A stretch of DNA of 64,000 nt from assembly GCA_003560875.1 (NCBI GenBank), contig PWJQ01000035.1, forward strand, positions 7,182 through 71,181. Direction: 5' to 3'. Each line of letters opens with the position of its first letter. The first letter of the stretch is position 1. Shown piece after piece: positions 1 through 64,000 of the stretch. The notes beneath the pieces were generated by a model that made no database searches, was not told the DNA's origin, and worked only from the letters and a program-made list of their open reading frames with translations. Source of the stretch: Methanomassiliicoccaceae archaeon. GTDB taxonomy: Archaea > Thermoplasmatota > Thermoplasmata > Methanomassiliicoccales > Methanomethylophilaceae. Made by a program: the position numbers and the translations under genes.

Positions 1-1007
1 GGGACGAGACCAAGGCTTTGGCCAAGAAGGCGTCCACAGAGGACGAGAGACGCTACTATGGAGGTCTGCAGGAGGCGGTCAAGGTGCTCATGAACTCCGT
101 CTACGGGGTCTTCGCCTCATCGTTCTACCGCTTCACCGACAAGAGCATCGGCAGCAGCATCACCGCCTTCGCCCGTGAGACGGTCAAGAACATAATCACC
201 GAATTGGACAAGGAGGACGTCACGGTGATCTACTCCGACACTGACTCGGTGTTCATCCAATCCCCACACTCCGACCTCGAAGGGAGCAAGGAGTTCGGGG
301 AGTCCGTCGCCAAACGCTACACCCGGGCCGGGGGGCAGTTGGAGTTCGAGAAGATCATGGAGCCCCTCTTCTCCCACGGCAAGAAGAAGAGGTACGTCGG
401 CCGCGTGGTGTGGCCGGAGAGGGAGGAGATGCTGGTACGCGGTTACGAGATACGGCGCACTGACACCTTCGACCTTCTCAGTGAGCTGCTCACCGGCGTC
501 TTCGAGAAGATACTGAACGAGGACCAGGACGGCGCCGTGGCCTTGGCCCGGAAGATGGTGCAGGAGACGTTGGAGGGCAAGGTGCCCTATCAGAAACTGG
601 TCATATCCCGGACCTGTCAGGCCTTCCACACCTACAAGGGCCCCGACCGCATGGCCAACGTCCAGGCGGCGAGGAAGATGATCGACCTCGGTTATGAGTT
701 CATCCCGGGAATGAAGGTCTCCTGGATCGTCACCAACGCCAACAAGGTCCCTCAAGAGGTGGAGCCGTTCATACCCGGCCGTGAGGCGGAGATAATACCC
801 GACCTGCGCTATTACGCCGAGAGGCTCGCCCATGCCACCGCCCGTGTCACCGAGGTGTTCGGATGGAAGGAGGACGACCTCATGCTGGGAAGCCAGCAGT
901 CCACCCTCTTCGATTCTTCCTTCGGCGGCGGTACGCAGAGGACCGCACCGGCGATGAAGGAATCCCCGAAGCCCAAGGATAAGGGTCCGTCACTGTTCGA
1001 TTTCTGA
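1..1007 (+). CDS. polB: Family-B DNA polymerase, C-terminal portion (5' end outside the window)
   Basis: The frame is open from the window edge; track ORF 18..1007 begins at an internal TTG. Contains KVLMNSVYG (K-x3-NSxYG motif) and VIYSDTDSVF (YxDTDS metal-binding motif) of the PolB palm domain. Confidence 0.9.
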   Translation, partial: DETKALAKKASTEDERRYYGGLQEAVKVLMNSVYGVFASSFYRFTDKSIGSSITAFARETVKNIITELDKEDVTVIYSDTDSVFIQSPHSDLEGSKEFGESVAKRYTRAGGQLEFEKIMEPLFSHGKKKRYVGRVVWPEREEMLVRGYEIRRTDTFDLLSELLTGVFEKILNEDQDGAVALARKMVQETLEGKVPYQKLVISRTCQAFHTYKGPDRMANVQAARKMIDLGYEFIPGMKVSWIVTNANKVPQEVEPFIPGREAEIIPDLRYYAERLAHATARVTEVFGWKEDDLMLGSQQSTLFDSSFGGGTQRTAPAMKESPKPKDKGPSLFDF

Positions 1008-1031
1008 GGCCGGGGGGAAACACTTATTCTC

Positions 1032-1823
1032 ATGCACAGGGTTGTTGACCGCATGGCGGAGCGTCAAGATTGGCCTGAGGTGCCGGGCGAATACCGGACC
1101 GGCACTGAGGACTCCCCCGTTGCCATAGCGGTCATCGGGAAGGCGTCAGCGGATGTGCCTTCCGATTGCTATCGGATCATGGGCACCCTGCGTTCCGCCA
1201 ATATCGGAGTGGAGAAGGTCGTCGTCAATATGCTCGCCAATCCTCGCCTCAGGTTCCTGTTGGTTTGCGGCCGGGAGGATGGGCACTACCCCGGCGATGC
1301 GTTGGTTAAGCTGGCGGAGAACGGCATTGACGACCGCAACAACATTATCGGAGCCCATGCCCAGTTCCCCTGCCTCCCGGACCTCGACAGGGATTCCGTG
1401 GAGAGGTTCCGTTCCCAGGTGGAGGTCGTCGACCTCTTGCACCCCAAGGATTCCAAAGGGGATATCGATTGGGAGGATCCGTTGTATGTCTTCGATGATG
1501 AACGGAACCGTGAGTTGGAGGCCACCGCCCGTCAATGCGCCCGGCGGGACCCCGGCCCGTATCCCGGCGGGGCTTTACATATCACGATCCCGGGGATGAT
1601 GCAGGAAAGGGGCGATCTGGGGGATATGTTGAATATGGAGGTCGGCCGCATGACCGACCTGATGCTCCGTATGCCCATTGATAATCTGACGACCGACGCC
1701 CTCAACATCACCGTTTCCGAGGATTTTGCTTTGGTCATCGACCCTATCGACGGTCTGCTCCTCGAGGTTCCCACGGTCACTTTCCACAAACGTTTCAAAT
1801 CATACCTGACGGGCAACGAGTGA
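1032..1823 (+). CDS. Soluble MtrA-like corrinoid protein (homologue of tetrahydromethanopterin S-methyltransferase subunit A) with a unique ~100-aa C-terminal extension
   Basis: The first ~150 aa align by eye with MtrA: WPEVPGEY, IGVEKVVVNMLANPRLRFLLVCG, GHYPGDAL, RFRSQVEVVDLL. There is no C-terminal TM anchor and no other mtr genes nearby. A GGGGGAA SD-like element lies ~12 nt upstream. Confidence 0.72.
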   Translation: MHRVVDRMAERQDWPEVPGEYRTGTEDSPVAIAVIGKASADVPSDCYRIMGTLRSANIGVEKVVVNMLANPRLRFLLVCGREDGHYPGDALVKLAENGIDDRNNIIGAHAQFPCLPDLDRDSVERFRSQVEVVDLLHPKDSKGDIDWEDPLYVFDDERNRELEATARQCARRDPGPYPGGALHITIPGMMQERGDLGDMLNMEVGRMTDLMLRMPIDNLTTDALNITVSEDFALVIDPIDGLLLEVPTVTFHKRFKSYLTGNE

Positions 1824-1889
1824 GACCTGTGGACCGTTCGTTATGATATACGGCGTGTATCCAGTTTCCTGTGATCTTCAAGAGTGTGT

Positions 1890-2267
1890 CTAGAATTTTT
1901 CCGGGAAGTTGAACCTCTCCACCGCTCTAGCACCGCCGACCATACCCATTATCCACACTATCGGGTACAATAAGAACCCCACCAAAAAGGCCATGGATGC
2001 CGCGGCTATTATGCCAGCCAACAGGAAAACCAGCCCCGTGGTCCATTCAGCCGCGTACATGTGACCCAAGCCCGGGACGAGGAAGGCCAGTACGACCGCT
2101 ATGGCAGGGCTTCTCTGCGGACGGGACTGCGGAGGTGCCAGGCCTTGGGATTCAGAACCGAGCTCGGGCCTCTGATGATAACCGCATCTCGGACAGTAAG
2201 TCGCCCCGATCTTCAATGATGACCCGCAGTTCACGCAGGATGATTCCAAATCACCGTTCTTCCCCAT
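1890..2267 (-). CDS. Zinc-ribbon membrane protein
   Basis: N-terminal CxxC...CxxC (CVNCGSS...CPRCGY) is followed by two hydrophobic helices carrying a P-G-L-G-H-M-Y motif. An AT-rich TATA-like element (tttaaaaaatattataa on the coding strand) lies ~25-40 nt upstream. Confidence 0.6.
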   Translation of the reverse strand: MGKNGDLESSCVNCGSSLKIGATYCPRCGYHQRPELGSESQGLAPPQSRPQRSPAIAVVLAFLVPGLGHMYAAEWTTGLVFLLAGIIAAASMAFLVGFLLYPIVWIMGMVGGARAVERFNFPEKF

Positions 2268-2481
2268 GACGTTTGAATACGTACCGTCTTCTTATAATAT
2301 TTTTTAAAGGTCACCGAACCCGACTCCTCCTCTGGAATGGTGATTGTCGGAATTTTTATGGCCTGCGCGGTCCGGAAGGCCGTGATGAAGGAGGATGTTC
2401 ATCACGTGCCCCGACTTCCCGGACATATCAGACGATGGCGATATGTGATTGTCCTGTGCCATACTCTTTCATCACCTTCGC

Positions 2482-2826
2482 CTATCGAATTCTCTTTGTG
2501 AGTAGGGCATCCAATACCGCGTATGACCATATCGTGATGTATGATAGGAATGCCACCATCGTCATGACTGCACCGTGGCCGAAGGAAGTGTGTGATGAGG
2601 AGACGCTCAGCGCACCATAGGAGAATATCGAGAACACGAACAACAGGACGGAAAGTACGACCAGGGTCATCCCTCTCCACGACTCGCCTTTCATTATCTG
2701 GCCGATGCCAGGGACCACTGCGGAGAACAATGAGGGTATGAGCCCCCTTCTCACCCGCTCCGTCAAAGAATCCTTCGATACCGTCGGTTTGAAAGTGTCG
2801 TCCCCTCCCGGCGAAGGACCTTCCAT
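2482..2826 (-). CDS. Small membrane protein, distantly paralogous to 1890..2267 (P-G-I-G-Q-I motif)
   Basis: 114-aa ORF with 3 predicted hydrophobic helices. It shares the VPG[LI]G[HQ] segment with the neighbouring gene. No family assignment is possible by eye. Confidence 0.5.
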   Translation of the reverse strand: MEGPSPGGDDTFKPTVSKDSLTERVRRGLIPSLFSAVVPGIGQIMKGESWRGMTLVVLSVLLFVFSIFSYGALSVSSSHTSFGHGAVMTMVAFLSYITIWSYAVLDALLTKRIR

Positions 2827-3003
2827 GACCTTTGGAACGGCTCACATCGATAAAACCGCTTTCATGGCCACAATGTTTTTCGGACCGGAGAAGTTTTAAA
2901 TAGTCTGCAATAATCCGTCAAAGGTAGTGACGGGACTAGTCCCGTTGGAGATGTGCCCCCTAAGGGGTGAATCCATAAACGCCGGAAACGGCAGGTGATA
3001 CAA

Positions 3004-3630
3004 ATGGCGAAGCAGTTTGATGATGATGCCGTCCCCACAGTCAAGGGGAAGAGCATGTACCAATACATGGCCGAGGCCTGGAAGAAACCAGGCGAGGGCT
3101 ACATGAAAGACCTGTCCCTGCAGAGAAGGGTCAAGTGGCGCCGTGAGGAGAACTTCTCCCGCGTCGAGAGGCCCACCCGCCTGGACCGTGCCCGCAAGCT
3201 CGGATACAAGGCCAAGCAGGGATACGTCGTCGTCCGCGGTCGCGTCCGTAAGGGTTCGATGCAGAAGAGGACCATTAAAGGAGGCCGCCGTGCCAAGCGC
3301 AAGGGAATCACCAAGATCACCGGTGCCAAGAGCCTGCAGCGCATGTGTGAGGAGAGGACGCAGAAGAGATACCCCAACCTTGAGGTCCTGAACTCCTATT
3401 GGGTAGGCCAGGACGGTCACCACGAGTGGTACGAGGTCATACTTGTCGACCCCCACCACCCCGTCATAAAGGCGGACCCCAAGATCAACTGGATCGGCGA
3501 GGGTTCCCACAAGGGCCGTGTCTACCGCGGGAAGACCTCTGCTGGAAAGCGTGGTCGCGGTCTGCACAAGAAGGGCAAGGGAGCGGAGAAGGTCCGCCCC
3601 TCCATAAGCAAGAAAGGCCTCGGAAAGTAA
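3004..3630 (+). CDS. rpl15e: 50S ribosomal protein L15e
   Basis: [12 protein letters not shown]..., [23 protein letters not shown] and the basic C-terminus are typical of eL15. I chose ATG 3004 because GGTGAT lies 4 nt upstream. The track ORF starts at GTG 2995, and ATG 3055 (MYQYM) is an alternative start. Confidence 0.9.
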
Positions 3631-3648
3631 GGCTTAGTCCTGACTGGA

Positions 3649-4485
3649 TCAAACCATTTCCTTCAATCTTCTTTCTATTTCCTTATCGTCCATTCCTACC
3701 AAGGGCGCATACACCGGGACCTCGAAACGCATCTCCTTGAGATCATCGAAGCCCTCCATACCCAGGCCGGTGACGACTCCCAAAATGTCATCCCCGATGA
3801 AAGGCTCCCCGTCCTCCTTGATCGTCTTGAGCTCGGGATCATAGGCCTGTAGCAGAGGGTGTGCGAGACCGGATACGAGCGCCCTGCAACCCCTCTTCAT
3901 CAATAACCAGGCGGCTAGGGCGTCACGGTCGTCCTCCACGAAAGCTATCACCTTCCCCTGAGTGCCCATGGGGAGGCCTCCGGGACCGTCCTGATAGGTA
4001 TCGAAGATGAAGGCCCTGGGACCGCGCACCTCTATGAATATCTCCACATCTGGTGAGTTGAGGTCCACTCTGACGCCGAGATGCTCGTTGGCGTGGTATA
4101 TCGCCGAGCCGGCATTACGGCCGATTTCGATCGAGGTATAGGGATGAGTGCCCTCCCTCCTCGGCCGGACCGCGAAGGACTGGCCCTCATGCAACCGTCC
4201 CTTAGAGTAGGCGGCGGCATGCTCACATATCTCATCCAGAGTACTTCCGCATGTCTCGACTACACTCACTGACGACACACCGAAGACGCGACGGAGACGG
4301 GTGACGGCTTCATCCCCATCATCGGACTCGACGTAGAAACGGCCCTCGTCGGAATGGAGCAGGGCCTCCACCCTGCCCTTGGCCAATGCCGATAGGATGT
4401 TGTCCCTCAGCAGGTTCTCGAACCGCCTGCGTACCATACGGCTCTTCAGCCCCAGCTCCGCGTAGCGTATGAGGATCGTGCTCAT
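3649..4485 (-). CDS. ThiI-like THUMP-domain protein with degenerate, truncated PP-loop domain
   Basis: The N-terminus ILIRYAELGLKS plus THUMP-like region resembles ThiI. GGLPMGTQGKVIAF and AAWLLMKRGC flank the position of the SGGxDS PP-loop, which reads VEDDRD here (3922..3939). The C-terminal PLVGMDDKEI resembles the ThiI RPLIGxDKxEI motif. Confidence 0.65.
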   Translation of the reverse strand: MSTILIRYAELGLKSRMVRRRFENLLRDNILSALAKGRVEALLHSDEGRFYVESDDGDEAVTRLRRVFGVSSVSVVETCGSTLDEICEHAAAYSKGRLHEGQSFAVRPRREGTHPYTSIEIGRNAGSAIYHANEHLGVRVDLNSPDVEIFIEVRGPRAFIFDTYQDGPGGLPMGTQGKVIAFVEDDRDALAAWLLMKRGCRALVSGLAHPLLQAYDPELKTIKEDGEPFIGDDILGVVTGLGMEGFDDLKEMRFEVPVYAPLVGMDDKEIERRLKEMV

Positions 4486-4542
4486 CGGTCTGATATTCGG
4501 GCACCACTTATAAACGGTTCCTTCTGCGAAGGTAGAAAAGGA

Positions 4543-4630
4543 TGGTGCAGGGGAAGGGATTCGAACCCTCGAACGTCTGCACGACTAGACCCTGAATCTA
4601 GCACCTTTGGCCAGGCTCGGTAACCCCTGC
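4543..4630 (-). tRNA. tRNA-Leu (anticodon CAG), long variable arm, CCA encoded
   Basis: The reverse complement folds as a cloverleaf. Acceptor is GCAGGGG/CCCCTGC. Anticodon stem CTAGA/TCTAG carries loop TTCAGGG. There is a long extra arm and T-loop GGTTCGAATCC, then discriminator A and CCA. Confidence 0.93.
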
Positions 4631-4730
4631 TTAAGGACGCTGAATCGCATCATTGTACAAAAAGCTTAGCAATAAGGAATGGGTTTGGGGGGTTGGCCCC
4701 CCTGATTATACGCTTCGTAATGGTCGGGCT

Positions 4731-4949
4731 TCAGCCCTTCATTATCTTCATCCAGCCGCCGCTCTCGAAGATTGCCAGACCCCTCTTCATAAGGGCGGAC
4801 TGGAAGTCCTCCCAGCTTATGATCTCCAGCCTGTCGTTGTTGCCCTTGGTGAACTGAACACCATCGGTTCCCTTGACGCGTCCCGGCTTGAGACCCTTGT
4901 TCTCGGCAATCTGCCTTGCCTTCACTATGTTGATTTTCTCCATAACCAT
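4731..4949 (-). CDS. Small hypothetical protein (72 aa)
   Basis: ATG is preceded by GGAGGG 7 nt upstream. The product is soluble and lysine/glycine-rich. A G6-TTGG-C6 hairpin (4687..4702) follows the stop. No family recognised. Confidence 0.55.
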   Translation of the reverse strand: MVMEKINIVKARQIAENKGLKPGRVKGTDGVQFTKGNNDRLEIISWEDFQSALMKRGLAIFESGGWMKIMKG

Positions 4950-5213
4950 TACCTATCCCTCCTGCTTAACCACGCCTATCCAGCATGGTAATTGTGCTAT
5001 TTCTTTGAGGGATATATATATCTTTGCAAAAAAAACAGCTGTCCAGATGGTTTTTGATATTTAAAAGTGACCCATGGAGGCCATTTTTAGCCAGTATTTT
5101 TCTTAGTGAGAAGTGTCGAATATTGAGCGGAAATCAGAAAGAAAGATAACTCGGATAGTCCATCTCCGAGCGATATTATGTCCCTTTTCGGTTAATCAGG
5201 CATCAGAGGAAAG

Positions 5214-6467
5214 GTGGGGGAGAGGATCACCCCCGAACTTGTACTATCGATAGGCGCAGCGGTGGGTACATGCAACGACAAGGTTATAATCGCCAAGGAC
5301 ACGCGCACCTCGGGGGACATGATGGTCAGTGCTCTCGTGGCGGGAATATGTTCCGTCGGTTCCGAGGCCCATTGTGCCGACATACTGCCCACGCCCACCC
5401 TGGCACGCGCTGCGGGGCGGTTCGATGCGGGCATTATGGTAACCGCCTCCCACAACCCGGCGGAGTACAACGGGGTTAAGCTCTGGAACCCCGACGGTTC
5501 GGCCTTCGATCCGAAGCAGACGGAGGAGATAGAGGAACTGATAATGAAAAGGGTCTTCCCGCTCAAGCGTTATGATGAATTGGGCGCCATGCATGTGCAC
5601 CACGGCGCACTGGATGCTCATCGTGAATCGATAAGGGACATTCTGCAATGCGATTGCGACATCGTGATAGACTGCGCGTCAGGACCGACCTCGTTGATCA
5701 CCCCCGGACTCCTGTCCGACATGGGTGGCAGGGTCGTCAGTCTAAACTGCCAGGTCGACGGCAGATTCCCGGGCCGGGAGCCTGAGCCCACCGAAGAGAA
5801 CCTGACCGATCTCATCAGTATGGTGAGGTCCCATGGCGGCATAGGTCTGGCCCACGACGGCGACGGGGACCGTGCGGTCGCGGTGGACGAGACCGGACGC
5901 TATCTCGGTGGTGACGTTCTGTTGTCGCTTTTCGTGGACCATATGAGGCCTTCCAAGGTGGCAGTGCCCATCGATGCGTCACTGGCCATAGACGATATGG
6001 TGAAGGACGTCGTCAGGACCAAGGTCGGCGATGTCTTCATCTCCGACGCCATGAAGAAGGAGGGCATATCATTCGGCGGTGAGCCCTCAGGCCCCTTCGT
6101 CTTCGCAGAACAGGGATACTGTCCCGACGGCGTCTACGCCGCCGCCCTTTTGGCCAGCATGGCATCTGAAAGCCGTCTCGCTGACCGGGTGGACGAACTG
6201 CCCCGTTACCCAATGTTCAAGAAAAAATACCAGTACAGCAACGCCAAGGGCGCCATACTGCAACGCATGGAGGACGAGGTCTCCGGCATAGAGTGCGAGG
6301 AGGTCGTCACCTTGGACGGTTTCCGTGTCGGCATGGGGGACGCCTGGTTCCTGATCCGCTTCTCAGGAACGGAGCCCATAATACGACTGACAGCCGAGGC
6401 CCGTGACGACGCCCGGCTGAAGGAGGTCGTGGAATCGGCGGAGGGACTGGTCGGGAGGTGCCTGTGA
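5214..6467 (+). CDS. glmM: Phosphoglucosamine/phosphohexose mutase (GlmM-type); N-terminus interrupted by an in-frame TAA
   Basis: TASHNPAEYNGVKL (phosphoserine loop), AHDGDGDRAV (Mg site), GGEPSG and RFSGTEP are present. The track ORF begins at GTG 5214. In the same frame upstream, ATG 5178 encodes MSLFG, then TAA (5193..5195), then SGIRGK, which together form the conserved family N-terminus. Confidence 0.85.
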   Translation: MGERITPELVLSIGAAVGTCNDKVIIAKDTRTSGDMMVSALVAGICSVGSEAHCADILPTPTLARAAGRFDAGIMVTASHNPAEYNGVKLWNPDGSAFDPKQTEEIEELIMKRVFPLKRYDELGAMHVHHGALDAHRESIRDILQCDCDIVIDCASGPTSLITPGLLSDMGGRVVSLNCQVDGRFPGREPEPTEENLTDLISMVRSHGGIGLAHDGDGDRAVAVDETGRYLGGDVLLSLFVDHMRPSKVAVPIDASLAIDDMVKDVVRTKVGDVFISDAMKKEGISFGGEPSGPFVFAEQGYCPDGVYAAALLASMASESRLADRVDELPRYPMFKKKYQYSNAKGAILQRMEDEVSGIECEEVVTLDGFRVGMGDAWFLIRFSGTEPIIRLTAEARDDARLKEVVESAEGLVGRCL

Positions 6468-7693
6468 TGAAAGCTTTGATACTGGCGGCGGGCGAGGGGA
6501 CCCGCCTCAAGCCTCTGACCAGCAATGTCCCCAAGCCCCTGCTCACCGTCGCCGGCAAACCCTTCATGACCCATACCATAGAGGCCTTGAAGCAGGCGGG
6601 GGTGGATGAGGTGGTCATACTCACCGGTTTCCGCGGTGACCGCATAAGATCCCATTACCGCAACGGCGAGGGCCTGGATATCAAGATCACTTACCTGGAG
6701 CAGAAGGAACGCAAGGGCACCGCCCACGCCATCGGCATGGCGAAGCGAGAAATCGACGAACCGTTCTTCTGCCTGGCAGGGGATGTCCTGGTCAACGCGG
6801 AGGATCTTAAGGCCATGAGGGCCTTGCATGAGGAGGGGGATTCCACGGTACTCGGCGCCGTGGAGGTCGAGGACCCTTCCCGTTTCGGTGTCATCGAGGT
6901 GAAGGACGGCAGGATGGTGGGGATAGAGGAGAAGCCGCAGAAACCCCGCAGCAACATGATCAACTCCTCGGTGTACCTGTTCAACCCCGACATTTTCCAG
7001 AAGATATCCCTGACCGGACTGTCGGACCGCAACGAATACGAAGTGACCGATTCCATCGCCATGCTCGCCGCGGAGGGCAAGGTCCTGGTCCATCCCATGC
7101 AAGGGGAGTGGATAGACGTCGGCCAGCCCTGGGACCTCCTCAAAGCCAATGAGAAGCTCATGGCCTCCATGAAGCGCAGCATAGAGGGCACCGTGGAGGA
7201 CGGGGCGCACATCATCGGTGATGTGGTCGTCGAGGAGGGGGCCCGGATACGCTCAGGGAGTTACATCGAGGGCCCGGTCTACATATCGGCGGGATGCGAC
7301 ATCGGACCAAACTGCCACGTCCGCGCTTACACCTGTCTCGGACCGGGTTGCCGCGTCGGCAACGCCAGCGAGGTTAAGAACAGCATCATAATGGCCAACA
7401 CCAAGGTGCCCCATCATAACTACATCGGCGACAGCATAATCGGCGAGAGATGTAACTTCGGCTCGGGTACCAAGGTCGCCAACCTTCGCTTCGACCGCCG
7501 CAACATCAAGGTCATGTGCAAGGACGGACTGGTCGACAGCGGCCGTCGTAAGATGGGCGTGGTGATGGGGGATGACGTCGAGACCGGCATCAACGCCATG
7601 ATACTCCCCGGAACGGTGATCCATGAGGAAGCGGTGATAGGCGCCGGGGCTACCGCCCACGGACTCGTAGGCAAAAAGGCGCAGATACTCTAG
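6467..7693 (+). CDS. glmU: Bifunctional sugar-1-phosphate nucleotidyltransferase / acetyltransferase (archaeal GlmU type)
   Basis: MKALILAAGEGTRLKPLT nucleotidyltransferase signature plus C-terminal left-handed beta-helix hexapeptide repeats. ATG 6467 overlaps the glmM stop by 1 nt (TGATG), with GGGAGG upstream. Confidence 0.85.
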   Translation: MKALILAAGEGTRLKPLTSNVPKPLLTVAGKPFMTHTIEALKQAGVDEVVILTGFRGDRIRSHYRNGEGLDIKITYLEQKERKGTAHAIGMAKREIDEPFFCLAGDVLVNAEDLKAMRALHEEGDSTVLGAVEVEDPSRFGVIEVKDGRMVGIEEKPQKPRSNMINSSVYLFNPDIFQKISLTGLSDRNEYEVTDSIAMLAAEGKVLVHPMQGEWIDVGQPWDLLKANEKLMASMKRSIEGTVEDGAHIIGDVVVEEGARIRSGSYIEGPVYISAGCDIGPNCHVRAYTCLGPGCRVGNASEVKNSIIMANTKVPHHNYIGDSIIGERCNFGSGTKVANLRFDRRNIKVMCKDGLVDSGRRKMGVVMGDDVETGINAMILPGTVIHEEAVIGAGATAHGLVGKKAQIL

Positions 7694-8058
7694 ACAACGT
7701 CCACGTCTATATGGTCGCCAGAACTGTTGTAGGCCTTCCAGCTCCGGGAGTTGAAAGGCTCGCAGGTGATTATGTGTATGCCGCCCATGCTGTTGAAGAA
7801 CCCCCGGTCGGCCTCCGATGGTCGGTTGCAGGTCCCGGGATGGGAGTGGGCCGAACCGACCACTCCGAAGGAGATAGGCGCCATGTTGACGTCCAGGATG
7901 CCGTGGCTCTCACCGCTTATGGTCCCGGGAAGGAGCACCAGTTCGATGATCACCCCTTTCTCCGACCGTAGAAGGCAGAGGAACTCGTTGGGAAGGCTGT
8001 AACGGGCGGACTCGTTTATGGCCTCGATGACCTCCCTCTCTATCGCCCATCGTTTCAT
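7690..8058 (-). CDS. JAB1/MPN/Mov34 (JAMM) metalloprotease
   Basis: Carries the JAMM motif GSAHSHPGTCNRPSEAD (H-x-H-x7-S-x2-D). Its start overlaps the nadK stop by 4 nt. Confidence 0.8.
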   Translation of the reverse strand: MKRWAIEREVIEAINESARYSLPNEFLCLLRSEKGVIIELVLLPGTISGESHGILDVNMAPISFGVVGSAHSHPGTCNRPSEADRGFFNSMGGIHIITCEPFNSRSWKAYNSSGDHIDVDVV

Positions 8059-8870
8059 AATGAACCTACCAGCTTCTCCTGCATACGGGCATAGAAGTTG
8101 TCCTCGAAGCGCAGGAAACGACCGTAGTCCTTGGACAATGAGAACTCAACGGTGGTGTGGCCCTCGATGTGGTACTCCCTCTGCCCGTCTATCACCAGAA
8201 GGCAGCCCCGGTCCATCAGGAGCTCGACCTTTATGCGGGCACTGGTGGGGACCACCATCGGCCGGGCGGCGAACTTGTAGGGGGCCATGGGCACGAACAC
8301 GAACGCGTTGACATGAGGGTCGATTATAGGCGAGCCCACGCTCATGGCGTAGCACGTGGAACCGGTCGGGGTGGCCACGATGACGCCGTCGGCACGCAGC
8401 TCGGTAGCCACCTGGTCGTCGACCATTATGCGGAAATGTCTGATCTTGGCCACCGTGTCGGTATGGATCACGGCCTCATTCATAGCGTCCGCCAAGCGCT
8501 CGCCGCCGTAATCGGTGCGTAGTTTGAACCGTTTCTCGACGAAGTACTCACCCTTTCTGACCTTGGCGAAGCACTGCTGCATCGCCTCAGGACAGACCTC
8601 GGCGAGGAAACCCACCGATCCGGCGTTGATGCCCAGTATTATGGCGTCGTTCTTCTGCATGGCACGGAGTATGGTGCCGTCACCGCCCACGGTGACCAGT
8701 ATGTCCACCTTCATATCCTCCAGGGGCTCCCCTTTCAGACCTATGGCTTCAGCGAGCTTGGCCTCCAGGACAACATCCTCGCCCTCCAGATGCTGCATGA
8801 CCTCCCGACTGACCTCGATGGACCTGTCGATGCTTAGGTTGGTGTATACGCCGTATCTCACAACAACCAC
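8055..8870 (-). CDS. nadK: NAD kinase
   Basis: Contains the GGDGTILR motif and has typical NADK length. GTG 8870 is the track start. GTG 8861 has better spacing to AAGGAG and forms a GTGA overlap with the upstream stop. Confidence 0.88.
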   Translation of the reverse strand: MVVVRYGVYTNLSIDRSIEVSREVMQHLEGEDVVLEAKLAEAIGLKGEPLEDMKVDILVTVGGDGTILRAMQKNDAIILGINAGSVGFLAEVCPEAMQQCFAKVRKGEYFVEKRFKLRTDYGGERLADAMNEAVIHTDTVAKIRHFRIMVDDQVATELRADGVIVATPTGSTCYAMSVGSPIIDPHVNAFVFVPMAPYKFAARPMVVPTSARIKVELLMDRGCLLVIDGQREYHIEGHTTVEFSLSKDYGRFLRFEDNFYARMQEKLVGSL

Positions 8871-9634
8871 TCCTTGATACGTGAGTCGCCCACGGCCAGG
8901 AAGTTGCTCCTGGTCTCAAGTTCGAAGGGCATGTCCATCAATGTGCCGTCAAGGTTGAATATCTCCCCTCCGGCCTCCCGCAGTATGAGATGGCTGGCGG
9001 CTATGTCTATGACCCTTATGCACTTGGAGAGGTCCTCGGAATTCATCATGAAACCATCGGCCACGCCGGCGGCCACCAGGCACATCTCTATCGATGCGCA
9101 TCCGTAGGCCCTTGTGCGGCGGCATTCCTTCAGTACACGGAATGTGTCAGGATGGGCGGCGCTGCCTAAGTACAGCATCATCGTCAGAGCGTCCCTCTGC
9201 GACTCCTTGCGGACCTGCATGCGGCAACCGTTGAGGAATGCCCCCTGACCCTTGACGGCGTGATAGACGTCGTCGGTCACCAGGTTGCGTATGTAGGCGT
9301 ACTCCACATCGCGGAGGGAGTCCTTGCCTACCGCCAGGGATGCTGTGTACAGAGGCACGCCCATGATGGAGTTGTAAGTACCGTCGATGGGGTCCAGGAC
9401 CAGGGTCATGTCCCCGCCACGGTCCACGAAGCCGATCTCCTCGCTGAGTACATTTAGCGCAATCCCGTTCTCTTCCAGATAGGAAAGCACCACGTTCTCG
9501 GCACACTTGTCGATCTGAGTGGTGGGCGTCCCGTCCGCCCCTTGGCACACCTCCGTCCCGCGGTCACAGGAATCGGGCATGTCACGGGCGGTGTCCCGTA
9601 TCAGAAGGGACAGTTTCTCCAAGAGCTCCATCAT
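8858..9634 (-). CDS. Inositol-monophosphatase-family phosphatase (IMPase/FBPase/NADP-phosphatase type)
   Basis: LSEEIG and LDPIDGTYN metal-binding motifs are present. ATG 9634 (MMELLEKL) is chosen because a TATA-like element (cccaattatagg on the coding strand) lies ~25 nt upstream. The longer track ORF (to 9718) adds a non-conserved, His/Arg-rich extension. Confidence 0.8.
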   Translation of the reverse strand: MMELLEKLSLLIRDTARDMPDSCDRGTEVCQGADGTPTTQIDKCAENVVLSYLEENGIALNVLSEEIGFVDRGGDMTLVLDPIDGTYNSIMGVPLYTASLAVGKDSLRDVEYAYIRNLVTDDVYHAVKGQGAFLNGCRMQVRKESQRDALTMMLYLGSAAHPDTFRVLKECRRTRAYGCASIEMCLVAAGVADGFMMNSEDLSKCIRVIDIAASHLILREAGGEIFNLDGTLMDMPFELETRSNFLAVGDSRIKEWLL

Positions 9635-9738
9635 CGTCAGCTCATGGTGGTGGCGCCTATAATTGGGTTTTGTTACAGTCGGGGTCAGAAACGATATTAT
9701 GTAACGATGTTGATTCATTCCGGTTGAAATTGCATCAT

Positions 9739-12261
9739 GTGGTAGGACTGGCAGACCTGGGCGCTGACGCCCTGGAGACTGTGGGCGGTAAAGCGAGCAA
9801 CCTTGCGGTCATGTCCCGTGGGGGCATGCCGGTACCGGATGCCTTCGTGATATGCACATCGGCCTACCATCTTTTCCTGGAGGAGACGGGCCTGGGCGCC
9901 AAGATCTCATTCCTTCTCGATAAACTGGATTTCAACGACCGGGAGGAGATGGCCGCTGCCGCGGAGCGGATTCAGACCATGATATCGTCCCAGGTCATGC
10001 CCTCCTCCTTGAAGGAAGAAATCGATGAGATGGCCTTGGGACTCGGCGGACTGTTGGCGGTGAGGTCCTCGGCGGTGGCCGAGGACATGCCGGATGCCAG
10101 TTTCGCCGGTCAGCAGGACTCCTTCCTCAACGTGGAGGCGACGGACGCATCCGTATACGCCCGACGTTGCTGGGCCTCCTATTGGAACGAGAGGGCGATG
10201 ATCTACCGTCACGATGCCCGGGTGCCGCACATGGAGGGCGGCATGGCGGTGCTGGTGCAGAGGATGGTGGACTCCCGTGCCTCCGGCATAATGTTCACCG
10301 TCGATCCAGTCACCGGCGAGGATCGTACCGTCATCGAATCGGTCCGTGGTCTCGGTGACCGTCTGGCGAGCGGGGAGGCGGCACCGGACCGCTTCGTGGT
10401 CTCCCGCGACGGTACCGTGGTGGTGGCCGATGACGCCGACGGCCTTTCCATAAGTGATGCCGAGGCGACGATGCTCTCAATGATGGGCGCCGACCTTGAG
10501 CGCCTATTCGGTTCACCCCAGGACGTGGAGTGGGCTTTGGACTCTGACGGTGTGAAACTGCTACAGTCCCGTCCGGTCACCACCGTCGCCGAGGACGACG
10601 GCATACTGTGGACCCGGGCCTACGGTGATGAGTACTGGGCCGATGCCACAACTCCGCTGTTCTTCTCCGTCATGGGTCCGATGCTCACCGATTACGTCAA
10701 CCACGAGGGCGCCCGCATAATGGGATACAAGGCCATACAGGACAGTCCCCTGCTACGGTTGCACAAATCGCACATTTACTTCAACACCTGGGTCCTGGAG
10801 CAGGCTTTCAGTTACTACCCCCGCTACGCCCGTTCCAAAGAACTGCTCAACTACTATCCTGCAAGCGAGAGGGAGAGGATCGCCCGTTCACCGTCCCGCA
10901 CCGGCATGGCATTGATGTCGCAGCTACGGGTGGCGGTGCGCGACCCTGACGGGATGCTAAACCGGACCGACCAGGCTTACAAGGATTGGGCATCCCGCTT
11001 CATGAAGCAGTGCCTGCGCTTCGACCGTCTGGACCTAGCGGCGATGGACTACGGACAGCTGAAGCGCGTGTATGCGGAGATCGAGGGTGCGGCCATCGGC
11101 CATTATCGTCTGATACGTTATGGGATGGTCTCCCATTCCATAGCATCCAACATGATCGTCAAACAATGGCTACGTTCGTGGCTGGATGATGATAGCGGCG
11201 AGCTCTACTCCAAACTGATCTCCGGCCTCCGTGGCAACAAGACGCTGGAGACCAACGTGGCGCTGTCGAAGTTGTCGTTGCACGCCGCCAAGGACCGCCA
11301 TGTGGCCGCCGCCCTGAGGTCCATGGACAACGAGGAGTTCATGAATGCCATGAGAGACGACCCGATGCTCGATAACTTCCATGAGCATCTGGACGAGTTC
11401 CTCTACGAATACGGCCACCGTTCACACACCCGGGAGATCATATATCCCCGCTGGTCGGAGGATCCGGGAATGGTGCTCGACGTCCTCCGTGTACTGCTCG
11501 AATCGCCTACCGACCTCTCCAAGGTGGAGGACACCAGGGTAGGGGAGAGGTTGGAGGCGGAGAAGAAGGTCTTCTTGGCGTTGAGAGGGATGAAGGCGGG
11601 CAGGGTGAGGGCTATCGTTTTCGAGAAGGTCCTCCGTCTGGCCCAGACATATCTGCTGTTCCGGGAGAACCAAAGGTTCTTCCTGGACCACATACTGTTC
11701 CGCCAACGACTGATACTCAAGGAGTACGGGAACAGACTGCGGGACGACGGCGTCATCGACGATAGCGAGGACGTGTTCTTCCTTGAGCTCAAAGAGGTCT
11801 TCGCCCTTCCCGGTGAGGATCCGCGGAGACTGATCGCACAACGCCGCCGCGACTTCATGCGCCATCGTGACGCCTTGCCTCCTAAATTCCTCAGAGGAAG
11901 GATGGAGTTCGATGACACCGTCACCCGCATGGATGATTCCACGGTCATACAGGGTAGCGCCGCCAGCCCCGGTGTGTTCCGTGGCAGGGTACGGGTGGTC
12001 TCATCGGTCCGTGAGCTTTCCGCGGTCGAGAAGGGCGATGTGTTGGTGGCGTCCAACACCGACCCGGGATGGACGGCGGTCTTCCATCGCTTGGGAGGGC
12101 TTGTGACCGAAACTGGAGGCATACTGTCTCACGGTGCCGTTGTGTCCCGGGAATACGGCATTCCCGCCGTCACCGCCGTCAAAGGCGCCACAACGGTATT
12201 GAAGACCGGTCAGATGATAACCGTGGACGGCAACGAGGGAGTAATCAGATTGGAGGAATGA
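9739..12261 (+). CDS. PEP-utilising-enzyme-family dikinase with N-terminal ATP-grasp (PPDK_N), long central domain and C-terminal phospho-histidine swivel domain (rifampicin-phosphotransferase-like architecture)
   Basis: N-terminal GGKASNL and AVRSSAVAEDMPDASFAGQQDS. C-terminal GDVLVASNTDPGWTAVF and TETGGILSHGAVVSREYGIPAV (catalytic His). No PEP/pyruvate TIM-barrel domain. The start is uncertain: the track uses TTG 9670, and GTG 9739 lies ~37 nt after a gatattatg TATA-like box. Confidence 0.75.
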   Translation: MVGLADLGADALETVGGKASNLAVMSRGGMPVPDAFVICTSAYHLFLEETGLGAKISFLLDKLDFNDREEMAAAAERIQTMISSQVMPSSLKEEIDEMALGLGGLLAVRSSAVAEDMPDASFAGQQDSFLNVEATDASVYARRCWASYWNERAMIYRHDARVPHMEGGMAVLVQRMVDSRASGIMFTVDPVTGEDRTVIESVRGLGDRLASGEAAPDRFVVSRDGTVVVADDADGLSISDAEATMLSMMGADLERLFGSPQDVEWALDSDGVKLLQSRPVTTVAEDDGILWTRAYGDEYWADATTPLFFSVMGPMLTDYVNHEGARIMGYKAIQDSPLLRLHKSHIYFNTWVLEQAFSYYPRYARSKELLNYYPASERERIARSPSRTGMALMSQLRVAVRDPDGMLNRTDQAYKDWASRFMKQCLRFDRLDLAAMDYGQLKRVYAEIEGAAIGHYRLIRYGMVSHSIASNMIVKQWLRSWLDDDSGELYSKLISGLRGNKTLETNVALSKLSLHAAKDRHVAAALRSMDNEEFMNAMRDDPMLDNFHEHLDEFLYEYGHRSHTREIIYPRWSEDPGMVLDVLRVLLESPTDLSKVEDTRVGERLEAEKKVFLALRGMKAGRVRAIVFEKVLRLAQTYLLFRENQRFFLDHILFRQRLILKEYGNRLRDDGVIDDSEDVFFLELKEVFALPGEDPRRLIAQRRRDFMRHRDALPPKFLRGRMEFDDTVTRMDDSTVIQGSAASPGVFRGRVRVVSSVRELSAVEKGDVLVASNTDPGWTAVFHRLGGLVTETGGILSHGAVVSREYGIPAVTAVKGATTVLKTGQMITVDGNEGVIRLEE

Positions 12262-12262
12262 C

Positions 12263-13156
12263 ATGGAGGATTTCACACCCCAGATGCCAGGCAAGGAAGA
12301 GGATTGGAGCGAGAGCCTCTATTTCAACTTCCATGACCGCGAGAATGACATCACGGCGTTCATGCGTATCGGCCTGAAACCGAACCGCGGTCACAAGGAG
12401 GCTTTCCTGTTCATCATGACTGAGGATATGGTGTGCGGCATGCGCTCCGCCATTCCTATCGGGGATGGCGACATGTCTGTCAACGACCTGTCCTTCCGAA
12501 AGGAGGGAAGCGGTTGGAGATTGTCTTACAACGGTCAACTGGGAAGCATGACCGAGGACGGACCCATACCGATCGAGGCCTCACTGGACATCTTATGGAC
12601 TCCTCTGAACGAGGAGTTCGACTACCGTCGCTGCGTGGATGAAAGGGCGGAGAAGATGGCCGCGGCAGTGGCCGCCGAACACCGTGAACAGTACGGTGAG
12701 GCGGTGGGTGCGGTGAGTCTGGGTTCCAAGCGGCTCCGCGTCAGAGGCCTGGGCGAACGTGACCACAGTTGGGGCGTCCGCGATTGGAACGCCCCTCGGG
12801 AGTGGATGTGGATCAACTGTCACCTCGACCGTCGCACATCCCTGAACCTGACACGCCTGGTCGTTGACCAGGGGGAGGTGGTGGCGGGATTCGTTCATCG
12901 TGATGGAGAGAGCCATCCTATCGTGAGGGCTAGGGTCGAGACCCGCTACTCGTCCAAAGGCGGACCGCAGTCCTTCGACCTGGATATCACCGATTCCGAA
13001 GGGAAGCGCCACATCATCGGCGGGAGCGTGGTCAGGGAGACGGTGCTGCCCTTCGAGAAGGATGGTGTGCGCAGTCTGCTCTTTGAGACGCTGGCGGAAT
13101 ACGATTGGAAAGGCGGGAAGGGCTACGGCATAGCCGAGTATCTCATCCGTACCTGA
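12263..13156 (+). CDS. Hypothetical protein, translationally coupled to the dikinase
   Basis: ATG lies 1 nt after the dikinase stop. The 297-aa soluble product carries WSESLYFNF and GERDHSWGVRDW segments. No family assigned by eye. Confidence 0.6.
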   Translation: MEDFTPQMPGKEEDWSESLYFNFHDRENDITAFMRIGLKPNRGHKEAFLFIMTEDMVCGMRSAIPIGDGDMSVNDLSFRKEGSGWRLSYNGQLGSMTEDGPIPIEASLDILWTPLNEEFDYRRCVDERAEKMAAAVAAEHREQYGEAVGAVSLGSKRLRVRGLGERDHSWGVRDWNAPREWMWINCHLDRRTSLNLTRLVVDQGEVVAGFVHRDGESHPIVRARVETRYSSKGGPQSFDLDITDSEGKRHIIGGSVVRETVLPFEKDGVRSLLFETLAEYDWKGGKGYGIAEYLIRT

Positions 13157-13805
13157 CCACAAGCTCCTTGCGTAATCTGAGACCGAGGGCGGAACGCTGA
13201 CGGGAGGGAGACCGTTCCAGACTTGAACAGGTCTCCATGACCGCCTTCCGACATCCATCGCCCCGACGGGCTATGGACCTCATCGCCCATGCCATCGACT
13301 TATGCACCAGGGGACGCTTGTCGTCAGCGTATCTTTCCACCAGTTCCAGCATGGATATGAAGGACGGATCGTTATCCAAACCCTTCGTTGAAACCGCCGC
13401 CGCTGCGATGGTGGCGAACGCCGCCCTCCGCACGAAGAGTCTTTCATCATCGGCCCAACGTGCCGCCCATTCCAAGCAAAGAGGATTATGTCTGACGAGG
13501 TTCATGCACAACTGGTCGCAGGTCTCCCAATCATTCACTTCCTGCAACCACCCCATCACGGCGGCCTCATCGGCGGAGTTGGCCGGAGCTATCAAGGTGG
13601 CCAGTATCCTTGCCTCCCTCTGCCCGGTAGACCATAGCTGATTGGCAAGGGCCTGGTCCTTGCCTATCCTACGGCCCAATGCCCGGAGCTGGGGCATGCT
13701 GACGCCCAATGCGTTCGCGGTGTCGATACCGAAACGAGACATCCCCTGCAATGACGCCGGGTCCGCCAGCTCCCTCAGAGTCTCAAGTACTCCTTTCTTG
13801 TCCAT
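13143..13805 (-). CDS. DNA alkylation repair protein (AlkD-like HEAT-repeat family), tentative
   Basis: Helical-repeat protein whose general pattern (LW...E.R..A, NDWETCDQ) resembles the AlkC/AlkD family. ATG 13805 (MDKKGVLETL) is preferred over the track start 13844. Confidence 0.5.
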   Translation of the reverse strand: MDKKGVLETLRELADPASLQGMSRFGIDTANALGVSMPQLRALGRRIGKDQALANQLWSTGQREARILATLIAPANSADEAAVMGWLQEVNDWETCDQLCMNLVRHNPLCLEWAARWADDERLFVRRAAFATIAAAAVSTKGLDNDPSFISMLELVERYADDKRPLVHKSMAWAMRSIARRGDGCRKAVMETCSSLERSPSRQRSALGLRLRKELVVRYG

Positions 13806-13849
13806 GTCAGGCCTGATATGCTTATATGGGATTCGAACATGCATAAAGC

Positions 13850-14506
13850 ATGCGCATACCTGCGGAGCTCAGCGACAGGCTAATGGAGGCTAACGGCCGC
13901 CCCTACACCTTGTCGATTGACCCCGGTCACAAGGTCTACGGCGAAAAACTGATGATGCGTGGAGGCAAGGAGTGGAGGGAATGGTCGGTGAGCCGCAGCA
14001 AACCCGCCGCCTATCTTGCCGCCGGAGGTTCTTCGTTCCCATTACGTCGCGACAACAGTCTTCTTTATCTGGGTGCTGCCAGCGGGACCACGGCCAGTCA
14101 CTTCTCCGACATCCTGGATCAGGGAGCTGTGCACTGTCTGGAGTTCTCCCCCCGCTCCTTCCGCGACCTGGTCAGGGTCTGCGGCAGGAGGGGCAACATG
14201 ATACCCATTATGGGGGACGCCACCCGGCCGGAGAGCTTCGCCTTCGCCGTGGGGGATGTGGATATCGTGTACCAGGACGTCGCCCAGAAGGGTCAGGCCA
14301 CAATACTGGCTGACAACATGGACGCCTTCAATGCCGACCTGGGGATGCTGGCCGTCAAGGCGAGGTCCGAGGATGTGACCGCCTTACCGCGTGATGTTTT
14401 CATTGCCGCCCGTGACCTGCTTAAGTCCAGGGGCTTCAAGGTCATGGAGTGCAGACCCCTCGACCCGCATGAGAAGGACCATGCGATCATGGTGGTGGGA
14501 AGATGA
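13850..14506 (+). CDS. flpA: Fibrillarin-like rRNA/tRNA 2'-O-methyltransferase
   Basis: WREWSVSRSK and the SAM-binding LLYLGAASGTTASHFSD segment, with typical length. It is not adjacent to nop5. Confidence 0.88.
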   Translation: MRIPAELSDRLMEANGRPYTLSIDPGHKVYGEKLMMRGGKEWREWSVSRSKPAAYLAAGGSSFPLRRDNSLLYLGAASGTTASHFSDILDQGAVHCLEFSPRSFRDLVRVCGRRGNMIPIMGDATRPESFAFAVGDVDIVYQDVAQKGQATILADNMDAFNADLGMLAVKARSEDVTALPRDVFIAARDLLKSRGFKVMECRPLDPHEKDHAIMVVGR

Positions 14507-14856
14507 GCACCGTGTACTGCGTCGGCATGAAGGGCTCCGAGTTCCTGATGATATTCAACCCCCGTCGTGGCGGGTGGGAGATGCCGGGAGGTCGGGTGGA
14601 AGAGGACGAGAGCATCCGTCAGGCAGCCGTACGGGAGTTCGCCGAGGAGTGCGGATTAGAGCTCGAACTGCTCGCCTGCCGACCGATATACGACAGCAAC
14701 GTATGCTTGGGGACCGTGGGGCCAGAGATCGCGGATGGCGAGATGGAGTACCGGTTCTTCAGCTCGCTGCCATCGCCGTTGGCATTCCCCCGCGAGGAAT
14801 ACATCGAAGTACTGGAATGGGCGTATTCCCTGATGGGTCTCGAACAACCTTTATAA
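14503..14856 (+). CDS. NUDIX hydrolase
   Basis: Nudix box GGRVEEDESIRQAAVREFAEECGL (G-x5-E-x7-REUxEExGU). ATGA overlap with the flpA stop. Confidence 0.85.
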   Translation: MSTVYCVGMKGSEFLMIFNPRRGGWEMPGGRVEEDESIRQAAVREFAEECGLELELLACRPIYDSNVCLGTVGPEIADGEMEYRFFSSLPSPLAFPREEYIEVLEWAYSLMGLEQPL

Positions 14857-14891
14857 GCGTCGATAAAAATCACCAGCTGAGATTGACCGAG

Positions 14892-15437
14892 ATGGCAGCA
14901 ATACGCGTCGAAAACATGGTATCATCAACCGCTTTGGCCAAGAAACTTGACCTTCAGTCGATAGCTTTGGCCTTGGAGAATGCGGACTACGACCCGGAAC
15001 GCTTCCCCGGATTGATTTACCGCCTGAAGGAACCCAAGACCGCAATACTTCTGTTCCGCAGCGGCAAGGCGGTGTGCACCGGTGCCAAAAACCTGGATCA
15101 GGTCAAGGAGGCCATCGCCAAGGTCTCGGCTCAGCTGCAGGAGCGGGATGTCGAGGTGTTCGATGACCCGGTCATAGAGGTGCAGAACATGGTCGCATCC
15201 GCCGATCTGCAACACGAGATAAACCTCAACGCCATGGCGATAACCATGGGACTGGAGAGGGTGGAGTACGAACCCGAGCAGTTCCCCGGGCTCGTATACC
15301 GCATGTCATCGCCCAAGGTGGTACTGCTGGTGTTCAGCTCCGGGAAGCTCGTCTGCACCGGGGCCAAGACCCTGGATGATGTCGAACGCGCGGTGGCGAT
15401 GATCGCTGACGACCTCAAGAAGGCGGGCATCATCTGA
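14892..15437 (+). CDS. tbp: TATA-box-binding protein
   Basis: 181 aa with two internal repeats (ENMVSSTAL...RFPGLIYRL...LLFRSGKAVCTGAK / QNMVASADL...QFPGLVYRM...LVFSSGKLVCTGAK). The in-frame upstream part of track ORF 14391..15437 overlaps flpA and the nudix gene, so it is not coding. Confidence 0.95.
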   Translation: MAAIRVENMVSSTALAKKLDLQSIALALENADYDPERFPGLIYRLKEPKTAILLFRSGKAVCTGAKNLDQVKEAIAKVSAQLQERDVEVFDDPVIEVQNMVASADLQHEINLNAMAITMGLERVEYEPEQFPGLVYRMSSPKVVLLVFSSGKLVCTGAKTLDDVERAVAMIADDLKKAGII

Positions 15438-15438
15438 T

Positions 15439-15555
15439 TCAGATGTCGTCCAGGCCCTCGTTCCAATTCTTGATGCCGTATATCACGCAGAATGCGGCCA
15501 CCAGCAAAGAGAGCAGATAGGCGACCGATATGTACGGGTCCTCTATTCCTAGCAT
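15439..15555 (-). CDS. 38-aa single-TM peptide (MLGIEDPYISVAYLLSLLVAAFCVIYGIKNWNEGLDDI), absent from the ORF track
   Basis: ATG 15555 is preceded by AAGGAG with a 9-nt spacer and by a TATA-like agttaaataatcc ~65 nt upstream. It has one clear hydrophobic helix and a stop TGA at 15439..15441. From memory it resembles the small accessory peptides encoded next to sodium:solute symporters. Confidence 0.55.
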   Translation of the reverse strand: MLGIEDPYISVAYLLSLLVAAFCVIYGIKNWNEGLDDI

Positions 15556-15720
15556 GTTGTCTTTCTCCTTTCCCCTATGACGCTCCTGGCGTCGATTTAC
15601 TATTAGATCTCGGGATTATTTAACTGTGACCGGGGAGGGGTGGCTGAAACATCCTGGTCGAGAGTTGTCCGCGGTGCGAATGCATTTCATATGTACGGGT
15701 GCATTAGGTGGTCGTTCAAC

Positions 15721-16089
15721 ATGGACTGCCCCTTCTGCTCCCCGCCCGGGGATGAGGTCGTTATCAGCAACCACGCGGGATACGTGCGGCGTGACCGCTA
15801 TCCTGTGAACCACGGTCACATGTTGGTCATACCCCACCGTCACATCGGCGGTTATTTCCAATGCGATGAGGAGGAGAGGGAGGGCCTCTGGAAGTTGGTG
15901 GAGGAGGCCAAGGGCTTGCTCGATGACGAGATCTCCCCGGATGGCTACAACATCGGCATAAACATCGGCGCGGCGGCCGGGCAGACGGTCATGCACCTGC
16001 ACATCCACCTGATACCGAGGCACCATGGCGACATGGACGACCCCCGTGGCGGCGTCAGAGGTGTTATACCGGACAAGAGGATATACTGA
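15721..16089 (+). CDS. HIT-family (histidine triad) nucleotide hydrolase/transferase
   Basis: N-terminal CPFC, NHGHMLVIPHRH and the HLHIHLIP histidine triad. ATG 15721 is chosen because a TATA-like catttcatatg lies ~30 nt upstream. The track ORF starts at 15640. Confidence 0.82.
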   Translation: MDCPFCSPPGDEVVISNHAGYVRRDRYPVNHGHMLVIPHRHIGGYFQCDEEEREGLWKLVEEAKGLLDDEISPDGYNIGINIGAAAGQTVMHLHIHLIPRHHGDMDDPRGGVRGVIPDKRIY

Positions 16090-16179
16090 GACGGCTCCAC
16101 GAAGGTGGTGAAGGGCTTATATACTAGGAGTAGGATTGGCAAAAGCCTCGCCGCCAGACGATTCAATTGGAGGATCAAA

Positions 16180-16635
16180 ATGGCAAGAATGCACGCAAGA
16201 AAAAAAGGAAAATCATCCTCACGCAGACCCCTCATCACAGAGAACCCGGAGTGGGTACCCATTTCCGCAGCCGACATAACTGACCTGGTCGTCAAGATGG
16301 CCAAGGACAACGTGTCATCCGCGAAGATAGGTCTGGTCCTGAGGGACCAACACGCCGTCCCCGATGTGAAGTTGGCTACGGGCAAGTCTATTAACGAAAT
16401 CATGGCGGAGAACGGCGTAACAGCCGACATCCCCGAGGACATGGCCAACCTCATGAGGAAGGCCGTCAACCTGAGCGTTCACCTCAAGGACCATCGCATG
16501 GACGTTGGTAACAAGAGAGGGATGCAGCTGGTTGAGTCCCGGATTCGTCGCCTTGAGAGATACTACAAGCGGAAGGGCGTACTGTCGCCTGACTGGAAGT
16601 ATTCCATCAAGACCGCCGAGCTGATGCTCAAGTAA
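16180..16635 (+). CDS. rps15: 30S ribosomal protein S15 (uS15)
   Basis: MARMHARKKGKSSSRRP N-terminus and C-terminal ESRIRRLERYY are typical of archaeal S15P/S13e. GGAGGA lies 6 nt upstream of ATG 16180. Confidence 0.92.
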   Translation: MARMHARKKGKSSSRRPLITENPEWVPISAADITDLVVKMAKDNVSSAKIGLVLRDQHAVPDVKLATGKSINEIMAENGVTADIPEDMANLMRKAVNLSVHLKDHRMDVGNKRGMQLVESRIRRLERYYKRKGVLSPDWKYSIKTAELMLK

Positions 16636-16643
16636 GGTGGCAT

Positions 16644-17996
16644 ATGGACGTTGACGTCCAGCTTCCCCCGAAACTCCTTTCCAGTTTCTCTTATTGCGCT
16701 GATGTACTGAAAAAGCATTGCCATGTTCAGCTGATATCGCATTACGACGCCGACGGCATCGCTGCTGCCGGCATCATCGCCAACGCCCTGTTGCGTCAGG
16801 GTAAGAGCGTGCATGTGAGTATGTACAAGGCCTTGAACGCCAAGGGAGCGGAGGCGATAGCCTCCTCAGGAGAGGCCTGCACCATAATCACCGACATGGG
16901 GGCTTCGCACCTGGGCACCCTCTTCTCCTCTGATAACGACGTGATCGTTCTTGACCACCATCAGAACGATGAACTGTATGAGGACCGCCCTTACGTGAAC
17001 CCGCACAACCACGGCATAGACGGAATGACGTCGGCCTGCGCCTCATCGCTGGCCATCATGCTCGCCGTGGAGATGGATGAACGTAATTGGGACCTCGTGC
17101 AGCTGGCTTTCGCCGGCATAGCCGGTGACCGTCAGCACGTCAACGGCGTCACGGGCATCAACGCCCATCTTCTCAAGGAGGGCCTCGCCCGGTCCCACCT
17201 GCAGCTGCAGGAGGGCTCCCTGATACCCCCGGGTGAACTGAGGTCGGCCCTGTACCACAGCACCGACCCCTACATCGTGGGAGTGAGCTCCGACCCCGAG
17301 GGCGTTGACGCCCTTCTCCAGGAGGCTGCTGTGCCTCCAGGGACCAAGGACAGTGACCTCGACCCGCAGTCGCGCCGGAGGTTGTCCTCCTTGATAGCCC
17401 TGCGCCTGATGTCCCAAGGCGTCAGCCTTCCGACCCTGCGGGAGGTGTCACGGACCCGCTACACACTGCCGTCATGGGGTGTGGACGCGGAGGGTCTAGC
17501 CTCCCTGCTGAACGCCTGCGGGCGCAAGGACCAGGAGGGCCTGGGGATGGCTGTGGCACTCGGGGACGAGGGTGCACGCGTTGCGGCGGATGCCATGCGC
17601 TTCGAGTACATGGACGAGGTCGTCAGATCCATCAAGGACCTCGAGGTCCAAGGATTGCAGAGTATGGAGGGCATCCAGTATTTCCACAGCCCCTCATCAG
17701 GATACACCGGGATAATCTGCGGGGTGGCAATGCAGTACCTCGGCGACAGCCGCTTGCCCTGTTTCGGCCTCAGCCGCAAGGAGACCAGCGTCCGCATCTC
17801 CGGACGTGGTACGAACGAACAGTTAGCAGAGGGTATGGACCTCGCCGTGGCATTGAGGGACGCCAGCGCATCGGTGGGCGGCAGCGGTGGCGGTCACCGC
17901 ATAGCCAGTGGCGCCGCGGTGCCCTTGGAGAAGGAAGAGGAGTTTTTGAGCGTACTCAACGATATCATCCTATCCCAGCGCTCCGGCGCCAAGTGA
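16644..17996 (+). CDS. DHH-family phosphoesterase, archaeal RecJ/Cdc45-like nuclease
   Basis: DHH motifs are present: SHYDADGIAAAG (I), IITDMG (II), VLDHHQ (III), and DHHA1-like GGGHRIASGA. It sits immediately downstream of rps15, a linkage common for archaeal RecJ-like genes. Confidence 0.8.
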   Translation: MDVDVQLPPKLLSSFSYCADVLKKHCHVQLISHYDADGIAAAGIIANALLRQGKSVHVSMYKALNAKGAEAIASSGEACTIITDMGASHLGTLFSSDNDVIVLDHHQNDELYEDRPYVNPHNHGIDGMTSACASSLAIMLAVEMDERNWDLVQLAFAGIAGDRQHVNGVTGINAHLLKEGLARSHLQLQEGSLIPPGELRSALYHSTDPYIVGVSSDPEGVDALLQEAAVPPGTKDSDLDPQSRRRLSSLIALRLMSQGVSLPTLREVSRTRYTLPSWGVDAEGLASLLNACGRKDQEGLGMAVALGDEGARVAADAMRFEYMDEVVRSIKDLEVQGLQSMEGIQYFHSPSSGYTGIICGVAMQYLGDSRLPCFGLSRKETSVRISGRGTNEQLAEGMDLAVALRDASASVGGSGGGHRIASGAAVPLEKEEEFLSVLNDIILSQRSGAK

Positions 17997-18966
17997 CCTC
18001 CACCTCATCGGTGCGGAAGCGTTGGTCGACCCTGCTGCCATCGATCCCCGAGCGTATACCGGCGTCGTGCATCACCTTGCCGGTCCAGGCTATCATGGCA
18101 CCGTTGTCGATGCATAGCTTCGGTTCGGGGACGAATATCTCCGCCCCCCTCTCCTCGGCCATCATGCGCGCCATCTCCCGCAACCTCTTGTTCTGGACCA
18201 CGCCGCCTCCCAGCAGCAGTTGGTCCTTACCTATGTGCGCCATCGCCCTCTCCGTGACCTCGGTGAGCATGGCGAAGCAGGTCTCCTGCACCGAGTGGCA
18301 GATGTCCGGTAGCGGCACGCCTTTACGACGCAGGGCCACGGCGGCGGTCATTATGCCGGAGAAGGCCACGTCCATCCCCTTCACCGAGTAGGGCAGTTCG
18401 TGATACCGGTCCGATTCCAAGGCCAGTCTCTCAATGGCCGGCCCGGCGTAATAACCGAGACCTAGTTCACGACCCAGTTTGTCGAACATGTTGCCGATGC
18501 CGATGTCCAACGTCTCACCGAAGATGCGGTAACGCCCCTCGGCCAAGGCGATCACCTGGGTGTTGCCGCCGGAGGCATAGAGGAGCACGGGGTCATCGCA
18601 ACCGGTGCTGGCTATACCTATCTCCAGATGAGCTATGCAATGATTGACGCCCAGCAACGGGACGTTGAGGGACATGGATAACGAACGGGCGGCGGTGGCC
18701 ACCGTACGTAGGCAGGGTCCGAGCCCCGGGCCACGGGAGAATGACACCAGCCCTATGTCCCGGATCGATACCCCGGCGGCCTCCAGTGCCTTACGGATGA
18801 CCGGTGTGACCCTTTCAGCGTGATGGTTCGCCGCCTCGCGGGGGTGTATGCCGCCTTCAGGAGGCCGGTACATCTCCAACTCGTTCGCCAGGACATTGGC
18901 GTTCTCATCGACTATGCCCACACCGACGGTGTGGGCCGTGCCTTCTATACCCAGGGTAAGCATCAT
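17965..18966 (-). CDS. kae1: tRNA N6-adenosine threonylcarbamoyltransferase Kae1 (not fused to Bud32)
   Basis: MMLTLGIEGTAHT, NHCIAHLEIG (metal-binding His pair), GGNTQV and GGGVVQN. The 333-aa length fits a stand-alone Kae1. Confidence 0.92.
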   Translation of the reverse strand: MMLTLGIEGTAHTVGVGIVDENANVLANELEMYRPPEGGIHPREAANHHAERVTPVIRKALEAAGVSIRDIGLVSFSRGPGLGPCLRTVATAARSLSMSLNVPLLGVNHCIAHLEIGIASTGCDDPVLLYASGGNTQVIALAEGRYRIFGETLDIGIGNMFDKLGRELGLGYYAGPAIERLALESDRYHELPYSVKGMDVAFSGIMTAAVALRRKGVPLPDICHSVQETCFAMLTEVTERAMAHIGKDQLLLGGGVVQNKRLREMARMMAEERGAEIFVPEPKLCIDNGAMIAWTGKVMHDAGIRSGIDGSRVDQRFRTDEVEVTWRRSAGIG

Positions 18967-19202
18967 TCGTTACCGGCGAGTTTCTTCAAACGGTCGATTA
19001 TCTTTATGGCCCCGGTGACGACCTCCTCATCGACCACCAGAACCGGGAATTCTAATTCCAGTATCTCGTAGTACGCAGCCTCGGCCATCCCGTCGACGGT
19101 GGTGGCATCCATGAACTGGATGTCCAGCCCCCCGGGTATACGCTGCTTGACGTGGTCGCACTTCTGGCAATCGGGCTTGCTGAAAAGGATTATCTCTGTC
19201 AT
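18963..19202 (-). CDS. Glutaredoxin/thioredoxin-like small redox protein
   Basis: 79 aa with ILFSKPDCQKCDHVK (CxxC) and a thioredoxin-fold-like pattern. Its stop overlaps the kae1 start by 4 nt. The rest of track ORF 18963..19424 runs into the tRNA promoter region and is not conserved-looking. Confidence 0.7.
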   Translation of the reverse strand: MTEIILFSKPDCQKCDHVKQRIPGGLDIQFMDATTVDGMAEAAYYEILELEFPVLVVDEEVVTGAIKIIDRLKKLAGNE

Positions 19203-19332
19203 GACGTCGTGACGATTGCTTATCCGGATTAATACATTATCCCGTCTACCATGGAGAGGCCGCCGCCGCGTCCGCGTCATGCGTCCTGATGTACCCGCAG
19301 AGGATGCCAGCAATGCGCCGGACAGTGCAAAG

Positions 19333-19347
19333 TTATAATAATAAAAA
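19333..19347 (+). promoter_or_regulatory. TATA box for tRNA-Val
   Basis: ttataataataaaaa is centred ~27 nt upstream of the mature tRNA 5' end (19367), the canonical archaeal spacing. Confidence 0.6.
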
Positions 19348-19366
19348 CGGGTATCCACGTTCCCGA

Positions 19367-19442
19367 GGGCTCGTGGTCTAGGGGTTATGACGTCGCCTTG
19401 ACATGGCGGAGGTCGCCGGTTCAAATCCGGCCGAGCCCACCA
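19367..19442 (+). tRNA. tRNA-Val (anticodon GAC), CCA encoded
   Basis: Acceptor GGGCTCG/CGAGCCC. Anticodon stem TCGCC/GGCGG carries loop TTGACAT. T-loop is GGTTCAAATCC, followed by discriminator A and CCA. Confidence 0.93.
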
Positions 19443-19546
19443 TCAACCTATTTACTTCCATTCTATCGTCGACCTTGATGCCGACGCAATTGATTATCAG
19501 CAATCAATGACATCCGCCTAGCGGCCAAGAGGGCGGGTAGTTTCTC

Positions 19547-20827
19547 ATGGATGTTACCAAGGAGGCGATCGACAGACTTCTACGGCACCGGTGGGCGATA
19601 TTCGCCATACTCGCCTTGGCGTACTTCCTGGTCTACTTCCACCGCACATCCACCTCCGTGGTCGGATCGGACATCGGCGCCACCTTCGGCGTGGGAGCCA
19701 CTTCGATAGCCCTACTCGGTTCCTCTTACTTCTTCGTGTACACCGTGATGCAGCTGCCCAGTGGCATACTGGCCGATCGGTGGGGCTCACGTAACACCGT
19801 CTCCCTCTTCCTGGTGATCGCCGCCATCGGCTCCTTGATCACCGCCTTGGCGCCCTCTTTCGAGGCGGTCATGGTGGGAAGGATACTGACCAGCGCGGGT
19901 GTGGCCATGATCTACATACCGACCATGCGCATACTGGCACTGTGGTTCAGATCCGATGAGTTCGCCTCCCTCTCCGGCATCCTGCTGGCAGTCGGCAACG
20001 CCGGGGCCATCGTCGCCGCCACGCCGCTGGCGGTCATGACCGCCTCATACGGGTGGCAGAACGTCTATCTGTTGTTGGCGTTGCTCACCGCCATCCTCCC
20101 TGTGCTCTGCTACATCATCGTCGTCGACCGTCCCTCGCAGAGGGGGCTTCCCGATATACAGACCATCGAAAGGTTCGAGACCGGTGTCACCGACCCCGCC
20201 CCCGTCGTGGAGACGTTCACCGTCATGGAGGGCGTCAAGACGGCGTTCATGGGAGGGAGGAAGTTCTGGCCTCTGGCCATCTGGTTCTTCATAATATATG
20301 GGACCATCATGATGTACCAGGGCCTGCAGATGGGACCCTACTACCGCAACATCTACGGCATGGAGGACTACAGCCTGATGATAACCATGGTAGGGGTGGG
20401 CATCATCGCCGGATCACCGGTCTCAGGACTGTTGTCCGACAAGATACTGAAGTCGAGACGCAAGGTCCTCATCGCCGGTACGTTACTGTACACCGCAGTG
20501 TGGTTCGTCCTCTGGTCGACCGCGGGGCAGTTGGACAGCCTCGCCATTCAGGCGATCATCAACTTCCTGTTCGGTTTCTTCGGGGGATGGTTCATAGTGA
20601 CCTTCGCACAGATCAAGGAGATGTTCCCCCTCGCCATAGTAGGGACGGTGACCGCCTCCCTGAACATATTCCCCTTCGCCGGCGGGGCCCTGTTCCAGGT
20701 GGCCTCCGGACTCGTGGTGACATCGGGCACGGAGCTCGCGGAGTTCAAGACCCTGTGGGGCTACGCCTTCCTATGCATGCTGGTGGCCTGCGTGGCGGCC
20801 TATCTGACGGTGGAGAAGGAGCGTTAG
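19547..20827 (+). CDS. MFS transporter
   Basis: 426 aa with ~12 hydrophobic segments. It has the MFS-like loop motif LPSGILADRWGSR (G-x3-D-R-x-G-R-like) between TM2 and TM3. Confidence 0.75.
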   Translation: MDVTKEAIDRLLRHRWAIFAILALAYFLVYFHRTSTSVVGSDIGATFGVGATSIALLGSSYFFVYTVMQLPSGILADRWGSRNTVSLFLVIAAIGSLITALAPSFEAVMVGRILTSAGVAMIYIPTMRILALWFRSDEFASLSGILLAVGNAGAIVAATPLAVMTASYGWQNVYLLLALLTAILPVLCYIIVVDRPSQRGLPDIQTIERFETGVTDPAPVVETFTVMEGVKTAFMGGRKFWPLAIWFFIIYGTIMMYQGLQMGPYYRNIYGMEDYSLMITMVGVGIIAGSPVSGLLSDKILKSRRKVLIAGTLLYTAVWFVLWSTAGQLDSLAIQAIINFLFGFFGGWFIVTFAQIKEMFPLAIVGTVTASLNIFPFAGGALFQVASGLVVTSGTELAEFKTLWGYAFLCMLVACVAAYLTVEKER

Positions 20828-20938
20828 GCCGCGGAACTCGCTCACAACCGCTCCCGTGCGACCGTGTCATGCAATGGTTGGATGGACAGTATTATATGTC
20901 GCGAAAACGAACATTCTCTTTATTCTCAAGGTGGGATA

Positions 20939-22393
20939 ATGACGAAAAAAATGACTACCAACAACGGCGCCGTGATCGACAACGACCTGAACAGCGTCAC
21001 CGCCGGTCTACCAGGGCCGGTATTGATACAGGACGTGCATCTCGTGGAGAAGCTCGCCCATTTCAATCGCGAAAGGATACCGGAGAGGGTCGTGCATGCC
21101 AAAGGGGCGGGCGCCGGTGGATACTTCGAACTCACCAAAGACGTCTCGAAATGGACAAAGGCCAAGTTCCTGTCCGAGGTGGGGAAGAAGACGGAGGTCT
21201 TCGTCCGATTCTCGACCGTGGGCGGGGAGAAGGGCTCCGCCGATGCTGAGAGGGACCCACGGGGGTTCGCCATCAAGTTCTACACCGAGGACGGTAACTA
21301 CGACCTGGTGGGTAACAACACCCCGGTCTTCTTCATCCGCGACCCGGTGAAGTTCCCGGACTTCATACACACCCAGAAGAGGAAACCGGGTAGCAACCTC
21401 AAGGATGCGGACATGTTCTGGGACTTCCTTTCCCTCACACCGGAATCGGTGCATCAGGTGACCATCCTGTTCTCCGACCGTGGAACTCCCCGCACCTACC
21501 GTAACATGAACGGTTACGGCAGCCACACCTACAAATGGTACAACGACGCCGGAGAGCAGTTCTACGTCAAATACCACTTCAAGACCGACCAGGGAGTGGA
21601 CAACTTCACCATGGAGGAGGCCGAGGTGATGAAGGGCAAGGACCCCGACAGCGCCACCAGGGACCTGCACGAGGCCATCGCCCGTGGCGACCCGCCGTCC
21701 TGGACCCTACAGGTGCAGATCATGACCCCCGAGGAGGCCGAGGAGTACCGTTTCGACCCCTTCGACGTCACCAAGGTCTGGCCCCACGGGGACTATCCGG
21801 TGATGGACATCGGCCGGATGGTCCTGGACCGCAACCCCGGCAACTACTTCGCCGAGGTGGAGCAGGCGGCATACGCGCCCAGTAACTTCGTGCCTGGAAT
21901 AGCCGCCTCACCGGACAAGATGTTACAGGGGAGGCTCTTCGCCTACCCCGACGCCCACCGCTACCGCCTGGGCGCCAATTACACGCAGCTGCCGGTCAAC
22001 GCCCCCAAGGCGGCGAGGATGAACAACTATCAGCGCGACGGCCCGATGCGTTTCGACGGCAACCTCGGGGACGGTCCCAACTACTGGCCCAACAGCTTCG
22101 GTGGTCCGGATCCGGTGCCTGACAGCGGCGAGCCGATGTTCGAGGTGTCCGGCAAGGCCGGCAGACAGCCCTATATCCATCCCAACGACGACCACGTCCA
22201 GGCCGGGGACCTTTACCGCAAGGCGATGAATGACCAGGACCGTACGAACCTGGTGAAGAACATCGTCGCCCATCTCGGTAACGCCCGTAAGGACATCCAA
22301 GTCCGCCAAGTCAAGATATTCCTCAAAGCGGATGAGGAGTACGGTGGCCGCGTCGCTGAAGGATTGGGCCTGAGCGCATCGGACCTGCAGTGA
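20939..22393 (+). CDS. katA: Monofunctional haem catalase
   Basis: [23 protein letters not shown] (distal His), RGFAIKFYT and [14 protein letters not shown] (proximal Tyr region). ATG 20939 has GGTGG 5 nt upstream. The track ORF starts at 20864. Confidence 0.93.
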
Positions 22394-22417
22394 TGGTTCG
22401 ACAAACCCCTTCCATTT

Positions 22418-23326
22418 CTATGCCCTTCTCAGGCCGTGATGGGCGGCGGCCCTTCTGGCGTCCCGGTACTCTTCGGGACGGATGCGCCGTTTGAGTGCCG
22501 CGTGGGCAGCGTTGGACCCCAGGACCTTGTGGCAGGGCCGGTACTGGTCCATGATGTTGACGTAGCTGTCCCGTGACAGCTCCTCGGCTATGAAGGCCAT
22601 GACCCCCTCGCTACCTGCCAACCTCTCCGGTAGCACCAGATGTCTGATGATCATCCCGCGGACGGCGATGCCGTCCTCCACTACGAGGTCCCCGACCTGA
22701 CGGTGCATCTCCTTCAGGGCGGAGCGCATCACCGCCGGGTAGTCGTCCACATGCGACAGCCTCGAGGCCACCGCAGGGTCGTCGTACTTGGCATCGGGCA
22801 TGTAGATGTCCACCACGCCGTCCAACAAGCGCAGCGCCTCCACGCGGTCGTATCCACCGCTGTTGTAGACCAACGGCAACCTCAACCCCCTCCCGGCAGC
22901 GAGGTCCAAGGCCTCCAGTATCTGCGGTATAACGTGGGAGGGCGTCACCAGGTTGATGTTGTGACATCCCATGCGCTGCAGGTCGGCCATCATCTCCGCC
23001 AATCGTTCAGCGTCGACCGCCGCCCCTTCCGAACCCTGACTGATGCCGTGATTCTGGCAGAAGTCGCAGTGCATGTTGCAGCCACCGAAGAATATGGTCC
23101 CCGAACCGTTTCTACCAACCAAGGGAGCCTCCTCACCGAGGTGGGGGCCATAACTGCAGACCGATGCGTTGCGGCCGATGCCGCAGGCGCCTCTGACATC
23201 ATTGATGCGGTCGACGCCACAGTGCCGGGGGCAGCAATGACAATCCGCGAGACGGGACACCGCCTTAGCCGCCCTCTCCGAGAGCTCCCCGCTATTATGC
23301 AGCGACAGGTACGATGGTCCGCTCAT
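22418..23326 (-). CDS. Radical SAM protein, PflX/pyruvate-formate-lyase-activase-like
   Basis: GCNMHCDFCQN (CxxxCxxC) plus an N-terminal Cys-rich segment CHCCPRHCGVDR...C. Length and order resemble COG1313-type proteins. Confidence 0.75.
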   Translation of the reverse strand: MSGPSYLSLHNSGELSERAAKAVSRLADCHCCPRHCGVDRINDVRGACGIGRNASVCSYGPHLGEEAPLVGRNGSGTIFFGGCNMHCDFCQNHGISQGSEGAAVDAERLAEMMADLQRMGCHNINLVTPSHVIPQILEALDLAAGRGLRLPLVYNSGGYDRVEALRLLDGVVDIYMPDAKYDDPAVASRLSHVDDYPAVMRSALKEMHRQVGDLVVEDGIAVRGMIIRHLVLPERLAGSEGVMAFIAEELSRDSYVNIMDQYRPCHKVLGSNAAHAALKRRIRPEEYRDARRAAAHHGLRRA

Positions 23327-23397
23327 CAGGGAAAAATGGGTGGATGAGATTTAAGCCCTTGTCATTACGTCGCTCGACCACACGGTCTGAACAAGCG

Positions 23398-23404
23398 TTT
23401 TAAA
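23398..23404 (+). promoter_or_regulatory. TATA box for tRNA-Gly
   Basis: ttttaaa is centred ~28 nt upstream of the tRNA 5' end (23429). Confidence 0.5.
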
Positions 23405-23428
23405 CCTGAATTCGTTACACCGTCCCAC

Positions 23429-23503
23429 GCGACTGTAGTCTAGCGGTTAGGACCGGGGCTTCCCAAGCCTCTAACCCGGGTTCAAATCCCGGCAGTCGCA
23501 CCA
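23429..23503 (+). tRNA. tRNA-Gly (anticodon CCC), CCA encoded
   Basis: Acceptor GCGACTG/CAGTCGC. Anticodon stem GGGGC/GCCTC carries loop TTCCCAA. T-loop is GGTTCAAATCC, followed by discriminator A and CCA. Confidence 0.92.
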
Positions 23504-23558
23504 GACCCCTTCACCAACTAGTCCCTGGGACGCTCTCTTTCTCCCTTAAGAATGAAAT

Positions 23559-24422
23559 ATGATGGATAACGCTACGAGTGACATCGTCCGCGGACGGGGG
23601 GATTTGATGATTGATATGGGAACCTTGGATACTGGAATACCGTTGCTGGGAATGACGTGGTTGAACCTTCTGTCCTCGTTGTTGATCCTTGGCATCGGTA
23701 TCGTGGCGGTCAAGTATGCGGTCCGATATTTCCGTAAAGGCCTCTCCCGGAGCCGTCTACCCGACCTCGTGGTGGAGTTCCTGAGTCGTTTCCTCAGTGT
23801 GCTGCTTTATGTGGCGGTCCTCCTCGTCTTCGTGTCCTCACTCGGTATCGAGGTGGGTCCGGTGGTCCTCGGACTTTCCGCCATAATCGGCCTGGTCCTC
23901 GGATTCGGAATGCAGGACACTCTCACCAATATATCCAGTGGCGTATGGATCGCCGCCCTCAGGCCGATGGACAAAGGGGACTTCGTAACCATCGGCGGAT
24001 ACAGCGGCACCGTCAACGCCGTCGGCATAATGGCCACCGAGCTTCTCACCGTTGACAACCAGCTCATCACCATCCCCAACAAGCTGGTGTGGAACAACTC
24101 CATAATCAACAACACCCGGATGCCCACCCGCCGGGCCTCGGTGGACGTCGGTATTTCGTACAAGTCCGACCTCGACAAGGCTATAAGGGCGGCCATGGAC
24201 CTCATGAACGCCCATCCCAAGGTGTTGCAGGACCCGTCCCCGGCGGTGGTGGTCCTGGGTCTCGGCGACTCGTCGGTGGATCTCCAGTTGCGTGCCTGGA
24301 CTGCGAACGCTGACCTGTGGGGCGTCAAATGGGACCTGACCGGCGATATAATCAAGGTTTTCAGGGACAACGGAATCGAGATACCCTATCCGCAGAGGGA
24401 CGTCCATATGATCACGGAATGA
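23559..24422 (+). CDS. Small-conductance mechanosensitive channel (MscS family)
   Basis: Three N-terminal TM helices are followed by the MscS beta-domain pattern (GDFVTIGGYSGTVNAVGIMATEL...TIPN). The exact start is uncertain. Confidence 0.8.
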   Translation: MMDNATSDIVRGRGDLMIDMGTLDTGIPLLGMTWLNLLSSLLILGIGIVAVKYAVRYFRKGLSRSRLPDLVVEFLSRFLSVLLYVAVLLVFVSSLGIEVGPVVLGLSAIIGLVLGFGMQDTLTNISSGVWIAALRPMDKGDFVTIGGYSGTVNAVGIMATELLTVDNQLITIPNKLVWNNSIINNTRMPTRRASVDVGISYKSDLDKAIRAAMDLMNAHPKVLQDPSPAVVVLGLGDSSVDLQLRAWTANADLWGVKWDLTGDIIKVFRDNGIEIPYPQRDVHMITE

Positions 24423-24528
24423 GTTCCGCGCCCTTGACGGTGATGCTTCGCCCGCACCCCGGTACCTGGCTCAGCATACCCTAACCTTTTATGGTGCAAG
24501 TGCGTATGTTGAAGCGCTGGTTGACACC

Positions 24529-25560
24529 ATGATTGAGGTAGATGGTTCCAGAGGTGAAGGGGGAGGGCAGATAGTGCGTACCTCCATCGCCCTGGCCGCT
24601 CTGACCGGCGAGGAAGTCAGACTCACCAACATACGCGAGAACCGCCCTACCCAGGGACTCTCCCGTCAGCATTGCACCGCCATCGAAGCGGTGGCCGATA
24701 TGAACGAGTCCTGGGTGTCCGGCAACGTCCCCGGATCTCGGGAGATGGTCTTCCGCCCCGGGGTGGGCGGTAGAGGGAATGTCTGCATGGACGTCGGTAG
24801 CGCCGGCAGCATAAGCCTGGTCCTGCAGGCCATGCTGCTCTGCGCCCAATCCCATGATTCCCGGGTCACAATGGACATCAAGGGCGGGACCAACGTGAAA
24901 TGGGCCCCGCCCATCGACTTCTATCCTCAGGTCCTGTTCCCTCTTCTTTCGAAAATGGGCATAAGGGCGGAGATGGAGATAATCAGCCGCGGTTTCTACC
25001 CCCAGGGCCAAGGCCATGTGCGGGTGACCTTCGACCCGGCCAAAAGGATCGAGCCTTTGCGCATCGATGATTTGGGGGAGATACGTGAGGTCAATGCGGT
25101 GAGCTACTGCCAGAACCTCCCGCCGCGCATAGTGGACGAGATGGCCTGGTCCTGTCAGGAGATGCTCTCCGACATCGCCGTTCTCAATGCGGAGAGGGAC
25201 ATCCGTCAGGGCGGCTCCACCGGGGCGGGAATCTCCCTGGTGGCCGTCCACCGCAACGGCATGGTCGGCGCCAGTGCGCTAGGCTCTCGCGCAAACCCCG
25301 CCCGTTTGGTCGGCGAGGAGGCCGCCAAGGATCTGATCGTGGAATTGGAGGGAGGAGGCACCTTGGACGTCCATGCCGCCGACCAGCTGGTCCCCTACAT
25401 GGCGCTGGCGGAGGGCGGTAGCGTGTTCAGGGTCTGGCGCATCAGCAAGCACCTCCTGAGCCAGATGGACCTTCTGGAGACCTTCCTCGATGTGAAATTC
25501 CATATCAGCCGTCTCCCCAAAGGATACCGTATCGAGGTCGAACCGGGAGGGAAGGGATGA
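24529..25560 (+). CDS. rtcA: RNA 3'-terminal phosphate cyclase
   Basis: DGSRGEGGGQIVRTSIALAALTG and NRPTQGLSRQH (adenylylated His) are diagnostic. Confidence 0.92.
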   Translation: MIEVDGSRGEGGGQIVRTSIALAALTGEEVRLTNIRENRPTQGLSRQHCTAIEAVADMNESWVSGNVPGSREMVFRPGVGGRGNVCMDVGSAGSISLVLQAMLLCAQSHDSRVTMDIKGGTNVKWAPPIDFYPQVLFPLLSKMGIRAEMEIISRGFYPQGQGHVRVTFDPAKRIEPLRIDDLGEIREVNAVSYCQNLPPRIVDEMAWSCQEMLSDIAVLNAERDIRQGGSTGAGISLVAVHRNGMVGASALGSRANPARLVGEEAAKDLIVELEGGGTLDVHAADQLVPYMALAEGGSVFRVWRISKHLLSQMDLLETFLDVKFHISRLPKGYRIEVEPGGKG

Positions 25561-26180
25561 TCAGGGTTATCGTGAACTGCGCCATGAGCGCCGATGGCAA
25601 GATAGCGGGCTGCGACCGCCGACAGACCAGGATCTCCACACCGGAGGACATGCAACGGGTCAAGGCCCTGCGGCGGTCGGTGGATGCGATAATGGTCGGC
25701 GTAGGGACCGTGCTGGCGGATGATCCCCATCTCACGGTGAAACACCTCGGCCCGGATGAGAACCCGGTACGCGTGGTGATAGATTCCAAAGGCAGAACGC
25801 CGGATTCAGCATTGGTGCTGGACGGTCGCGCCCGGACCTTGGTGTTCCACGGCGAGGGATGCGACCGCATGTGGGAGGGCGCGGAGTCATTCGTCTGCGG
25901 ACGTGACCGTGTCGACCTGCGGCGTATGCTCGGTATCCTGGAGGAGATGGGCATCGCAACGCTCATGGTGGAGGGGGGCGGCGAGTTGATAGCCTCCCTT
26001 TTCGACGAGGACCTGGTGGACGAGTACAACGTCTTCATCGGCCCGATGGTCATCGGCGGCCGGTGCTCCCCCACGCCCGCGGACGGCGACGGAAGGGATG
26101 GTAAGGATGCCATCCGTCTGCGCTTCGCCGGTTCAGAGGTCCTGGGCGAGGGCGTCCTACTGAGATATCTACGTATTTGA
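25557..26180 (+). CDS. 2,5-diamino-6-ribosylamino-4(3H)-pyrimidinone 5'-phosphate reductase (RibD C-terminal domain type, ArfC-like)
   Basis: VIVNCAMSADGKIA, VDAIMVGVGTVLADDPHLTV and LMVEGGGEL. It aligns by eye with the M. jannaschii MJ0671-type reductase. ATGA overlap with rtcA. Confidence 0.82.
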   Translation: MIRVIVNCAMSADGKIAGCDRRQTRISTPEDMQRVKALRRSVDAIMVGVGTVLADDPHLTVKHLGPDENPVRVVIDSKGRTPDSALVLDGRARTLVFHGEGCDRMWEGAESFVCGRDRVDLRRMLGILEEMGIATLMVEGGGELIASLFDEDLVDEYNVFIGPMVIGGRCSPTPADGDGRDGKDAIRLRFAGSEVLGEGVLLRYLRI

Positions 26181-26191
26181 ACACCGATTCG

Positions 26192-26212
26192 AACATTTTA
26201 TGTACAAATGTT
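26192..26212 (+). promoter_or_regulatory. Perfect 7-bp inverted repeat AACATTT-N7-AAATGTT overlapping a TATA-like element upstream of the DapA-Fae genes
   Basis: The sequence is aacattt tatgtac aaatgtt, located 21-41 nt upstream of ATG 26233. It is a candidate operator/promoter. Confidence 0.4.
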
Positions 26213-26232
26213 TCATAGTAGCGGTGAGACCC

Positions 26233-27660
26233 ATGTTCAAGGAACCCATCTTCAGCGGAGTCTACGCATCGCTGGTAACACCTTTCGACGCCGATGAGGG
26301 CGTCGACGAGTCCGCCCTGAGGAAACTCATCTCACGCATGGTCGGAGAGGTGGACGGACTGGTGGTCTGTGGTGCCGAAGGGGAGTTCGAATACCTCTCC
26401 GATACGGAGCGACGCAGGGTGATCGCCGTTGCCGTGGACGAGGTGGCGGGAAGGGTGCCGTTGATCGTCGGCACCGGCTCGGCTAGCACCCGCCTGGCTT
26501 GTCAACTGTCATCCTTCGCCGAAGAAGCGGGGGCCGATGCGGTCATCGTTTCCACACCCTACTTCCTGTTCCCTGCCGACAAGGGATATCATCAACACTT
26601 CCTCGAGGTATCAAATTCCACATCCTTGCCGATGATCGTCTACAATCCCATGGAGACCTGCATCGGTCGCATACCCCGGAAGGTCCTGGAGGACATATCC
26701 TACTTGGATAACGTGGTTGCACTGGCGGATTCCTCGGGCGACATGCCGTACCTCATGGAGGTCATCGAGAAGGTGAAGGGCAGGATGGACGTCCTGGTGA
26801 GTAACGAGGAGACCGTGTATCCCTCCCTGTGCGTCGGATGCTCGGGTATGATACTGGGTAGCGCCCAGGTCTATCCGTCGTTGTGGAGGGGGATGTTCAA
26901 TTCCTTCGCGGATGGTGACGACGATCAGTCACGCATCCTACAGGCCAGGGTGCAGAAGCTCTCCCGCCTGTTCATGAGACACGGTCTGGCGGTGCCTTTG
27001 AAGGCGGCACTGAGGATGATCGGTGAACCGGTGGGCAAGGCCCGTGGTCCTTTGAAGGAGGGGGGCTCCCTGCTGCATGAGGACCGGGAGGAGATCAAGG
27101 TCGAACTGGAGAGGATCGGTATGTTGGAGCGCGCCGGCCAGTCCGTAACGGAATACGACATGCCCTTGAACGAGAGGTTCAGCGACATAGGTATCAGTCC
27201 CGCGGACATCCAGAGTCATGGCGTACGCCTGTCGTCGGCATCCCATGGCAGCGGGGAGGAGCGGGCGGTCATCGATATCGCCCTGGGCCGGAAGGACGGC
27301 CTCCTGGGCGACGTTTTCGCATCCCAGCTCGTATATCTCGATCACGGCAAGGAATCATTGCCCATCGTCCTGGAGCCGAACCTCGCCACCCTGCCACCGT
27401 GCCTGATCATCCCGGTCATGGAGCTGCGCAGCATGCGCCAGGCGAACATGGTCTACGGTCCGGCACAGGGCGCGATAGCCAAGGCCATCGTGGACCTCTG
27501 TGCCGAGGGCATGGTACCGCAGAGGGTGATGGATGAATGCATAATGCTGGCACGGGTGTTCATGGACCCCAACGCCCTCGACCGTTCCTCGATCTACGTG
27601 AACTTCCATCAGGCCACCCGCAAGGCCATGGAGGAACTGCTCAAGGAGGTGCCGCAATGA
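26233..27660 (+). CDS. Fusion protein: DapA/DHDPS-fold domain (Schiff-base Lys absent) + C-terminal formaldehyde-activating-enzyme (Fae)-like domain, paralogue 1
   Basis: The N-terminal ~300 aa show the DHDPS pattern (SLVTPFD, GRVPLIVGTGS, GADAVIVSTPYF, IVYN) but read VVALADSSGD where the family has IxGIKExxG. The C-terminal ~145 aa align with Fae (LEPNLATLPPCLIIP, YGPAQGAIAKAIVDLCAEGMVP, ARVFMDPNA...VNFHQATRKAM). ATG 26233 has GGTGAG upstream. The track ORF starts at 26200. Confidence 0.8.
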   Translation: MFKEPIFSGVYASLVTPFDADEGVDESALRKLISRMVGEVDGLVVCGAEGEFEYLSDTERRRVIAVAVDEVAGRVPLIVGTGSASTRLACQLSSFAEEAGADAVIVSTPYFLFPADKGYHQHFLEVSNSTSLPMIVYNPMETCIGRIPRKVLEDISYLDNVVALADSSGDMPYLMEVIEKVKGRMDVLVSNEETVYPSLCVGCSGMILGSAQVYPSLWRGMFNSFADGDDDQSRILQARVQKLSRLFMRHGLAVPLKAALRMIGEPVGKARGPLKEGGSLLHEDREEIKVELERIGMLERAGQSVTEYDMPLNERFSDIGISPADIQSHGVRLSSASHGSGEERAVIDIALGRKDGLLGDVFASQLVYLDHGKESLPIVLEPNLATLPPCLIIPVMELRSMRQANMVYGPAQGAIAKAIVDLCAEGMVPQRVMDECIMLARVFMDPNALDRSSIYVNFHQATRKAMEELLKEVPQ

Positions 27661-29105
27661 GGAGCTCCGACCTGAGAGGCGTCTTCGCGCCTCTGGTAAC
27701 ACCCTTCGACGAAGGTCTGAAGGTCGACGACGAGCGGTTGCGTGGACATGTGAGATGGCTCATGGGCCGCGTCGAAGGCCTGGTCTGCACCTCGGACGTC
27801 GGGGAGTTCGTACATTTGACTGAGACTGAGAGGGTCGAGGTCTGGAGATCGGTGATGGATGAGGTGGACGGGCGGGTTCCAGTGATCGTCGGCAGCGGTT
27901 CGTCGAGCACCAAGGTGGCCAAGGAACTCACCCTCAAGGCCGCTGAGATGGGAGTCGATGCCGCCCTTGTGGTCGACCCCTACTTCTACCGCAGCAGCGG
28001 CAAGGAACGCTACGAGCACTTCCAGGCCCTGGACGCCCTTGGCCTCCCGTTGATAAACCACAACGTCTGCCGCTACACCGGTGCGGAGAGGGAATGGTGG
28101 ACCACCGAGGGCATAGCGGCCTTGGAGAATGTCATCGGCATATTGGATGCCACCGGGGACATGGCCTACACCGCCACCTTGACAGAGAAGGTGGACGACG
28201 CCGCGATTCTGGCGGGCAAGGACGAGGTGGCGGCGATGGCACTGGCACAAGGCTGCAGCGCCGCCGTACCGCCCACCGCCAACTTCATACCCGACCTGTG
28301 GTCGGAGATATATGCGGCGATAGGTGCCAACGACCTCGACTCTGCCCGTTCTTTGCAGATGAGGATACAGAAGACATGTCGCATATCCCACACCTGCCCC
28401 CACCATGTGGCCAAGGCCGCCCTGTGGATGATGGGGCGGGACATGGGACGACCTGCACCCCCGGCGCTGCCCGGCGACAACTTCCTGCATGAGGACTGGG
28501 ATGAGCTGCGCCATCAGTTAGCAGGGCTCGGATTGCTGGACACCAAGAAGGTTCGCATGACAGTCGGTGATGCGTCCTGGGACAGCACCGTGGCATCGAT
28601 ACCGCACACCCCTGACTCCGTCGACCTGCGGATGCTGATCGGCGAAGCCTATTCCGGTCCGTCGGCGCATGAGGCGGCACACGTTGACCTGCTCATCGGC
28701 AGCGACGATGGGCCGGTGGGGAGGGCCTACGACGCGTCGTTGCTAAATGACCGGGAGGGCAGGGTCAGGGAGCTGATGTCGATGCCCCGTTGCATGGTCG
28801 TGCCAACGGTGACAGCGAGGACGGCGAAGCAGAAGAGACATATGGAGCTGGCCTCCGCCGGGGTGGTCCAGGCGGTGGAGGAGGCGGTCGGTGACGGTTT
28901 CCTGCCCCGCGACATGCTGGACCGTATCCGCTTGATCGCCAACGTGTTCGTGCACCCCGGCGCTGCCAACGAGAGGCGCATCCGGGTGAACAACTACAAG
29001 GCCATGCGCAACGCCATAAGGAGGGCGGTGGAGGGAAGACCCCACGCCGAGGAACTGGTGTGGCTGAAGGACTCTGTGAGACACCCCACCCGCTACACGC
29101 CTTAA
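27657..29105 (+). CDS. Fusion protein: DapA/DHDPS-fold domain (Schiff-base Lys absent) + C-terminal Fae-like domain, paralogue 2
   Basis: ATGA overlap with paralogue 1, and AAGGAGGTG lies 5 nt upstream of ATG 27657. N-terminal PLVTPFD, GRVPVIVGSGS, GVDAALVVDPYF, and VIGILDATGD in place of the K motif. The C-terminal domain matches Fae strongly at both ends (MLIGEAYSG...EAAHVDLLIGSDDGPVG; NVFVHPGA...NNYKAMRNAIRRAVEGRP...HPT). Confidence 0.8.
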   Translation: MRSSDLRGVFAPLVTPFDEGLKVDDERLRGHVRWLMGRVEGLVCTSDVGEFVHLTETERVEVWRSVMDEVDGRVPVIVGSGSSSTKVAKELTLKAAEMGVDAALVVDPYFYRSSGKERYEHFQALDALGLPLINHNVCRYTGAEREWWTTEGIAALENVIGILDATGDMAYTATLTEKVDDAAILAGKDEVAAMALAQGCSAAVPPTANFIPDLWSEIYAAIGANDLDSARSLQMRIQKTCRISHTCPHHVAKAALWMMGRDMGRPAPPALPGDNFLHEDWDELRHQLAGLGLLDTKKVRMTVGDASWDSTVASIPHTPDSVDLRMLIGEAYSGPSAHEAAHVDLLIGSDDGPVGRAYDASLLNDREGRVRELMSMPRCMVVPTVTARTAKQKRHMELASAGVVQAVEEAVGDGFLPRDMLDRIRLIANVFVHPGAANERRIRVNNYKAMRNAIRRAVEGRPHAEELVWLKDSVRHPTRYTP

Positions 29106-29836
29106 TAGATGGGCTCGATGATGAACTTGCAGTAGTTGTAGGCGATACCGAAGCACTCGTTCTCCGAGATGCGGAAACGACGACCGGTCTTCTCCTCCAG
29201 TACGGCCTTGAAGACGCCTTCGTGGAACATGCACAGCTTATTGCCGGCCTCGGCGTTGGTCTCGTATTCGTCACGGATGATTATGGTTAGTGGCACGAAG
29301 GTGTAGACACATACCTCGCCCAGATCGTGCATCTCATAGAACTCCTGCAGTTCGGAGACGATGTTCTCCACATCGGTGGATTCCATCTGAGTGGAGAGGG
29401 CCTTACCGACCTCGCTGCCCACCTCGTACATGGCCGGGTCGATGGCCAGTCCGATGGCTTCCAATCCTATCAGTATCGAGCGCATCAGTCCTTTCAGGAA
29501 CGATGACGGTGTCCCGGCGGAATCCAGGACGGTCTGGTGCATGTACTCCATCATCTCCTCCGAGGGGTTCGTGGCCTTGGCCACCGGTTTGGAGGATAGG
29601 AAGAATATCTTACGGCGGTTGTCGGAGGGGTCGTCCCTTGAGAAGACCAGTTTCTCCTTCACCATCTTATCCAGATGAACTGACAAGGTGGATTGGGCCT
29701 TGCCGGTTATGTTCGCGATCTCCGTCAGGGACAGGTCCTTAACCTGCAGTTCGGCTAAAATCCTCTGCCGTACTGGGTTACATATCTGTTTCAAACCGGA
29801 ACTGGTCGAATAGATTTCGAATGCAGGATTGTCCAT
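29102..29836 (-). CDS. ArsR-family winged-HTH regulator with C-terminal V4R domain (MsvR-like architecture)
   Basis: N-terminal ICNPVRQRILAEL...LSLTEIANITGKAQSTLSVHLDKMVKEKLV (ArsR wHTH). The C-terminal domain has four Cys (EVCVYTF, KLCMFHEG, ENECFG, NYCKF) in a V4R-like pattern. Its stop overlaps the stop of 27657..29105 by 4 nt (convergent). Confidence 0.75.
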   Translation of the reverse strand: MDNPAFEIYSTSSGLKQICNPVRQRILAELQVKDLSLTEIANITGKAQSTLSVHLDKMVKEKLVFSRDDPSDNRRKIFFLSSKPVAKATNPSEEMMEYMHQTVLDSAGTPSSFLKGLMRSILIGLEAIGLAIDPAMYEVGSEVGKALSTQMESTDVENIVSELQEFYEMHDLGEVCVYTFVPLTIIIRDEYETNAEAGNKLCMFHEGVFKAVLEEKTGRRFRISENECFGIAYNYCKFIIEPIY

Positions 29837-29946
29837 GGGAGCAGAGGCCCATCGGGATGATTCCTAATTAAACTTCCCGTTTGAATTATCAGGCCGGGCC
29901 ATCATCTTAATCTACATTCGGGATTATTGTCTCAGCAGGGAGCGGT

Positions 29947-30948
29947 ATGAGGTTCAAGGACAACGGAGAGGTGAGAGATATCAGGGCCCTGTGGTTCGAG
30001 AACAACGAGCTGGTCATGATGGACCAGCGACTGTTGCCCCAGAAGGTTGTTTTTCTCCGATACAAGGAGCACACCGAGGTGGCCAAGGCCATAAGGGACA
30101 TGGTCACCCGCGGTGCCCCCTCGATAGGCGCCGCGGCGGCCTACGGGATGACCCTGGCGGCATTGAACGGTGTCGACCTCTCCGCTGCCGCCACCGCCCT
30201 CAAGGCCGCGAGGCCCACCGCCAACGACCTGTTCTACGCGGTGGACCATATGGCAGAGAGGATATCCTGCGGGGATGACCCGGTGCGGGTCGCCGACTCT
30301 TACGCCTCAGCGATCATAGACAACTGCACGGCGATAGGCGTCCATGGCGCACCGTTGATAAGGGACGGGTACACGGTGATGACCCACTGCAACGCCGGGG
30401 CCTTGGCCACGGTGGACGTGGGGACCGCCCTGGCCCCCATCCGTGCAGCATGGTCGGAGGGCCGGAGGTTCAAGGTTCTGGTATCAGAGACCAGACCCCG
30501 TCTCCAAGGCCTACAGCTCACCGCATGGGAACTTGTCCAGGAGGACATCGACCACGCGGTGATCGTCGACGGTGCCTCGGGCCACTTCATGCGCAAAGGT
30601 GTGGACATGGTCATCGTGGGGGCCGACCGCATCGTGGCCAACGGGGATTTCGCCAACAAGGTGGGCACTTATGAGAAAGCGGTCATCGCCAAGGAGCTGG
30701 GCGTACCGTTCTACGTCGCCGCACCCGTCTCCACCTTTGATTTCGAGACTGCGGGCGGTGATGAGATCGACATAGAGGAGCGGGACGGGGATGAGATCAG
30801 CACCATCGCGGGTGCGTCGGTGGCGCCGGCCGGGGTCCAGGTACTGAACCCGGCCTTCGATGTCACCCCCGCCCGCTATGTCACTGCTTACATAACCGAG
30901 AAGGGCATACTCAGGGCCGAGGACATCGATACCATGAGGAGGGAATGA
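29947..30948 (+). CDS. mtnA: Methylthioribose-1-phosphate (5-deoxyribose-1-phosphate) isomerase, eIF-2B alpha/beta/delta-related
   Basis: MMDQRLLP, MVTRGAPSIGAAAAYG, THCNAGALAT and VGADRIVANGDFANKVGTY are typical of MtnA. Confidence 0.85.
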   Translation: MRFKDNGEVRDIRALWFENNELVMMDQRLLPQKVVFLRYKEHTEVAKAIRDMVTRGAPSIGAAAAYGMTLAALNGVDLSAAATALKAARPTANDLFYAVDHMAERISCGDDPVRVADSYASAIIDNCTAIGVHGAPLIRDGYTVMTHCNAGALATVDVGTALAPIRAAWSEGRRFKVLVSETRPRLQGLQLTAWELVQEDIDHAVIVDGASGHFMRKGVDMVIVGADRIVANGDFANKVGTYEKAVIAKELGVPFYVAAPVSTFDFETAGGDEIDIEERDGDEISTIAGASVAPAGVQVLNPAFDVTPARYVTAYITEKGILRAEDIDTMRRE

Positions 30949-30949
30949 G

Positions 30950-31558
30950 ATGGACGAACGTGGACATCGGGACGAATTGGCGAACATCTGCAAATTACTA
31001 TACGACCGCAACCTGACATTCTCCTCCGGCGGGAACATGAGCGTGAGGGTCGATCCAGAGCACATAGTGATCACCCCTTCTGGTAGGAACAAGGGCATGT
31101 TGCGCGGAGAGGATATGATCAAGGTCAACCTGGACGGCAAGGTGGTCGGTGAGGGGAGGCCGTCCATCGAGGTGGGGATGCACCTCATATACTACCGCAT
31201 GCGCGATGACGTCGGGGCCATCGTCCATTGCCATCCCCCTTACTGCACATCATTGGCCATCATGGGGGAGAGACTCAAGAGCAATCTGACCCCGGAGGGT
31301 GCTGTTCTTCTGGGAGAGGTGCCCATCGCACCATACGGGACGCCGGGCACCACCCACCTGGTGGACTCGGTGAAGGATCACGTTCACAGCGACTGCCTGA
31401 TAATGGAGAGGCACGGGGCGTTGGCGACGGGCGCCGACCTGATATCCGCCTACAACCGCATGGAGGAGTTGGAGTTCCACGCCCGACTGCAGTTCATCAT
31501 CGGCGACAGGGCCCGGGAGTTCGATGCCGAGGAGATCGAGAAAATAAAACAGGGATGA
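30950..31558 (+). CDS. Class II aldolase/adducin-domain protein (MtnB dehydratase or 5-(methylthio/deoxy)ribulose-1-P aldolase type)
   Basis: SSGGNMSVR, ITPSG, VHCHPPY and MERHGALATG show the class II aldolase fold with its His ligands. AGGAGGGAA lies upstream and the start is 1 nt after the mtnA stop. Confidence 0.8.
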   Translation: MDERGHRDELANICKLLYDRNLTFSSGGNMSVRVDPEHIVITPSGRNKGMLRGEDMIKVNLDGKVVGEGRPSIEVGMHLIYYRMRDDVGAIVHCHPPYCTSLAIMGERLKSNLTPEGAVLLGEVPIAPYGTPGTTHLVDSVKDHVHSDCLIMERHGALATGADLISAYNRMEELEFHARLQFIIGDRAREFDAEEIEKIKQG

Positions 31559-32628
31559 CCATGGCACAATACCTAGTCACCAAATGGTTCGGTTGTTTCC
31601 TCTGCGACGGGACGAAGATAATCGATAGTCGTGTGTTCGCTCCTGATGCCGAGGCGATCGCACAGAGATTGGCCAAGGTCCAGCGTGGAGAGGTGCTCAC
31701 GGAGGAGAAGGAACTCGTCGGTGAGCGGAGGGTGCGTGTCAGTGAGCAGCGTCAATCGCCCCTGGGGAAACCGGGGATGTTCGATTCATCTTTCATCGTC
31801 CCTGATGAGGATAGTCATGGACGCGAACTGATGCACGAGGTGATGATCGGGCTGGGGAGGTTGCGCACCAGCGAACCTCTCGCCAGGGACCGTAACCTGG
31901 TGCAGGCCATACGCGGCCTGGACGACCTAATCGAGACCTCCAACCTCATGAACGAGAGGTTGCATGAATGGTACGGCCTGCACTTCCCCGAGCTGGCGGA
32001 CCACGCTCGTGAGCGGAGGTACGCGTCCCTCATCGCCGAGCACGGTGAGCGGGAGGGCATCATGCAGGAGCTGTCACTGGACTTCGAGTCCATGGGCGCC
32101 GATATGGACCCGGAGGACATAGAGAGCATACGCGGTATGGCCGAGGGCCTGGTGCACATGTACGAGCGCCGGGCGGTCCTCGAGGCCTACATAGCCGCCA
32201 ACATCGAGCCGATAGCTCCCAACATGTGCGCCCTCCTGGGACCCAACCTGGCGGCCAGGATGATATCCTTGGCCGGAGGTTTGCAGAGATTGGCATCGCT
32301 GCCGGCGTCAACCTTACAGCTACTGGGGGCGGAGAAGGCGATGTTCCGCCATCTGCGTGACAAGAAGAAACCGCCCAAGCACGGCATCATCTTTCAGCAT
32401 CCCTCCGTCCATCGAGCGCCTTACTGGCAACGGGGCAACATTTCCCGGGCGCTGGCGGCCAAGGCCGTCATCGCCGCCCGTGTCGACCAGTACGGCGGGG
32501 AATACCGTGGCGACGACCTCGTGGAACAGTTCAACTCCCGCGTGGAGGACATCCGCAAGAGATATCCGCAACCTCCCAAGAAAGAGAGGACGCCAAAAGG
32601 ACCGAGACGCCGCCAGAGGCGTCGTTGA
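31555..32628 (+). CDS. nop5: Nop56/58 (Nop5) C/D box sRNP core protein
   Basis: NOP domain segments LHEWYGLHFPEL, NLAARMISLAGGL, STLQLLGAEKA, HGIIFQHP and a basic C-terminal tail. ATG 31555 forms an ATGA overlap with the aldolase stop. ATG 31561 is an alternative start. Confidence 0.88.
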   Translation: MTMAQYLVTKWFGCFLCDGTKIIDSRVFAPDAEAIAQRLAKVQRGEVLTEEKELVGERRVRVSEQRQSPLGKPGMFDSSFIVPDEDSHGRELMHEVMIGLGRLRTSEPLARDRNLVQAIRGLDDLIETSNLMNERLHEWYGLHFPELADHARERRYASLIAEHGEREGIMQELSLDFESMGADMDPEDIESIRGMAEGLVHMYERRAVLEAYIAANIEPIAPNMCALLGPNLAARMISLAGGLQRLASLPASTLQLLGAEKAMFRHLRDKKKPPKHGIIFQHPSVHRAPYWQRGNISRALAAKAVIAARVDQYGGEYRGDDLVEQFNSRVEDIRKRYPQPPKKERTPKGPRRRQRRR

Positions 32629-32655
32629 GGCCTCTGGTCCGTTCCGGTCATTAAC

Positions 32656-32668
32656 AAAAATATTTAAA
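32656..32668 (+). promoter_or_regulatory. TATA box upstream of aIF5A
   Basis: aaaaatatttaaa is centred ~33 nt upstream of ATG 32696, implying a leaderless or very short-leader mRNA. Confidence 0.55.
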
Positions 32669-32695
32669 CGATATGACGATAACAAAACGATTATC

Positions 32696-33073
32696 ATGTG
32701 GGAGCAGAAGGAAGTCTCGGAATTGAAAGTGAACAGGTACGTCAACATCGATGACGAACCTTGCAAGATCACCGGCATCAGCACCTCCAAGCCCGGCAAG
32801 CACGGCGGGGCGAAGGCCAGGATCGAAGGAGTAAGCATATTCTCCGGTTCGAAGAAGACACTGGTGTCCCCGGTCAAGGCCAAGGTCCAGGTCCCGATGA
32901 TAGACAAGCGTCGCGCCCAGATACTCTCGATAGTGAATAACGAGGTCCAGCTCATGGACCTTGAGACCTATGAGAACATCATCATACCCATACAGGACGA
33001 CGTGGAGTCAACGTTGGAGGAAGGCGGCGAGGTCATGTACATGATCGCCATGGGCCGCCAGCGTTTGATGTGA
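32696..33073 (+). CDS. eif5a: Translation initiation factor 5A (hypusine-containing)
   Basis: 125 aa with the STSKPGKHGGAKARI hypusination loop. The upstream part of track ORF 32357..33073 overlaps nop5. Confidence 0.93.
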   Translation: MWEQKEVSELKVNRYVNIDDEPCKITGISTSKPGKHGGAKARIEGVSIFSGSKKTLVSPVKAKVQVPMIDKRRAQILSIVNNEVQLMDLETYENIIIPIQDDVESTLEEGGEVMYMIAMGRQRLM

Positions 33074-33080
33074 TAGCCCC

Positions 33081-33929
33081 ATGATAAGAGGAGCGAGTTT
33101 CGCCGACTGTGAGCATTCCTTCGAGGATGCTGACTACGTCATAATGGGGATACCGTTCGACCGCACCACCTCCTTCCGGGCGGGGTGTCGGGATGCGCCT
33201 GATTCAGTGCGCCGTTCGTCCTACAACCTCGAGATGTACATGTTCGAACACGACCATGATATCGGCGACCTCAAACTCCACGACATGGGAGACCTCGACG
33301 ATTACGCCCTGGTAGACGAGATGGTGGAGGCCGCGTGGATAGAGGCCTCCCGGATCGTCGATGCGGGCAAGTTCCCCATAACCATCGGTGGCGAGCATTC
33401 GGTCACCGTTCCCATCGTAAAAGCGTTCAGCAAGGACATCTCCGTCATATCCGTCGACGCCCACACAGACTTCCGCGACGAGTACATGGGGATGAAGAAC
33501 AGTCATGCCTGCGTCATGAGACGCTGTGCCGACCATGTCGGTAAGGAGAACGTAGCCAGCCTCGGTGTGCGTTCCATATCGAAGGAGGAGGTCGATGTCG
33601 GCCTACCTTTCCATGTGGACTCCTTCAGCATTCTCGAGAAGGGGATGGAATGGGCCGCCGAGAGGACCCTGGAGCACCTCAAGAACGAGAAGGTGTATCT
33701 GACGGTGGACATCGACGGCATAGACCCCGCCTATGCACCTGGCACCGGGACTCCCGAGCCGTTCGGCGTCCTTCCCTTGCATGTCAAGAAACTGATAAAC
33801 ATCATAGGCGAACGCCTGGTCGGTTTCGATGTCGTGGAGGTCTCGCCCCCTTACGATAACGGCAACACCTCGGTCCTCGCCGCCCGTCTGATACGGGAAG
33901 CGATAGCGGTCAGCTCCAAGAAGAGGTGA
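33081..33929 (+). CDS. speB: Agmatinase (arginase superfamily)
   Basis: GGEHSVT, VDAHTDF and VDIDGIDPAYAPGTGTPEPFG Mn-binding motifs. The eIF5A-agmatinase linkage is common in archaea. Confidence 0.88.
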   Translation: MIRGASFADCEHSFEDADYVIMGIPFDRTTSFRAGCRDAPDSVRRSSYNLEMYMFEHDHDIGDLKLHDMGDLDDYALVDEMVEAAWIEASRIVDAGKFPITIGGEHSVTVPIVKAFSKDISVISVDAHTDFRDEYMGMKNSHACVMRRCADHVGKENVASLGVRSISKEEVDVGLPFHVDSFSILEKGMEWAAERTLEHLKNEKVYLTVDIDGIDPAYAPGTGTPEPFGVLPLHVKKLINIIGERLVGFDVVEVSPPYDNGNTSVLAARLIREAIAVSSKKR

Positions 33930-33933
33930 ACCT

Positions 33934-34503
33934 TTGGACCTCGCCGTTCTCCTGAGCTCCTTCGGACTTGTGGGGATTGCGGAGTTGGGCGACAAGAGTA
34001 TGTTCGCGGTCATAGCGCTCGCCGCCCGCTACGGTCGCCGAGGGGTGTTCCTCGGTGCGGTCTCCGCTTTATTCCTTTTGACGGTGATCGCTGCCCTCCT
34101 GGGAGCAACGCTTTCCACCATCCTCGATGACTCCGTGATCGTCCCCTTGGCAGCACTGGTGTTCCTGGCCTTCGGCTCTTACATGCTGATCAGGAAGGCG
34201 GAGGTGGAGGAGGAGGCGCTCTTAACGAAGTCATCGAACGGATTCCTGGCCACCTTCTCGATGATAACGCTGATGGAGATGGGTGACAAGACCCAGATAG
34301 CCATCTTCGCCCTCGCCGCATCCACCGGGGACGCAACGGCGGTAATCGTGGGGGCGTCCTTGGCATTCATAATCATGGTCGCCATCGAGGTCTATCTCGG
34401 TCACCGCATAAGCGCCAGGATCTCACCGCAGACCATGCAGTCACTGGCAGGGGCGGTGTTCCTGGTCTTCGGATTGTTCTACCTTATACAATGGCTGCTC
34501 TGA
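33934..34503 (+). CDS. GDT1/TMEM165 (UPF0016) family cation (Mn2+/Ca2+) transporter
   Basis: Two E-x-G-D-K-[ST] motifs (ELGDKS, EMGDKT) lie in a 6-TM, 189-aa protein. TTG start with AGAGGTGA 4-5 nt upstream. Confidence 0.78.
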   Translation: MDLAVLLSSFGLVGIAELGDKSMFAVIALAARYGRRGVFLGAVSALFLLTVIAALLGATLSTILDDSVIVPLAALVFLAFGSYMLIRKAEVEEEALLTKSSNGFLATFSMITLMEMGDKTQIAIFALAASTGDATAVIVGASLAFIIMVAIEVYLGHRISARISPQTMQSLAGAVFLVFGLFYLIQWLL

Positions 34504-35850
34504 TCAGCAGACCAGGTCCTCCAGCTGGGCGGATATCCTGTGCGCCCTCTCACTGGCCTTCGCCTTGTCCTTGGACTCCGAATACACACGGAATATCGGC
34601 TCGGTGCCGGAAGCGCGGATTAGCACCCATCCGTCATCGAACATTATCTTTATGCCGTCGGTGTCGTCCACCTTCTCATTGCGGAAGATCTCCTTGACCT
34701 TGTCCTGCAAGCCGGTCTTCGACTCGTTGGGACAGGCGAACTTCCGTTTCTCGGTGTGGTACACCGGTAACGCCTCCACCTGTTGCGACAGGGGACCGTG
34801 GCGCACCACGCTCTCCAGCACCTTGGCCAGGGTCATAGCACCGTCACGGCAGAACTGATGCTCCGGGAAGATGAGGCCGCCGTTCTCCTCGCCGCCGAAC
34901 AAGGCCCCGGTCACTATCATACGCCGGGCCACGATCGGTGAGCCGACCGCGGTGTAGTCTATCGTTCCGCCTTCGGCGATGACGACCTCCTCCACCATGG
35001 AGGAGGAGCTGACCGGCGTTACCACCGTTCCCTTGTTCTCTCTGAGCATCGCTTTGGAGACCAGTGCCAGACTCTTGTCACCCGGGAGATATCCGCCCTT
35101 CTCATCAACGAACACCGCCCGGTCGGCATCGCCGTCGAATGCGACACCGAGGTCGGCACCCACCGCCGTCACCAATGATAGGAGGTCACGGAGGTTCTCG
35201 GCGGTCGGTTCACTGGGATGGCCGGGGAACTTCCCCTGGGGGTCGGCGTTGATGGTCACCGCCCTAACACCCAATCTGTCCATGAGCATCGGCCCCACGG
35301 AGAAGGCCGCACCGTTGGCACAATCCATGACCACCGTCAGTCCCGCCTCGCGGATGGCGGCGGTATCCACGTGGGACATCACCGCTTCGAGGTACTCCTC
35401 CACGGCCTCGGAGACCGGGTGCACGGCACCGACCTCCTCCCAGGCGGCACAGGGGATTTGGGACCAGAACATCTCCTCGATCCCCATCTCCTTTTCACGG
35501 GGCATCTCGGTGCCGTCATGGTCGACGCACTTGATACCGTTGAACTGCGGCGGGTTGTGGGAGGCGGTGATCATCACCCCGCCCATCACCTCGGGGCGGT
35601 TCTTAACGTAGAATTGCAACACCGGCGTGGGCACCACGCCCAGATCCATCACTTCAACGCCGGCGGCGGTGAGGCCGGCGATGGTCGCCGATGAGATCAT
35701 GTGTCGGGACGTGCGGGTGTCGGTGGCTATGGCCACCTTGCCGCCCATGAACGTGCCTATTGCCTTGCCGAGTTGCAGGGCGAGGGGGGAGTTCATGTCC
35801 TCGTTGACGATGCCACGCACGCCGTTGGTGCCGAACAGCCTGTGGGTCAT
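34504..35850 (-). CDS. Phosphohexomutase (phosphoglucosamine/phosphomannomutase), intact paralogue
   Basis: Intact N-terminus MTHRLFGTNGVRG, plus TASHNPPQFNGIK, AFDGDADRAV, GGEENG and RASGTEP. Confidence 0.88.
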   Translation of the reverse strand: MTHRLFGTNGVRGIVNEDMNSPLALQLGKAIGTFMGGKVAIATDTRTSRHMISSATIAGLTAAGVEVMDLGVVPTPVLQFYVKNRPEVMGGVMITASHNPPQFNGIKCVDHDGTEMPREKEMGIEEMFWSQIPCAAWEEVGAVHPVSEAVEEYLEAVMSHVDTAAIREAGLTVVMDCANGAAFSVGPMLMDRLGVRAVTINADPQGKFPGHPSEPTAENLRDLLSLVTAVGADLGVAFDGDADRAVFVDEKGGYLPGDKSLALVSKAMLRENKGTVVTPVSSSSMVEEVVIAEGGTIDYTAVGSPIVARRMIVTGALFGGEENGGLIFPEHQFCRDGAMTLAKVLESVVRHGPLSQQVEALPVYHTEKRKFACPNESKTGLQDKVKEIFRNEKVDDTDGIKIMFDDGWVLIRASGTEPIFRVYSESKDKAKASERAHRISAQLEDLVC

Positions 35851-35854
35851 GTTA

Positions 35855-36538
35855 TCAGTCCGTGCGTGCGGTTATGAGGATCTGTATGGTGTCCGCACAG
35901 TCCTTACAACGGTCGGCGGACTTCTCTATGGAGTCGAGGAGTCCCTTGGACATGATCGTCCCGCGGTGGTTCATGTCCGCCATCAGGATCTTCTTGAGTA
36001 TGGACACATTGAGCTCATCGATGACCCTCTCCTGGGACTTGATGTTCTGGATGCACTTCAGGGTGTCCTCCTCATCAGCGCCCAGTCTTTCCACCGCCCG
36101 CAGGAGCATCTTGGATGCCAGGGAGAGCTCGTTGGATATCGACCGCAGGGCCTCCCATATGTGGTTGGGTATCTCGATGGAGGCTTCTATGATCAGCTGA
36201 ACGTGGATGGCCCCTTCCATCGCCCAATCGGCGATGCGGTCCATCTTGCGGACCAGGTGCATGAGGTCCTCCCTCTCCCGAGGGTCTAGCTCGCCCTTGC
36301 TCAGCTTGAAGGCCAGACGGTCCTCTATCCTGTCCGCCTCCTTCTCACTGAGCACCAGACGGTTGATAGCGCCCATGGCGGTGTCGTCGTCCCCCTTGGA
36401 CATGGCGATTATGCTCCGCTCCAGCTCATTGACGGCATCTATTATGATTAGACCGTGCTCCCTCATGCCCTTGAGGACGAAATCCTCACGCCTCTTACCG
36501 AACCACTCCAACAGGGATTTTCCTTTCTTGTCACTCAA
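35855..36538 (-). CDS. DUF47 / PhoU-related (TIGR00153-like) protein
   Basis: 227-aa all-helical protein with EKEADRIEDRL and ESADRCKDCADTI repeats typical of the PhoU-like DUF47 family. Its start overlaps the upstream ATPase stop by 8 nt. Confidence 0.65.
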   Translation of the reverse strand: MSDKKGKSLLEWFGKRREDFVLKGMREHGLIIIDAVNELERSIIAMSKGDDDTAMGAINRLVLSEKEADRIEDRLAFKLSKGELDPREREDLMHLVRKMDRIADWAMEGAIHVQLIIEASIEIPNHIWEALRSISNELSLASKMLLRAVERLGADEEDTLKCIQNIKSQERVIDELNVSILKKILMADMNHRGTIMSKGLLDSIEKSADRCKDCADTIQILITARTD

Positions 36539-37616
36539 GCCTGACCGCCTCCGCTATGCCCTCCTTGGGCCTTCTGTAAACAATCGACATCTTACGGTTG
36601 AACACCAGCTCCACATCCTGACCGATGGCCGGAGGCTCATGGTGTTTGGGGATGTTGTATTCCACTTTGTCCTCGCTCTTCGCCCGGGTCACCACACGCC
36701 AATAGCTGCCCATGTATATCACCTGGACCACCTTGGCACTGAGACCCTCCTTGGCGGTGTAAACGTACTCCGGCCTCACCGACAGGACGACGGCGTCGTT
36801 GATGTTGAATTGGCGGTTACCGCCCACCTTGATGTCCGTGCCGTCCCTCAACTTGACCAGTATGTTGCGGTCGTCCTTATCGGAGACCATTCCCTCCATG
36901 AGGTTGGTCTCCCCTATGAAATAAGCGGTGAATAAATTGTTCGGTCGCCGGTACAGCTTCATGGGGCTGTCGCTCTCCACGATGCTGCCGTTGCGCATGA
37001 CCACGATCCGGTCGGACACCGACATGGCCTCGTCCTGGTCGTGGGTCACGTGGATGACGGTGATTCCCAGTTCCTTTACCAGGCGTCTGATCTCATATCG
37101 GAGGTCCATCCTCACCCGGGCGTCCAACGCTGACAACGGTTCATCGAGCAGGAGGAGCCGGGCACCTGACGCCATCGCCCTGGCGATGGCCACCTTCTGC
37201 TGCTCTCCTCCTGATAGCTCACCGGGAAACATGTCGAGGCGGTCGAGCATGTTGACCAGTTTGAGGAACTTGTCCGCCGTCTCCTTGCTCTCTTCCTTGG
37301 TCCTGCCTTGCATCCTCGGTCCGAAGGACACGTTCTTGGCCACTTTCATGTGGGGGAAGAGGGCGATGTTCTGGAACACATAACCGACATGTCTATCCTC
37401 GATGGGGACGTCGGTGACGTCCTCGCCGTCTATCGTGACACTCCCCTCCGTGGGGATCCACAGCCCGGATATCACCTTTATCAACGACGTCTTTCCACAA
37501 CCTGAGGGGCCGAGTATGGTCAGGTACTCGCCGTCCTTGATCACCAGGTCTATGTCCCGCACGGCATATATGTCGCCGAACCTCATTGTGACCTTGTTCA
37601 GTGTTATACGGGGCAT
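36531..37616 (-). CDS. ABC transporter ATP-binding protein with C-terminal TOBE-like domain (subunit 2)
   Basis: Walker A GPSGCGKTS, signature LSGGEQQKVAIARA, Walker B LLLLDEPLSALD, and a ~120-aa C-terminal regulatory domain. Confidence 0.88.
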   Translation of the reverse strand: MPRITLNKVTMRFGDIYAVRDIDLVIKDGEYLTILGPSGCGKTSLIKVISGLWIPTEGSVTIDGEDVTDVPIEDRHVGYVFQNIALFPHMKVAKNVSFGPRMQGRTKEESKETADKFLKLVNMLDRLDMFPGELSGGEQQKVAIARAMASGARLLLLDEPLSALDARVRMDLRYEIRRLVKELGITVIHVTHDQDEAMSVSDRIVVMRNGSIVESDSPMKLYRRPNNLFTAYFIGETNLMEGMVSDKDDRNILVKLRDGTDIKVGGNRQFNINDAVVLSVRPEYVYTAKEGLSAKVVQVIYMGSYWRVVTRAKSEDKVEYNIPKHHEPPAIGQDVELVFNRKMSIVYRRPKEGIAEAVRLE

Positions 37617-38701
37617 TATTCCAACCTCAGCTCCTCTTCCAAGCCCTGCTCGGGCATCGGGAACACCGTCGCCTCATCCGGCGACCATCCTACCACGACC
37701 TCGTCGCCGGGGGAGAATTCCTCGTACTTGCGGTTGGGCAGTTTGGCGGAGAAGAGCTTCCCGTTGGCCATGACGTCGATGTGTATCGTCACCCCCTCGT
37801 ACAGTATCCTCTCCACCCTCCCTAGGAAGAAGCCCTCCTCCGTCCGTAGCTGGGTGTTGCCGACCTTGATGGCGACGATCACCTCCGAGCCCACGGGCAA
37901 CTGGCAGGGCCGGGCCTTCACGTTTATGCCCATGTCGTTCTCCACCACGGTATAGTCGCCGTTAGAGACCAACCGGCCTTTGAAGAAATTGGACTGGCCG
38001 ACGAAATTGGCCACGAAGGGACTCACGGGGGTGTCGAACACCTCCTTGGGAGTGCCCACCTGGACCACCTTGCCGTACCTCATGACGGCAACGCGGTCGG
38101 CTATGACCATCGCCTCCTCCTGGTCGTGGGTGACGTGTATCGCGGTTATGCCCAGGGCCTTGACCAGTGAACGGATCTCACGGCGGAGCTCTATCCTCAG
38201 CCGGGCGTCCAAGGCCCTCAGGGGCTCATCGAGCAGTATGACCTTCGACCCTGACGCCAAGGCCCGGGCCAAGGCAGTGCGCTGCTGCATACCGCCGCTG
38301 AGCTCGCGGGGGAGGGCGTCCTTACGACGGTTGAGATGGACCATCTCCAGCATGTTGTCCACGATGTCCTGTGCCTGCTGGAACTCCCACCCTCTGATGC
38401 GGGGGCCGTAGATGACGTTGCCATTGACATCCAGATGAGGGAAGAGGGAGTATACTTGTGATAGTAAAGCGGCCTCCCGGGCCTCGGGTTCGACCCTGGT
38501 GTAATCCTTGCCATCGAACAGTATCTTACCGCTATCAGGATCGATTAGTCCGGCGATCATCTTCAGAGCGGTGGTCTTACCGGCCCCGGTGGGGCCGAGG
38601 ATGCATATGTACTCGCCCTCCTCCACTCTGAGGTCCATCCCGTCAGCGGCTATGGTTTTGCCGTACCTCTTACTCAGCCCTTTGAGTTCGACCACGGTCA
38701 T
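37616..38701 (-). CDS. ABC transporter ATP-binding protein with C-terminal TOBE-like domain (subunit 1)
   Basis: Walker A GPTGAGKTT, signature LSGGMQQRTALARA, Walker B VILLDEPLRALD. 1-nt overlaps at both junctions (38701, 37616). Confidence 0.88.
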   Translation of the reverse strand: MTVVELKGLSKRYGKTIAADGMDLRVEEGEYICILGPTGAGKTTALKMIAGLIDPDSGKILFDGKDYTRVEPEAREAALLSQVYSLFPHLDVNGNVIYGPRIRGWEFQQAQDIVDNMLEMVHLNRRKDALPRELSGGMQQRTALARALASGSKVILLDEPLRALDARLRIELRREIRSLVKALGITAIHVTHDQEEAMVIADRVAVMRYGKVVQVGTPKEVFDTPVSPFVANFVGQSNFFKGRLVSNGDYTVVENDMGINVKARPCQLPVGSEVIVAIKVGNTQLRTEEGFFLGRVERILYEGVTIHIDVMANGKLFSAKLPNRKYEEFSPGDEVVVGWSPDEATVFPMPEQGLEEELRLE

Positions 38702-40356
38702 CAGTAAGTGCCTCCTTCACGCCTTATCACATAACGGAGTCCGAACATGAACACGAATGAGACCATGATGAGCACCATGGCCGACACGGCGGCGAGATAG
38801 TAGTCACCGGTATTCATCAGACCGATTATGTAGACCGGCACGGTGTTGGCATCCGGGCTGACCGCCACCGTGGCACCGGTCTCGCCGAGTGAACGGGTGA
38901 AGGCGAGGATGGCACCGGCGAGGACGGCGGAACGGACGATGGGGAACAGCACGGTGCGGAACGTGGCGAAGGGTTTGGCTCCCAGAGTTCGTGCGGCCTC
39001 CTCATACGACGGGTCGACCTCCATCACGGCTCCGGCGACGTTCCTGACCACCAGAGGATAAGTGAAAGCTATATGCGCCATGATCACCAGGACTGTCAAG
39101 TTGGTGACTAAGCCCTGGGTGGTCCAGAACAAGGCCAATGAGAAACCCAATGCCGTGGTAGGTACGATGAGAGGTATGTTGACCAGGGAATCCACCGCCT
39201 GTGCCAACTTCTTGTCCTTATGCCTTGCGATGTACAAGGCCAGCGGTACGCCGAGGACGATGTCCGCCAAGGTAACCACACCGGCCACCATGAATGAATA
39301 TGCTAAAGCGTCCAACAGCCCAGACCAGTCCATGTCCGCAGGGGACGGTACCAGAAGGTAGGCGAATATGAAGAAGGACGGGATTATGACTATGGCGAAG
39401 AGCCAGACGAAACTCACCACGTCCTTGGCCTTGGGCACCGCGCCCCGGCTCAGCACCCTCTCCCACCGCGGCCAAACCTTATCGAATGGTACGCCTACCC
39501 TTCCAAGGACGAACTTGATTATGAGAAGGAAGATTATGGCAGTGATTATCAGGATTATACTGACCACCGCCAGTACCGCCTCGACGTCCGTGGTCCCAAG
39601 GACGAGGTCGTTCTTCAACGCGGCGATCAGGGTGGGGCCGGTGAAGAACTTGTCCGCCTGACCGACGGTGATGAGGGCGATGAAGGTTCCACCCGTCTCA
39701 CTGAGGGAACGGGCGAAACAAAGGATGAAACCGGTTATGAGACCGGCGCGGAAAAGGGGCAGGGTTATCGTCCTGGCGGCAGTCATGCGGCTGGCGCCGA
39801 GGGTCATCCCCGCCTCCTCGTAGCTCTGGTCGATCTGCTCCAATATGGCGGAGAGTGAACGGACCATGTAAGGGTAGGTGAAGATGATGTGGAGAAGCAT
39901 TATGAGGATGTAGGGGGAGGCGACGATACCGAGCGCCCCGGGGGGCACAGGGGCTTCCACCGGCAGTCCCCAGAAGATACCGATCGAGAAACCGAGGGCG
40001 GCGGTGGGGAATGCCAAAGGCATATCGATGAGGGTGTCGAGGAGCTTCTTCCCCCGGAACTGTTTCCGCACCATTATCCAGGCCATCGGTATGCCGACGA
40101 TGAGGTCGATGATGGTGACTATCAGCGCCAAGCTGAATGAGGTGAATACCGCCCCCCATACCAGCGACATGACCTCGGGGTCGTCGAGAACCATGTTGCT
40201 CAGGTTCTGGAAGTCCATTATGCCGAATATCAGCACATAAACCGTGGGGAGTATTATGAAGGCCAGGAAGAACAGGGTGATGATCCCGAACCATCCACTG
40301 CGGATGTCCCTCCTACTGGAGAGATCGTCTATCCTTTTGGTAAGGCTCATCGGCAT
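38701..40356 (-). CDS. Fused two-domain ABC importer permease (FbpB/ThiP-like, ~12 TM)
   Basis: 551 aa with two copies of the binding-protein-dependent transport EAA loop region (SYEEAGMTLGASRMTAARTITLP and SYEEAARTLGAKPFATFRTVLFP). Confidence 0.85.
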   Translation of the reverse strand: MPMSLTKRIDDLSSRRDIRSGWFGIITLFFLAFIILPTVYVLIFGIMDFQNLSNMVLDDPEVMSLVWGAVFTSFSLALIVTIIDLIVGIPMAWIMVRKQFRGKKLLDTLIDMPLAFPTAALGFSIGIFWGLPVEAPVPPGALGIVASPYILIMLLHIIFTYPYMVRSLSAILEQIDQSYEEAGMTLGASRMTAARTITLPLFRAGLITGFILCFARSLSETGGTFIALITVGQADKFFTGPTLIAALKNDLVLGTTDVEAVLAVVSIILIITAIIFLLIIKFVLGRVGVPFDKVWPRWERVLSRGAVPKAKDVVSFVWLFAIVIIPSFFIFAYLLVPSPADMDWSGLLDALAYSFMVAGVVTLADIVLGVPLALYIARHKDKKLAQAVDSLVNIPLIVPTTALGFSLALFWTTQGLVTNLTVLVIMAHIAFTYPLVVRNVAGAVMEVDPSYEEAARTLGAKPFATFRTVLFPIVRSAVLAGAILAFTRSLGETGATVAVSPDANTVPVYIIGLMNTGDYYLAAVSAMVLIMVSFVFMFGLRYVIRREGGTY

Positions 40357-40405
40357 CGGCGGACACTTGACTGATGATTATGTATATATCTGCTATGATT
40401 ATAAT

Positions 40406-40517
40406 CTATATAGCCTATAGAATCTCTATAGTTTTTTTCTTTTTCCGAACCCCTCGTCTCGTTGTGAGATAGAGTTGGATTATTAGGCCGCTCAAAGCGG
40501 GAAAACCTTTTCTATAG
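40406..40517. repeat. Four CTATAG palindromic hexamers in the AT-rich intergenic region upstream of the ABC operon
   Basis: ctatatag 40406..40413, ctatag 40415..40420, ctatag 40426..40431 and ctatag 40512..40517. The central pair is spaced 11 nt apart. A TATA-like gcagatatataca (minus strand, ~40381..40393) lies between the repeats and ATG 40356. Confidence 0.4.
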
Positions 40518-40521
40518 GGGC

Positions 40522-41385
40522 TTATAAGAATATGGTGTCAACGACCTTCTCGCCCTTTCTGACTTTAGCTCCGGGGCAGATGATCGAGTTGCGGATGAAA
40601 GCTTTCGATCCGACGCTGGCGCCTTCTAGAACGGCGGATTCGGCCACATCGGCGTCAGCAGCCACCGCGGAACCCGCCTTGAAAACGTTGCCCACTCCCT
40701 GCTCCTTAAGGAGTATCCCCTGTGCTCGTAGGTAGCTGTCACGCGTGCCGCAGTCCACCCAATATCCTTCCAGCCTCAAGCCGTAGAGTCCACGGTCAAG
40801 CACATTAGGGAAGACATCCCGCTCCAGGCTCACGACGCCGTCGGGGATGTGTTCGAATATCTCCGGCTCGAATACGTAGACGCCGGCATTGATCAGGTCG
40901 GAGAGCTCCTCGCCGGGGGCGGGCTTCTCCTGGAACGAGGTCACACGGTCATCGTCCAAGGCCACGACGCCGTAGGCGCTGGGATCCTTGACCTTCCACA
41001 GGGCTAGAGTCCCGATACCTCCATGGCGACGATGGAAATCCGCCATCATGGCGGCGTCAAGGGAGCAGACGATGTCTCCGTTGAATGCCAGGAAAGTGTC
41101 GTCGAGATATTCGGATATGTTCTTTAGCGCCCCTCCGGTGCCCAAGGGCTCCGTCTCCTCCACCAGTATGACCTCGCGACCGATGTCGACGGAGTCGAAA
41201 TAATCCTGGAGGTCGTCTTTGCGGTAGTTCACCGCCAATATCACGGTGTCGACCTCAGCGGGCAAAGGGTCGATGATGTGCCTTATGAGGGGCTTGCCGA
41301 CAAGGGGCACCAATGGTTTGGGCATACCTTCGGTCAAGGGCCGAAGACGCGTCCCCTGTCCTCCGGCGAGTATCGCCGCCTTCAT
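40522..41385 (-). CDS. Sugar-1-phosphate nucleotidyltransferase (NDP-sugar pyrophosphorylase) with short C-terminal beta-helix
   Basis: MKAAILAGGQGTRLRPLTEGMPKPLVP signature. The sugar and nucleotide specificity is not determinable by eye. Confidence 0.82.
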   Translation of the reverse strand: MKAAILAGGQGTRLRPLTEGMPKPLVPLVGKPLIRHIIDPLPAEVDTVILAVNYRKDDLQDYFDSVDIGREVILVEETEPLGTGGALKNISEYLDDTFLAFNGDIVCSLDAAMMADFHRRHGGIGTLALWKVKDPSAYGVVALDDDRVTSFQEKPAPGEELSDLINAGVYVFEPEIFEHIPDGVVSLERDVFPNVLDRGLYGLRLEGYWVDCGTRDSYLRAQGILLKEQGVGNVFKAGSAVAADADVAESAVLEGASVGSKAFIRNSIICPGAKVRKGEKVVDTIFL

Positions 41386-41394
41386 CTCCTTGGT

Positions 41395-41610
41395 TCAAAG
41401 GGTGGATATGCTCACGACGTTGTTGCCACGGAGTACAACGGTGCCGAGACGCCTGCTCTGGTCGCCGTTGGTCTCCTCTGTGTCCTCGAGGACCATGTTC
41501 ATGTAGTCGTCGAACCCGGTGAGCTTGCCCTCCAGGATCCTGCTGTCCTTGAGGAGTAAGCATATTCTCTTTTCCAAGGATTTCTCCAATAAAGCGAGAG
41601 GCATGACCAT
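41395..41610 (-). CDS. Sm-like (LSm/SmAP) RNA-binding protein
   Basis: Sm1/Sm2 pattern ICLLLKDSRILEGKLTGFDDYMNMVLEDTEE...GTVVLRGNNVVSI. ATG 41610 (or 41604) has a catttaaaaac TATA-like box ~30 nt upstream. The track ORF begins at 41637. Confidence 0.85.
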   Translation of the reverse strand: MVMPLALLEKSLEKRICLLLKDSRILEGKLTGFDDYMNMVLEDTEETNGDQSRRLGTVVLRGNNVVSISTL

Positions 41611-41652
41611 TTCAATCAAATGTGTGAACTGAATCATGTTTTTAAATGTTTT

Positions 41653-42156
41653 CTAATCTTGGACCTCGCGCGCGGAATCCATCCACCGACGGACATCCTC
41701 GCGGCGGCGGGCGTCGATGCCGAAATGCTCCGAGAAACGACGGTTGGTGCTCAGCTCCAGGGTCTGCCCCTTCTTCCTGGCGTCCACCAGGCCCATATCC
41801 CTCAGTTTGCGCACGTCGTCATAGACACGGGCGCCGAGGCTGCGGCAGAGCTCGCTCTGCTCCACCGGTTGATGGTAGGCTATCATGGCGGCCGTGCGCA
41901 GGGTCGACGGCGGTATCTCCGGAGGGGAGAACTGCTGCCCGTAGGGGAGGTACTCCTCACGCAGGCAGAGCGAGTATCGCCCACCGGCGCGGAGGACGCG
42001 CAGAGCAGAGCCGCGGCCCTCGTAATCATCCTGCAATGATTTGATGGCCTCTTGGACCTGCGACTCACTGAGACCGGTGGATTTGGACAGGTCCACCGCC
42101 CGCAATCCCTCATAGGAGGCGAAGAGCACCGCCTCCAGCAGGGCCTTGGGCTCCAC
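41653..42156 (-). CDS. scpB: Segregation and condensation protein B
   Basis: LLEAVLFASYEGL N-terminus and tandem winged-helix pattern. Located immediately after scpA and smc. Confidence 0.82.
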   Translation of the reverse strand: MEPKALLEAVLFASYEGLRAVDLSKSTGLSESQVQEAIKSLQDDYEGRGSALRVLRAGGRYSLCLREEYLPYGQQFSPPEIPPSTLRTAAMIAYHQPVEQSELCRSLGARVYDDVRKLRDMGLVDARKKGQTLELSTNRRFSEHFGIDARRREDVRRWMDSAREVQD

Positions 42157-43020
42157 TCACATCACCAGTTTGTCCTCGGTCTCGGCCAGCACCGTGTCCT
42201 CGACCTTGCCCTGCATCCAATCCACCTTGATCTCGATGAAAACCTCACCGTGCGGCAGTTCATCCTGCCATACCGCCAGCAGCCCGTTGCGGACCAGGAA
42301 GAGCACCGCCACGAAGGATGAGATGTTGGCGGCATGGTCGCTACCGAAGAGGTCCTTGAGGGCCAGAGGGCCGGTGCCCAGCCTCTGTATGCGTTCCCAT
42401 ACCTTATCCACGTCACTCTCCATGTCCTCGTCGTGGGCCTGATTCTGGAAAGGGACGGAGGTCTTCACCCTGACGGGACGGGAACGTTCCCGTTCGACCT
42501 CGCGGCGGGCGTCCTCAAAGGCGTCGAGCAGTTCCATCAGCGAGACGGGGCGTATCTCACGGCGGCGGAGGGTGGGAGTTAGCAGAGCCGGCGGCGGGAG
42601 CAGCCTCTCCGGCTCCTCACAGAGGTCGTCCACCATGCCGTCCATGTCCCACATCTGGAACGGGCAGTCCTGTCTCTCCTTCTCGTTGATTATCTCATCG
42701 CTCTGCAGACGCAGCACCTGCCAGGCCATGTGCACCAGCTTGCCGGCCACTATGAGGTCTATGCGCTCCTTTCCAATCTTCGTCGTGTATAGTCGTGTGA
42801 ACTCCATGAGGTCCAAGGCCCAGGGGTCCATCCCATGGCTGAGGACCAGCTCGAACGCCGACCTTATGGACTCGTCGACGGGGTCGCAGAGCGATTCGCC
42901 CTCCCCCTCGTCGAGTATGCGCAGATACCTCTGCATGTTCGTTATGCCCGCCTCGTCGTCCACCAGCGCCTGGTGGAACATCAGGTGCTCCAGCACCGAC
43001 TGGTCCCTCGTCTCGCTCAT
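42157..43020 (-). CDS. scpA: Segregation and condensation protein A (kleisin)
   Basis: MDPWALDLMEFTRLY (DPW-x-iDl motif). 4-nt overlap with the smc stop, and directly abuts the scpB start. Confidence 0.8.
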   Translation of the reverse strand: MSETRDQSVLEHLMFHQALVDDEAGITNMQRYLRILDEGEGESLCDPVDESIRSAFELVLSHGMDPWALDLMEFTRLYTTKIGKERIDLIVAGKLVHMAWQVLRLQSDEIINEKERQDCPFQMWDMDGMVDDLCEEPERLLPPPALLTPTLRRREIRPVSLMELLDAFEDARREVERERSRPVRVKTSVPFQNQAHDEDMESDVDKVWERIQRLGTGPLALKDLFGSDHAANISSFVAVLFLVRNGLLAVWQDELPHGEVFIEIKVDWMQGKVEDTVLAETEDKLVM

Positions 43021-46000
43021 GTGCTCCCCTCCGCTTCCTTCAAGGTGCTCGTTATCTCGCTCAGTTTGGGCTGCATTATGACCTTGCTTATCCCGTTCGG
43101 TTGCCGGGTCACGCCCATCAGGTGGTCGGCCTTGCCCAAGGTGACCTTGCGCAAGGATATCTGCACGAACTGCGCCTTGGTGCAGCTCTGTTTGACCCTC
43201 CTCGCCACCATCTCGGCATTCACCGAGTCCAGGAACATGTCCACCTCGTCCAGGAGGTAGAATGGCGAGGGCTGGTGCTCCTGCAGGGCGAAGATGAACG
43301 CCAAGGCGGTGAGGCTCTTCTCCCCGCCGCTCAGAGCCTCTAAGCGAAGCAGCTTGCCGTTCTTGGGTTTGGCGTTGATCAGCAGCCCGCCCTGGAACGG
43401 GTCGTCGGGATGCTCCAATGAAAGGTAGGCCTCCCCTCCTCCGGAGAGGTCGGCGTACACGGAACGGAAATTCTCGTCCACGGCCTTGAACACCAGGTCG
43501 AAGACCGTCTTCTTCTCTTTGTTGAGGCCGTCCATGAGGACGAGGAGTTCTTCGCGCTGAGTCTCGAGCCTCTGCACCTCCTCCATCATGCGGTCGTGGC
43601 GGTCCTTCTTCTCCTCGTAGTCCTCGATGGCGCGCAGGTTGACGTTCCCCATGGCCTCCATTTCCGCCTCCGCCTTGCGTATGCGGGAACGGATGGCATC
43701 CAGGGACGGCAGGGGCTGCTGCACCGCCCTGACCTCCTCCGCCTCGGCACGCAACTGCTCCAGGCGCTGCTCGGCCTGTGCGAGTCTGACCCTCAGGCCG
43801 TTCTGGAAATCCTCCTTGGTGTCGATCTTGTCCTTCAATCCCTCCGCCTCGGAGTTGCGGGCGACCATCTTGCGGTAGGCGTCGTCCCTCTTGTCACGGA
43901 GTTCCTTGACCTCCTCCTCCATGGTCTGCATCATGGACTTGACCGCCGCCATCTCCGTCCTTATGGCGGTCTCCTCGCTACGGGCACTGTCCCTGACCGA
44001 CTCCAGCTCCTTGAGGCTGGCCTCCAAGGTTTCGACATCATCATCATTCTTGGATAGGGAGGAATCCGTGTTATCCAGTGTAGCGTCAGCGGCCATGACC
44101 CTGCCCTCTATAGCGCTGAGGGCGCGGTCCGCGTTCAAGAGGGAGTCCTGCAGCCCGGAGAGCCGGCGCTGCACATCCTCGGGCGCCATCTCCAATAGCT
44201 TGGCCTTCATGGCTTGCAGGGACTCCCGCGTGTCAGCGAGCTCCTTGGAGCAGGCGGCGAGTTCGGAATCCTTGGCTTTGAGAACCTGGTCCTTGGCGAG
44301 GTGGTCGGCTTTGTTGGCGTCCAAGGATTCCTTGAGGACGTCACGGCGTCCACGGGCCTCATCCCTCTTCCTTTGCAGACGCTGCATCGAATCGTTGAAG
44401 TCGCGGTCACTGCTGCTGGCCTTGCGGAGCTCCTCCTCCGCGGACCTCATGGACCCCCGCACCCCTCCCAGCTCATTTACCAGATTCTCCATGGCCCCGG
44501 TGGCTATGCGCAGCTCCTCGGCGACGGCCTCCAGCCTGCCCGCCGATGCGGAGCCGAATCTCATGCCTTGCTTGCCCATGCTGCCACCGACCATGGCCCC
44601 GGCGGCCTCTATGACCTCCCCGTCCAATGTGACCAGCCGTACGCCGCCCATCAGCTGCCGCGCCGAGGGTAGGTCCTCGGTGACCACGGTGTCGCTGAGG
44701 ACGTGCCAGAACGCCGCCCGGTAGGCGGGGTCGAAACGTACGAGGTCTATGGCGTATCCCAAGGAGCGTTCGGCGGCCATTATGGCCTTGGCCCTCGGCC
44801 TCCCTTCCTGCATCTTGCTCAGTGGCAGGAAAGTCGCCCGGCCCGCCTTGGTCCTCTTCAGCATGTCGATGGTTTGAGAGGCCACAGCGTCGTCGTCCAC
44901 GATGATCGCCTGCATGCGTCCCCCGGCGGCGACCGACAGGGCGGTCTCGTACTCCTCATCGACCTCCGCCAGTTCGGCGATGGTCCCGTGTATGCCCTTG
45001 ATCGTGCCGCGGTCCCGGGCCTCGAGCACCGACACCACCGCACGGTTGTATCCTTTCTGGAGGTTCTCAGCGGCCTCCTTCTCCGCCTTCAGTGAAACGT
45101 AGTCCCGCTCCAGGCGGTGCAGCGCCTGCCGCAGGTCCCTCTCCTCCTCGCTGAGGCGGGTCTCCTCGGCCTTCAGTGTCCGCAGGCGTTCGCTCACCTC
45201 CTTGAGCCGATCCGCCGCTTCGCCCTCGTTCTTCTTGATCTCCCTCATCTGCCATTCGGCGTCCTGAGTCTCGAACTTGGCCGTCTCGAGGTCCTCCTCC
45301 AGGCGTGACCTCTCGCGTTCCAGGGCGTCCATCTCGGTGACGATGCCGCCCCTCTCGATGCTGAGACGGTGCTCCTTGTCCCGCAACGTCTCGACGTTCT
45401 CCTCGGCGACGGCGATATCCTCCTGTAACTGGGAGAGCTCCCCGCCCCGGGACTCTATCTCCTCGCGCAGTCCTTCGAGTCTCGCTTGGACCGAGTCCCT
45501 CTCCTTGGCGGCGGCATCCCTCTCGTTGCGGATGGAGGTCAGGGCGGCTTCAGCGTCCGCCCTCTCGCCGCTGAGTCGGACCGCCTCCTCCCGGCAGGCC
45601 TGGAGTTCACCCTCCTCCTTGGTGATGTCGGAGTCCGCTCTCTCCGCCCGGTCCTTGCGCCGTGCCGCCTCGACCATGAGCTCGTCCCTTCTGTCCTTCA
45701 ACTGACGGTACTCATCACCGCCGCGGGCCTCGATCTCCGTCTCCCAACGCCCCTTCTCATCCTCGAATCCGCGGGCCTCCTCGAGGAGTGCCCTCCTCTC
45801 AGCGGCGAGGGAGGCTATCTCCTGGTCATAGGCCTCTATCTGGGACCGGGTGCCGTCCGCCTCGGCCTGCGCTAGTTCCAGGTTCTTGTAAATAAGCTCG
45901 GCCTTGGCGATGTCCAGACCCTCCTTGGCGTCCAGATAGCGGCGGGCCGCCCGCCTCTCCTCATCCAACTGCAGCAGCTGCGCTTCCAGCTCCTTCTTGA

Positions 46001-46595
46001 TTATCGATATGCGCTCCAGATTGTCGTCGGTCTGTCTCCGCTCCTCCTCCGCCTTGGATATGTCGGCGTCGAAACGGGAGATGCCGGAGATGCCGTCCAA
46101 CACCCTCCTGCGCTCCAGGTTCCCCATCTCCACGATGCGGGTGACGTCCCCCTGCTGCACCAGGTTGTAACCCTCCGCGGATATGCGGGCGCTGGACAGC
46201 AGGTCATCGAACTCGCTCAGAGAGGAACGGTGGTCGTTGACGTAGAAATATGAGTTGTAGCCCTCCCCGCTGGATGACATCTTCACCAGGCGGGTCAGTC
46301 TGACGGTGTCGGCGTCCCAGGGGATGATGCGGTCGCTATTGTCGAAGACCAGGGACACCTTGGTGAAATCGGATGATTTGCGGCCCTTGCCGCCATCGAA
46401 TATCAGGTCGCTGAGCTTCCCCGCCCTTATGGCCTTGGAGCTCTTGGGACCGAGCACGAACAGTATTGCATCTGAGATGTTCGATTTTCCGGAGCCGTTG
46501 GGCCCGGTTATCGCCAGATAACCTTCCAGCAAAGGAATGTTCAGCTTCCCGCCGAAGGACTTGAAGTTCTCCAGCTCTATCTGCTTGAGGTACAC
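43017..46595 (-). CDS. smc: Chromosome segregation protein SMC
   Basis: 1192 aa. Walker A GPNGSGKSN, long coiled coils flanking a hinge (GTIAELAEVDEEYETALSVAAGG), signature LSGGEKSLTALAF, Walker B FYLLDEVD. GTG start with GGGGGTG upstream. Confidence 0.95.
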   Translation of the reverse strand: MYLKQIELENFKSFGGKLNIPLLEGYLAITGPNGSGKSNISDAILFVLGPKSSKAIRAGKLSDLIFDGGKGRKSSDFTKVSLVFDNSDRIIPWDADTVRLTRLVKMSSSGEGYNSYFYVNDHRSSLSEFDDLLSSARISAEGYNLVQQGDVTRIVEMGNLERRRVLDGISGISRFDADISKAEEERRQTDDNLERISIIKKELEAQLLQLDEERRAARRYLDAKEGLDIAKAELIYKNLELAQAEADGTRSQIEAYDQEIASLAAERRALLEEARGFEDEKGRWETEIEARGGDEYRQLKDRRDELMVEAARRKDRAERADSDITKEEGELQACREEAVRLSGERADAEAALTSIRNERDAAAKERDSVQARLEGLREEIESRGGELSQLQEDIAVAEENVETLRDKEHRLSIERGGIVTEMDALERERSRLEEDLETAKFETQDAEWQMREIKKNEGEAADRLKEVSERLRTLKAEETRLSEEERDLRQALHRLERDYVSLKAEKEAAENLQKGYNRAVVSVLEARDRGTIKGIHGTIAELAEVDEEYETALSVAAGGRMQAIIVDDDAVASQTIDMLKRTKAGRATFLPLSKMQEGRPRAKAIMAAERSLGYAIDLVRFDPAYRAAFWHVLSDTVVTEDLPSARQLMGGVRLVTLDGEVIEAAGAMVGGSMGKQGMRFGSASAGRLEAVAEELRIATGAMENLVNELGGVRGSMRSAEEELRKASSSDRDFNDSMQRLQRKRDEARGRRDVLKESLDANKADHLAKDQVLKAKDSELAACSKELADTRESLQAMKAKLLEMAPEDVQRRLSGLQDSLLNADRALSAIEGRVMAADATLDNTDSSLSKNDDDVETLEASLKELESVRDSARSEETAIRTEMAAVKSMMQTMEEEVKELRDKRDDAYRKMVARNSEAEGLKDKIDTKEDFQNGLRVRLAQAEQRLEQLRAEAEEVRAVQQPLPSLDAIRSRIRKAEAEMEAMGNVNLRAIEDYEEKKDRHDRMMEEVQRLETQREELLVLMDGLNKEKKTVFDLVFKAVDENFRSVYADLSGGGEAYLSLEHPDDPFQGGLLINAKPKNGKLLRLEALSGGEKSLTALAFIFALQEHQPSPFYLLDEVDMFLDSVNAEMVARRVKQSCTKAQFVQISLRKVTLGKADHLMGVTRQPNGISKVIMQPKLSEITSTLKEAEGST

Positions 46596-46728
46596 CTTTT
46601 ACACCCCCTGCGGGGCGAGAGGCGGGCCCTGTGCGGGGGCCCTATATCGCATCCCATCGAGAACAGGCCAGACCTGTCCAGGTTTATAAGAGGTTTAGTT
46701 CGTATATAAATGTTATCGGTACCTCCAG

Positions 46729-47499
46729 CTACCTGAATAGGTCAGCGACGCTGCCGGCGACGACGTCGACCTCCATGCCTGATGCCTGCAAGGACTCCCT
46801 GTCCGCCTCACCGCTGAGGACCAGGACGGAGGTCATGCCGTTATCCACCGCCATCCTCATGTCCGTGTACAAGCGGTCCCCAACCATCGCCAGTTCATCC
46901 ACGGGGACGTTGAGATGCAGGGATGCCATCTCCACCATGGCGCTGTTCGGCTTCCCTATCACCAATGCCCTGCTCCCGGTGAGCTCCTCGAACATCCGTA
47001 TGAATGGGCCGACGTCCACATCGTAACCGTCCTCCGTAGGGCACAGGTCATCAGGATGGGTGGCGATGAGCTCTGCCCCCTGCAGGAGGAGATGGTAGGC
47101 GTGGTTGATCTTGCCGTAGGTGATGGTGCGGTCGAATGCCAGCAGTACGATGGGTGCGGCATCGGACAGTTCGATGCCCGCCTCCTTCAACTCCTCCGTG
47201 AACTGCGGCGTCCCCAGCGGATAGACGGCCTTTCCGGGGCGGTGGGCCTGGAGATGCAGTATGGTGGCGGTGGTGGATGTCAGTATGTTGTCGATGCCTA
47301 TGTCGAAGCCCATGTCGGTGAGCTTGCGCAGGTAATGGGAGCGGCTGGAAGAGGAGTTGTTGGTCAGCATCACGAACGGGATGTGCTCGCGTCCGAGGTG
47401 GGAGATGAACTCCTTGGCCCCGGGGATGGGTTCCATGCCCTTGTATACCGTGCCGTCCATGTCGATCAGGAACCCTTTAACCCCTTCGAGATGCCCCAT
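46729..47499 (-). CDS. HAD-superfamily subfamily IIA hydrolase (NagD-like sugar phosphatase)
   Basis: FLIDMDGTVY (motif I DxDGT), LTNNSS, GKP and MVGDRLYTDM motifs. Confidence 0.8.
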   Translation of the reverse strand: MGHLEGVKGFLIDMDGTVYKGMEPIPGAKEFISHLGREHIPFVMLTNNSSSSRSHYLRKLTDMGFDIGIDNILTSTTATILHLQAHRPGKAVYPLGTPQFTEELKEAGIELSDAAPIVLLAFDRTITYGKINHAYHLLLQGAELIATHPDDLCPTEDGYDVDVGPFIRMFEELTGSRALVIGKPNSAMVEMASLHLNVPVDELAMVGDRLYTDMRMAVDNGMTSVLVLSGEADRESLQASGMEVDVVAGSVADLFR

Positions 47500-47585
47500 A
47501 GGGGGAGAATGGTGGTCAAATTATTAATCGATGATATGTAGTTGCGAATCACGGACCGTCAGGTATTCGATTGGAGTGTTGTTGC

Positions 47586-49118
47586 ATGACAAATGGGGAG
47601 AACGCCGGCGTTACAATGGGTCGTAAGTCCTTCCTCATCATGGCCTCCAACATACTGGCGGCGTTGATAGGCTTCGTGGCACTGACCACGATGACCCGTT
47701 ACGTCGGTGACGCCTACGGAAGCCTGATGTGGGCCATGGCGTTCGCCGCCACCTTCAACGCCATCTCCGACCTCGGCTTCTCCGCCGCCAACATCAAGAG
47801 GATATCGGAGGGCCAGGACGTCAACGACTGCTTCTCCACCTTCATCATCGTGAAGGTGGCGCTCACGGCATTGATGATGGCCGCCACCATCGGTTTCTTC
47901 CTGGTGTACATCTTCGTGCTGGGGAACCAGATATACACTGCCAGCATCTACACCCTGTTGCTGTTCGTGCTCTACTGGGGCCTGTGCAACATGTCAGGCG
48001 TGTTCACCTCACTGTTCAAGGCCCGTAAGGAGATATCGAAGGCGGAGTCGGTACATCTCATCGACCCTCTGCTCAGAGCACCGGTGATTGTGATTTTCGC
48101 ATTGCAAGGAGCGTCCGCGACCTTTCTGGCATTGGCGTATGTGCTCGGTGCCATGGCCATGGTCCTGGTCGGGATACTGTTGCTACGGCGCAGCGGCATA
48201 CGTCTCGTCCGGCCGACCCTGTTCCGCAACTATCTGCGCTTCGCCCTCCCGCTTTCCGGTATCGTGTTCCTCAGCGCCCTGCTGGTGAACCTGGACATAC
48301 TGCTGCTCGGTTACTTCTGGAATGCCGCCCAGGTCGGTTATTTCGCCTCTTCATACAAGCTGCTGGAACTTGTGCTGACCTTCGGAATGGCCATGAACAC
48401 CCTGCTTTTCCCCAGCATCTCGGAATGGCACGCGGTGGGGAACATGGATAGGATACGTGAGATCAGTGGCGAGGCGCAACGCTTCATCTCCATGCTGGGG
48501 ATGCCCGTTGCCGTGTTCCTTTTCATATTCGCCTATCCGGTGGCGGGCATAGTGTTCGGTGACGGCTTCGTCGGTGCTGGCGGACCTCTTATGATCATGG
48601 CCTTCATGATGTACATAATGCTGGTCATGGGCGTGCAGGGTCAGGTCTTGATGGGGTGCAACCGTCCCGACCTGGCCGCCAAGACGAAGATAGTGATGCT
48701 GGTGTTGAGGGTGTTGCTGCTCATCGTGTTCATCCCCACCTCGTTCTTCGGTATACCGATGTTGGAAATGAAGGCCACCGGGGCGGCACTCGCGGGTTTG
48801 TTTTCAATAATAGCCTACGCGTTCATCGTGAACATGTTCACCCATCACATCGCCGGTGTAAGCATATACCGTGGTATCGGCCTGCACATCATGGCCGGAG
48901 GGATGACCGCACTGGCCATGACGTCCCTGGCGCAGATAGTGCCGATGACCGGTTTCCTGACCATGTTGTTCCTGGCGGCATTGACCATGGTCGTGTTCCT
49001 GACGATCATGTTCGTGCTCAAGGAGTTCCGCAGGGATGACATGGATATGATCATCAACGCTGTCGACCCCCGTAAGATGATCTCCTACATCCGCGGTGAG
49101 TTAGGCGAGCGCGAATGA
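47586..49118 (+). CDS. Polysaccharide/oligosaccharide flippase (MOP/Wzx-like), ~14 TM
   Basis: Highly hydrophobic ~510-aa protein with a MOP-flippase-like layout, adjacent to two GT2 genes. The start is ambiguous (TTG 47571, ATG 47586, ATG 47616). Confidence 0.65.
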   Translation: MTNGENAGVTMGRKSFLIMASNILAALIGFVALTTMTRYVGDAYGSLMWAMAFAATFNAISDLGFSAANIKRISEGQDVNDCFSTFIIVKVALTALMMAATIGFFLVYIFVLGNQIYTASIYTLLLFVLYWGLCNMSGVFTSLFKARKEISKAESVHLIDPLLRAPVIVIFALQGASATFLALAYVLGAMAMVLVGILLLRRSGIRLVRPTLFRNYLRFALPLSGIVFLSALLVNLDILLLGYFWNAAQVGYFASSYKLLELVLTFGMAMNTLLFPSISEWHAVGNMDRIREISGEAQRFISMLGMPVAVFLFIFAYPVAGIVFGDGFVGAGGPLMIMAFMMYIMLVMGVQGQVLMGCNRPDLAAKTKIVMLVLRVLLLIVFIPTSFFGIPMLEMKATGAALAGLFSIIAYAFIVNMFTHHIAGVSIYRGIGLHIMAGGMTALAMTSLAQIVPMTGFLTMLFLAALTMVVFLTIMFVLKEFRRDDMDMIINAVDPRKMISYIRGELGERE

Positions 49119-49159
49119 CCTTGGTATATGATTTATAAAAAAACGGAGATTGGAGGGCG

Positions 49160-49957
49160 ATGTTGGTATCCGTCGTCCTCAAAGTCCGCAACGAGGAGCA
49201 TTGCATCAGCGATGCCTTGGATTCGCTGGTTGTACAGGAAGGACCGTTGGAGATAATCATCGTCGATGGCTCCAGCACCGACCGTACCCGCGAGATCGTC
49301 AAAGGGTATCAGCAGATCTTCGATTTCATCCATCTCTACAAGGCGGGAAGGAACCGCGCTGAGAGTCTCAACCACGGACTGGAGAGGGCGAAGGGAGACA
49401 TCATCGCCCTGACCGACGGGGATTGCATCGCCAACCCCTACTGGTTGAAGGAGATGCGCCGCTCCATCGTTGAGGACGGTCATGACCTGGTCGCCGGCCG
49501 CAGCATATCCCTCGGCCTTCGGGCCTGGGAAGAGTTGGCCCGTGTGGAACTCTATAACCAGGGTTTCGACTGCAGCTGGCCGGGCTGCAACATAGCCTAC
49601 CGTCGCGAGGTCTACGAGAAGGTGGGTGATGTCGACCCGTGGTTCATCACCGCCGAGGACATCGACTACAACATCCGTGCCACGGATGCCGGTTTCACAC
49701 TGCACCACAACCACAACGCCATCATATACAACCGTACGCGCAACACGGTCTACGGTTTCATCAATCAGGCCTTCTGGAACGGCGCCGGCCGTAAACAACT
49801 GAACATCAAGTACGAAGGCCGGTTATGGAAGAAGTACAACCCCATCAACATGCTCACGGAGAGGAAGATGACCTTCTGGTACATGGTGAGGATCGGCTTC
49901 GCCGGTATGGGTTACATCGGCTACAAGTACTTCGGCGCCAAGAAATCGATTCAGTAA
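49160..49957 (+). CDS. Family 2 glycosyltransferase
   Basis: VSVVLKVRNEE, IIIVDGSSTD and LTDGDC (DxD) GT-A signature. Confidence 0.8.
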   Translation: MLVSVVLKVRNEEHCISDALDSLVVQEGPLEIIIVDGSSTDRTREIVKGYQQIFDFIHLYKAGRNRAESLNHGLERAKGDIIALTDGDCIANPYWLKEMRRSIVEDGHDLVAGRSISLGLRAWEELARVELYNQGFDCSWPGCNIAYRREVYEKVGDVDPWFITAEDIDYNIRATDAGFTLHHNHNAIIYNRTRNTVYGFINQAFWNGAGRKQLNIKYEGRLWKKYNPINMLTERKMTFWYMVRIGFAGMGYIGYKYFGAKKSIQ

Positions 49958-49999
49958 CTGTTAACTAATCCCAGCGGCATTGCCGGCCGAGGATTTTCT

Positions 50000-50683
50000 G
50001 TGAAAGTGTCAGTGATCATACCGACCATGAACGAGGCCGAGTCCATAGGAGAGGTCCTGGATCAGATCGGTGCGGCGTTCTCCGACAGTGAACTCGACTA
50101 CGAGGCGATGATTGTGGACACCTCGTCCACCGACGGTACCCAGGAGATTGCCAGGTCCAAGGGCGCTCGCGTCGTCGAAGAACCGAGGAGAGGGTACGGC
50201 GTGGCCTACAAGACCGGATTCGCCGCCGCTGACGGCGACATATACGCCACTCTCGATGCTGACTGCACCTATCCGGCGGAGATCATCCCCGAACTGTGCA
50301 GGAGGTTGATCGATGAGGACCTGGAGTTCATAACAACCAACCGTTTCGGGAACCTTGAGGAGGGCGCCATGAGCCTTATGCACCGCTTCGGCAACTGGGT
50401 CCTGACCTGCACCACCAACCTTCTCTTCCGCATCAGGATCAAGGACTCGCAGAGCGGGATGTGGGTGTTCCGTCCGGAGGTCCTGGAACGCTTCGAACTG
50501 CACTCCGACGGCATGCCTTTGTCGGAGGAGATAAAGATCGAGGCCATGCGCAAATCACGTGCGATCGAGATACCGGTCAGCTACCGCCGCCGGGTGGGAG
50601 AGGTGAAACTCTCATCCTGGAAGGACGGCGGCGAGGATTTCTTCTACCTCTGGCGCAAAAGGTTCCTCAGACCAAAGGCCTGA
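50000..50683 (+). CDS. Family 2 glycosyltransferase, dolichyl-phosphate glycosyltransferase-like
   Basis: VSVIIPTMNEAESI, MIVDTSSTDGT, LDADCTYP and KDSQSGMWVF resemble DPM1/AglJ-type enzymes. Confidence 0.78.
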   Translation: MKVSVIIPTMNEAESIGEVLDQIGAAFSDSELDYEAMIVDTSSTDGTQEIARSKGARVVEEPRRGYGVAYKTGFAAADGDIYATLDADCTYPAEIIPELCRRLIDEDLEFITTNRFGNLEEGAMSLMHRFGNWVLTCTTNLLFRIRIKDSQSGMWVFRPEVLERFELHSDGMPLSEEIKIEAMRKSRAIEIPVSYRRRVGEVKLSSWKDGGEDFFYLWRKRFLRPKA

Positions 50684-51197
50684 TAGTCCGTATGGTCTCG
50701 CGGAGGCCTTCCCGGGCCTCCTTGCGGTAGATGCAGGCGGCGGGATGGTAGGTGGGTATGAGTAATATCTCCCGGCCTCCGACATCGAGGGACATCCGCT
50801 TGTTGGCCATCTCCTTCATCGGCGATGTCAGGCCGGCGAGGGAACGGCATGCTGAGCGTCCCAAGGCCACCACCGCCTCGCAATCCTGAAGTTCGGCCAG
50901 AAGGAATGGTCGGCAGGCGTCCATCTCCTCCTGTATCGGGTCACGGTTCCCCGGCGGCCGGCACTTCACGGTGTTCGTTATACGTATCGATTCTCTCTCG
51001 ACCCCTTCCTCGAGAAGCATTCTATCGAGTAGTTTCCCCGACCGGCCGACGAAGGGCGTGCCGCTGAGGTCCTCCTTCTCCCCGGGGGCCTCGCCCACGA
51101 AACAAACTTTGGACGAGGGGTCGCCGCAGGGGAGGACCATAATGGTCCGCCCGGAATGGAGACCGCAGAGCATGCAGTCCTTGTCGGGTCGCATCAC
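50667..51197 (-). CDS. udg: Uracil-DNA glycosylase, family 4
   Basis: C-x2-C near the N-terminus, GEAPGEKEDLSGTPFVGRSG (motif A) and TYHPAA (motif B). Confidence 0.85.
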   Translation of the reverse strand: MMRPDKDCMLCGLHSGRTIMVLPCGDPSSKVCFVGEAPGEKEDLSGTPFVGRSGKLLDRMLLEEGVERESIRITNTVKCRPPGNRDPIQEEMDACRPFLLAELQDCEAVVALGRSACRSLAGLTSPMKEMANKRMSLDVGGREILLIPTYHPAACIYRKEAREGLRETIRTIRPLV

Positions 51198-51715
51198 TTC
51201 TGCAGGAGGCGGCTGGCGGTCAGGAGCGCCTCCAGCCTCAGGCCCTCGGCGGCCAGGGCCTCCCTGCCGCCCGCCTCGCGGTCTATCACCGTGATGACGG
51301 TGTCCACCACCGCCCCGTGCTCACGCAGCTGCCTGACGGCACCGATGACCGAACCGGCGGATGTGATCACGTCCTCAACGACCAGGACTCGCATGCCCTC
51401 TTCGAGGTCCCCCTCCACCGTGGACCCGGTGCCATGGCCCTTCCTCTCCTTGCGCACCATCAGCAAGGGTATGCCGGTGCGCAGGGACAGGGCGGTGGCC
51501 AACGGTATCGACCCGAGTACGACGCCGGCCACACGGTCGGGTCTCTTCCCGGAATCCAGCACGGATGCCATCTCGTCAGCGATTACAGAAAGTACGTCCG
51601 GACGGGTGCTGGCCTTCTTTATGTCAACGTAATAATCACTCTTCTCGCCGGAGGCGAGGGTGAACTCCCCGAAACGCAGGGCGCCGCAGTTCCTCAAAGC
51701 ATTCTCCAGTTTCAT
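51194..51715 (-). CDS. pyrE: Orotate phosphoribosyltransferase
   Basis: GALRFGEFTLASGEKSDYYVD and the PRPP loop VLVVEDVITSAGS. ATGA overlap with the downstream udg start. Confidence 0.9.
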   Translation of the reverse strand: MKLENALRNCGALRFGEFTLASGEKSDYYVDIKKASTRPDVLSVIADEMASVLDSGKRPDRVAGVVLGSIPLATALSLRTGIPLLMVRKERKGHGTGSTVEGDLEEGMRVLVVEDVITSAGSVIGAVRQLREHGAVVDTVITVIDREAGGREALAAEGLRLEALLTASRLLQK

Positions 51716-51719
51716 GATC

Positions 51720-52292
51720 TCACCACGGTACGTCCTTCTTGCCCATACGGTAGCCGAGGATGTTCATGCCCCGATGGAGCAAGGGGGTTGCGATCAGAAG
51801 GGCGATGAGCGCCAATATGCTCCAGCCCTCGATGTATGATGTGTAGAACCACGACGGATAGAAGATGACGGCGAGGAGGAATGCACCGATGAGGAAGTCG
51901 TACTGATCCAGCACCGGCATCTTCGCCCCGCGGGGGACGTTCAGTCTCCGCTTGAGGAAGGAACCGAGCATGTCGCCCAGCAGAGATCCCACCGCCAATA
52001 CAACTATCACACCCAGCGCCTGCGCGGTGGGCCCGTAGCCACCGTTGTCCGCCCATCCCGCCAGGGACGATATGCCCAGTAGAACGAGTCCCAACAGTAT
52101 GCCGGCCCCGGCACCGCCGATGAACCCTCTCCAGGTCTTGCCGTCCCCGAGCAGGCGTCTTCCCTTCCAACTCCTCCCGAAATCCACCGGCGTCCCGCCG
52201 CCGGTCAGGACCGCGGCGGAGTTGGGCAGCAGGGCAGGTAATGCAAGCCAGAATCCACTGGCGGCTATGATGGCGGCCTCGGCCAATTCCAT
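51720..52292 (-). CDS. carS: CDP-archaeol synthase
   Basis: LPALLPNSAAVLTGGGTPVDFG...DGKTWRGFIGG and PVLDQYDF match the CarS (DUF46) pattern. ATG 52292 (MELAEAAI) is chosen so the gene does not overlap the XPD stop. The track ORF extends to 52355. Confidence 0.82.
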   Translation of the reverse strand: MELAEAAIIAASGFWLALPALLPNSAAVLTGGGTPVDFGRSWKGRRLLGDGKTWRGFIGGAGAGILLGLVLLGISSLAGWADNGGYGPTAQALGVIVVLAVGSLLGDMLGSFLKRRLNVPRGAKMPVLDQYDFLIGAFLLAVIFYPSWFYTSYIEGWSILALIALLIATPLLHRGMNILGYRMGKKDVPW

Positions 52293-52302
52293 GGCCAGGG
52301 CA

Positions 52303-54204
52303 TCAGATAGCACGATTATTAACCTTTGCAGCCGCGAAGAAGGCCTCCGCGGCACCGACGGGGTCGGCGGAGGGCATCGACTCCAGCGGGCCCAATGAGG
52401 CGGCGCGGTTGTCGAGTATCACTATGACCCCCCGGTCGGTCTCCGAACGTATGACGCGGCCCATGGCCTGCCTCATCTTCCTCAGGGTGGGGGCTTTCAT
52501 CACATACTCCCAGCCCTTGCGGAACCTCATGTCGTAATAGGTGAGGAGGGCCTGGTTGCGGGCGGACGGTCGCGGGTACGGTATACCGACCAGTATCGCC
52601 ATCTCCATATCGGAGTCGGGGAAGTCCAGGCCTTCGGATATCCTGCCGCCGTAGACGGCGAAGAGGACCGCGCCCTCGGCCTTCCGGAATCTCTCCACGG
52701 TTTCCATGAGTTCAACCTGAGCCATACCCTTTTTCTCAAGATGCACATCGCTCTTGATCCTCTGGACCACTCCGTCACGGATGAAGCGCTCCATCATAAG
52801 GTAGGAGGGGAAGAACACCGCGGTGTTCCTGCCCGTGGAGTCGCAGAGGTCGACCACGTAGTCCTGTATGCGGCGGGTGGTGTCGCGGTCCCTCTGCAGC
52901 ACCTCGTATTTGGTGGTCACATCCTCGGCGTGCAGCACCAGTCTGTTCTCAGGCGGGAAGGGGCTCTTGAAATAACGGGCGGCGGCTTCAACACCCAGTC
53001 CGAGGGAGTCGCGGTACTCGGTTATCGGGTCCAGGGTACCGGACATATGGATGGTGGCATGGCAGTTCAGCAACGGCTCGGCGGCCAAGGATGGATCGAG
53101 GCAGTAGCATTGCAGCGAGGGGTTCTCCCCTCCGGTGACCACCTTGACATAATGCCTCTCGTCCAAGGAGGCGAAGGTCTGCAGGAAGGAACCCAGGATG
53201 AGCATGTAGGACCGCGGCAGGCGGCCGCTCTCCTTACGGGACTCCCTCACCGTCTCACCGTGGTCGCAGAGGCTGCGGTACATCCTCTCCAAGGAGTTGG
53301 AGCTGGTGCGCAGCTCCATCATGAGGCCGGTGGATATCAGATCGGGCGGAATGAGGCCGTCGTCGTCACGCAGATAGTCCTCGGCGGCCTCCAATATCTT
53401 CTCCTCGATGATGTCGGCGATGTCCAAAGCCGATACGCCGTTCATCACCTCCGGGTCTCCGAACTCCTCCACCTCCGCACGTAGCATGCGCAGGTGGTAC
53501 AGACTCAAGGACGATGTCCAGACCTCGCGCAGATAATCGGGGAGGTTGTGGGCCTCGTCCACGATGACCACCGCCTCCTCCATGGAGGCGTTCATCCAAT
53601 ACAGGAAACGGTCGCGTATGAAGGGGACGAAGAAATAATTGTAGGGGGCGACCACCACGTCGGCATAGGGCAGCATGAGTTTCATCATCTCATAGGGACA
53701 GGCACCCCTCTCGGCGCAGATGGCGACGAACTCCTCCACCTGGGGCATCTTCTCGCGGCAGATGGAGAGCATCTCCTCCTCGTCGAACTCCAGGCATCGG
53801 CGGTAGTACTCGCAGCCGCCCTCGCCGGCCATGGCCTTGCGTTTCTGCTCACCGCAGTACTTCGACAGCTCCTCGGAGCTGCCCTTGCTCAACTCCTCGT
53901 CGGAGGCCGCCAGGGGGCAGGTGGAGTTCCGGCCCTGTATGCCCATCGCCAATACGGTCTCCTTCTCGGAAATGCGCCTCGTCTCGATGATGACCTGGCG
54001 CTGCTGCGATTTGGTGCGTGTCATGTACACCACCCTCTTCCCCATCTCCAGGGACGCTTCGAGGGCACCCGCCAGGGAGCAGACGGTCTTACCGGTGCCG
54101 GTGCCGCTCTCGAGGACCAGATGCCCGGCCCCCTGGACCGTGCCACGGACCAGGGAGACGAACTCCTCCTGCTGGTCACGGAGAGGGTAGGGGAAAAGAC
54201 GCAT
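52303..54204 (-). CDS. xpd: XPD/Rad3-family 5'-3' DNA helicase (Fe-S cluster helicase)
   Basis: ESGTGTGKT (Walker A), VIVDEAHNL (DEAH), four-plus Cys in the inserted Fe-S region (STCPL, KYCGEQ, GGCEYY, GACPYE), and C-terminal QAMGRVIR motif VI. Confidence 0.88.
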   Translation of the reverse strand: MRLFPYPLRDQQEEFVSLVRGTVQGAGHLVLESGTGTGKTVCSLAGALEASLEMGKRVVYMTRTKSQQRQVIIETRRISEKETVLAMGIQGRNSTCPLAASDEELSKGSSEELSKYCGEQKRKAMAGEGGCEYYRRCLEFDEEEMLSICREKMPQVEEFVAICAERGACPYEMMKLMLPYADVVVAPYNYFFVPFIRDRFLYWMNASMEEAVVIVDEAHNLPDYLREVWTSSLSLYHLRMLRAEVEEFGDPEVMNGVSALDIADIIEEKILEAAEDYLRDDDGLIPPDLISTGLMMELRTSSNSLERMYRSLCDHGETVRESRKESGRLPRSYMLILGSFLQTFASLDERHYVKVVTGGENPSLQCYCLDPSLAAEPLLNCHATIHMSGTLDPITEYRDSLGLGVEAAARYFKSPFPPENRLVLHAEDVTTKYEVLQRDRDTTRRIQDYVVDLCDSTGRNTAVFFPSYLMMERFIRDGVVQRIKSDVHLEKKGMAQVELMETVERFRKAEGAVLFAVYGGRISEGLDFPDSDMEMAILVGIPYPRPSARNQALLTYYDMRFRKGWEYVMKAPTLRKMRQAMGRVIRSETDRGVIVILDNRAASLGPLESMPSADPVGAAEAFFAAAKVNNRAI

Positions 54205-54262
54205 GTCTATCAGAGAGAATTGTGTTTAAGAAGGGGTTTTCTGAGAGTTGGTCGAAACTGGA

Positions 54263-54715
54263 TCACTCGCGGGTCCAGAACTCTTCCGGTATGTCTTCGT
54301 AGATGGAGTCCGGACCCCTGATGGCATCGGCCTCTTCATCGCTCTTACCGATGAGGTCCAGTATACGGTCACGGCGGAACAGCCAATAATGGATACGCCA
54401 TTCCCTGCCGTCGTAGAGGGTGGTCTCCTCTCTCTCGGTGGTGAGTATTCCAGTGTCCTCGAGCATGTAGAAGGCGTCACGGTCCTCGGGCTCGAGCATG
54501 TTGTCGATGATGCGGTCAGAATATCCGAAGAAATTGAGAATGTGCTGTGCGAGATGCCCGGCCTCCTCGGCGGGCATTCCACGGGTGTCTATTCCGTTCG
54601 TGATGGCCATGGTGAGGTCGTCCGCGGTCAAGGTGGTTCGTTTAGAAAGCTCTACCAAGAACTCCTGTTCTACGGCATCTTCTAGTGTCGGTTTTTCATT
54701 CAAGGTAAATTCCAT
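54263..54715 (-). CDS. Acidic hypothetical protein (150 aa)
   Basis: ATG 54715 (MEFTLNEKP) has a perfect GGAGGA 8 nt upstream. The track ORF starts at an in-frame TTG 54730 that overlaps this SD. No family recognised. Confidence 0.55.
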   Translation of the reverse strand: MEFTLNEKPTLEDAVEQEFLVELSKRTTLTADDLTMAITNGIDTRGMPAEEAGHLAQHILNFFGYSDRIIDNMLEPEDRDAFYMLEDTGILTTEREETTLYDGREWRIHYWLFRRDRILDLIGKSDEEADAIRGPDSIYEDIPEEFWTRE

Positions 54716-54786
54716 ATTTATTTCCTCCAAGGATTATAGTTCCCTCCTGAGAATCGGTAATCGATAGGTGATAGACGTTTCGTTAC

Positions 54787-54798
54787 AATTATTTAAAG
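54787..54798. promoter_or_regulatory. Shared near-palindromic TATA element between divergent genes
   Basis: aattatttaaag (reverse: ctttaaataatt) lies 66 nt from ATG 54859 and 78 nt from ATG 54715. It is the only AT-rich element in the 143-nt divergent spacer. Confidence 0.4.
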
Positions 54799-54858
54799 CT
54801 TATTGTGTGTGTGATCCGCGGAGACAACGAAAAGTTGCTAAACGCGGAGAGCGATGGT

Positions 54859-55152
54859 ATGGCTATGATAGCTTCTTTCAGCATCGTTCCTTTGGACAAG
54901 GGCGAGAGTGTCAGCGAACAGGTCGCCGAGTGTCTGCGGATCGTCCGGGAGAGCGGGCTGTCCCATCGCCTCACACCGATGTCCACCGTCATCGAGGGGA
55001 CATCCGAGGAGGTGATGGCGACCATCATGCGCTGCCATGCGGCGGTGAGGTCGGCCTCCAGCCGGGTGCTCACCCGCATCGACATCGATGACCGTGAAGG
55101 GGTCAGCGATGGCCTCGTCACCAAGATGAGAAGCGTGGAGTCCAAACTCTAG
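54859..55152 (+). CDS. MTH1187/YkoF-family (DUF77) thiamine-binding-like protein
   Basis: MAMIASFSIVPLDKGESVSEQVAECLRIV...GLSHRLTPMSTVIEG shows the family pattern (ferredoxin-like, ~97 aa). The track ORF starts at 54805. Confidence 0.7.
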   Translation: MAMIASFSIVPLDKGESVSEQVAECLRIVRESGLSHRLTPMSTVIEGTSEEVMATIMRCHAAVRSASSRVLTRIDIDDREGVSDGLVTKMRSVESKL

Positions 55153-56744
55153 CGCATGTAGGTCCGCGTCTGCGACAGGCGTATGAAGCGGGCCTCCTCG
55201 AAGCGGTCGAGGCCGTTTATCTCCTCCATGACCTTGTCGGGGACCGCCTCATCGACGGTCATCAGCATCAGAGCGTTCTTCTCCTTCCCCTCGCGGGCGA
55301 CGACCATGCCGGCGATGTTGACGTTGTTCTCGCCGAACATGCGGCCGATCATGCCGATGATGCCGGGACCGTCACGGTAGATGGCCATGAGGAAGTCGGC
55401 GTCCAAGGGTATCTCGATGTTGTATTGGTCGACACCGACGATACGGGCCTGATGACCAGGGAAGACTGTGCCGCGGACCTCTCGGGAGCTGTCGTCGCTG
55501 CCGATGCGGACGCTGAGCATGTTGGTGTAGTGGTCGCACTCGTCGACCTTGGTCTCCACTATCTTGATGCCCTTGCTCTTGGCGATGGACTCGGCGTTGA
55601 TTATGTTGGTGTTGTCACCGACGATGTGGGACAGAACGCCGATCAGAGCGGAGAGGGTGACCATGCGGGTGTTCTTGGAGGCCAGCTCACCATAGCATTT
55701 GACCTCCAGACGGTCGACGGGGCCGGTGCGGCTCTGGAATGCGAAGGATCCCATGCTCTCCGCCAGGGAGACGAATGGTTCGAGTTCCGAGTCCACCTGA
55801 CCACGGGGGGCGTTGACGGCGTTGGATATTATGCCGTCGCGCAGGAACATGAGGACATGCTCCGCCATCTCCACGGAGACCTTCTCCTGGGCCTCGATGG
55901 TGGAGGCGCCGAGATGGGGGGTGGTTATTATGTTGGGCAGTTCGAGGAGCTTGCAGGGCTTCAGCGGCTCCTCCGCGAACACATCGAAGGCCGCCCCGGC
56001 GATGGTGCCGTCGGTCAACGCTTCAGCGAGTGCGTCCTCGTTGACGATGCCGCCACGGGCGACGTTAACGAGCAGCGCATTCTTCTTCATCATCGCGAAC
56101 TGCTCCTTGTCGATCATGTGCTTGGTGGACGGCGTCAGAGGAGCATGGACGGTGATGATGTCCGATTCCGATATGACCTCCTCCAAGGTCGTCAGCTTGA
56201 CGCCGAGCTTCTCGGCGATGTCCTCGGGGAGGAAGGGGTCGTAACCGAGGAGTTTCATCTCGAAGGAGGCGGCGCGCTTGGCCACCTCCGCACCCACGCG
56301 GCCGACGCCGACGATGCCCAGGGTCTTGCCGAAGAGCTCCACGCCGGTGAAGCGCTTCCTCTCCCACTTGCCCTCGTGCACCGACTGATGGGCCCAGACG
56401 ATGTTGCGGGCCAGGGCCATCATCATCGCCAGCGAGTGCTCCGCCGCCGATATGATGTTGGCGGAGGGGGTGTTCATGACCAGTATGCCCTTGGCGGTGG
56501 CCGCCGGCACGTCGACGTTGTCGACGCCGACACCGGCGCGTCCCACGACCTTCAGCTTCTTGCCGCACTCGATGATGCGGGCGGTGATGGTGGTGCCGCT
56601 GCGTATGATCACGCCCTCGTAGTCAGCGATGATCTCGCAGAGTTCGTCCTCGCTCAGTCCCGGCCTCACATCCACGGGTATGCCCGATTCCTTGAGTATG
56701 TTGATGCCCTCCTCGGAGAGGGGGTCGGTAACAAGCAGTTTCAT
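55149..56744 (-). CDS. serA: D-3-phosphoglycerate dehydrogenase with C-terminal ACT domain
   Basis: [12 protein letters not shown]-binding motif, 2-hydroxyacid dehydrogenase catalytic segment ([17 protein letters not shown]), and 531-aa long form with ASB+ACT tail. Confidence 0.9.
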
Positions 56745-57805
56745 GCTATTTCCTCCAATGTCTCGTCCATCTTCTCGATGAGTTCCTTGATGTCGGCGAC
56801 GGTCAGGTCGCCCATGTGACCTATGCGGAAGGTCGTGTCTTTAATCTTTCCGTATCCGTTGGATATCTCGTAGCCCTTCTCCTTGAGGGCGGAGTGGAAG
56901 GTGTCGAAGGGCATGTCGCCCTTGTTGATCACCGAGATGGTGTCGGAACGGAAGCCCTTCTGAGCATACAGTCCGTCACGCCCCTCCGCCCAGGAGTGCA
57001 CCAGGGCCTTCATCTCCTGATGGCGGCGGTAGCGGGCGGGCATGCCCTCGGCGAGCATACGGTCCAGTTGTGCGTCCAAGCCGTACATCAGTGACACCGG
57101 CGGCGTGGTGAGGGCGTAGTTCTCGGTGTTCTTGTTGTGTATCTCGTTGAGATTGAAGTAATACCCAGCGTCCTTGGCGTCCTTGGAGCGCTCCAGAAGA
57201 GGCTCGGAGCAGGCCGCCAATGCGATGCCGGGCGGGAGCGCCAAGGCCTTCTGGGTACCGAAGACCAGGGCATCTATGTCCAGGGAACGGAGCTTGAGGT
57301 CGGTTCCGGCCACGGCGGTCACGCCGTCGACCATGACCAGCGCGTCGCTGCGCTCCTTGATGGCATCCACGATGTCGGCGGTGGGGTTGAGCACACCGGT
57401 GGAGGATTCGTTGCTGACGAAGTGCACAGCGTCCACGGACCCGTCGATGGAGTCCAGGAAATGCTCGGGCATGATGGGTTCGCCCCACGGTGCCTCGGCC
57501 TTGATAACGGTCTTGCCGTTAGACTCGCTGATCTCCTGCCAGCGTTTACCGAAGGAGCCGTTGGACATCCCCAGGGCCTTGCTCCTCACACCGCAGCGGG
57601 AACATCCCTCCAGCAGGCCGGTGGCGGAGGATCCCACAAAGAGTATCTCCATATCGGTGTCCAGCACCTTCCGGGTCTTCTCAACAATGTTCTCGTGGAG
57701 TTTCTTGTACTCCTTGCCGCGATGGATGATCATAGGTTTGGACATGGCCTTGACCAGTTCCTCCCTGACCTCCACGGGACCGACGGTGAACAGCCTGCGA
57801 TTCAC
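56741..57805 (-). CDS. Class V aminotransferase (phosphoserine / serine-pyruvate aminotransferase type)
   Basis: Class V fold-type pattern (FTVGPVEV, SNESSTGV, FGTQKAL with PLP Lys). 4-nt overlap with the serA start suggests a role in serine synthesis. Confidence 0.78.
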   Translation of the reverse strand: MNRRLFTVGPVEVREELVKAMSKPMIIHRGKEYKKLHENIVEKTRKVLDTDMEILFVGSSATGLLEGCSRCGVRSKALGMSNGSFGKRWQEISESNGKTVIKAEAPWGEPIMPEHFLDSIDGSVDAVHFVSNESSTGVLNPTADIVDAIKERSDALVMVDGVTAVAGTDLKLRSLDIDALVFGTQKALALPPGIALAACSEPLLERSKDAKDAGYYFNLNEIHNKNTENYALTTPPVSLMYGLDAQLDRMLAEGMPARYRRHQEMKALVHSWAEGRDGLYAQKGFRSDTISVINKGDMPFDTFHSALKEKGYEISNGYGKIKDTTFRIGHMGDLTVADIKELIEKMDETLEEIA

Positions 57806-57905
57806 AACTACCCTCCTTCATCAATGCCAGCCCTTGCGGGCGACGACTGTGCCCTAAATGTAGAGATGTTATAAAGTTTCCGACAACAGCCAAGCAGTCC
57901 GGGGT

Positions 57906-59060
57906 TCAGAGACGGCGTATGGCGTCGTCGATGCGCGCCAAGCCCTCTTTGATGTGCTCCTCGCTCGCCGCGTAGGAGAGACGGAAGTGCTTCTCACCGC
58001 AGGGGCCGAAGGCGCCTCCCGGCGTCACGGCCACGTGCGCCTTTTTCAGAAGGTGGGTGGCGAAATCCTCGGAGTTCATATCCGCCTCGTACTTGGGGAA
58101 GACGTAGAACGCACCCTTGGGCTTGACGCACTCGATGCCGTTGATGTCATCGATGAGGTCGCAAACCAGGTCGCGGCGCTTCTTGAACTCCTTCACCATC
58201 TCCCTCATCTTGTCCTGCGGACCCTGCAGCGCTTCGACGGCGGCCGGTTGCGTGAAGGAGGTGCAACAGGTCACGGAGTGGGTCTGCAGCTTGTTGACGG
58301 CATTGATGTTCTCATCCGAGGCCACCATCCATCCCAGACGCCATCCGGTCATGGCGTAGGTCTTGGAGAGGCCGTTGATCGTCAGGGTGCGGTCGAACAT
58401 GCCGTCCATGGACGCTATTGAGACGTGCTCGCCCTCGTAGATGATCTTCTCGTATATCTCGTCGGACAGGACCATTATGTCGTTGTCCTGGGCGATGTCG
58501 GCGATGGCCTTGATGTCCTCACGGGACATCACCGAGCCGCAGGGGTTGGAGGGTGAGTTCAGGATTATCATCCTTGTCCGCGAGGTGATGCGCTCGGCGA
58601 CGGCCTCCGGGGACATGGTGAACTCCGTCTCGTCGCTGGTCGGCACGTAGACCGGCCAGGCGCCGGCCAGGCGTATGCAGGCCTCGTAGGTCACCCACGA
58701 GGGGTCGGACAATAGAACCTCGTCCCCTGGGTCAAGGAATGCCAAGGCGGCCATGAAGATGGCGTGCTTGGTCGGCGTGACGAGGACGTTGGACGCCTGG
58801 CAGCCGATGCCGTTCTCGACACGGGTCTTCTCGGCGATGGCCTCGCGTAGCTCAGGTATCCCCAGGGATGGAGTGTACTGGGTGAATTTCTCCTTGAGCG
58901 AACCGATACAGGAATCTATGATGTTGTCGGGGGTGCCGAAATCGGGCTCCCCCATCGAGAACGAAAGGACCTCCACTCCCTCCTGGCGCAACTGGCTCAC
59001 CACGTTGGAGATCTTCACCGTTCCGGAAACCGGGACGCTCTGCAGCCTCTTGGATACCAT
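57906..59060 (-). CDS. Class I/II PLP aminotransferase (aspartate aminotransferase type)
   Basis: SMGEPDFGTPDNI, NSPSNPCG, GLSKTYAMTGWRLG (PLP Lys) and FRLSYA. Confidence 0.85.
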   Translation of the reverse strand: MVSKRLQSVPVSGTVKISNVVSQLRQEGVEVLSFSMGEPDFGTPDNIIDSCIGSLKEKFTQYTPSLGIPELREAIAEKTRVENGIGCQASNVLVTPTKHAIFMAALAFLDPGDEVLLSDPSWVTYEACIRLAGAWPVYVPTSDETEFTMSPEAVAERITSRTRMIILNSPSNPCGSVMSREDIKAIADIAQDNDIMVLSDEIYEKIIYEGEHVSIASMDGMFDRTLTINGLSKTYAMTGWRLGWMVASDENINAVNKLQTHSVTCCTSFTQPAAVEALQGPQDKMREMVKEFKKRRDLVCDLIDDINGIECVKPKGAFYVFPKYEADMNSEDFATHLLKKAHVAVTPGGAFGPCGEKHFRLSYAASEEHIKEGLARIDDAIRRL

Positions 59061-59254
59061 TGACCACCAAAATACCAGAGGGTTACATATCCTTTGTTAT
59101 TCCCTGGCCCGGTTATTGCTCATATCGTAGGAATTATACGATATTCGTTATGATATCTAGAGAGACACTCGTGGCGACGGGGCGGCGCCGGTTTATAAAT
59201 AATGTACTTAAATGTTCATTTGTGTACATATGTGTCCGAAAGTCTTAAGTAAAA

Positions 59255-60193
59255 ATGGACAATAACTCCAATCAGGTGAATTTAATGGCTCTTGAACTCG
59301 ACATGTCAAAACTCCGCCACGGCAGTGACCTCATTAAGAGGGGTTTCGCCAAGATGCAGCAGGGCGGAGTGGTTATGGACGTTACCAACGCCGAACAGGC
59401 GCTCATCGCTGAGGAAGCGGGCGCCGTGGCGGTGATGGCCTTGGAGAGGGTGCCCGCTGACATCAGGGCACAGGGCGGCGTCGCCAGGATGTCCGACCCC
59501 CGCATGATCATTGAGATCATGGAGGCCGTGAGCATACCGGTAATGGCCAAATGCCGTATAGGGCATTTCGTCGAAGCGCAGGTGCTGGAGTCCCTGGGTG
59601 TCGACATGATTGATGAGTCGGAGGTACTGACCCCCGCCGATCCGTTCTACCACGTCGACAAGCGCCCCTTCACCGTGCCCTTCGTATGCGGCGCCCGTGA
59701 CCTCGGCGAAGCCTTGAGGAGGATCGCCGAAGGGACGGCCATGATCAGGACCAAGGGCGAGGCCGGCACCGGTGATGTGGTCGAGGCCGTCAGGCACCAG
59801 AGGACCATCATGGAGGCCGTTCGTTCCCTGAAGGGCATGGAACACCAGGAGATGGCCATGTTCGCCCGGGAGATCGAGGCGCCCTTCGAACTCGTGCAAG
59901 AGGTCGCCGAGCTGCAGAGGCTGCCGGTCATCAACTTCGCCGCCGGCGGGATAGCAACGCCAGCCGACGCCGCCATGATGATGCAGATGGGTAACGACGG
60001 CGTGTTCGTCGGTTCCGGCATCTTCAAGAGCGCCGAGCCGGAGATACGCGCCAAGGCCATCGTCGAGGCTGTCAGCCATTTCGATGACCCCGTGGTGATC
60101 GGCGAGGTGTCCAAGGGACTGGGCGACGCGATGCGCGGCATACAGGCTGAGGACATCGAACTGGAACAGCGCTACGCCGAGCGCGGTTACTGA
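59255..60193 (+). CDS. pdxS: Pyridoxal 5'-phosphate synthase lyase subunit PdxS
   Basis: [55 protein letters not shown] and [12 protein letters not shown]. No pdxT is adjacent. Confidence 0.93.
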
Positions 60194-60206
60194 TACAAAC
60201 CCTTCA

Positions 60207-60235
60207 TTTTTCAACGGGGCTCGGCCCCGTCTTTT
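60207..60235. terminator. Bidirectional hairpin/oligo-T terminator between convergent pdxS and purP
   Basis: cattttTCA-ACGGGGC-tcg-GCCCCGT-CTTTTc. The 7-bp GC-rich stem (60214..60230) is flanked by T4-5 runs on both sides when read on either strand. Confidence 0.55.
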
Positions 60236-60280
60236 CATACCATCCTCTTCAGCAGATGCTTTGAATGATTAGCTAACGAC

Positions 60281-61351
60281 TCAGGACAGGATCTCCGGCA
60301 GGCGGTCCTCTTCGGCGGCCCTCTTGATCTCCATGGCGAGACGTGCGCCGCTGCTCATGCCGGGATGGATCATGTCCGCATACGGCGAGCCGGAGATGAA
60401 GGGGTTGGTACCGGCGACTATGCGTGAGGATATCTCGAAGACCTTGAAATCCAACTTATCAGTGACGATGGACTCCAAGCAGAACGGACCCCATATACCG
60501 CCGAACATCTCGTAGGAGCGCTTGATGATCTTCTCCGCCATGTCGAAGGCCTTGGGCAGAAGCGACTCGCGGATGACCACCGGGACGTTGCCGGTGACCA
60601 CGAAGGAGGGGAAGAGACCGTGGCGCTTCATGTCCTCCTGCGAGCCGAGCTTGTACATCTCATCGATGTTACTCTCGTCACGGCGGTCGATGGACAGCAT
60701 CTCCAGGCTTCCCTCATGGGCGTGATAGCCCTCAGTGGACAGCGGTGAGTAGAAGAAGTGCAGGTAGTACCTCGTTCCCAGGACGTACTCCTGTATGGTG
60801 TACGGTTGCGTATGGTCGATACCCATCTTGAACTCCGCGTAGTCCTTGGCGACGAAGAAGCCACGGCCGCCCTTGGCGCCGTGGTACTTCACCAGCACCG
60901 GCTGGTCGATGTCCCGGGCGTCGTCGATCATCTTGGGCATGGCGACGCCGGCGGAGGTTATCCACTGCCTCTCCATGTCGCGGTCCGACTCCCACTGCAG
61001 AACGGAACGGTTCCCGTACACTGGTATCTCCAGGTTCTGGAACCTCTTGGCCCCCATGTACTCCACGAAGGACCCGTGCGGTATGAGGATGACGTTCTTG
61101 TCCACCAGCTCAGGAGCGCGGGTGAACATCTCATCGAAGTCCTTGAACCTCAGTATCTCGTCCGGCTTCCCCAGCGGGAAGGCGTCGTAGTAACGGGTGT
61201 CATGGTTGACTGTCAGACCCATGGTCTTGAAACCTAGCTTACGTGCACCATGGAAAATCTGCAATGACGAATGAGAGGTGAGTGTGGCGATTGTTATGTC
61301 GTCACGGTCGTATTCGGCAAGAAGTGCGTCAATCCTCTCTTTGGGAACCAT
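60281..61351 (-). CDS. purP: 5-formaminoimidazole-4-carboxamide ribonucleotide (FAICAR) synthetase PurP
   Basis: IATLTSHSSLQIFHGARKLGF N-terminus and ATP-grasp core resemble MJ0136-type PurP. 356 aa. Confidence 0.85.
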   Translation of the reverse strand: MVPKERIDALLAEYDRDDITIATLTSHSSLQIFHGARKLGFKTMGLTVNHDTRYYDAFPLGKPDEILRFKDFDEMFTRAPELVDKNVILIPHGSFVEYMGAKRFQNLEIPVYGNRSVLQWESDRDMERQWITSAGVAMPKMIDDARDIDQPVLVKYHGAKGGRGFFVAKDYAEFKMGIDHTQPYTIQEYVLGTRYYLHFFYSPLSTEGYHAHEGSLEMLSIDRRDESNIDEMYKLGSQEDMKRHGLFPSFVVTGNVPVVIRESLLPKAFDMAEKIIKRSYEMFGGIWGPFCLESIVTDKLDFKVFEISSRIVAGTNPFISGSPYADMIHPGMSSGARLAMEIKRAAEEDRLPEILS

Positions 61352-61391
61352 ATAATAACATGGTGATTTCTGATTTAAAGTTTCGGTCGAC

Positions 61392-61904
61392 TCAAGTCAG
61401 CTCCACACCCCATATGGAGAAGGCGATCATGGTTATTATCACCCTGTTGACGGCAGCCAGGAAGTTGACGTACGCGAAGGGTACCGCCCGTATGGTGCCC
61501 TCATCGTTGAATATCCCGAACAGGTAGACCGGCACGGTGTCCACCATCAGAGGTACGCTGAGTATGAAGTAAAGACCGGCGTAATGGAACTTGACCACCA
61601 GGTAGTTACAGAAGTTGACGAAGGCCTTCGCCAGACCGGTGCTCATCAGACGGCCTTGCATGATCTGGTTGACGTCCTTGCCCAGACGCAGGGCCACCAC
61701 CGCGGCGGCGGCCTTGCCCAGACCGAGGGCGATGGCCTGGAAGAAGACGTTGGTCTCCGGCCCCAGGAACAGGGCGGCCTCCACCGGCAGGGGGAGGGCC
61801 AAGGTGGCAATGAATGTGAACAATGCCAAAAGGAAGAGGTAGAAGACCTCGCTGGTCGTCCCCGCCAATATGTCCATCAGACCGTCCATCGGAACCTCGT
61901 CCAA
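61392..61904 (-). CDS. Integral membrane protein (4-5 TM), function unknown
   Basis: 170-aa hydrophobic ORF with good coding-like periodicity. No motif recognised. Confidence 0.5.
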   Translation of the reverse strand: MDEVPMDGLMDILAGTTSEVFYLFLLALFTFIATLALPLPVEAALFLGPETNVFFQAIALGLGKAAAAVVALRLGKDVNQIMQGRLMSTGLAKAFVNFCNYLVVKFHYAGLYFILSVPLMVDTVPVYLFGIFNDEGTIRAVPFAYVNFLAAVNRVIITMIAFSIWGVELT

Positions 61905-62021
61905 TCATCTGTTAAAAACTATTTACCTTTGACGCATCATTTTCGCCCACCCTTGATGTATTACTTTTAATACGAAACACCTTAACGAATAAAGTCCCCC
62001 GCGACAAGGGAGGAAACTGAA

Positions 62022-63347
62022 ATGATAATGGAAGAACTAACACCCACCATCGAGGAACTGAAGAGGGTGCTGGAAGGTAAGGCGGACGAGGATACCATCG
62101 TCCGCGAGCTGGACACCTACATCAATGTTTACCGCTCCACCGTGGATGCCGCCAAGAGGGGCATCATACGCAAGTACGGCGGCGACGAACTGGAGTTCGT
62201 CAGCGGCGAGAGCGTCAAGAAGAAGATAGAACAGGTGAGGGGCGACGAGCAGAACGTCGACCTTCTGGTCAAGGTGGTCCACGCCGAGGAGAGGGAGATA
62301 ACCGCCCGCGGCGAGAGCAAGACCATATTGACCGGCATCCTCGGCGATGAGTCGGGGACCATACCTTTCACATCCTGGGAGACGAACAGGTTCTCCCTGG
62401 AGAAGGGAGCCACCTACAACGTGCGTAGCGCCTATGCCAAGACCTGGAACGACCGTCCGCAGATCAACTTCGGCAAACGGACCGAGGTGGAGAAGGACGA
62501 CAGCAGCATCGAGGTGCCGCAACGGGTGATATCCTACTCGGCCAAAGAGGCCAAGCTGGGCGAGCTCATGGACGGTATGAGCAGCGTGAGCGTCACCGCC
62601 AAGCTGCTTTCCGTGATGCCCAAGGACATCAACGTCAAGGGCGAGCCAAGGACGATATTCACCGGCACCCTGGCCGATGACAGCGGCAAGGTGGAGTTCT
62701 CATCATGGACGGAGTTCCCCTATGAGTCCGGGGAGGTGCTGAGGATCGAGAACGCCTATGTGCGCGCGTTCCGCGGCATACCGCAGCTTAACCTCGGTGA
62801 CCGCGTGAGCGTGACCAGGGTCGACGACGACATCGGCGACCTGGAGGAACTGACTTCGTCCACGCCGCGGAGCATCGCCGAGCTGGAGTCGGTGGGCGGC
62901 GGCCTGGACATCCTGGTGCGCGGATCCCTGGTGGACATACGCAACGGCTCCGGCCTCATCAAGAGGTGTCCGGAATGCCGACGCTCGGTCCTGAACGACG
63001 AGTGCATAACCCACGGTCGCGTACAGGCGCAGCCGGACCTGCGCATCAAGGCGGTGCTCGACGACGGCACCGGCGCCCTGACCTGCATAATCAACCGCGA
63101 ACTGACCGAATCCCTGTCCGGCATCAGCATGGAGGAGGCGATGAGGATGGCGGAGCAGCATCACGACCCCGAAGTGGTGGCCAAGGAGATGGAGACCAGA
63201 CTGTTGGCCAAGAAGGCGGAGCTGAGGGGCAACGTGGTCAGCGACGAGTACGGCATGATGATGATCGTGCAGGAGTGCTTGCCGGTGACGGTGGATGTCA
63301 AAGAGGGTGCTCGTGAACTGCTCGGTAAACTGGAGGCGATGCTGTGA
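62022..63347 (+). CDS. rpa: Replication protein A large subunit (multiple OB folds + zinc ribbon)
   Basis: Repeated OB-fold modules (ILTGILGDESGTIPFTSWE / IFTGTLADDSGKVEFSSWT) and a C-terminal CPECRRSV...C.THG zinc ribbon. GGGAGGAA SD upstream. Confidence 0.85.
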   Translation: MIMEELTPTIEELKRVLEGKADEDTIVRELDTYINVYRSTVDAAKRGIIRKYGGDELEFVSGESVKKKIEQVRGDEQNVDLLVKVVHAEEREITARGESKTILTGILGDESGTIPFTSWETNRFSLEKGATYNVRSAYAKTWNDRPQINFGKRTEVEKDDSSIEVPQRVISYSAKEAKLGELMDGMSSVSVTAKLLSVMPKDINVKGEPRTIFTGTLADDSGKVEFSSWTEFPYESGEVLRIENAYVRAFRGIPQLNLGDRVSVTRVDDDIGDLEELTSSTPRSIAELESVGGGLDILVRGSLVDIRNGSGLIKRCPECRRSVLNDECITHGRVQAQPDLRIKAVLDDGTGALTCIINRELTESLSGISMEEAMRMAEQHHDPEVVAKEMETRLLAKKAELRGNVVSDEYGMMMIVQECLPVTVDVKEGARELLGKLEAML

Positions 63348-64000
63348 TCAGCCGTGAGATGGCCTGGAGGGTGTTCTCCGCTGAGTTGAACGCATCCTCA
63401 CTGACATACAAGGGCGACGAGGAGAAGTCGCCCTCATATCTGGTGACCCCTTTGGGCGCCAGGATCAACCGCGTCATAGCCGCCGGCGTCCTCACCGACA
63501 AGGAGAACGTGGGCAGTGAGGACGAGCCTATGTGGAGGGCGAGGGTCAACGACCCCTCCGGCTCCTTCTTCGTGAACGCCGGACGCTATCAGCCGGAGGC
63601 CTCGGCGGCCCTGGCCGACATGGCCACCCCTTCGTTGGTGGCGGTGGTGGGCAAGGTGCGCACCTACAGCCCCGAAGACGGCAGGGTGTTCGTATCCATA
63701 CGACCGGAGAGCATCGTGGAGATAGACGAGGCTACCCGGGACGCTTGGGTGCTGGAGGCCTGCCAGGCCACCTTGGAGAGGATGGAGGCCATGCGTATGG
63801 CGGTGTCCGCTGACCGGGCCGTTGATGTCGAAGCCCTTGTCGCCAAAGGCGTCAGGAGGCCGCTGGCGACAGGGATAGTCCGTGCATTGGACCACTACGG
63901 CCTACCGGACTCCGGACGCTACATCCGCGTGCTTCAGCAGGGCCTGAGGTTCCTGCTTCCCGATGAGGACGTGGACCTGGGACTCACCGAAGACCTCGGC
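63344..64000 (+). CDS. RPA-associated protein (COG3390-like OB-fold partner of RPA), 3' end outside the window
   Basis: The frame is open from GTG 63344 (GTGA overlap with the rpa stop, GGAGGCG 6 nt upstream; ATG 63359 is an alternative) to the window end. It is not in the ORF track because no stop is reached. AWRVFSAELNASSL...YLVTPLGARINRVIAAGVLTD resembles haloarchaeal Rpap proteins encoded downstream of rpa. Confidence 0.7.
   Translation, partial: MISREMAWRVFSAELNASSLTYKGDEEKSPSYLVTPLGARINRVIAAGVLTDKENVGSEDEPMWRARVNDPSGSFFVNAGRYQPEASAALADMATPSLVAVVGKVRTYSPEDGRVFVSIRPESIVEIDEATRDAWVLEACQATLERMEAMRMAVSADRAVDVEALVAKGVRRPLATGIVRALDHYGLPDSGRYIRVLQQGLRFLLPDEDVDLGLTEDLG

Follow-up and report, generated by a model that had tools for sequence, protein, structure and literature searches.

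Tandem DHDPS-Fae fusion genes of a divergent archaeon carry complementary Fae half-motifs and barrels that have lost their aldolase residues

The formaldehyde-activating enzyme, Fae, is taken as a marker for H4MPT-linked C1 metabolism, and to our knowledge Fae-Hps is the only Fae fusion discussed so far. What, then, might be accomplished by two adjacent genes that each join a Fae-type domain to a barrel of the DHDPS fold, and do both halves retain the chemistry of their parent families? The pair in question lies in a stretch of 64,000 nucleotides (the window hereafter) from a divergent Thermoplasmata archaeon, the nearest named relatives of which are Methanomassiliicoccales, and its principal features are as follows.

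26233..27660, + strand: gene 1, the alpha subunit (475 aa), an open reading frame with Pfam DHDPS and Fae matches, placed in the alpha clade
27657..29105, + strand: gene 2, the beta subunit (482 aa), an open reading frame with Pfam matches and an AlphaFold model, placed in the beta clade
27657..27660, + strand: ATGA in which the stop of gene 1 and the start of gene 2 overlap (translational coupling)
27643..27651, + strand: Shine-Dalgarno-like AAGGAGGTG for gene 2, within the end of gene 1 and 5 nt before the ATG
26251..27060, + strand: alpha DHDPS-fold domain, aa 7-276 (Pfam E=1.4e-55)
27244..27657, + strand: alpha Fae-fold domain, aa 338-475 (Pfam E=4.1e-32)
27672..28472, + strand: beta DHDPS-fold domain, aa 6-272 (Pfam E=2.8e-46)
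28638..29090, + strand: beta Fae-fold domain, aa 328-478 (Pfam E=3.4e-30)

A sequence-only reading of this DNA had proposed the two frames, their overlap and the Shine-Dalgarno-like element before the second start, and all of these were located as claimed, as were the motifs that it quoted from the translations. Gene 1 can also be read from a start at 26200 to give 486 aa, and GGTGA stands 5 nt 5' of the ATG used here. Among the called genes at other loci the beta start follows the alpha stop with a gap of 1-6 nt, and in one related locus (L009/L010) the two overlap by 4 nt, as they do in the window. Both genes are fusions of DHDPS (PF00701; 188.5 bits for alpha and 158 for beta, cut-off 22.1) and Fae (PF08714; 111.8 and 105.6 bits, cut-off 27), so that the double Pfam assignment previously suggested for each protein is borne out far above the cut-offs, at 4-8 times the gathering score for all four domains. 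In alpha, the barrel is followed by a linker of ~40 aa and a Fae-fold domain that has no C-terminal arm, whereas in beta the linker is a beta-hairpin and the Fae-fold domain possesses the arm; full-length identity between the two proteins is 31%. For gene 2, the AlphaFold model (pLDDT 87, pTM 0.86) superimposes on DapA structures, 2yxg included, with a TM of 0.93 in Foldseek. A protein pI of ~5 is no more than moderately acidic and is not informative on the halophily of the host.

The pair is no peculiarity of this one genome: it belongs, as a divergent member, to a DHDPS-Fae family found in 410 species-level genomes, mostly of Chloroflexota and Thermoplasmata, with at least 199 clusters at E<=1e-5 among the candidates scored and both domains present in 120 of the 120 clusters listed. 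Alpha and beta genes are adjacent in the window, in L004, L005/6, L007, L008 and L009/10, as well as at the majority of the 80 genome loci; the tandem arrangement is ancestral and near-universal. In the family tree alpha and beta form two congruent clades, and Archaea as well as Bacteria are represented in each; the duplication is older than all known members. The proposal of an old duplication with retention of both copies is thus well founded. The window proteins conform to the family layout of adjacent two-domain subunits, in which beta ends in R-H-P-[FT]-x-Y-x-P and alpha has no such tail but does possess EPNL and RQ..GPxQ. Their branch is long in both clades, and no other branch of the family is longer than that of the pair. 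That no DapA-Fae enzyme has been characterised also held, as no paper (full-text literature), PDB entry or NCBIfam curated model describing the architecture was found. DHDPS-Fae is a second Fae fusion family, and an uncharacterised one, which is annotated everywhere as 'DapA' across hundreds of uncultured Chloroflexota and Thermoplasmata species.

The C-terminal domains match Fae of Methylorubrum extorquens (PDB 1Y5Y) at E=1.6e-16 for alpha and 1.2e-19 for beta, and they score narrowly under the cut-off of the NCBIfam Fae equivalog-domain model (TIGR03126; 107.9 and 113.9 bits, cut-off 118.05); they belong to the Fae family but do not attain equivalog status. The earlier assignment of both domains to Fae consequently stands, but the two are not equivalent, as each holds one half of the canonical motifs. 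Fae reportedly holds methylene-H4MPT in a cleft formed by two neighbouring subunits, where His22 is said to be the acid catalyst, Gln88 to flip and the C-terminal arm to become ordered upon binding. Beta retains Glu330, His342, Asp344, Phe431 and His433 (E11, H22, D24, F119 and H121 of Fae), together with an arm reading R-H476-P477 (H164 and P165), and it lacks the 58-62 loop, Gln88 and Tyr84, a short stretch near positions 50-62 of Fae being deleted. Alpha has neither His22 (Val346 in its place) nor the arm, although Asp348 occupies the Asp24 position, and it retains the EPNL loop (Pro382) as well as R402-Q403...G409-P410-x-Q412, the counterparts of R78, Q79, G85, P86 and Q88. The same division runs through the family: across 54 alpha and 60 beta subunits, conservation of E11, H22, N117, F119, H121 and R163-H164-P165 is >=98% in beta alone, while the P58-x-L60 loop (deleted in beta subunits), R78, Q79, G85, P86 and Q88 are ~100% conserved in alpha only. 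The Gln88 region and the arm, both of which take part in pterin binding, thus fall to different chains, and a full set would arise only at a site shared by the two. Because the canonical site lies between subunits and the two halves of the motif set are complementary, the sequences suggest one composite Fae-type site per alpha/beta interface. In the representative P0369, a single chain bears both halves and no alpha gene lies upstream, which fits the subfunctionalisation of a complete ancestor. It is unusual for Fae motifs to be divided in this way between two subunits that are obligately paired.

The barrels have followed a different course, and three codons are needed to describe it.

26725..26727, + strand: alpha codon GCG, for Ala165 where DapA has the Schiff-base Lys161
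28143..28145, + strand: beta codon TTG (Leu163) at the Schiff-base Lys161 position
28218..28220, + strand: beta Lys188, in place of the invariant family His of GHDE (position 187 of DapA, on the adjacent strand of the barrel)

The Schiff-base lysine, which in E. coli DapA is Lys161 at the end of strand 6, defines the DHDPS family, and its absence from both proteins had been overlooked. In alpha, Ala165 replaces Lys161 and Ala48 and Glu49 replace Thr44 and Thr45, such that the pyruvate-binding motif GTTGE reads GAEGE, while Tyr137 (Tyr133 of DapA) is retained. In beta, Leu163 replaces Lys161, Ser46-Asp47-Val48 replace Gly-Thr44-Thr45 (SDVGE) and His135 replaces Tyr133. An artefact of alignment was considered and rejected, given that xGxKDSSG aligns gap-free to ALADSSG in one protein and GILDATG in the other, with no Lys within three residues. 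The 88% relative, L009, has the same replaced residues. Elsewhere the lysine is present in 54 of 54 family alpha subunits and in all six of the alpha-type 50% representatives, as it is in all 60 genome-derived beta subunits and in 118 of the 120 beta-type clusters listed, where the sole two exceptions are the window protein and its 88% relative. T44, T45, Y133 and K161 are 100% conserved in the 54 alpha and 60 beta subunits, and are likewise present in 118 of the 120 beta clusters and in all 11 other full-length 50% representatives (from 1.84 billion proteins). Judging from these alignments, the aldolase residues have been lost in this window's lineage alone, and in both of its subunits. Since the catalytic residues are gone, alpha is not expected to act as a Schiff-base aldolase, and for beta such an activity is doubtful. 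The suggestion that both halves carry out aldehyde/imine chemistry is accordingly not borne out for this pair, as both barrels are without Lys161, Thr44 and Thr45, and beta is also without Tyr133.

Gene context offers little direction. No genes of C1-carrier metabolism were found in the 64-kb window, and an upstream RibD_C protein, considered as a pterin reductase, is an archaeal riboflavin reductase scoring above the equivalog cut-off (TIGR01508). RtcA, an MsvR-like regulator, MtnA and a class II aldolase are not conserved beside the pair in other lineages, nor is any gene context around it conserved in the window's own lineage, and a functional link to the neighbours was rejected on that ground. 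Elsewhere, the family has two conserved partners that carry no annotation, the TIM barrel fam1 and a second protein, fam5; they are unrelated to each other, are absent from the 64-kb window, and gave no match in Pfam, NCBIfam or PDB profile searches. By AlphaFold and Foldseek, fam1 is no more than a generic TIM barrel, for which metal-dependent 2-oxoacid aldolases/lyases are the closest structures at a TM of 0.45-0.5. One fam1 operon (L093) also contains AOR, an aminotransferase and homoserine dehydrogenase; another fam1 locus (L091) shows no such link, and these contexts are too sparse to support a role.

Selection was assessed as dN/dS against L009, at a dS of ~0.7. Each gene has a value of 0.090, as compared with 0.026-0.159 for 17 neighbours, and by domain the values are 0.057 (alpha) and 0.084 (beta) for the barrels and 0.108 (alpha) and 0.084 (beta) for the Fae domains. 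Both genes, and all four domains, are under strong purifying selection. The barrels, being at least as constrained as the Fae domains, are under more constraint than a passive scaffold might need. Family-conserved columns have changed at ~30 positions per barrel, versus 6-7, all conservative, per Fae domain. A pseudogene or an assembly artefact was rejected, since the substitutions recur across independent assemblies as well as in the 88% relative, and since dN/dS is as low as 0.09.

Taken together, we favor a reading in which the pair forms an alpha/beta hetero-oligomer with a composite Fae site, from which the aldolase step has been lost in this lineage while the barrels are otherwise kept, although we would place its likelihood a little short of even. 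The window pair would then most likely only condense formaldehyde with a tetrahydropterin (H4F or an H4MPT-like carrier), at a site to which beta would contribute His342, Asp344, Phe431, His433 and the arm, and alpha the 57-62 loop, R402, Q403, G409, P410 and Q412. The quaternary structure must differ from that of Fae, because alternating alpha and beta subunits cannot build a five-fold ring. For the wider family, the probable task of the barrels is to form or split an aldol adduct between a 2-oxoacid and formaldehyde (such as 4-hydroxy-2-oxobutanoate, giving pyruvate and HCHO), and the Fae site would hand the C1 unit on to the tetrahydropterin or receive it from there, by the same logic as in Fae-Hps. 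In the window proteins, the barrels may persist as a scaffold joining alpha and beta, or as a ligand-binding module.

Other explanations merit weighing against this one. A rather unlikely but by no means trivial alternative is that the barrels have been neofunctionalised without a Schiff base, with alpha Glu49 and beta Asp47, His135 and Lys188 as the new residues, or that the complex is a sensor or regulator whose Fae-like site binds another ligand. In its favor, the family-conserved barrel positions have been replaced in concert and are fixed in both sampled lineages, the purifying selection on the barrels equals or exceeds that on the Fae domains, the branch leading to the window proteins is long in each clade, and fam1 and fam5 are missing from the 64 kb. 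However, no new active site has been identified, the almost untouched Fae-side residues argue that the Fae-type function is unchanged, and an obligate oligomerisation scaffold would also be expected to be strongly constrained. Less probable still, to the point that we would be surprised by it, is that the pair remains a bifunctional aldolase-Fae, the Schiff-base lysine of beta having moved to Lys188 such that at least one barrel per heterodimer is active. Lys188 is a possible relocated lysine, with a putative location in the pocket: it is common to the window beta and L009 (0% Lys at this position in the rest of the family), it replaces the invariant His on the strand next to Lys161 in both lineages, and the barrels are strongly constrained. 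The catalytic lysine of KDPG aldolase has reportedly been engineered onto an adjacent strand, which would provide a precedent. Yet beta is without Thr44 and Thr45 (which bind the pyruvate carboxylate) and Tyr133 (the proton relay), alpha offers no substitute lysine near its pocket segments, and the canonical set is intact in every other member.

That the genes are decaying relics, pseudo-enzymes of a system no longer needed, might be suspected from the loss of catalytic residues in both barrels, from the longest branch in the family and from the absence of the usual partner genes alongside. This is very improbable, and largely refuted by dN/dS values like those of housekeeping neighbours; furthermore, both frames are intact in several independent assemblies, the translational coupling and Shine-Dalgarno sequence are retained, and the Fae-side motifs are conserved. 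The annotation of the family as ordinary DapA (4-hydroxy-tetrahydrodipicolinate synthases) has behind it the name given to members in the source databases and the fact that, within the PDB, the barrel best matches DapA structures, but we find it barely credible: TIGR00674 gives 175.1 (alpha) and 130.3 (beta) bits against a cut-off of 206.15, the aspartate-semialdehyde-binding Arg138 is Cys, Val or Thr in the family (Thr in the window alpha and Tyr in the window beta), and Lys161 is missing from the window proteins.

A broader and more speculative picture may be drawn, one that we consider unlikely in its entirety, in which the family together with fam1 and fam5 would constitute a hitherto unrecognised C1 module of anaerobic Chloroflexota and Thermoplasmata, a split-site 2-oxoacid hydroxymethyltransferase of which the window lineage is aldolase-dead. 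A pyruvate Schiff-base aldolase would exchange a hydroxymethyl unit with tetrahydropterin via the split, heteromeric Fae-type site, and formaldehyde or methylene-pterin would thereby be linked to 4-hydroxy-2-oxobutanoate and homoserine; the window lineage, as a natural 'aldolase-dead' derivative, would keep formaldehyde activation only. Were this so, a relative of Methanomassiliicoccales would possess Fae activity without the classical H4MPT pathway. A true coupling of aldolase to pterin C1 chemistry would represent a new point of formaldehyde entry or exit in anaerobes, and would correct many genome-based inferences on lysine biosynthesis and 'formaldehyde assimilation'. The window lineage may moreover be regarded as a natural separation-of-function mutant, with the aldolase residues lost, the Fae residues kept and both halves under selection, and its comparison with a lysine-containing member would reveal the role of each half.

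Among known systems, the DmpFG and BphIJ aldolase-dehydrogenase complexes resemble the family in concept, in that an aldolase releasing a toxic volatile aldehyde is coupled to the consumer of that aldehyde; their folds and chemistry are unrelated, and the likeness is an analogy for the Lys-containing family members and not for the window lineage. With the DHDPS/N-acetylneuraminate lyase superfamily of pyruvate-dependent class I aldolases the barrels share their fold, their overall sequence and the GxGE, PY[FY] and N134 motifs, but those enzymes are homotetramers, whereas here we probably have an obligate heteromer with an additional Fae domain. The C-terminal domains are homologous to Fae (Methylorubrum extorquens; PDB 1Y5Y/1Y60; EC 4.2.1.147) over its entire length, though Fae is a free-standing homopentamer of 170-aa chains that each bear all motifs, while here the motifs are split over two chains, each fused to a 300-aa barrel; furthermore, the present hosts (Chloroflexota, Thermoplasmata) are not known as H4MPT-dependent methylotrophs or classical methanogens, and the carrier may differ. 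Fae-Hps (NF009833) of methanogens and other archaea is likewise a Fae domain fused to a formaldehyde-handling, aldolase-type TIM barrel, although only the Fae part of that model matches the window proteins (103.7 bits for alpha and 77.9 for beta, cut-off 274). In Fae-Hps, Fae is fused to a formaldehyde-releasing enzyme, and immediate capture of formaldehyde on the pterin has been proposed (PMC5241800). There, a single gene encodes an N-terminal Fae and a Mg-dependent barrel of the OMP-decarboxylase/Hps type; in the family described here, by contrast, Fae is C-terminal, the barrel is of the Schiff-base DHDPS/NAL type, and the whole is divided between two paralogous subunits, of which the barrels appear to be catalytically disabled in the window's lineage.

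The two reading frames analysed here encode proteins which we term alpha and beta, each joining a DHDPS barrel (PF00701, the DapA/NAL class I aldolase fold) to a formaldehyde-activating enzyme domain (Fae, PF08714).

26233-27660, + strand: alpha gene, open reading frame of 475 aa
27657-29105, + strand, the same as the alpha gene: beta gene, open reading frame of 482 aa

The end of the alpha gene overlaps the start of the beta gene in the ATGA at 27657-27660, and AAGGAGGTG stands at 27643-27651, 5 nt upstream of the second ATG. Pfam assigns both domains to both proteins far over the gathering score (DHDPS, E=1.4e-55 for alpha and 2.8e-46 for beta; Fae, E=4.1e-32 and 3.4e-30), and the last 140-155 residues of the two proteins can be aligned over the whole length of Methylorubrum extorquens Fae (PDB 1Y5Y; E=1.6e-16 and 1.2e-19). 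The AlphaFold model of beta is confident (pLDDT 87, pTM 0.86); its barrel matches DapA structures with a TM of 0.93, and in the model the so-called linker forms a beta-hairpin instead of a flexible connection. The tandem, overlapping DHDPS-Fae fusion genes described in the sequence-only reading are thus borne out in every detail by reading frames, Pfam, the 1Y5Y alignment and the model. The pair is, however, no lone fusion in which both halves are active: it is the alpha and beta of a widespread uncharacterised family, and the catalytic lysine is gone in the window. The finding is real, and it is both broader in scope than first read and different in content.

With beta as the query, 199 of the scored candidate clusters had E<=1e-5, and all 120 of those listed carry both DHDPS and Fae, most of them being about 490 aa in length. 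Relatives occur in 410 genomes of a scan taking one genome per GTDB species; the best 80 of these comprise about 70 Chloroflexota (mostly Anaerolineae), 9 Thermoplasmata/Methanomassiliicoccales and 1 bin labelled Myxococcales, and one family member is named Baldrarchaeia. An exhaustive phmmer search of 1.84 billion 50%-identity representatives returned about 13 full-length two-domain members, a compact family in which window alpha and window beta form separate clusters of their own. At every locus examined by way of database gene calls (L004, L005/6, L007, L008, L009/10) two DHDPS::Fae genes stand head to tail, spaced by 1-6 nt at other loci and sharing the same 4-nt overlap in the window's close relative L009/10. 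When the ORFs of the 80 genome loci are clustered, the same tandem emerges wherever the contig permits. The upstream, alpha-type gene encodes 465-486 aa without a tail and the downstream, beta-type gene 482-500 aa with the tail A-R-H-P-F-R-Y-x-P. Alpha and beta of one locus are 37-46% identical across the family, and those of the window 31% over their full length. In a neighbour-joining tree they resolve into two clades, alpha and beta, each with archaeal and bacterial members and with congruent branching; the earlier conclusion that the duplication is old and that both copies were kept is thus correct, and it extends to the family as a whole.

That no characterised DapA-Fae enzyme is known was likewise supported by the sources searched: no paper on the architecture was found in the full text of PMC and bioRxiv, DapA-type and Fae chains occur only stand-alone in the PDB, with no fused structure, and NCBIfam has no model for the family. 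Where the source gives family members a name, it is 'DapA', and both alpha and beta fall under the NCBIfam DapA and Fae equivalog cut-offs. Arg138 of DapA binds aspartate semialdehyde, and at this position (E. coli numbering, used throughout for the barrel) the whole family carries Cys, Val or Thr instead. On these grounds the family as a whole is misannotated as 'DapA'.

Barrel residues were scored by alignment with E. coli DapA. In all other members both subunits retain the residues of a class I aldolase, namely Thr44-Thr45 (GTTGEF), Tyr133 (YN) and Lys161 (xGxKDSSG), the last being the Schiff-base lysine; the set is complete in each of the 54 alpha and 60 beta subunits taken from genomes, in 118 of 120 beta clusters and in 11 of the 11 other full-length 50% representatives. 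Window alpha instead reads GAEGEF, YN and ALADSS, with Ala165 in place of Lys161, and window beta SDVGEF, HN and GILDAT, with Leu163 in its place. Identical changes occur elsewhere only in L009, a fully syntenic relative (88-89% identity; GCA_007128455.1). In each window subunit some 30 barrel positions that are invariant across the family have changed, among them those in YNIPQ (now YNPME or HNVCR) and in GHDE (now SNEE or GKDE), and each Fae domain differs at only 6-7 positions, all conservatively. Calculated against L009 (dS ~0.7), dN/dS is 0.090 for the alpha gene and for the beta gene, with 0.057 and 0.084 for the respective barrels, 0.108 and 0.084 for the Fae domains and ~0.19 for the linkers. 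Because 0.090 lies within the range of 17 neighbouring genes (0.026-0.159), the loss of the aldolase residues is not decay, and the window pair is a unique derivative without the catalytic lysine that has been kept by selection.

The Fae domains of 54 alpha and 60 beta subunits were compared column by column with M. extorquens Fae, whose numbering is used here. Glu11, His22, Asn117, Phe119, His121, Asn133, Asn134 and Lys136 are conserved at 98-100% in beta only, as is the C-terminal arm Arg163-His164-Pro165. Alpha lacks the arm and mostly has Gln at His22; conserved in alpha only are residues 43-53, L77-R78-Q79-A80...G85-P86-x-Q88 and the loop E57-P58-x-L60, which is deleted in all beta subunits. 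Asp24 is kept in both. In canonical Fae, by contrast, all of these motifs lie in a single chain. Acharya et al. (2005) reportedly found Fae to be a homopentamer that holds methylene-H4MPT in the cleft of adjacent subunits; His22 is said to be its proposed acid catalyst, and on binding Gln88 is said to flip and the C-terminal arm to order. The simplest reading of the divided motifs would be a single site of Fae type, composite in nature, with alpha supplying one wall and beta the other.

Loci outside the window bear further on the organisation of the family.

L094:785-2275: P0369, a single-gene DHDPS::Fae representative with both Fae motif sets in one chain
L011:7588-8529, L023:7161-8111 and 15 other loci: fam1, an unannotated gene upstream of the DHDPS::Fae pair
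L075:6657-7907, L094:1-765 and 6 other loci: fam5, an unannotated gene

P0369, a 50% representative, combines the alpha-type and beta-type Fae motifs and has no alpha gene upstream on a contig of only 2.4 kb. P0369 may represent the family in an undifferentiated, homomeric state, and its motifs would fit an undifferentiated ancestor followed by subfunctionalisation. Of the 80 loci, 17, from both archaea and Chloroflexota, have fam1 (~316 aa) immediately before the pair, and 7, from Chloroflexota, have fam5 (~416 aa) there; a fam5 homologue also lies upstream of, and next to, P0369. The two are unrelated to each other, have no relative in Pfam, NCBIfam or the PDB, and are both absent from the 64-kb window. 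Fam1 is very conserved (>2,265 clusters; 75-100% identity across archaeal classes), and AlphaFold models it as a TIM barrel, to which metal-dependent 2-oxoacid aldolases/lyases come closest, though still distantly (TM 0.45-0.5); class II FBP aldolase, PrpB and DmpG are distantly similar. Fam1 is found in the absence of the pair as well; in one such case (L093) it shares an operon with genes for AOR, homoserine dehydrogenase and an aminotransferase.

The window is archaeal, with TBP, Nop5, aIF5A, PolB, XPD, PurP and an eL15-Euryarchaeota leader.

2931-2978, + strand: eL15-Euryarchaeota ribosomal-protein leader (Rfam, 39.4 bits; gathering score 33.7)
9670-13156, + strand: PEP-utilising PPDK_N-type enzyme (863 aa), then a DUF7065/DUF7064 protein
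20864-22393, + strand: catalase gene (Pfam Catalase and Catalase-rel; L001 gene calls)
24529-26180, + strand: RtcA (RNA 3'-phosphate cyclase) and archaeal riboflavin-pathway pyrimidine reductase
29102-29836, - strand: HTH + V4R regulator (NCBIfam MsvR, 214 bits against a cut-off of 220)
29947-31558, + strand: MtnA and a class II aldolase-fold protein, 1 nt apart

The best named relatives of the XPD helicase are all from Methanomassiliicoccales, at only 50-54% identity, and together with the near-cut-off MsvR score they identify the host as a divergent Thermoplasmata lineage near Methanomassiliicoccales, in agreement with the type of host previously suspected. The regulator converges on the beta gene, their 3' ends overlapping by 4 nt. 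No C1-carrier genes were found in the 64-kb window. The pair is flanked by RtcA, the riboflavin reductase (over its equivalog cut-off), MtnA and the class II aldolase-fold protein, but a functional link to them was dropped because none is conserved beside the pair at other loci.

Several neighbours merit mention in their own right. RtcA and the reductase overlap by an ATGA (25557-25560), although a coupling of two functions so unrelated would not be expected; the layout is conserved in the 88% relative. MtnA is over the TIGR00512 cut-off, and the protein after it reaches no equivalog cut-off, scoring below the FucA, ribulose-1-phosphate aldolase and MtnB models; the two could belong to methionine salvage or a pentose-bisphosphate-type route. 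The catalase gene adjoins an MFS transporter, in a lineage akin to strictly anaerobic methanogens, and the DUF7065/DUF7064 protein directly after the PPDK_N-type enzyme has no assigned function.

For the family, we propose from residue conservation a scheme in which the barrels would act as pyruvate/2-oxoacid Schiff-base aldolases with formaldehyde as the aldehyde partner, and the composite Fae site would move the C1 unit to or from tetrahydropterin. In the window pair the aldolase step would be lost, with the residues on the Fae side intact and under selection. We therefore tentatively suggest, as its most likely role, that the pair activates formaldehyde in the manner of Fae and loads it onto the pterin carrier of the host, and that the barrels would be retained as a heterodimerisation scaffold or ligand-binding module. 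We consider it rather unlikely that the barrels have acquired a new activity, or that the complex has a sensing role. Residual aldolase activity is more doubtful still, and would rest on one residue of beta.

28218-28220, within the beta gene: Lys188, standing where GHDE otherwise has an invariant His, on a strand that adjoins that of the lost lysine

This lysine is lineage-specific and kept in the 88% relative, and it could be a relocated Schiff-base lysine; however, Thr44, Thr45 and Tyr133 are also lost in beta, and alpha has no candidate lysine. That the two genes are non-functional relics is contradicted by their dN/dS and is highly improbable, and we give practically no credence to alpha and beta being true DapA enzymes.

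The DHDPS::Fae pair, with its predicted function, offers groups working on C1 metabolism and enzymology a directly testable system. The scheme proposed for the family follows the logic of Fae-Hps (PMC5241800), in which Fae 'might immediately capture' the formaldehyde that the barrel sets free. The kinds of protein behind the pair, Fae fusions and the DHDPS superfamily, are known; the pair adds to them a putative split Fae-type site and, in the window, a lysine-less derivative.

Follow-up and report, generated by a model that had tools for sequence, protein, structure and literature searches.

Parallel loss of the Schiff-base lysine from both barrels of a DHDPS-like/Fae gene pair in a Methanomassiliicoccales lineage

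Two tandem genes of a Methanomassiliicoccaceae archaeon encode barrels of the DHDPS/NAL fold that have each lost the Schiff-base lysine of class I aldolases, and comparative sequence analysis indicates that the loss removes most of the active-site residues that are invariant in their family. Judged by the placement of the two proteins among their homologues, the losses are parallel events in two old paralogues and are specific to this Methanomassiliicoccales lineage. The genes lie in a stretch of 64,000 nucleotides, here called the window, and their features are as follows (E. coli DapA numbering is given for comparison).

26196..26204, forward strand: TATA-like box TTTTATGTA, ~30 bp before the probable start codon of gene A
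26233..27660, forward strand: gene A (protein W1), 475 aa, clade-A subunit of the DHDPS-like/Fae fusion family
26251..27060, forward strand: W1 (beta/alpha)8 barrel, DHDPS/NAL fold, catalytic constellation lost
26371..26385, forward strand: GAEGE of W1, replacing GTTGE (T44 to Ala48, T45 to Glu49)
26725..26727, forward strand: Ala165 of W1 (codon GCG) at the position of the Schiff-base lysine (K161), strand beta-6
26800..26808, forward strand: Ser190-Asn191-Glu192 of W1, replacing the family G-H-D (E. coli G186-D187-D188)
27244..27657, forward strand: W1 Fae-like domain of the clade-A type, with His22 replaced by Val and no C-terminal RHPF tail
27645..27651, forward strand: Shine-Dalgarno-like GGAGGTG, 5 nt before the gene B ATG
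27657..29105, forward strand: gene B (protein W2), 482 aa, clade-B subunit of the DHDPS-like/Fae fusion family
27672..28472, forward strand: W2 (beta/alpha)8 barrel, DHDPS/NAL fold, catalytic constellation lost, evolution accelerated
27792..27806, forward strand: SDVGE of W2, replacing GTTGE (G43 to Ser46, T44 to Asp47, T45 to Val48)
28059..28061, forward strand: His135 of W2, replacing the catalytic Tyr133 (NHNV instead of YNIP)
28143..28145, forward strand: Leu163 of W2 (codon TTG) at the position of the Schiff-base lysine (K161), strand beta-6
28218..28220, forward strand: Lys188 of W2, new, replacing a family-conserved His (E. coli D187) directly after beta-7
28638..29090, forward strand: W2 Fae domain of the canonical type, keeping the His22/Asp24 equivalents (AAHVDL), F119, H121 and the RHP tail

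Each ORF matches both PF00701 (DHDPS) and PF08714 (Fae), with E-values of 1.5e-55 and 4.2e-32 for W1 and 2.8e-46 and 3.4e-30 for W2. Gene A most likely starts at the ATG at 26233, which is preferred because all homologues are ~475 aa long and the gene call in the sister genome is also 475 aa; the same homologue lengths disfavor the upstream ATG at 26200, which gives a 486-aa ORF in which Ala165 is residue 176. The start codon of gene B and the stop codon of gene A overlap (ATGA), as they do by the same 4 nt in the sister genome, suggesting translational coupling. The intergenic stretch around the TATA-like box is invariant between the window and sister genome L001, and the box is a putative conserved promoter of gene A. 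An earlier sequence-only reading had described full-length ORFs with good expression signals, a description that agrees with the conserved box of gene A and the strong Shine-Dalgarno sequence of gene B.

The positions of the lost lysines are well determined. In phmmer comparisons with solved DapA structures, "nvvalAdssgd" of W1 and "nvigiLdatgd" of W2 align opposite "nivaiKdaggd" with no gaps around either site. With E. coli DapA included (identical in sequence to 1DHP), a MAFFT alignment places both sites in the same columns, and the multiple alignment of 243 sequences is consistent. AlphaFold2 models of both proteins (pLDDT 87.9 for W1 and 89.4 for W2) each show a barrel of eight strands, in which Ala165 or Leu163 lies on beta-6. 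A register or strand shift is excluded because superposition of the models on crystal structures of DHDPS gives target-normalised TM scores of 0.93-0.96 (rmsd 1.4-1.8 A; by Foldseek 0.94-0.96 for W1, and 0.93-0.94 for W2). The codons named in the sequence-only reading thus lie exactly at K161. That reading had also said that a conserved lysine shifted into the active-site position would overturn it; alignment and superposition reveal no lysine at the Schiff-base position of either protein, with the caveat of Lys188 in W2. With Ala and Leu as the K161 equivalents and no strand shift, class I lysine-enamine chemistry is impossible in both barrels, as had been proposed.

Other active-site residues are lost as well. 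The replacements of GTTGE by GAEGE and SDVGE are borne out, as is the retention of Tyr133 in W1 (VYNP) only. Phe indeed occupies the Tyr107 position in both proteins; it had been counted as part of the catalytic loss, a count that we do not retain, since Phe is normal in clade A (107/120) and common in clade B (41/120), which places Y107F outside the lineage-specific loss. Arg138 is absent family-wide (Val, Thr or Cys); W1 has Thr at this position, and W2 has Tyr. All four of the family-invariant catalytic motifs (GTTGEF, YNIPQ, GxKDSSG and GHDE) are altered in the W1/W2 lineage. Changes affect 17 of 93 family-invariant barrel positions in W1 and 20 of 73 in W2, versus a median of 0-1 in family members, and they cluster on the active-site motifs. 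The W2 barrel is 40% identical to clade B, compared with a typical 66%.

The proteins had been taken for two DapA-like paralogues. There are indeed two genes, but they belong, as its A and B members, to a conserved DHDPS-like/Fae family that otherwise keeps the lysine. Family members have an N-terminal DHDPS barrel and a C-terminal Fae domain in ~475-495 aa, an architecture that W1 and W2 match, and they occur in Methanomassiliicoccales, Bathyarchaeia, Asgard archaea and Anaerolineae. The usual arrangement is a tandem A-then-B gene pair with overlapping or abutting ORFs. K161, T44/T45 and Y133 are kept in 236 of 240 family proteins (118/120 in each of clades A and B), and the four exceptions are W1, W2 and their 88-89%-identical orthologues. 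The same residues are present in all 13 full-length representatives of 50%-identity clusters and in all genome loci examined; among other cluster representatives that cover the site, 142 of 143 have K161, the sole exception being P0272. On this background the loss of K161 is far beyond what chance would give. The loss is derived and lineage-specific, because the remaining family members keep these residues. Given that W1 nests in clade A, that W2 groups with clade B and that tandem A-B pairs are also found in Chloroflexota, in Thorarchaeota and in other Methanomassiliicoccales, the duplication is older than the lineage, and each subunit lost its lysine separately. We found no literature on the fusion family, and no Lys-less DHDPS-family pseudoenzyme described in the literature.

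Both genes are intact, and their substitution patterns are those of purifying selection, not decay. Relative to the sister genome, dN/dS is 0.090 for W1 and 0.089 for W2 over the whole gene, 0.056 and 0.083 for the barrels, and 0.082 for the W2 Fae domain. Omega falls within 0.06-0.11 in every domain of the pair at dS ~0.7-0.8, and flanking housekeeping genes have omega values of 0.025-0.16. Identical or near-identical copies of the genes are present in at least five independent assemblies, and the new active-site replacements are fixed in all variants of the lineage. That genes without the aldolase lysine remain intact and selectively maintained argues for a retained non-aldolase role of the barrels. 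This much of the new barrel function proposed from the sequence stands; the offered choices of ligand binding, scaffolding and Fae-dependent catalysis look alike at the level of sequence.

The Fae domains differ from the barrels in their degree of conservation. None of the 47 family-invariant positions in the linker and Fae domain of W2 is altered, versus 20 of 73 in its barrel (Fisher p=2e-5), and W1 has four changes, all conservative, at 41 such positions. Both domains score far above the Pfam cutoff of 27 bits (111.8 for W1 and 105.6 for W2), and just under the cutoff of 118.05 for the NCBIfam model one_C_fae (TIGR03126; 107.8 and 113.9). In clade A, the canonical His22 is replaced family-wide, by Gln in most proteins and by Val in W1 (RAVIDI). 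The role of Fae His22 and Asp24 is reportedly described in the paper on the 1Y5Y/1Y60 structures. By its residues, the Fae domain of gene B is the only domain of the pair with a canonical catalytic signature. The clade-A Fae domain, which lacks His22 and the C-terminal tail throughout the family, is an in-family precedent for retained non-canonical domains.

The explanation that we favor, at about even confidence, is that the barrels are pseudo-aldolases retained as scaffolds, and that a Fae-type function survives, such that "aldolase + Fae" has become "Fae only". The ancestor would have been a two-subunit A/B enzyme with a class I aldolase barrel fused to a Fae domain. This lineage would then have abandoned the aldolase half-reaction: the Schiff-base lysine changed independently to Ala in A and Leu in B, both barrels lost the carboxylate-binding Thr-Thr and the family His187/Gly186, and B additionally lost Tyr133. 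The barrels persist with intact predicted folds and under purifying selection, probably for a structural job, namely oligomerization and positioning of the Fae domains. Since only the Fae domain of B carries the canonical signature, the predicted A/B complex most likely still performs a Fae-type reaction, in which it would bind a tetrahydropterin (H4MPT or a folate-type carrier) and condense it with formaldehyde. Among the functions offered by the sequence-only reading, scaffolding is thus the one we prefer, combined with a surviving Fae function and in keeping with the contrast between the barrel of B and its linker and Fae domain. Counted against this explanation are a less variable pocket shell, the new Lys188 of W2 beside the old site, the Fae scores below the TIGR03126 cutoff and the reported lack of the H4MPT methyl branch in Methanomassiliicoccales.

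A tentative alternative is that the barrels were not switched off but remodelled to take a new ligand or carry out new chemistry. Catalysis could be non-covalent or metal-assisted, using Asp47, His135, Arg139 and Lys188 in B and Glu49, Glu141, Asn191 and Glu192 in A, or a Schiff base might form on a relocated Lys188 of B, with an aldehyde perhaps still passing to the Fae domain. The specific claim that the pockets are a new active site acting on a new substrate, through a relocated lysine or no Schiff base at all, and coupled to the Fae domain, is rather unlikely. Within the lineage, the shell of the former active site varies less than the other barrel positions in both W1 (2/60 versus 26/209 positions, p=0.05) and W2 (2/59 versus 42/208, p=0.001), a weak signal that rests on about two species-level lineages. 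The pocket may therefore still bind something, but core positions at strand ends are usually conserved in any barrel. The fixed replacements are mostly polar or charged, and in their low omega the barrels match housekeeping genes. Lys188, which takes the place of the family-conserved His, is conserved in all lineage variants of W2 and is, from its position, the sole residue that could be an active-site lysine in a new place. In contrast, comparison with homologues reveals no new lysine at any pocket position of W1, and both subunits lack the binders of the 2-oxo-acid carboxylate and the proton relay. Moreover, G186 to S, G248 to L and T45 to E in A and T44 to D in B seem to resemble pocket filling or substrate mimicry.

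It is improbable that the whole protein is non-catalytic, with barrel and Fae domain forming a binding, sensing or regulatory module, for instance one that senses formaldehyde or a pterin or that serves for storage. Canonical catalytic residues are indeed missing from three of the four domains, a convergent gene for an HTH/V4R regulator abuts the 3' end of the pair in both genomes, and the window lacks the conserved partner genes that directly precede family genes at 24 of 49 other loci. However, no evidence links the pair to the neighboring regulator, and no family-invariant position has changed in the Fae domain of B, the canonical His and Asp included, a pattern for which retained catalysis is the simplest explanation.

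Pseudogenization following loss of function is very improbable. The barrels of the lineage evolved faster than those of the family (root-to-tip 1.80 and 1.91, versus medians of 1.51 and 1.56), and a search of 5.8 billion proteins found no orthologue of intermediate identity in relatives with the same synteny (Kae1 82-87% identical), hinting that the wider clade can do without the pair. Decay is opposed by the low omega of every domain, the lack of frameshifts or stops among ~11 sequence variants from at least five assemblies, the conserved promoter and Shine-Dalgarno signals and the confident predicted folds. That a catalytic lysine is present and merely misaligned is hardly credible: apart from Lys188, the only new lysine at a pocket position of W2, nothing favors it, the other lysines (K117, K242 and K257 of W1; K178 and K253 of W2) coexist with K161 in homologues or lie outside the pocket motifs, and the ungapped HMMER alignments to several DapA structures, the multiple alignment and the superpositions all oppose it.

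W1 and W2 share the (beta/alpha)8 fold and C-terminal helical domain of DHDPS/NAL class I aldolases (DapA, NanA, KDG aldolase, YagE and MosA), and their Pfam scores of 188.5 and 158 bits are far above the cutoff of 22.1. They keep the G-E of GxxGE, N134, D/E162, the SSG/TG turn and K253, but lack the beta-6 lysine and Thr44/Thr45, with Phe for Tyr107 in both and Tyr133 missing in W2; unlike solved members of this superfamily, they carry a C-terminal Fae domain. Their scores are below every NCBIfam equivalog cutoff, including that for DapA (TIGR00674; 175 and 130.3 bits versus 206.15). Because the family lacks Arg138, which binds aspartate semialdehyde, even its lysine-containing members are not DapA. 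Within the family, W1 and W2 keep the Fae-domain signatures specific to their clades. The W2 Fae domain also shares His22/Asp24, F119/H121 and the RHPF-tail region with Fae of M. extorquens (PDB 1Y5Y).

Pseudoenzymes in general are catalytically dead paralogues retained as scaffolds or regulators. W1 and W2 resemble them in their lost catalytic residues, predicted intact fold and purifying selection, but differ in that the presumably dead domain is covalently joined to one that is probably live, and in that both subunits underwent the loss in parallel. In Fae-Hps proteins, the barrel enzyme either releases formaldehyde or uses it up. Their barrel is of the Hps (OMP-decarboxylase) type, whereas that of W1 and W2 is of the DHDPS type, N-terminal and, in this lineage, probably catalytically dead; only the Fae part of the Fae-Hps model NF009833 is matched (profile ~2-160 of 392), and weakly so (103.6 and 77.9 versus a cutoff of 274). 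Fae-Hps is nevertheless a precedent for a Fae domain fused to a formaldehyde-releasing barrel (PMC9723798). By this analogy, the DHDPS-like/Fae family probably links a formaldehyde-releasing or formaldehyde-consuming aldol reaction to a C1 carrier of the tetrahydropterin type. Methanomassiliicoccales are reported to be without the H4MPT methyl branch (PMC9723798), which makes any choice of pterin partner for the Fae domain tentative.

These results expose a widespread family, routinely mis-annotated as "4-hydroxy-tetrahydrodipicolinate synthase" (DapA), that joins a Schiff-base aldolase barrel to a formaldehyde-activating domain, and in metabolic reconstructions the W1 and W2 genes should not be counted as dapA of lysine biosynthesis. 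If aldol-Fae coupling is real, it bears on how anaerobes without a complete C1 branch supply methylene units. The lineage in the window would be a natural "aldolase knockout" of the family that is still strongly selected, and could serve as a control for separating the half-reactions. It also provides a clean case in which the two subunits of one predicted complex evolved into pseudoenzymes in parallel. If instead the pockets are new active sites, the pair would represent natural migration or re-invention of an active site within the DHDPS/NAL fold, and an entry point to the reaction of the aldolase-Fae family, which may be a formaldehyde-channelling 2-oxo-acid aldolase. Elsewhere in the window, at 1032-1820, a stand-alone MtrA-like gene hints at pterin or corrinoid C1 metabolism.

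Genes A and B encode proteins, here called W1 and W2, in which a DHDPS-like barrel is joined to a Fae domain, and both barrels have lost the Schiff-base lysine. The start codon of W2 overlaps the stop codon of W1 (ATGA).

26233-27660, + strand: gene A, encoding W1 (475 aa; 486 aa from an in-frame upstream ATG at 26200)
27657-29105, + strand: gene B, encoding W2 (482 aa), in the same direction as W1

The N-terminal Pfam DHDPS domain is detected with E values of 1.5e-55 (W1) and 2.8e-46 (W2), and the C-terminal Pfam Fae domain with E values of 4.2e-32 and 3.4e-30, respectively. In searches against NCBIfam, both proteins fall under the cutoffs for DapA, NanA, KDG aldolase, and every other equivalog.

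The sequence-only reading had proposed that alanine and leucine occupy the position of the Schiff-base lysine (K161; E. coli DapA numbering is used for such positions). Codon 26725-27 is GCG (Ala165 of W1) and codon 28143-45 is TTG (Leu163 of W2). Phmmer matches to solved DapA structures are ungapped in this vicinity and place both residues opposite the lysine of 'nivaiKdaggd', and a MAFFT alignment of 243 sequences, including E. coli DapA (a reference sequence identical to PDB 1DHP), assigns them to the same column as the Schiff-base lysine. This alignment also bears out the replacement of GTTGE by GAEGE in W1 and SDVGE in W2, and the retention of Tyr133 in W1 alone, with His in W2. The proposed change of Tyr107 to Phe is present in both proteins, but it is not specific to their lineage, being the usual state in clade A and frequent in clade B, the two subunit groups of the fusion family.

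AlphaFold2 models (pLDDT 87.9 for W1 and 89.4 for W2) contain full barrels of eight strands, place Ala165 and Leu163 on beta-6, and superpose on DHDPS crystal structures with target-normalised TM scores of 0.93-0.96 and rmsd of 1.4-1.8 A. This superposition rules out an artefact of alignment, register, or strand shift, to which we assign an almost negligible probability. No lysine takes up the Schiff-base position in either protein, and Lys188 of W2 lies off it. When all barrel lysines of both proteins were mapped, the conserved ones of W1 (e.g., K117, K242, and K257) proved to be present also in Lys-containing homologues and the remainder lie outside pocket motifs, and they are therefore not replacements for the Schiff-base lysine. 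The loss is real and statistically striking.

K161, T44, T45, and Y133 are present in 118/120 clade A proteins and 118/120 clade B proteins, and the sole exceptions are W1, W2, and one orthologue of each, at 89% and 88% identity, respectively. The motifs GxKDSSG, GTTGEF, and YNIP occur in all 13 of 13 full-length representatives and at every genome locus examined. The Schiff-base lysine is likewise found in 142 of 143 further DHDPS-superfamily representatives that cover the site. Given this family-wide retention, the loss is derived and lineage-specific. The A/B duplication long predates the lineage of the window, as shown by A-B pairs in other phyla and by the placement of W1 inside clade A, and so the lysine was lost independently in two paralogues; the changes from AAR to GCG (A) and from AAR to TTG (B) each involve at least two nucleotides. 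The only other Lys-less protein among the 143 is P0272, a stand-alone DHDPS-like protein of 296 aa with Glu at the lysine position (AVEEGSG).

The whole catalytic constellation is dismantled, beyond the lysine alone. Among positions at least 95% invariant within their clade, W1 differs at 21/134 and W2 at 20/120, compared with a median of 0-1 for ordinary members. The changed positions fall on the active-site motifs GTTGE, YN-IPQ, and K161. The family motif G186-His187-Asp188 reads SNE in W1 and GKD in W2, and further changes affect G201-I203 in W2 and Gly248 (to Leu) in W1. The barrel of W2 is altered at 20 of its 73 invariant positions, whereas its linker and Fae domain keep all 47 (Fisher p=2e-5); for W1 the altered positions number 17/93 and 4/41, these last four all being conservative. 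The W2 barrel is 40% identical to clade B, where 66% is typical, its barrel/Fae identity ratio is 0.78 versus 1.04+-0.04, and the barrels of both proteins form long branches.

Selection nevertheless maintains both genes, in keeping with the earlier view that they remain full-length with good expression signals. The window matches NCBI assembly GCA_007117095.1, and the same gene order is found in the sister genome GCA_007128455.1. Nei-Gojobori dN/dS between window and sister genome is 0.090 for A and 0.089 for B, and 0.025-0.16 for 19 flanking genes. By domain, at dS of ~0.65-1.1, the values for A and B are 0.056 and 0.083 (barrels), 0.108 and 0.082 (Fae), and 0.16 and 0.14 (linkers). Independent assemblies at NCBI, ENA, JGI, and Logan supply roughly 11 sequence variants, all of which keep the replacement residues and are free of frameshifts. 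A TATA-like element, TTTTATGTA, lies ~30 bp upstream of the ATG at 26233 in a short intergenic region that is almost invariant between window and sister genome, and a Shine-Dalgarno sequence (GGAGGTG) is located 5 nt 5' of the W2 start codon. The dN/dS values, the variants without frameshifts, and the nearly invariant upstream region make pseudogene decay highly improbable, and the identical proteins in independent assemblies rule out assembly error. The earlier conclusion stands that the barrels are without class I chemistry yet retained, and so have a new role.

W1 and W2 share 31% identity, and each has a separate set of orthologues. All members of clade A (~475 aa, including W1) and clade B (~490 aa, including W2) are DHDPS-Fae fusions, usually annotated as '4-hydroxy-tetrahydrodipicolinate synthase'. 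Their hosts are uncultured Methanomassiliicoccales/Thermoplasmatota, Anaerolineae/Chloroflexota, Bathyarchaeia, Promethearchaeota, Thorarchaeota, and others. In many genomes the A and B genes are adjacent, in the same order as in the window, one Lys-containing example being the Methanomassiliicoccales pair of CP070739 (L004 8569-9999 and 10001-11476); Bathyarchaeia and Promethearchaeota have a single B-like gene. In a tree built by a distance method, W1 falls inside clade A in 92/100 bootstraps. Support for a strict clade B is 49/100, because single-gene forms of Bathyarchaeia and Baldrarchaeia branch off separately. The fused family comprises only ~13 full-length clusters among 1.84 billion 50%-identity cluster representatives, with W1 and W2 each in a cluster of its own. 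No published account of a DHDPS/DapA-Fae fusion came to light in literature searches, which likewise yielded nothing on Lys-less DHDPS-like proteins or on the assembly accessions.

Arg138 is absent family-wide and Tyr107 is commonly Phe, so the Lys-containing relatives are not DapA either. By analogy to Fae-Hps, the obvious hypothesis for the ancestral reaction is aldol chemistry on a 2-oxo acid, with formaldehyde released or consumed and with coupling to a tetrahydropterin. At the position of DapA Asp187, members of the fusion family share a conserved His within a GHDE motif (111/118 of clade A and 112/118 of clade B). This residue is Asn191 in W1 (26803-26805) and Lys188 in W2 (28218-28220), and the position varies among the closest other DHDPS-superfamily representatives. 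The His is a family-specific active-site residue and a candidate determinant of substrate specificity.

The Fae domains were compared with M. extorquens Fae (PDB 1Y5Y); a literature search found no paper listing Fae active-site residues. Clade B proteins, including W2, keep the AHxDL motif (His22/Asp24), Phe119, His121, and the C-terminal RHP(F) tail. Clade A proteins (e.g., P0003, P0015, P0244, and P0246) have Gln or Arg for His22 and lack the tail family-wide, and they carry invariant Fae motifs of their own, LEPNL, RQAN, and YGPxQ, all of which W1 keeps.

27244-27657, + strand: Fae domain of W1 (residues 338-475), with Val at the His22 position

This makes the A/B system inherently asymmetric: the Fae domain of one subunit is non-canonical. 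In the window pair only one of the four domains, the Fae domain of B, has a canonical catalytic signature. Since clade A Fae domains are non-canonical yet retained, a structural role for dead domains is plausible.

The best-supported reading, which we hold with middling confidence, is that a two-subunit aldolase-Fae enzyme, presumably a hetero-oligomer, would have lost its aldolase half in the lineage of the window. On this reading the barrels of both subunits would survive as folded pseudo-enzyme scaffolds, while the canonical Fae domain of subunit B would keep the complex functional. The main rival, which we consider doubtful, is that the pocket was re-engineered for new ligand binding or chemistry, possibly through Lys188 of W2 (28218-28220). 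It is the one new lysine of W2, lies directly after beta-7, is kept in all lineage variants, and replaces the family His187 at a position (E. coli D187) that we take to line the active-site cavity; it may be a relocated nucleophile. However, it does not occupy the site of the Schiff base, and neither the residues for carboxylate binding nor those for proton relay remain. Within the Lys-less lineage, variable positions are scarce in the pocket shell compared with the rest of the barrel (2/60 versus 26/209 in W1, p=0.05; 2/59 versus 42/208 in W2, p=0.001), which fits a structural core or a still-used pocket alike. A purely regulatory or binding role of the pair is less probable still. The pair is most aptly seen as a pseudo-aldolase variant, confined to this lineage, of a widespread, mis-annotated, and uncharacterised aldolase-Fae family. 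It offers a clean pseudoenzyme case that lends itself to experiment.

Clustering of ORFs over 49 family loci yielded no function for the family. Two recurrent partner families lie directly upstream of, or divergent from, Lys-containing DHDPS-Fae genes.

~315-aa partner, 8/49 loci: L047:8548-9495 (+), L004:7588-8526 (+), L011, L025, L039, L051, L052, L055
~428-aa partner, 16/49 loci: L030:8668-9951 (+), L023:742-2034 (-), and 14 more loci

Neither partner matches Pfam, NCBIfam, or PDB sequences, and neither is present in the window. They share an FKxSxxxG motif and a weak hhalign link (probability 12%), and probably add a third component to the system.

Genes flanking the pair are housekeeping genes (RtcA, RibD_C, an HTH-V4R regulator, an IF-2B-family gene (PF01008), class II aldolase, Nop, IF5A, and others) and give no hint to its function. 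According to PMC9723798, the H4MPT methyl branch is partly or wholly missing from Methanomassiliicoccales, which leaves the pterin of the Fae domain uncertain. The only C1-related gene near the pair encodes a stand-alone MtrA-like protein, a possible corrinoid or pterin methyl-transfer protein; the order to which the organism belongs reportedly has neither the Mtr complex nor the H4MPT methyl branch. A PurP-type gene also occurs in the window. Such genes are typically found in archaea whose purine synthesis does without formyl-folate, so this one bears on the C1 carrier of the organism.

1032-1820, + strand: MtrA-like protein, 263 aa (PF04208, 125 bits)
60281-61351, - strand: PurP-type gene (DUF1246/DUF1297), formate-dependent FAICAR synthetase

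Kae1 of the window shares 82% identity with the copy of a Methanomethylophilaceae archaeon and 72-77% with its counterparts in other Methanomassiliicoccales. Relatives with Kae1 identities of 82-87% have flanking synteny in common with the window (loci followed up to RibD_C). The A/B pair is apparently absent from them, as no A/B orthologue of intermediate identity was found in a collection of 5.8 billion proteins. Sample names of the syntenic relatives, such as SL_8KL_010_SED, point to soda-lake sediment. The soda-lake relatives with Kae1 identity of ~87% (loci L089 and L090) carry a three-gene insertion between radical-SAM and MscS genes (2044-5632), encoding a PEP mutase with a cytidylyltransferase domain, a TPP-dependent decarboxylase, and an Fe-ADH. 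It looks like a cassette for phosphonate biosynthesis of the 2-aminoethyl- or hydroxyethyl-phosphonate type, and is missing from the equivalent place in the window (~22400-23560) and from its sister. The radical-SAM gene of the window (22418-23326, - strand) encodes 302 aa versus 316 aa in the sister, with length and frame differing at one end.

What the first reader, a model, noticed from the sequence alone, without database searches (positions are those of the whole stretch)
27226..29105. The two Fae-like domains retain complementary halves of the Fae signature, suggesting an obligate hetero-oligomer
Paralogue 2 keeps the N-terminal Fae segment, including the conserved His (EAAHVDLLIGSDDGPVG; His codon 28680..28682), and the C-terminal tail. 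Its central segment is unrecognisable: it has no PNL...KP..L and no FGPAQ. Paralogue 1 is the reverse. The His position is Val (ERAVIDIALG; codon 27268..27270), but the central LEPNLATLPPCLIIP ... YGPAQGAIAKAIVDLCAEGMVP block is well conserved. From memory, Fae is a homopentamer with substrate sites formed between neighbouring subunits. Complementary decay of interface halves, together with ATGA translational coupling, is what one expects when two paralogues co-assemble so that only heterologous interfaces stay functional.
Basis: inference. Interest (0 to 1): 0.65.

Follow-up and report, generated by a model that had tools for sequence, protein, structure and literature searches.

The report
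Paired aldolase–Fae fusion genes, split active-site motifs
Two adjacent genes each fuse an aldolase-like domain to a formaldehyde-activating (Fae-like) domain; across about 130 archaeal and bacterial loci each copy strictly keeps the Fae active-site residues that the other has lost, so the two proteins probably work as one uncharacterised complex, though this is not proven.

Summary
ORF1 (26233..27660) has Val where Fae has the catalytic His, but keeps PNL and YGPAQ and lacks the C-terminal arm. ORF2 (27657..29105) keeps the His and the arm but lacks PNL and GPAQ. The genes overlap by ATGA.

Both are C-terminal domains of DHDPS–Fae fusion proteins. The pattern is not local decay. Each gene belongs to its own old orthologue family (T1, T2), found in Methanomassiliicoccales, Thermoplasmata, Asgard, Bathy- and Baldrarchaea and Chloroflexota.

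- **Reciprocal conservation:** T2 keeps His22, Asp24, Phe119, Asn134 and His164 in 120/120 representatives. T1 keeps Pro58, Asn59, Gly85, Pro86 and Gln88 in 120/120. Each is variable or deleted where the other is invariant.
- **Linkage:** T1 lies directly upstream of T2 in about 130 of about 140 informative loci. Their distance matrices correlate at r = 0.94.

The hetero-oligomer idea is therefore plausible but unproven. I could not map residues to subunit faces. A five-fold ring cannot alternate two subunits. Some T1 keep the His, and one Anaerolineae clade has T2 unlinked from T1.

Unexpectedly, the window's lineage has lost the aldolase Schiff-base Lys in both genes, yet both stay under strong purifying selection (dN/dS 0.06–0.10).

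The parts
26233..27660 (+). ORF1 = T1 subunit (475 aa; an alternative ATG at 26200 gives 486 aa): a DHDPS-like domain fused to a Fae-like domain
   Evidence: Pfam DHDPS 1.5e-55 and Fae 4.2e-32. Orthologue family of at least 120 cluster representatives. Homologues align from the 26233 start.
26251..27060 (+). ORF1 DHDPS-like TIM-barrel domain. Catalytic set is degenerate: GAEGE at 26371..26385 in place of GTTGE; Ala at 26725..26727 in place of the Schiff-base Lys161. Tyr133 is kept (26641..26643).
   Evidence: 118/120 orthologues have Lys. Only the window clade has Ala.
27244..27657 (+). ORF1 Fae-like domain. Val at the His22 position (27268..27270). PNL 27376..27384 and YGPAQ 27454..27468 are kept. 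There is no C-terminal arm.
   Evidence: AF2 model pLDDT 89.2.
27645..27660 (+). GGAGGTG Shine-Dalgarno-like motif followed by the ATGA stop/start overlap of ORF1 and ORF2
   Evidence: Read directly from the sequence. The same -4 overlap occurs in L001 and L002.
27657..29105 (+). ORF2 = T2 subunit (482 aa): a DHDPS-like domain fused to a Fae-like domain
   Evidence: Pfam DHDPS 2.8e-46 and Fae 3.4e-30. Orthologue family. AF2 pLDDT 91.8, pTM 0.91.
27672..28472 (+). ORF2 DHDPS-like TIM-barrel domain. Catalytic set is degenerate: SDVGE at 27792..27806; His in place of Tyr133 at 28059..28061; Leu in place of Lys161 at 28143..28145.
   Evidence: The fold matches DHDPS structures with TM 0.9.
28542..28625 (+). 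ORF2 inter-domain linker, predicted with high confidence to form a beta-hairpin or meander (residues 296-323). The ORF1 linker is mostly coil.
   Evidence: DSSP on the AF2 models.
28638..29102 (+). ORF2 Fae-like domain. His22 equivalent at 28680..28682, FVHP 28947..28958, NNYKA 28989..29003, C-terminal arm ending in RHPTRYTP 29079..29102. The PNL loop is deleted and there is no GPAQ.

Best explanation
**What is there (shown).** ORF1 and ORF2 are the window's copies of an old, co-inherited gene pair, T1 followed by T2. Both encode a class-I-aldolase-like (DHDPS-family) barrel fused to a Fae-like domain.

**Proposed mechanism (inferred).** After one ancient duplication of an already non-canonical DHDPS-Fae fusion, the two Fae-like domains divided the canonical Fae site between them.

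- T2 keeps the beta-sheet side: Glu11, Ala21, His22 (the proposed acid catalyst), Asp24, Val72/Thr73, Phe119 and Asn134. It also keeps the C-terminal arm.
- T1 keeps the loop and helix side: the Pro58-Asn59-Leu60 loop, Gly85-Pro86-x-Gln88 and Asp97.

In Fae the pterin lies in a cleft between two neighbouring subunits. The simplest reading is therefore that T1 and T2 associate and form a composite Fae-like site from T2's His face and T1's Gln88 face. The likely assembly runs through a DHDPS-type dimer or tetramer, giving an (alpha-beta)n complex rather than a C5 ring.

**Proposed chemistry (by analogy).** The analogy is with the archaeal Fae-Hps fusion. In most lineages the complex would couple a pyruvate/2-oxo-acid aldol or retro-aldol step involving formaldehyde to transfer of that formaldehyde to or from a reduced pterin. 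Tetrahydrofolate or another carrier is more likely than H4MPT in many hosts.

**The window's lineage.** In this soda-lake Methanomassiliicoccales lineage both aldolase domains have lost the Schiff-base Lys and other catalytic residues but remain under purifying selection. Here they would serve only as scaffold or ligand-binding modules for the retained Fae-like part.

**Status of each step.** Shown: the architecture, the two families, reciprocal conservation, synteny, co-inheritance, loss of aldolase residues and purifying selection. Inferred: physical association, a composite site, the identity of the substrates.
For: - **Architecture.** Both proteins are DHDPS+Fae fusions.
- **Two separate families.** Each has its own orthologues at 40-50% identity. 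The two window proteins are only 32% identical to each other. Within a genome, T1 and T2 are 30-47% identical.
- **Reciprocal invariance in 120 cluster representatives each.** T2 has H22, D24, F119, H121, N134 and H164 in 120/120. T1 has P58, N59, G85, P86 and Q88 in 120/120. T1 position 22 takes at least 8 different residues. T2 positions 85, 86 and 88 are variable and the PNL loop is deleted in 112/120.
- **Same pattern against a diverse reference.** It holds against 35 canonical Fae sequences.
- **Shared derived states.** K71->T, N70->P and W122->P occur in both families, pointing to one non-canonical fused ancestor.
- **Synteny.**
- **Co-inheritance.** T1 and T2 distance matrices correlate at r = 0.94 over 64 genomes spanning Archaea and Chloroflexota.
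- **Window clade.** It keeps both Fae motif sets but lost K161 (to Ala and to Leu), T44/T45 and, in T2, Y133. dN/dS is 0.06-0.10 in the DHDPS and Fae domains of both genes (linkers 0.12-0.24).
- **Secondary-structure mapping.** T2-only residues fall mainly on strands and the arm. T1-only residues fall on loops and the long helix.
- **From my memory of Acharya et al. 2005 (JBC 280:13712; not held in the library).** Fae is a homopentamer. Methylene-H4MPT sits in a cleft between two adjacent subunits. The C-terminal arm becomes rigid on binding. Gln88 flips. His22 is the proposed acid catalyst.
Against: - No test of physical association or of a hetero- versus homo-interface was possible.
- Which subunit supplies His22 and which supplies Gln88 at a given Fae site was not verified from coordinates.
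- A five-membered ring cannot alternate two subunit types.
- Counting all canonical conserved positions shows no excess complementarity (Fisher OR 1.8-2.0, p 0.2-0.5). Between 8 and 18 conserved positions, depending on the conservation cutoff used (13 at 80%), were lost by both copies, including Lys71. I recall Lys71 as a ligand-binding residue.
- Seven T1 sequences keep His22: five Thermoplasmata/Methanomassiliicoccales, one Bathyarchaeota and one Anaerolineales.
- A clade of seven Anaerolineae species, plus three sporadic loci, has T2 without an adjacent T1. Two T1 loci lack a nearby T2.
- In most lineages both DHDPS domains look fully competent, so the proteins are not obligatorily dependent on each other for the aldolase part.
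- Many host groups (Chloroflexota, Methanomassiliicoccales) are not known to make H4MPT (for Methanomassiliicoccales). The ligand is therefore unknown.
Confidence: 0.5

Rival explanations
1. The two proteins are functionally distinct enzymes of one pathway. Each is a homo-oligomer and they do not form a shared site. T2's Fae-like domain is the only catalytic one, with a pocket remodelled for a pterin other than H4MPT. T1's Fae-like domain is a non-catalytic ligand-binding or regulatory module, and T1's aldolase domain performs a different step.
For: - Both DHDPS domains keep a full catalytic set in 118/120 orthologues each, so each protein could be an enzyme on its own.
- T2 occurs without an adjacent T1 in a seven-species clade and keeps all its conserved residues there.
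- Both copies lost Lys71 and Trp122, so the pocket differs from Fae in any case.
- Complementarity by position count is not significant.
- Many pairs are separated by 100-400 nt or by inserted genes.
Against: - T1's Pro58-Asn59, Gly85-Pro86 and Gln88 are invariant in 120/120. That is hard to explain for a domain with no pterin-type site.
- Neither domain alone has both the proposed catalyst His22 and the pterin-binding Gln88.
- Gene order and co-inheritance are tight across two domains of life.
- The window clade dropped the aldolase chemistry in both genes at once yet kept both Fae motif sets. This suggests one shared function.
Confidence: 0.3
2. The Fae-like domains carry out no formaldehyde or pterin chemistry. 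They are oligomerisation or scaffold modules that assemble DHDPS-like aldolases into a larger particle, for example rings or cages built from five-fold and two-fold contacts. The motif differences between T1 and T2 would reflect different packing roles.
For: - The fusion joins a pentamer-forming fold to a dimer/tetramer-forming fold (established knowledge of Fae and DHDPS).
- Canonical ligand residue Lys71 is lost in both (its role is from my memory of database annotation).
- The hosts often lack the H4MPT pathway.
Against: - Absolute conservation of the proposed acid catalyst His22 with Asp24 in T2, and of Gln88 in T1, is typical of active-site residues rather than packing residues.
- In the window clade the aldolase residues are the ones that were lost, while the Fae motifs were kept. 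This is the opposite of what a pure scaffold role for the Fae domain predicts.
Confidence: 0.12
3. In this window the two genes are decaying remnants (pseudo-enzymes on the way to loss), and the pattern has no functional meaning.
For: - Both DHDPS domains lack the Schiff-base Lys, and both proteins fall below NCBIfam's dapA and Fae cut-offs.
- The window clade sits on a long branch, especially for the DHDPS domains.
Against: - dN/dS is 0.06-0.10 in the DHDPS and Fae domains of both genes (linkers 0.12-0.24) against two relatives at dS 0.6-0.8.
- The reading frames are intact and of identical length in three genomes.
- AF2 confidence is high.
- The Fae motif pattern is the same as in about 130 other loci.
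Confidence: 0.03

Closest known systems
Formaldehyde-activating enzyme Fae (PF08714; M. extorquens, PDB 1Y5Y/1Y60)
   Same: Both C-terminal domains match the Fae fold and profile. T2 keeps the His22/Asp24 motif and the C-terminal arm. T1 keeps the PNL loop and GPxQ.
   Different: - Neither domain has the full residue set.
- Both lack Lys71 and Trp122.
- Both are fused behind a DHDPS barrel.
- There are two paralogues rather than one homopentamer.
- The hosts are mostly not known H4MPT users.
- The window proteins score below NCBIfam's Fae cut-off: 107.8 and 113.9 against 118.05.
Bifunctional Fae-Hps of methanogenic archaea (NF009833; Goenrich et al. 2005, cited from memory)
   Same: A Fae domain is fused to a TIM-barrel aldolase that handles formaldehyde. 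This is the best functional analogy for why an aldolase and a Fae domain would share one chain.
   Different: - The domain order is reversed. Fae is N-terminal in Fae-Hps.
- The partner there is hexulose-6-phosphate synthase, not a Schiff-base (class I, DHDPS-family) aldolase.
- Fae-Hps is a single gene with a complete Fae signature.
- Scores are 78-104 bits against a cut-off of 274.
DHDPS / N-acetylneuraminate lyase family of class I pyruvate aldolases (PF00701), including DapA
   Same: The N-terminal 290 residues match in sequence and fold. Orthologues keep Thr44, Thr45, Tyr133 and Lys161. Some orthologues pass NCBIfam's dapA cut-off, which explains the database name '4-hydroxy-tetrahydrodipicolinate synthase'.
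   Different: - Arg138, which binds aspartate semialdehyde in DapA, is replaced by Val/Thr/Cys in all members.
- A Fae-like domain is appended.
- The window's two copies lack the Schiff-base Lys altogether.
Heteromeric enzymes built from duplicated paralogues that each keep part of the ancestral function, for example the (alpha-beta)2 tRNA splicing endonuclease of Crenarchaeota (my own knowledge)
   Same: A duplicated gene pair is co-inherited, and each copy retains a different subset of the ancestral functional residues.
   Different: Association of T1 and T2 has not been shown. The example is an analogy of evolutionary logic only, with no sequence relationship.

Membership tests
Fae (formaldehyde-activating enzyme, EC 4.2.1.147) | Match to the Fae profile and fold | tested here: met
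   PF08714 at 111.8 and 105.6 bits against a cut-off of 27. PDB 1Y5Y at E 1.7e-16 and 1.4e-19.
Fae (formaldehyde-activating enzyme, EC 4.2.1.147) | NCBIfam equivalog-domain score (TIGR03126, cut-off 118.05) | tested here: not met
   ORF1 scores 107.8 and ORF2 113.9. Orthologues from other lineages pass in part, with scores of 111-140.
Fae (formaldehyde-activating enzyme, EC 4.2.1.147) | Catalytic His22 (role recalled from Acharya et al. 2005) | tested here: inconclusive
   Present in ORF2 (28680..28682) and in 120/120 T2. Absent in ORF1 (Val) and in about 90% of T1.
Fae (formaldehyde-activating enzyme, EC 4.2.1.147) | Pterin-contacting Gln88 within FGPAQ, and the PNL loop | tested here: inconclusive
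   Present in ORF1 and in 120/120 T1. Absent in ORF2 and T2.
Fae (formaldehyde-activating enzyme, EC 4.2.1.147) | Lys71 (canonical K in 92% of 36 diverse Fae; ligand role recalled from database annotation) | tested here: not met
   Thr in 100% of T2. Thr or another residue in T1, with 0% Lys.
Fae (formaldehyde-activating enzyme, EC 4.2.1.147) | Homopentamer with sites between identical neighbours; H4MPT as substrate | not testable with these tools
   No multimer prediction, coordinates or assay were available. Methanomassiliicoccales have an incomplete H4MPT branch (PMC10804542).
DHDPS-family class I aldolase | Match to the DHDPS profile and TIM-barrel fold | tested here: met
   PF00701 at 188.5 and 158 bits. 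Foldseek TM 0.9 to DHDPS structures.
DHDPS-family class I aldolase | Schiff-base Lys161 with Tyr133 and Thr44 (E. coli DapA numbering) | tested here: not met
   ORF1: Lys->Ala (26725..26727) and Thr44Thr45->AlaGlu. ORF2: Lys->Leu (28143..28145), Tyr133->His and ThrThr->AspVal. The feature is met in 118/120 orthologues of each family.
DapA (4-hydroxy-tetrahydrodipicolinate synthase) | NCBIfam TIGR00674 cut-off of 206.15, and Arg138 for aspartate-semialdehyde binding | tested here: not met
   ORF1 scores 175 and ORF2 130.3. Arg138 is replaced in all T1 and T2. Some orthologues pass the score only, at 218-226.
Fae-Hps bifunctional enzyme | N-terminal Fae plus C-terminal hexulose-6-phosphate synthase; NF009833 cut-off 274 | tested here: not met
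   Scores are 103.6 and 77.9, covering the Fae part only. There is no Hps domain.
Heteromeric complex of subfunctionalised paralogues | Both genes co-occur and are co-inherited | tested here: met
   At least 63 of about 68 informative genome loci and 67/69 informative metagenome loci carry both. r = 0.94 between the T1 and T2 distance matrices.
Heteromeric complex of subfunctionalised paralogues | Reciprocal loss of essential residues | tested here: met
   for the core residues. The result is not significant when all conserved positions are counted.
Heteromeric complex of subfunctionalised paralogues | Physical association, with lost residues on opposite faces of one interface | not testable with these tools
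   Only single-chain AF2 summaries were available. The Fae structure paper is not in the library.

The most novel reading that the evidence does not exclude
T1 and T2, in many genomes together with the conserved 313-aa protein of unknown fold encoded just upstream, form a previously undescribed heteromeric enzyme. A Schiff-base aldolase and a split Fae-like site would together transfer a hydroxymethyl/formaldehyde unit between a reduced pterin (tetrahydrofolate in H4MPT-lacking hosts) and a 2-oxo acid. This would be a third, independent solution to the chemistry performed by PanB-type and SHMT-type enzymes. The window's lineage would then be a natural variant in which the aldolase half has become a pseudo-enzyme scaffold.
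Probability: 0.2. Interest if true: 0.8.

Novelty: new variant of a known kind. Interest (0 to 1): 0.6.

Why it matters
If T1 and T2 form one complex, this would be a clear natural case of an active site that lies between identical subunits being divided between two paralogues after duplication. It would be conserved over at least 305 species-level genomes from Archaea and Chloroflexota.

It would also define a new enzyme architecture, a class I aldolase joined to an Fae-like domain, in anaerobes that mostly lack the methanopterin pathway. That points to unrecognised formaldehyde or C1-pterin chemistry in sediment microbes.

Current databases name these proteins 4-hydroxy-tetrahydrodipicolinate synthase. 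That name is probably wrong, and it could distort reconstructions of lysine biosynthesis and of formaldehyde metabolism from metagenome-assembled genomes.

Tried and rejected
- **Fae structure paper.** I looked for Acharya et al. 2005, or any text listing which subunit supplies which ligand residue. It is not in the library. The face mapping therefore rests on memory and on secondary-structure position only.
- **Literature on a DHDPS-Fae fusion.** Nothing was found.
- **Homologue search with M. extorquens Fae.** It returned only sequences at 74% identity or more (nearly all at least 78%), with named hits all Alphaproteobacteria. These were useless for defining deep conservation, so I replaced them with the representative-library search.
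- **Statistical tests of complementarity.** Fisher on kept/lost positions and a runs test along the sequence were both non-significant. I do not claim that the overall pattern exceeds independent loss. I claim only that the core residues are reciprocally invariant.
- **Pseudogene hypothesis for the window clade.** Rejected by dN/dS.
- **True DapA.** Rejected because Arg138 is absent and the scores fall below the cut-off.
- **Conserved upstream 313-aa protein.** No Pfam or PDB sequence match was found. Only a weak Peptidase_U32 hint at E 0.04 appeared in 2 of 9 members.
- **RNA evidence for co-transcription.** Only DNA metagenomes hold this sequence.
- **T1 elsewhere in genomes with a solitary T2.** tblastn within the fetched loci found none.


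Full report
**What is in the window.** Two same-strand ORFs fill 26200/26233..27660 and 27657..29105. They overlap by ATGA, and a GGAGGTG motif lies 6 nt upstream of the second start. Both are two-domain proteins. An N-terminal DHDPS-family TIM barrel (PF00701; 1.5e-55 and 2.8e-46) is followed by a C-terminal Fae domain (PF08714; 4.2e-32 and 3.4e-30). The two proteins are 32% identical over their full length. The finding's coordinates (27226..29105) therefore cover the Fae-like tail of ORF1 and all of ORF2.

**Checking the observation.** I aligned both tails to the crystallised M. extorquens Fae (1Y5Y). ORF1 reads ERAVIDIALG against NEVAHIDLIIG, so His22 is Val (codon 27268..27270, GTC). ORF1 keeps LEPNL...P and YGPAQ, and it stops at about Fae residue 148. 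ORF2 reads EAAHVDLLIG (His codon 28680..28682, CAC). It has a 7-residue deletion where the PNL loop would be and has ELASAG in place of FGPAQHG. It keeps FVHP, NNYKA and the C-terminal RHP tail.

**The pattern is a family trait.** Each ORF has its own orthologues.
- ORF2-like proteins (T2, about 490 aa) are 39-46% identical to ORF2.
- ORF1-like proteins (T1, about 475 aa) are 43-51% identical to ORF1.
- Both occur in Methanomassiliicoccales, Thermoplasmata, Promethearchaeota, Bathyarchaeota, Baldrarchaeum and, most often, Anaerolineae and other Chloroflexota.
- At least 305 species-level genomes encode a T2 relative.

Among 120 cluster representatives of each family:
- T2 has His22, Asp24, Phe119, His121, Asn134 and His164 in 120/120.
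- At those positions T1 is variable (position 22: Q 92, then G, A, V, T, S, R, I ...) or lacks the segment altogether (the arm).
- T1 has Pro58, Asn59, Gly85, Pro86 and Gln88 in 120/120.
- T2 has the 58-62 loop deleted in 112/120 and is variable at 85, 86 and 88.

The same picture appears against 35 diverse canonical Fae sequences taken from a search of 1.84 billion representatives. 'Unrecognisable' and 'decay' are therefore misleading. Much of T2's central segment is a conserved family-specific sequence, RP.TLLVPTVT.R, and T1's N-terminal segment is also constrained. Both families share derived states absent from canonical Fae (Asn70->Pro, Lys71->Thr, Trp122->Pro). The duplicated ancestor was thus already a non-canonical fusion.

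**How strong the complementarity is.**
- Of the positions conserved in at least 80% of canonical Fae, 19 are kept by both families, 10 by T1 only, 12 by T2 only and 13 by neither. This does not differ from independent loss (Fisher OR about 2, p 0.27).
- T1-only and T2-only positions are not significantly segregated along the sequence (runs test p 0.14).
- The statistical case therefore does not rest on counts. It rests on absolute reciprocal invariance at the residues tied to catalysis and pterin binding.
- From my memory of Acharya et al. 2005: His22 is the proposed acid catalyst, Gln88 re-orients on coenzyme binding, the C-terminal arm becomes ordered on binding, and the coenzyme lies in a cleft between two adjacent subunits.
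- On the AF2 models, T2-only residues lie mostly on beta-strands and the arm. T1-only residues lie on loops and the long helix. This fits two different faces of the monomer but does not prove it.

**Do loci always carry both genes?**
- Starting from T2 in one genome per species, T1 lies directly upstream on the same strand in at least 63 of the roughly 68 loci with enough upstream sequence.
- Starting from T1 in metagenome contigs, T2 follows in 67 of 80. Eleven of the rest end at the contig edge, and two have 1-2.6 kb downstream without T2.
- Over 107 pairs the T1 stop to T2 start distance is an overlap in 13, 0-30 nt in 47, 31-100 nt in 5, 101-400 nt in 26 and over 400 nt in 16. Some of the largest gaps hold inserted genes.
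- T1 and T2 pairwise distance matrices over 64 genomes correlate at r = 0.94. Within-genome T1-T2 identity is 30-47%. This indicates one old duplication and inheritance as a unit, including transfer between domains.
- Exceptions exist. A clade of seven Anaerolineae species has T2 with unrelated neighbours, with up to 10 kb upstream checked. Three other loci have lost adjacency. I could not test whether T1 sits elsewhere in those genomes.

**An unexpected feature of the window's lineage.**
- In 118/120 representatives of each family the DHDPS domain keeps Thr44, Thr45 and Lys161, and nearly all keep Tyr133 (E. coli DapA numbering).
- The window and its two close relatives are soda-lake Methanomassiliicoccales MAGs (L001, L002; 88-89% identical). 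Their T1 reads GAEGE with Lys161->Ala. Their T2 reads SDVGE with Tyr133->His and Lys161->Leu.
- The genes are not decaying. dN/dS against both relatives is 0.06-0.07 (T1 DHDPS), 0.08-0.10 (T1 Fae), 0.08-0.09 (T2 DHDPS) and 0.08-0.09 (T2 Fae), at dS 0.6-0.8.
- The DHDPS domains of this clade are 10-20 identity points more diverged from other lineages than is usual. The Fae domains are about 6-10 points more diverged.
- The aldolase chemistry was thus abandoned in both subunits. Both halves of the Fae motif set and the barrel itself were kept. This fits a model in which the barrels hold the two Fae-like domains together and the Fae-like part is the core function here.

**What the proteins are not.**
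- They are not DapA. Arg138 is replaced in every T1 and T2. The window proteins score 175 and 130 against the dapA cut-off of 206. Some orthologues pass narrowly at 218-226, which explains their database name.
- They are not Fae-Hps.
- They are not full Fae equivalogs here: 107.8 and 113.9 against 118.05.
- No paper in the searchable library mentions a DHDPS-Fae fusion.

**Most likely mechanism.** I propose that T1 and T2 associate, most plausibly through the DHDPS-type dimer/tetramer interface. T2 would supply the His22/Asp24 sheet face and the C-terminal arm. T1 would supply the PNL loop and the GPxQ helix face of one composite Fae-like pocket.
- A strict five-fold ring cannot alternate two subunit types. 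The assembly must therefore differ from Fae's pentamer, or only some interfaces are functional.
- By analogy with Fae-Hps, the ancestral role would be to couple an aldol or retro-aldol step involving formaldehyde to a pterin carrier.
- Lys71 and Trp122 are lost in both. Methanomassiliicoccales have an incomplete H4MPT branch but a tetrahydrofolate branch (PMC10804542). The carrier is therefore probably not H4MPT in many hosts.
- I put about 0.5 on a shared hetero-oligomeric site. The specific chemistry is considerably less certain.

**Rivals.**
- Two separate homo-oligomeric enzymes of one pathway, with only T2's Fae-like domain catalytic: 0.3.
- Fae-like domains acting purely as assembly modules: 0.12.
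- Decay in this lineage: 0.03, contradicted.

**Verdict.** It passes the co-occurrence and family-wide-reciprocity tests, but the structural and biochemical tests remain to be done. The feature is an uncharacterised, widely distributed two-gene variant of known parts (Fae, DHDPS).

Noticed in passing
window 26371..26385, 26725..26727 (ORF1); 27792..27806, 28059..28061, 28143..28145 (ORF2): Both DHDPS-like domains of the window clade have lost the Schiff-base Lys and other catalytic residues, although 118/120 orthologues of each family keep them. Both genes remain under strong purifying selection (dN/dS 0.06-0.10).
   Followed up: yes
L008 7513..8508, L012 7541..8512, L015 2089..3165, L049 7574..8542, L064 5183..6142 and about 18 further loci: A very conserved protein of about 313 aa (79% mean column identity) lies directly upstream of T1 on the same strand in 22-24 of 80 genomes, both archaeal and bacterial. 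It has no Pfam or PDB sequence match, only a weak Peptidase_U32 hint. It is absent from the window and may be a third component.
   Followed up: partly
L017 3480..4400, L037 7455..8342, L064 7717..8574: A xylose-isomerase-like TIM-barrel gene (PF01261) is inserted between T1 and T2 in three Chloroflexota genomes.
   Followed up: partly
L044 8394..9961; L070 3744..5131: Small genes sit between T1 and T2 that, by eye, resemble a nucleotidyltransferase/HEPN pair and a PIN-like gene. I ran no profile search on them. They look like mobile toxin-antitoxin cassettes that split the pair without removing either gene.
   Followed up: no
window 29102..29836 (-): A convergent gene encodes an ArsR-type HTH (HTH_5) fused to a V4R small-molecule-binding domain. 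Its 3' end overlaps the ORF2 stop by 4 nt (29102..29105). It is conserved at this position in seven Methanomassiliicoccales loci, followed by an IF-2B-family isomerase (29947..30948) and a class II aldolase (30950..31558).
   Followed up: partly
window 26200 vs 26233: The ORF1 start is ambiguous. Gene callers use either ATG 26200 (486 aa) or ATG 26233 (475 aa). Alignment with orthologues favours 26233.
   Followed up: partly
P0003, P0123, P0163 and many others: Public annotation names these fusion proteins '4-hydroxy-tetrahydrodipicolinate synthase' because some pass the dapA HMM cut-off narrowly. All lack Arg138, so the name is probably wrong.
   Followed up: partly
T1 and T2 position equivalent to E. 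coli DapA Tyr107: Tyr107 reaches into the neighbouring subunit's active site in DHDPS dimers. It is Phe in 115/120 T1 but Tyr in 79/120 T2. This asymmetry would matter only if the barrels form heterodimers.
   Followed up: no
window 25557..26180 (+): A RibD_C-family (dihydrofolate-reductase-like fold) gene ends 20-50 nt upstream of ORF1 on the same strand. I did not examine whether it is linked functionally to a pterin-dependent role.
   Followed up: no
window 2931..2978 (+); 4543..4630 (-); 19367..19442 (+); 23429..23503 (+): An eL15-Euryarchaeota ribosomal-protein leader (RF03144) and tRNA-Leu(CAG), tRNA-Val(GAC) and tRNA-Gly(CCC) genes. These are ordinary features consistent with an archaeal host.
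   Followed up: no
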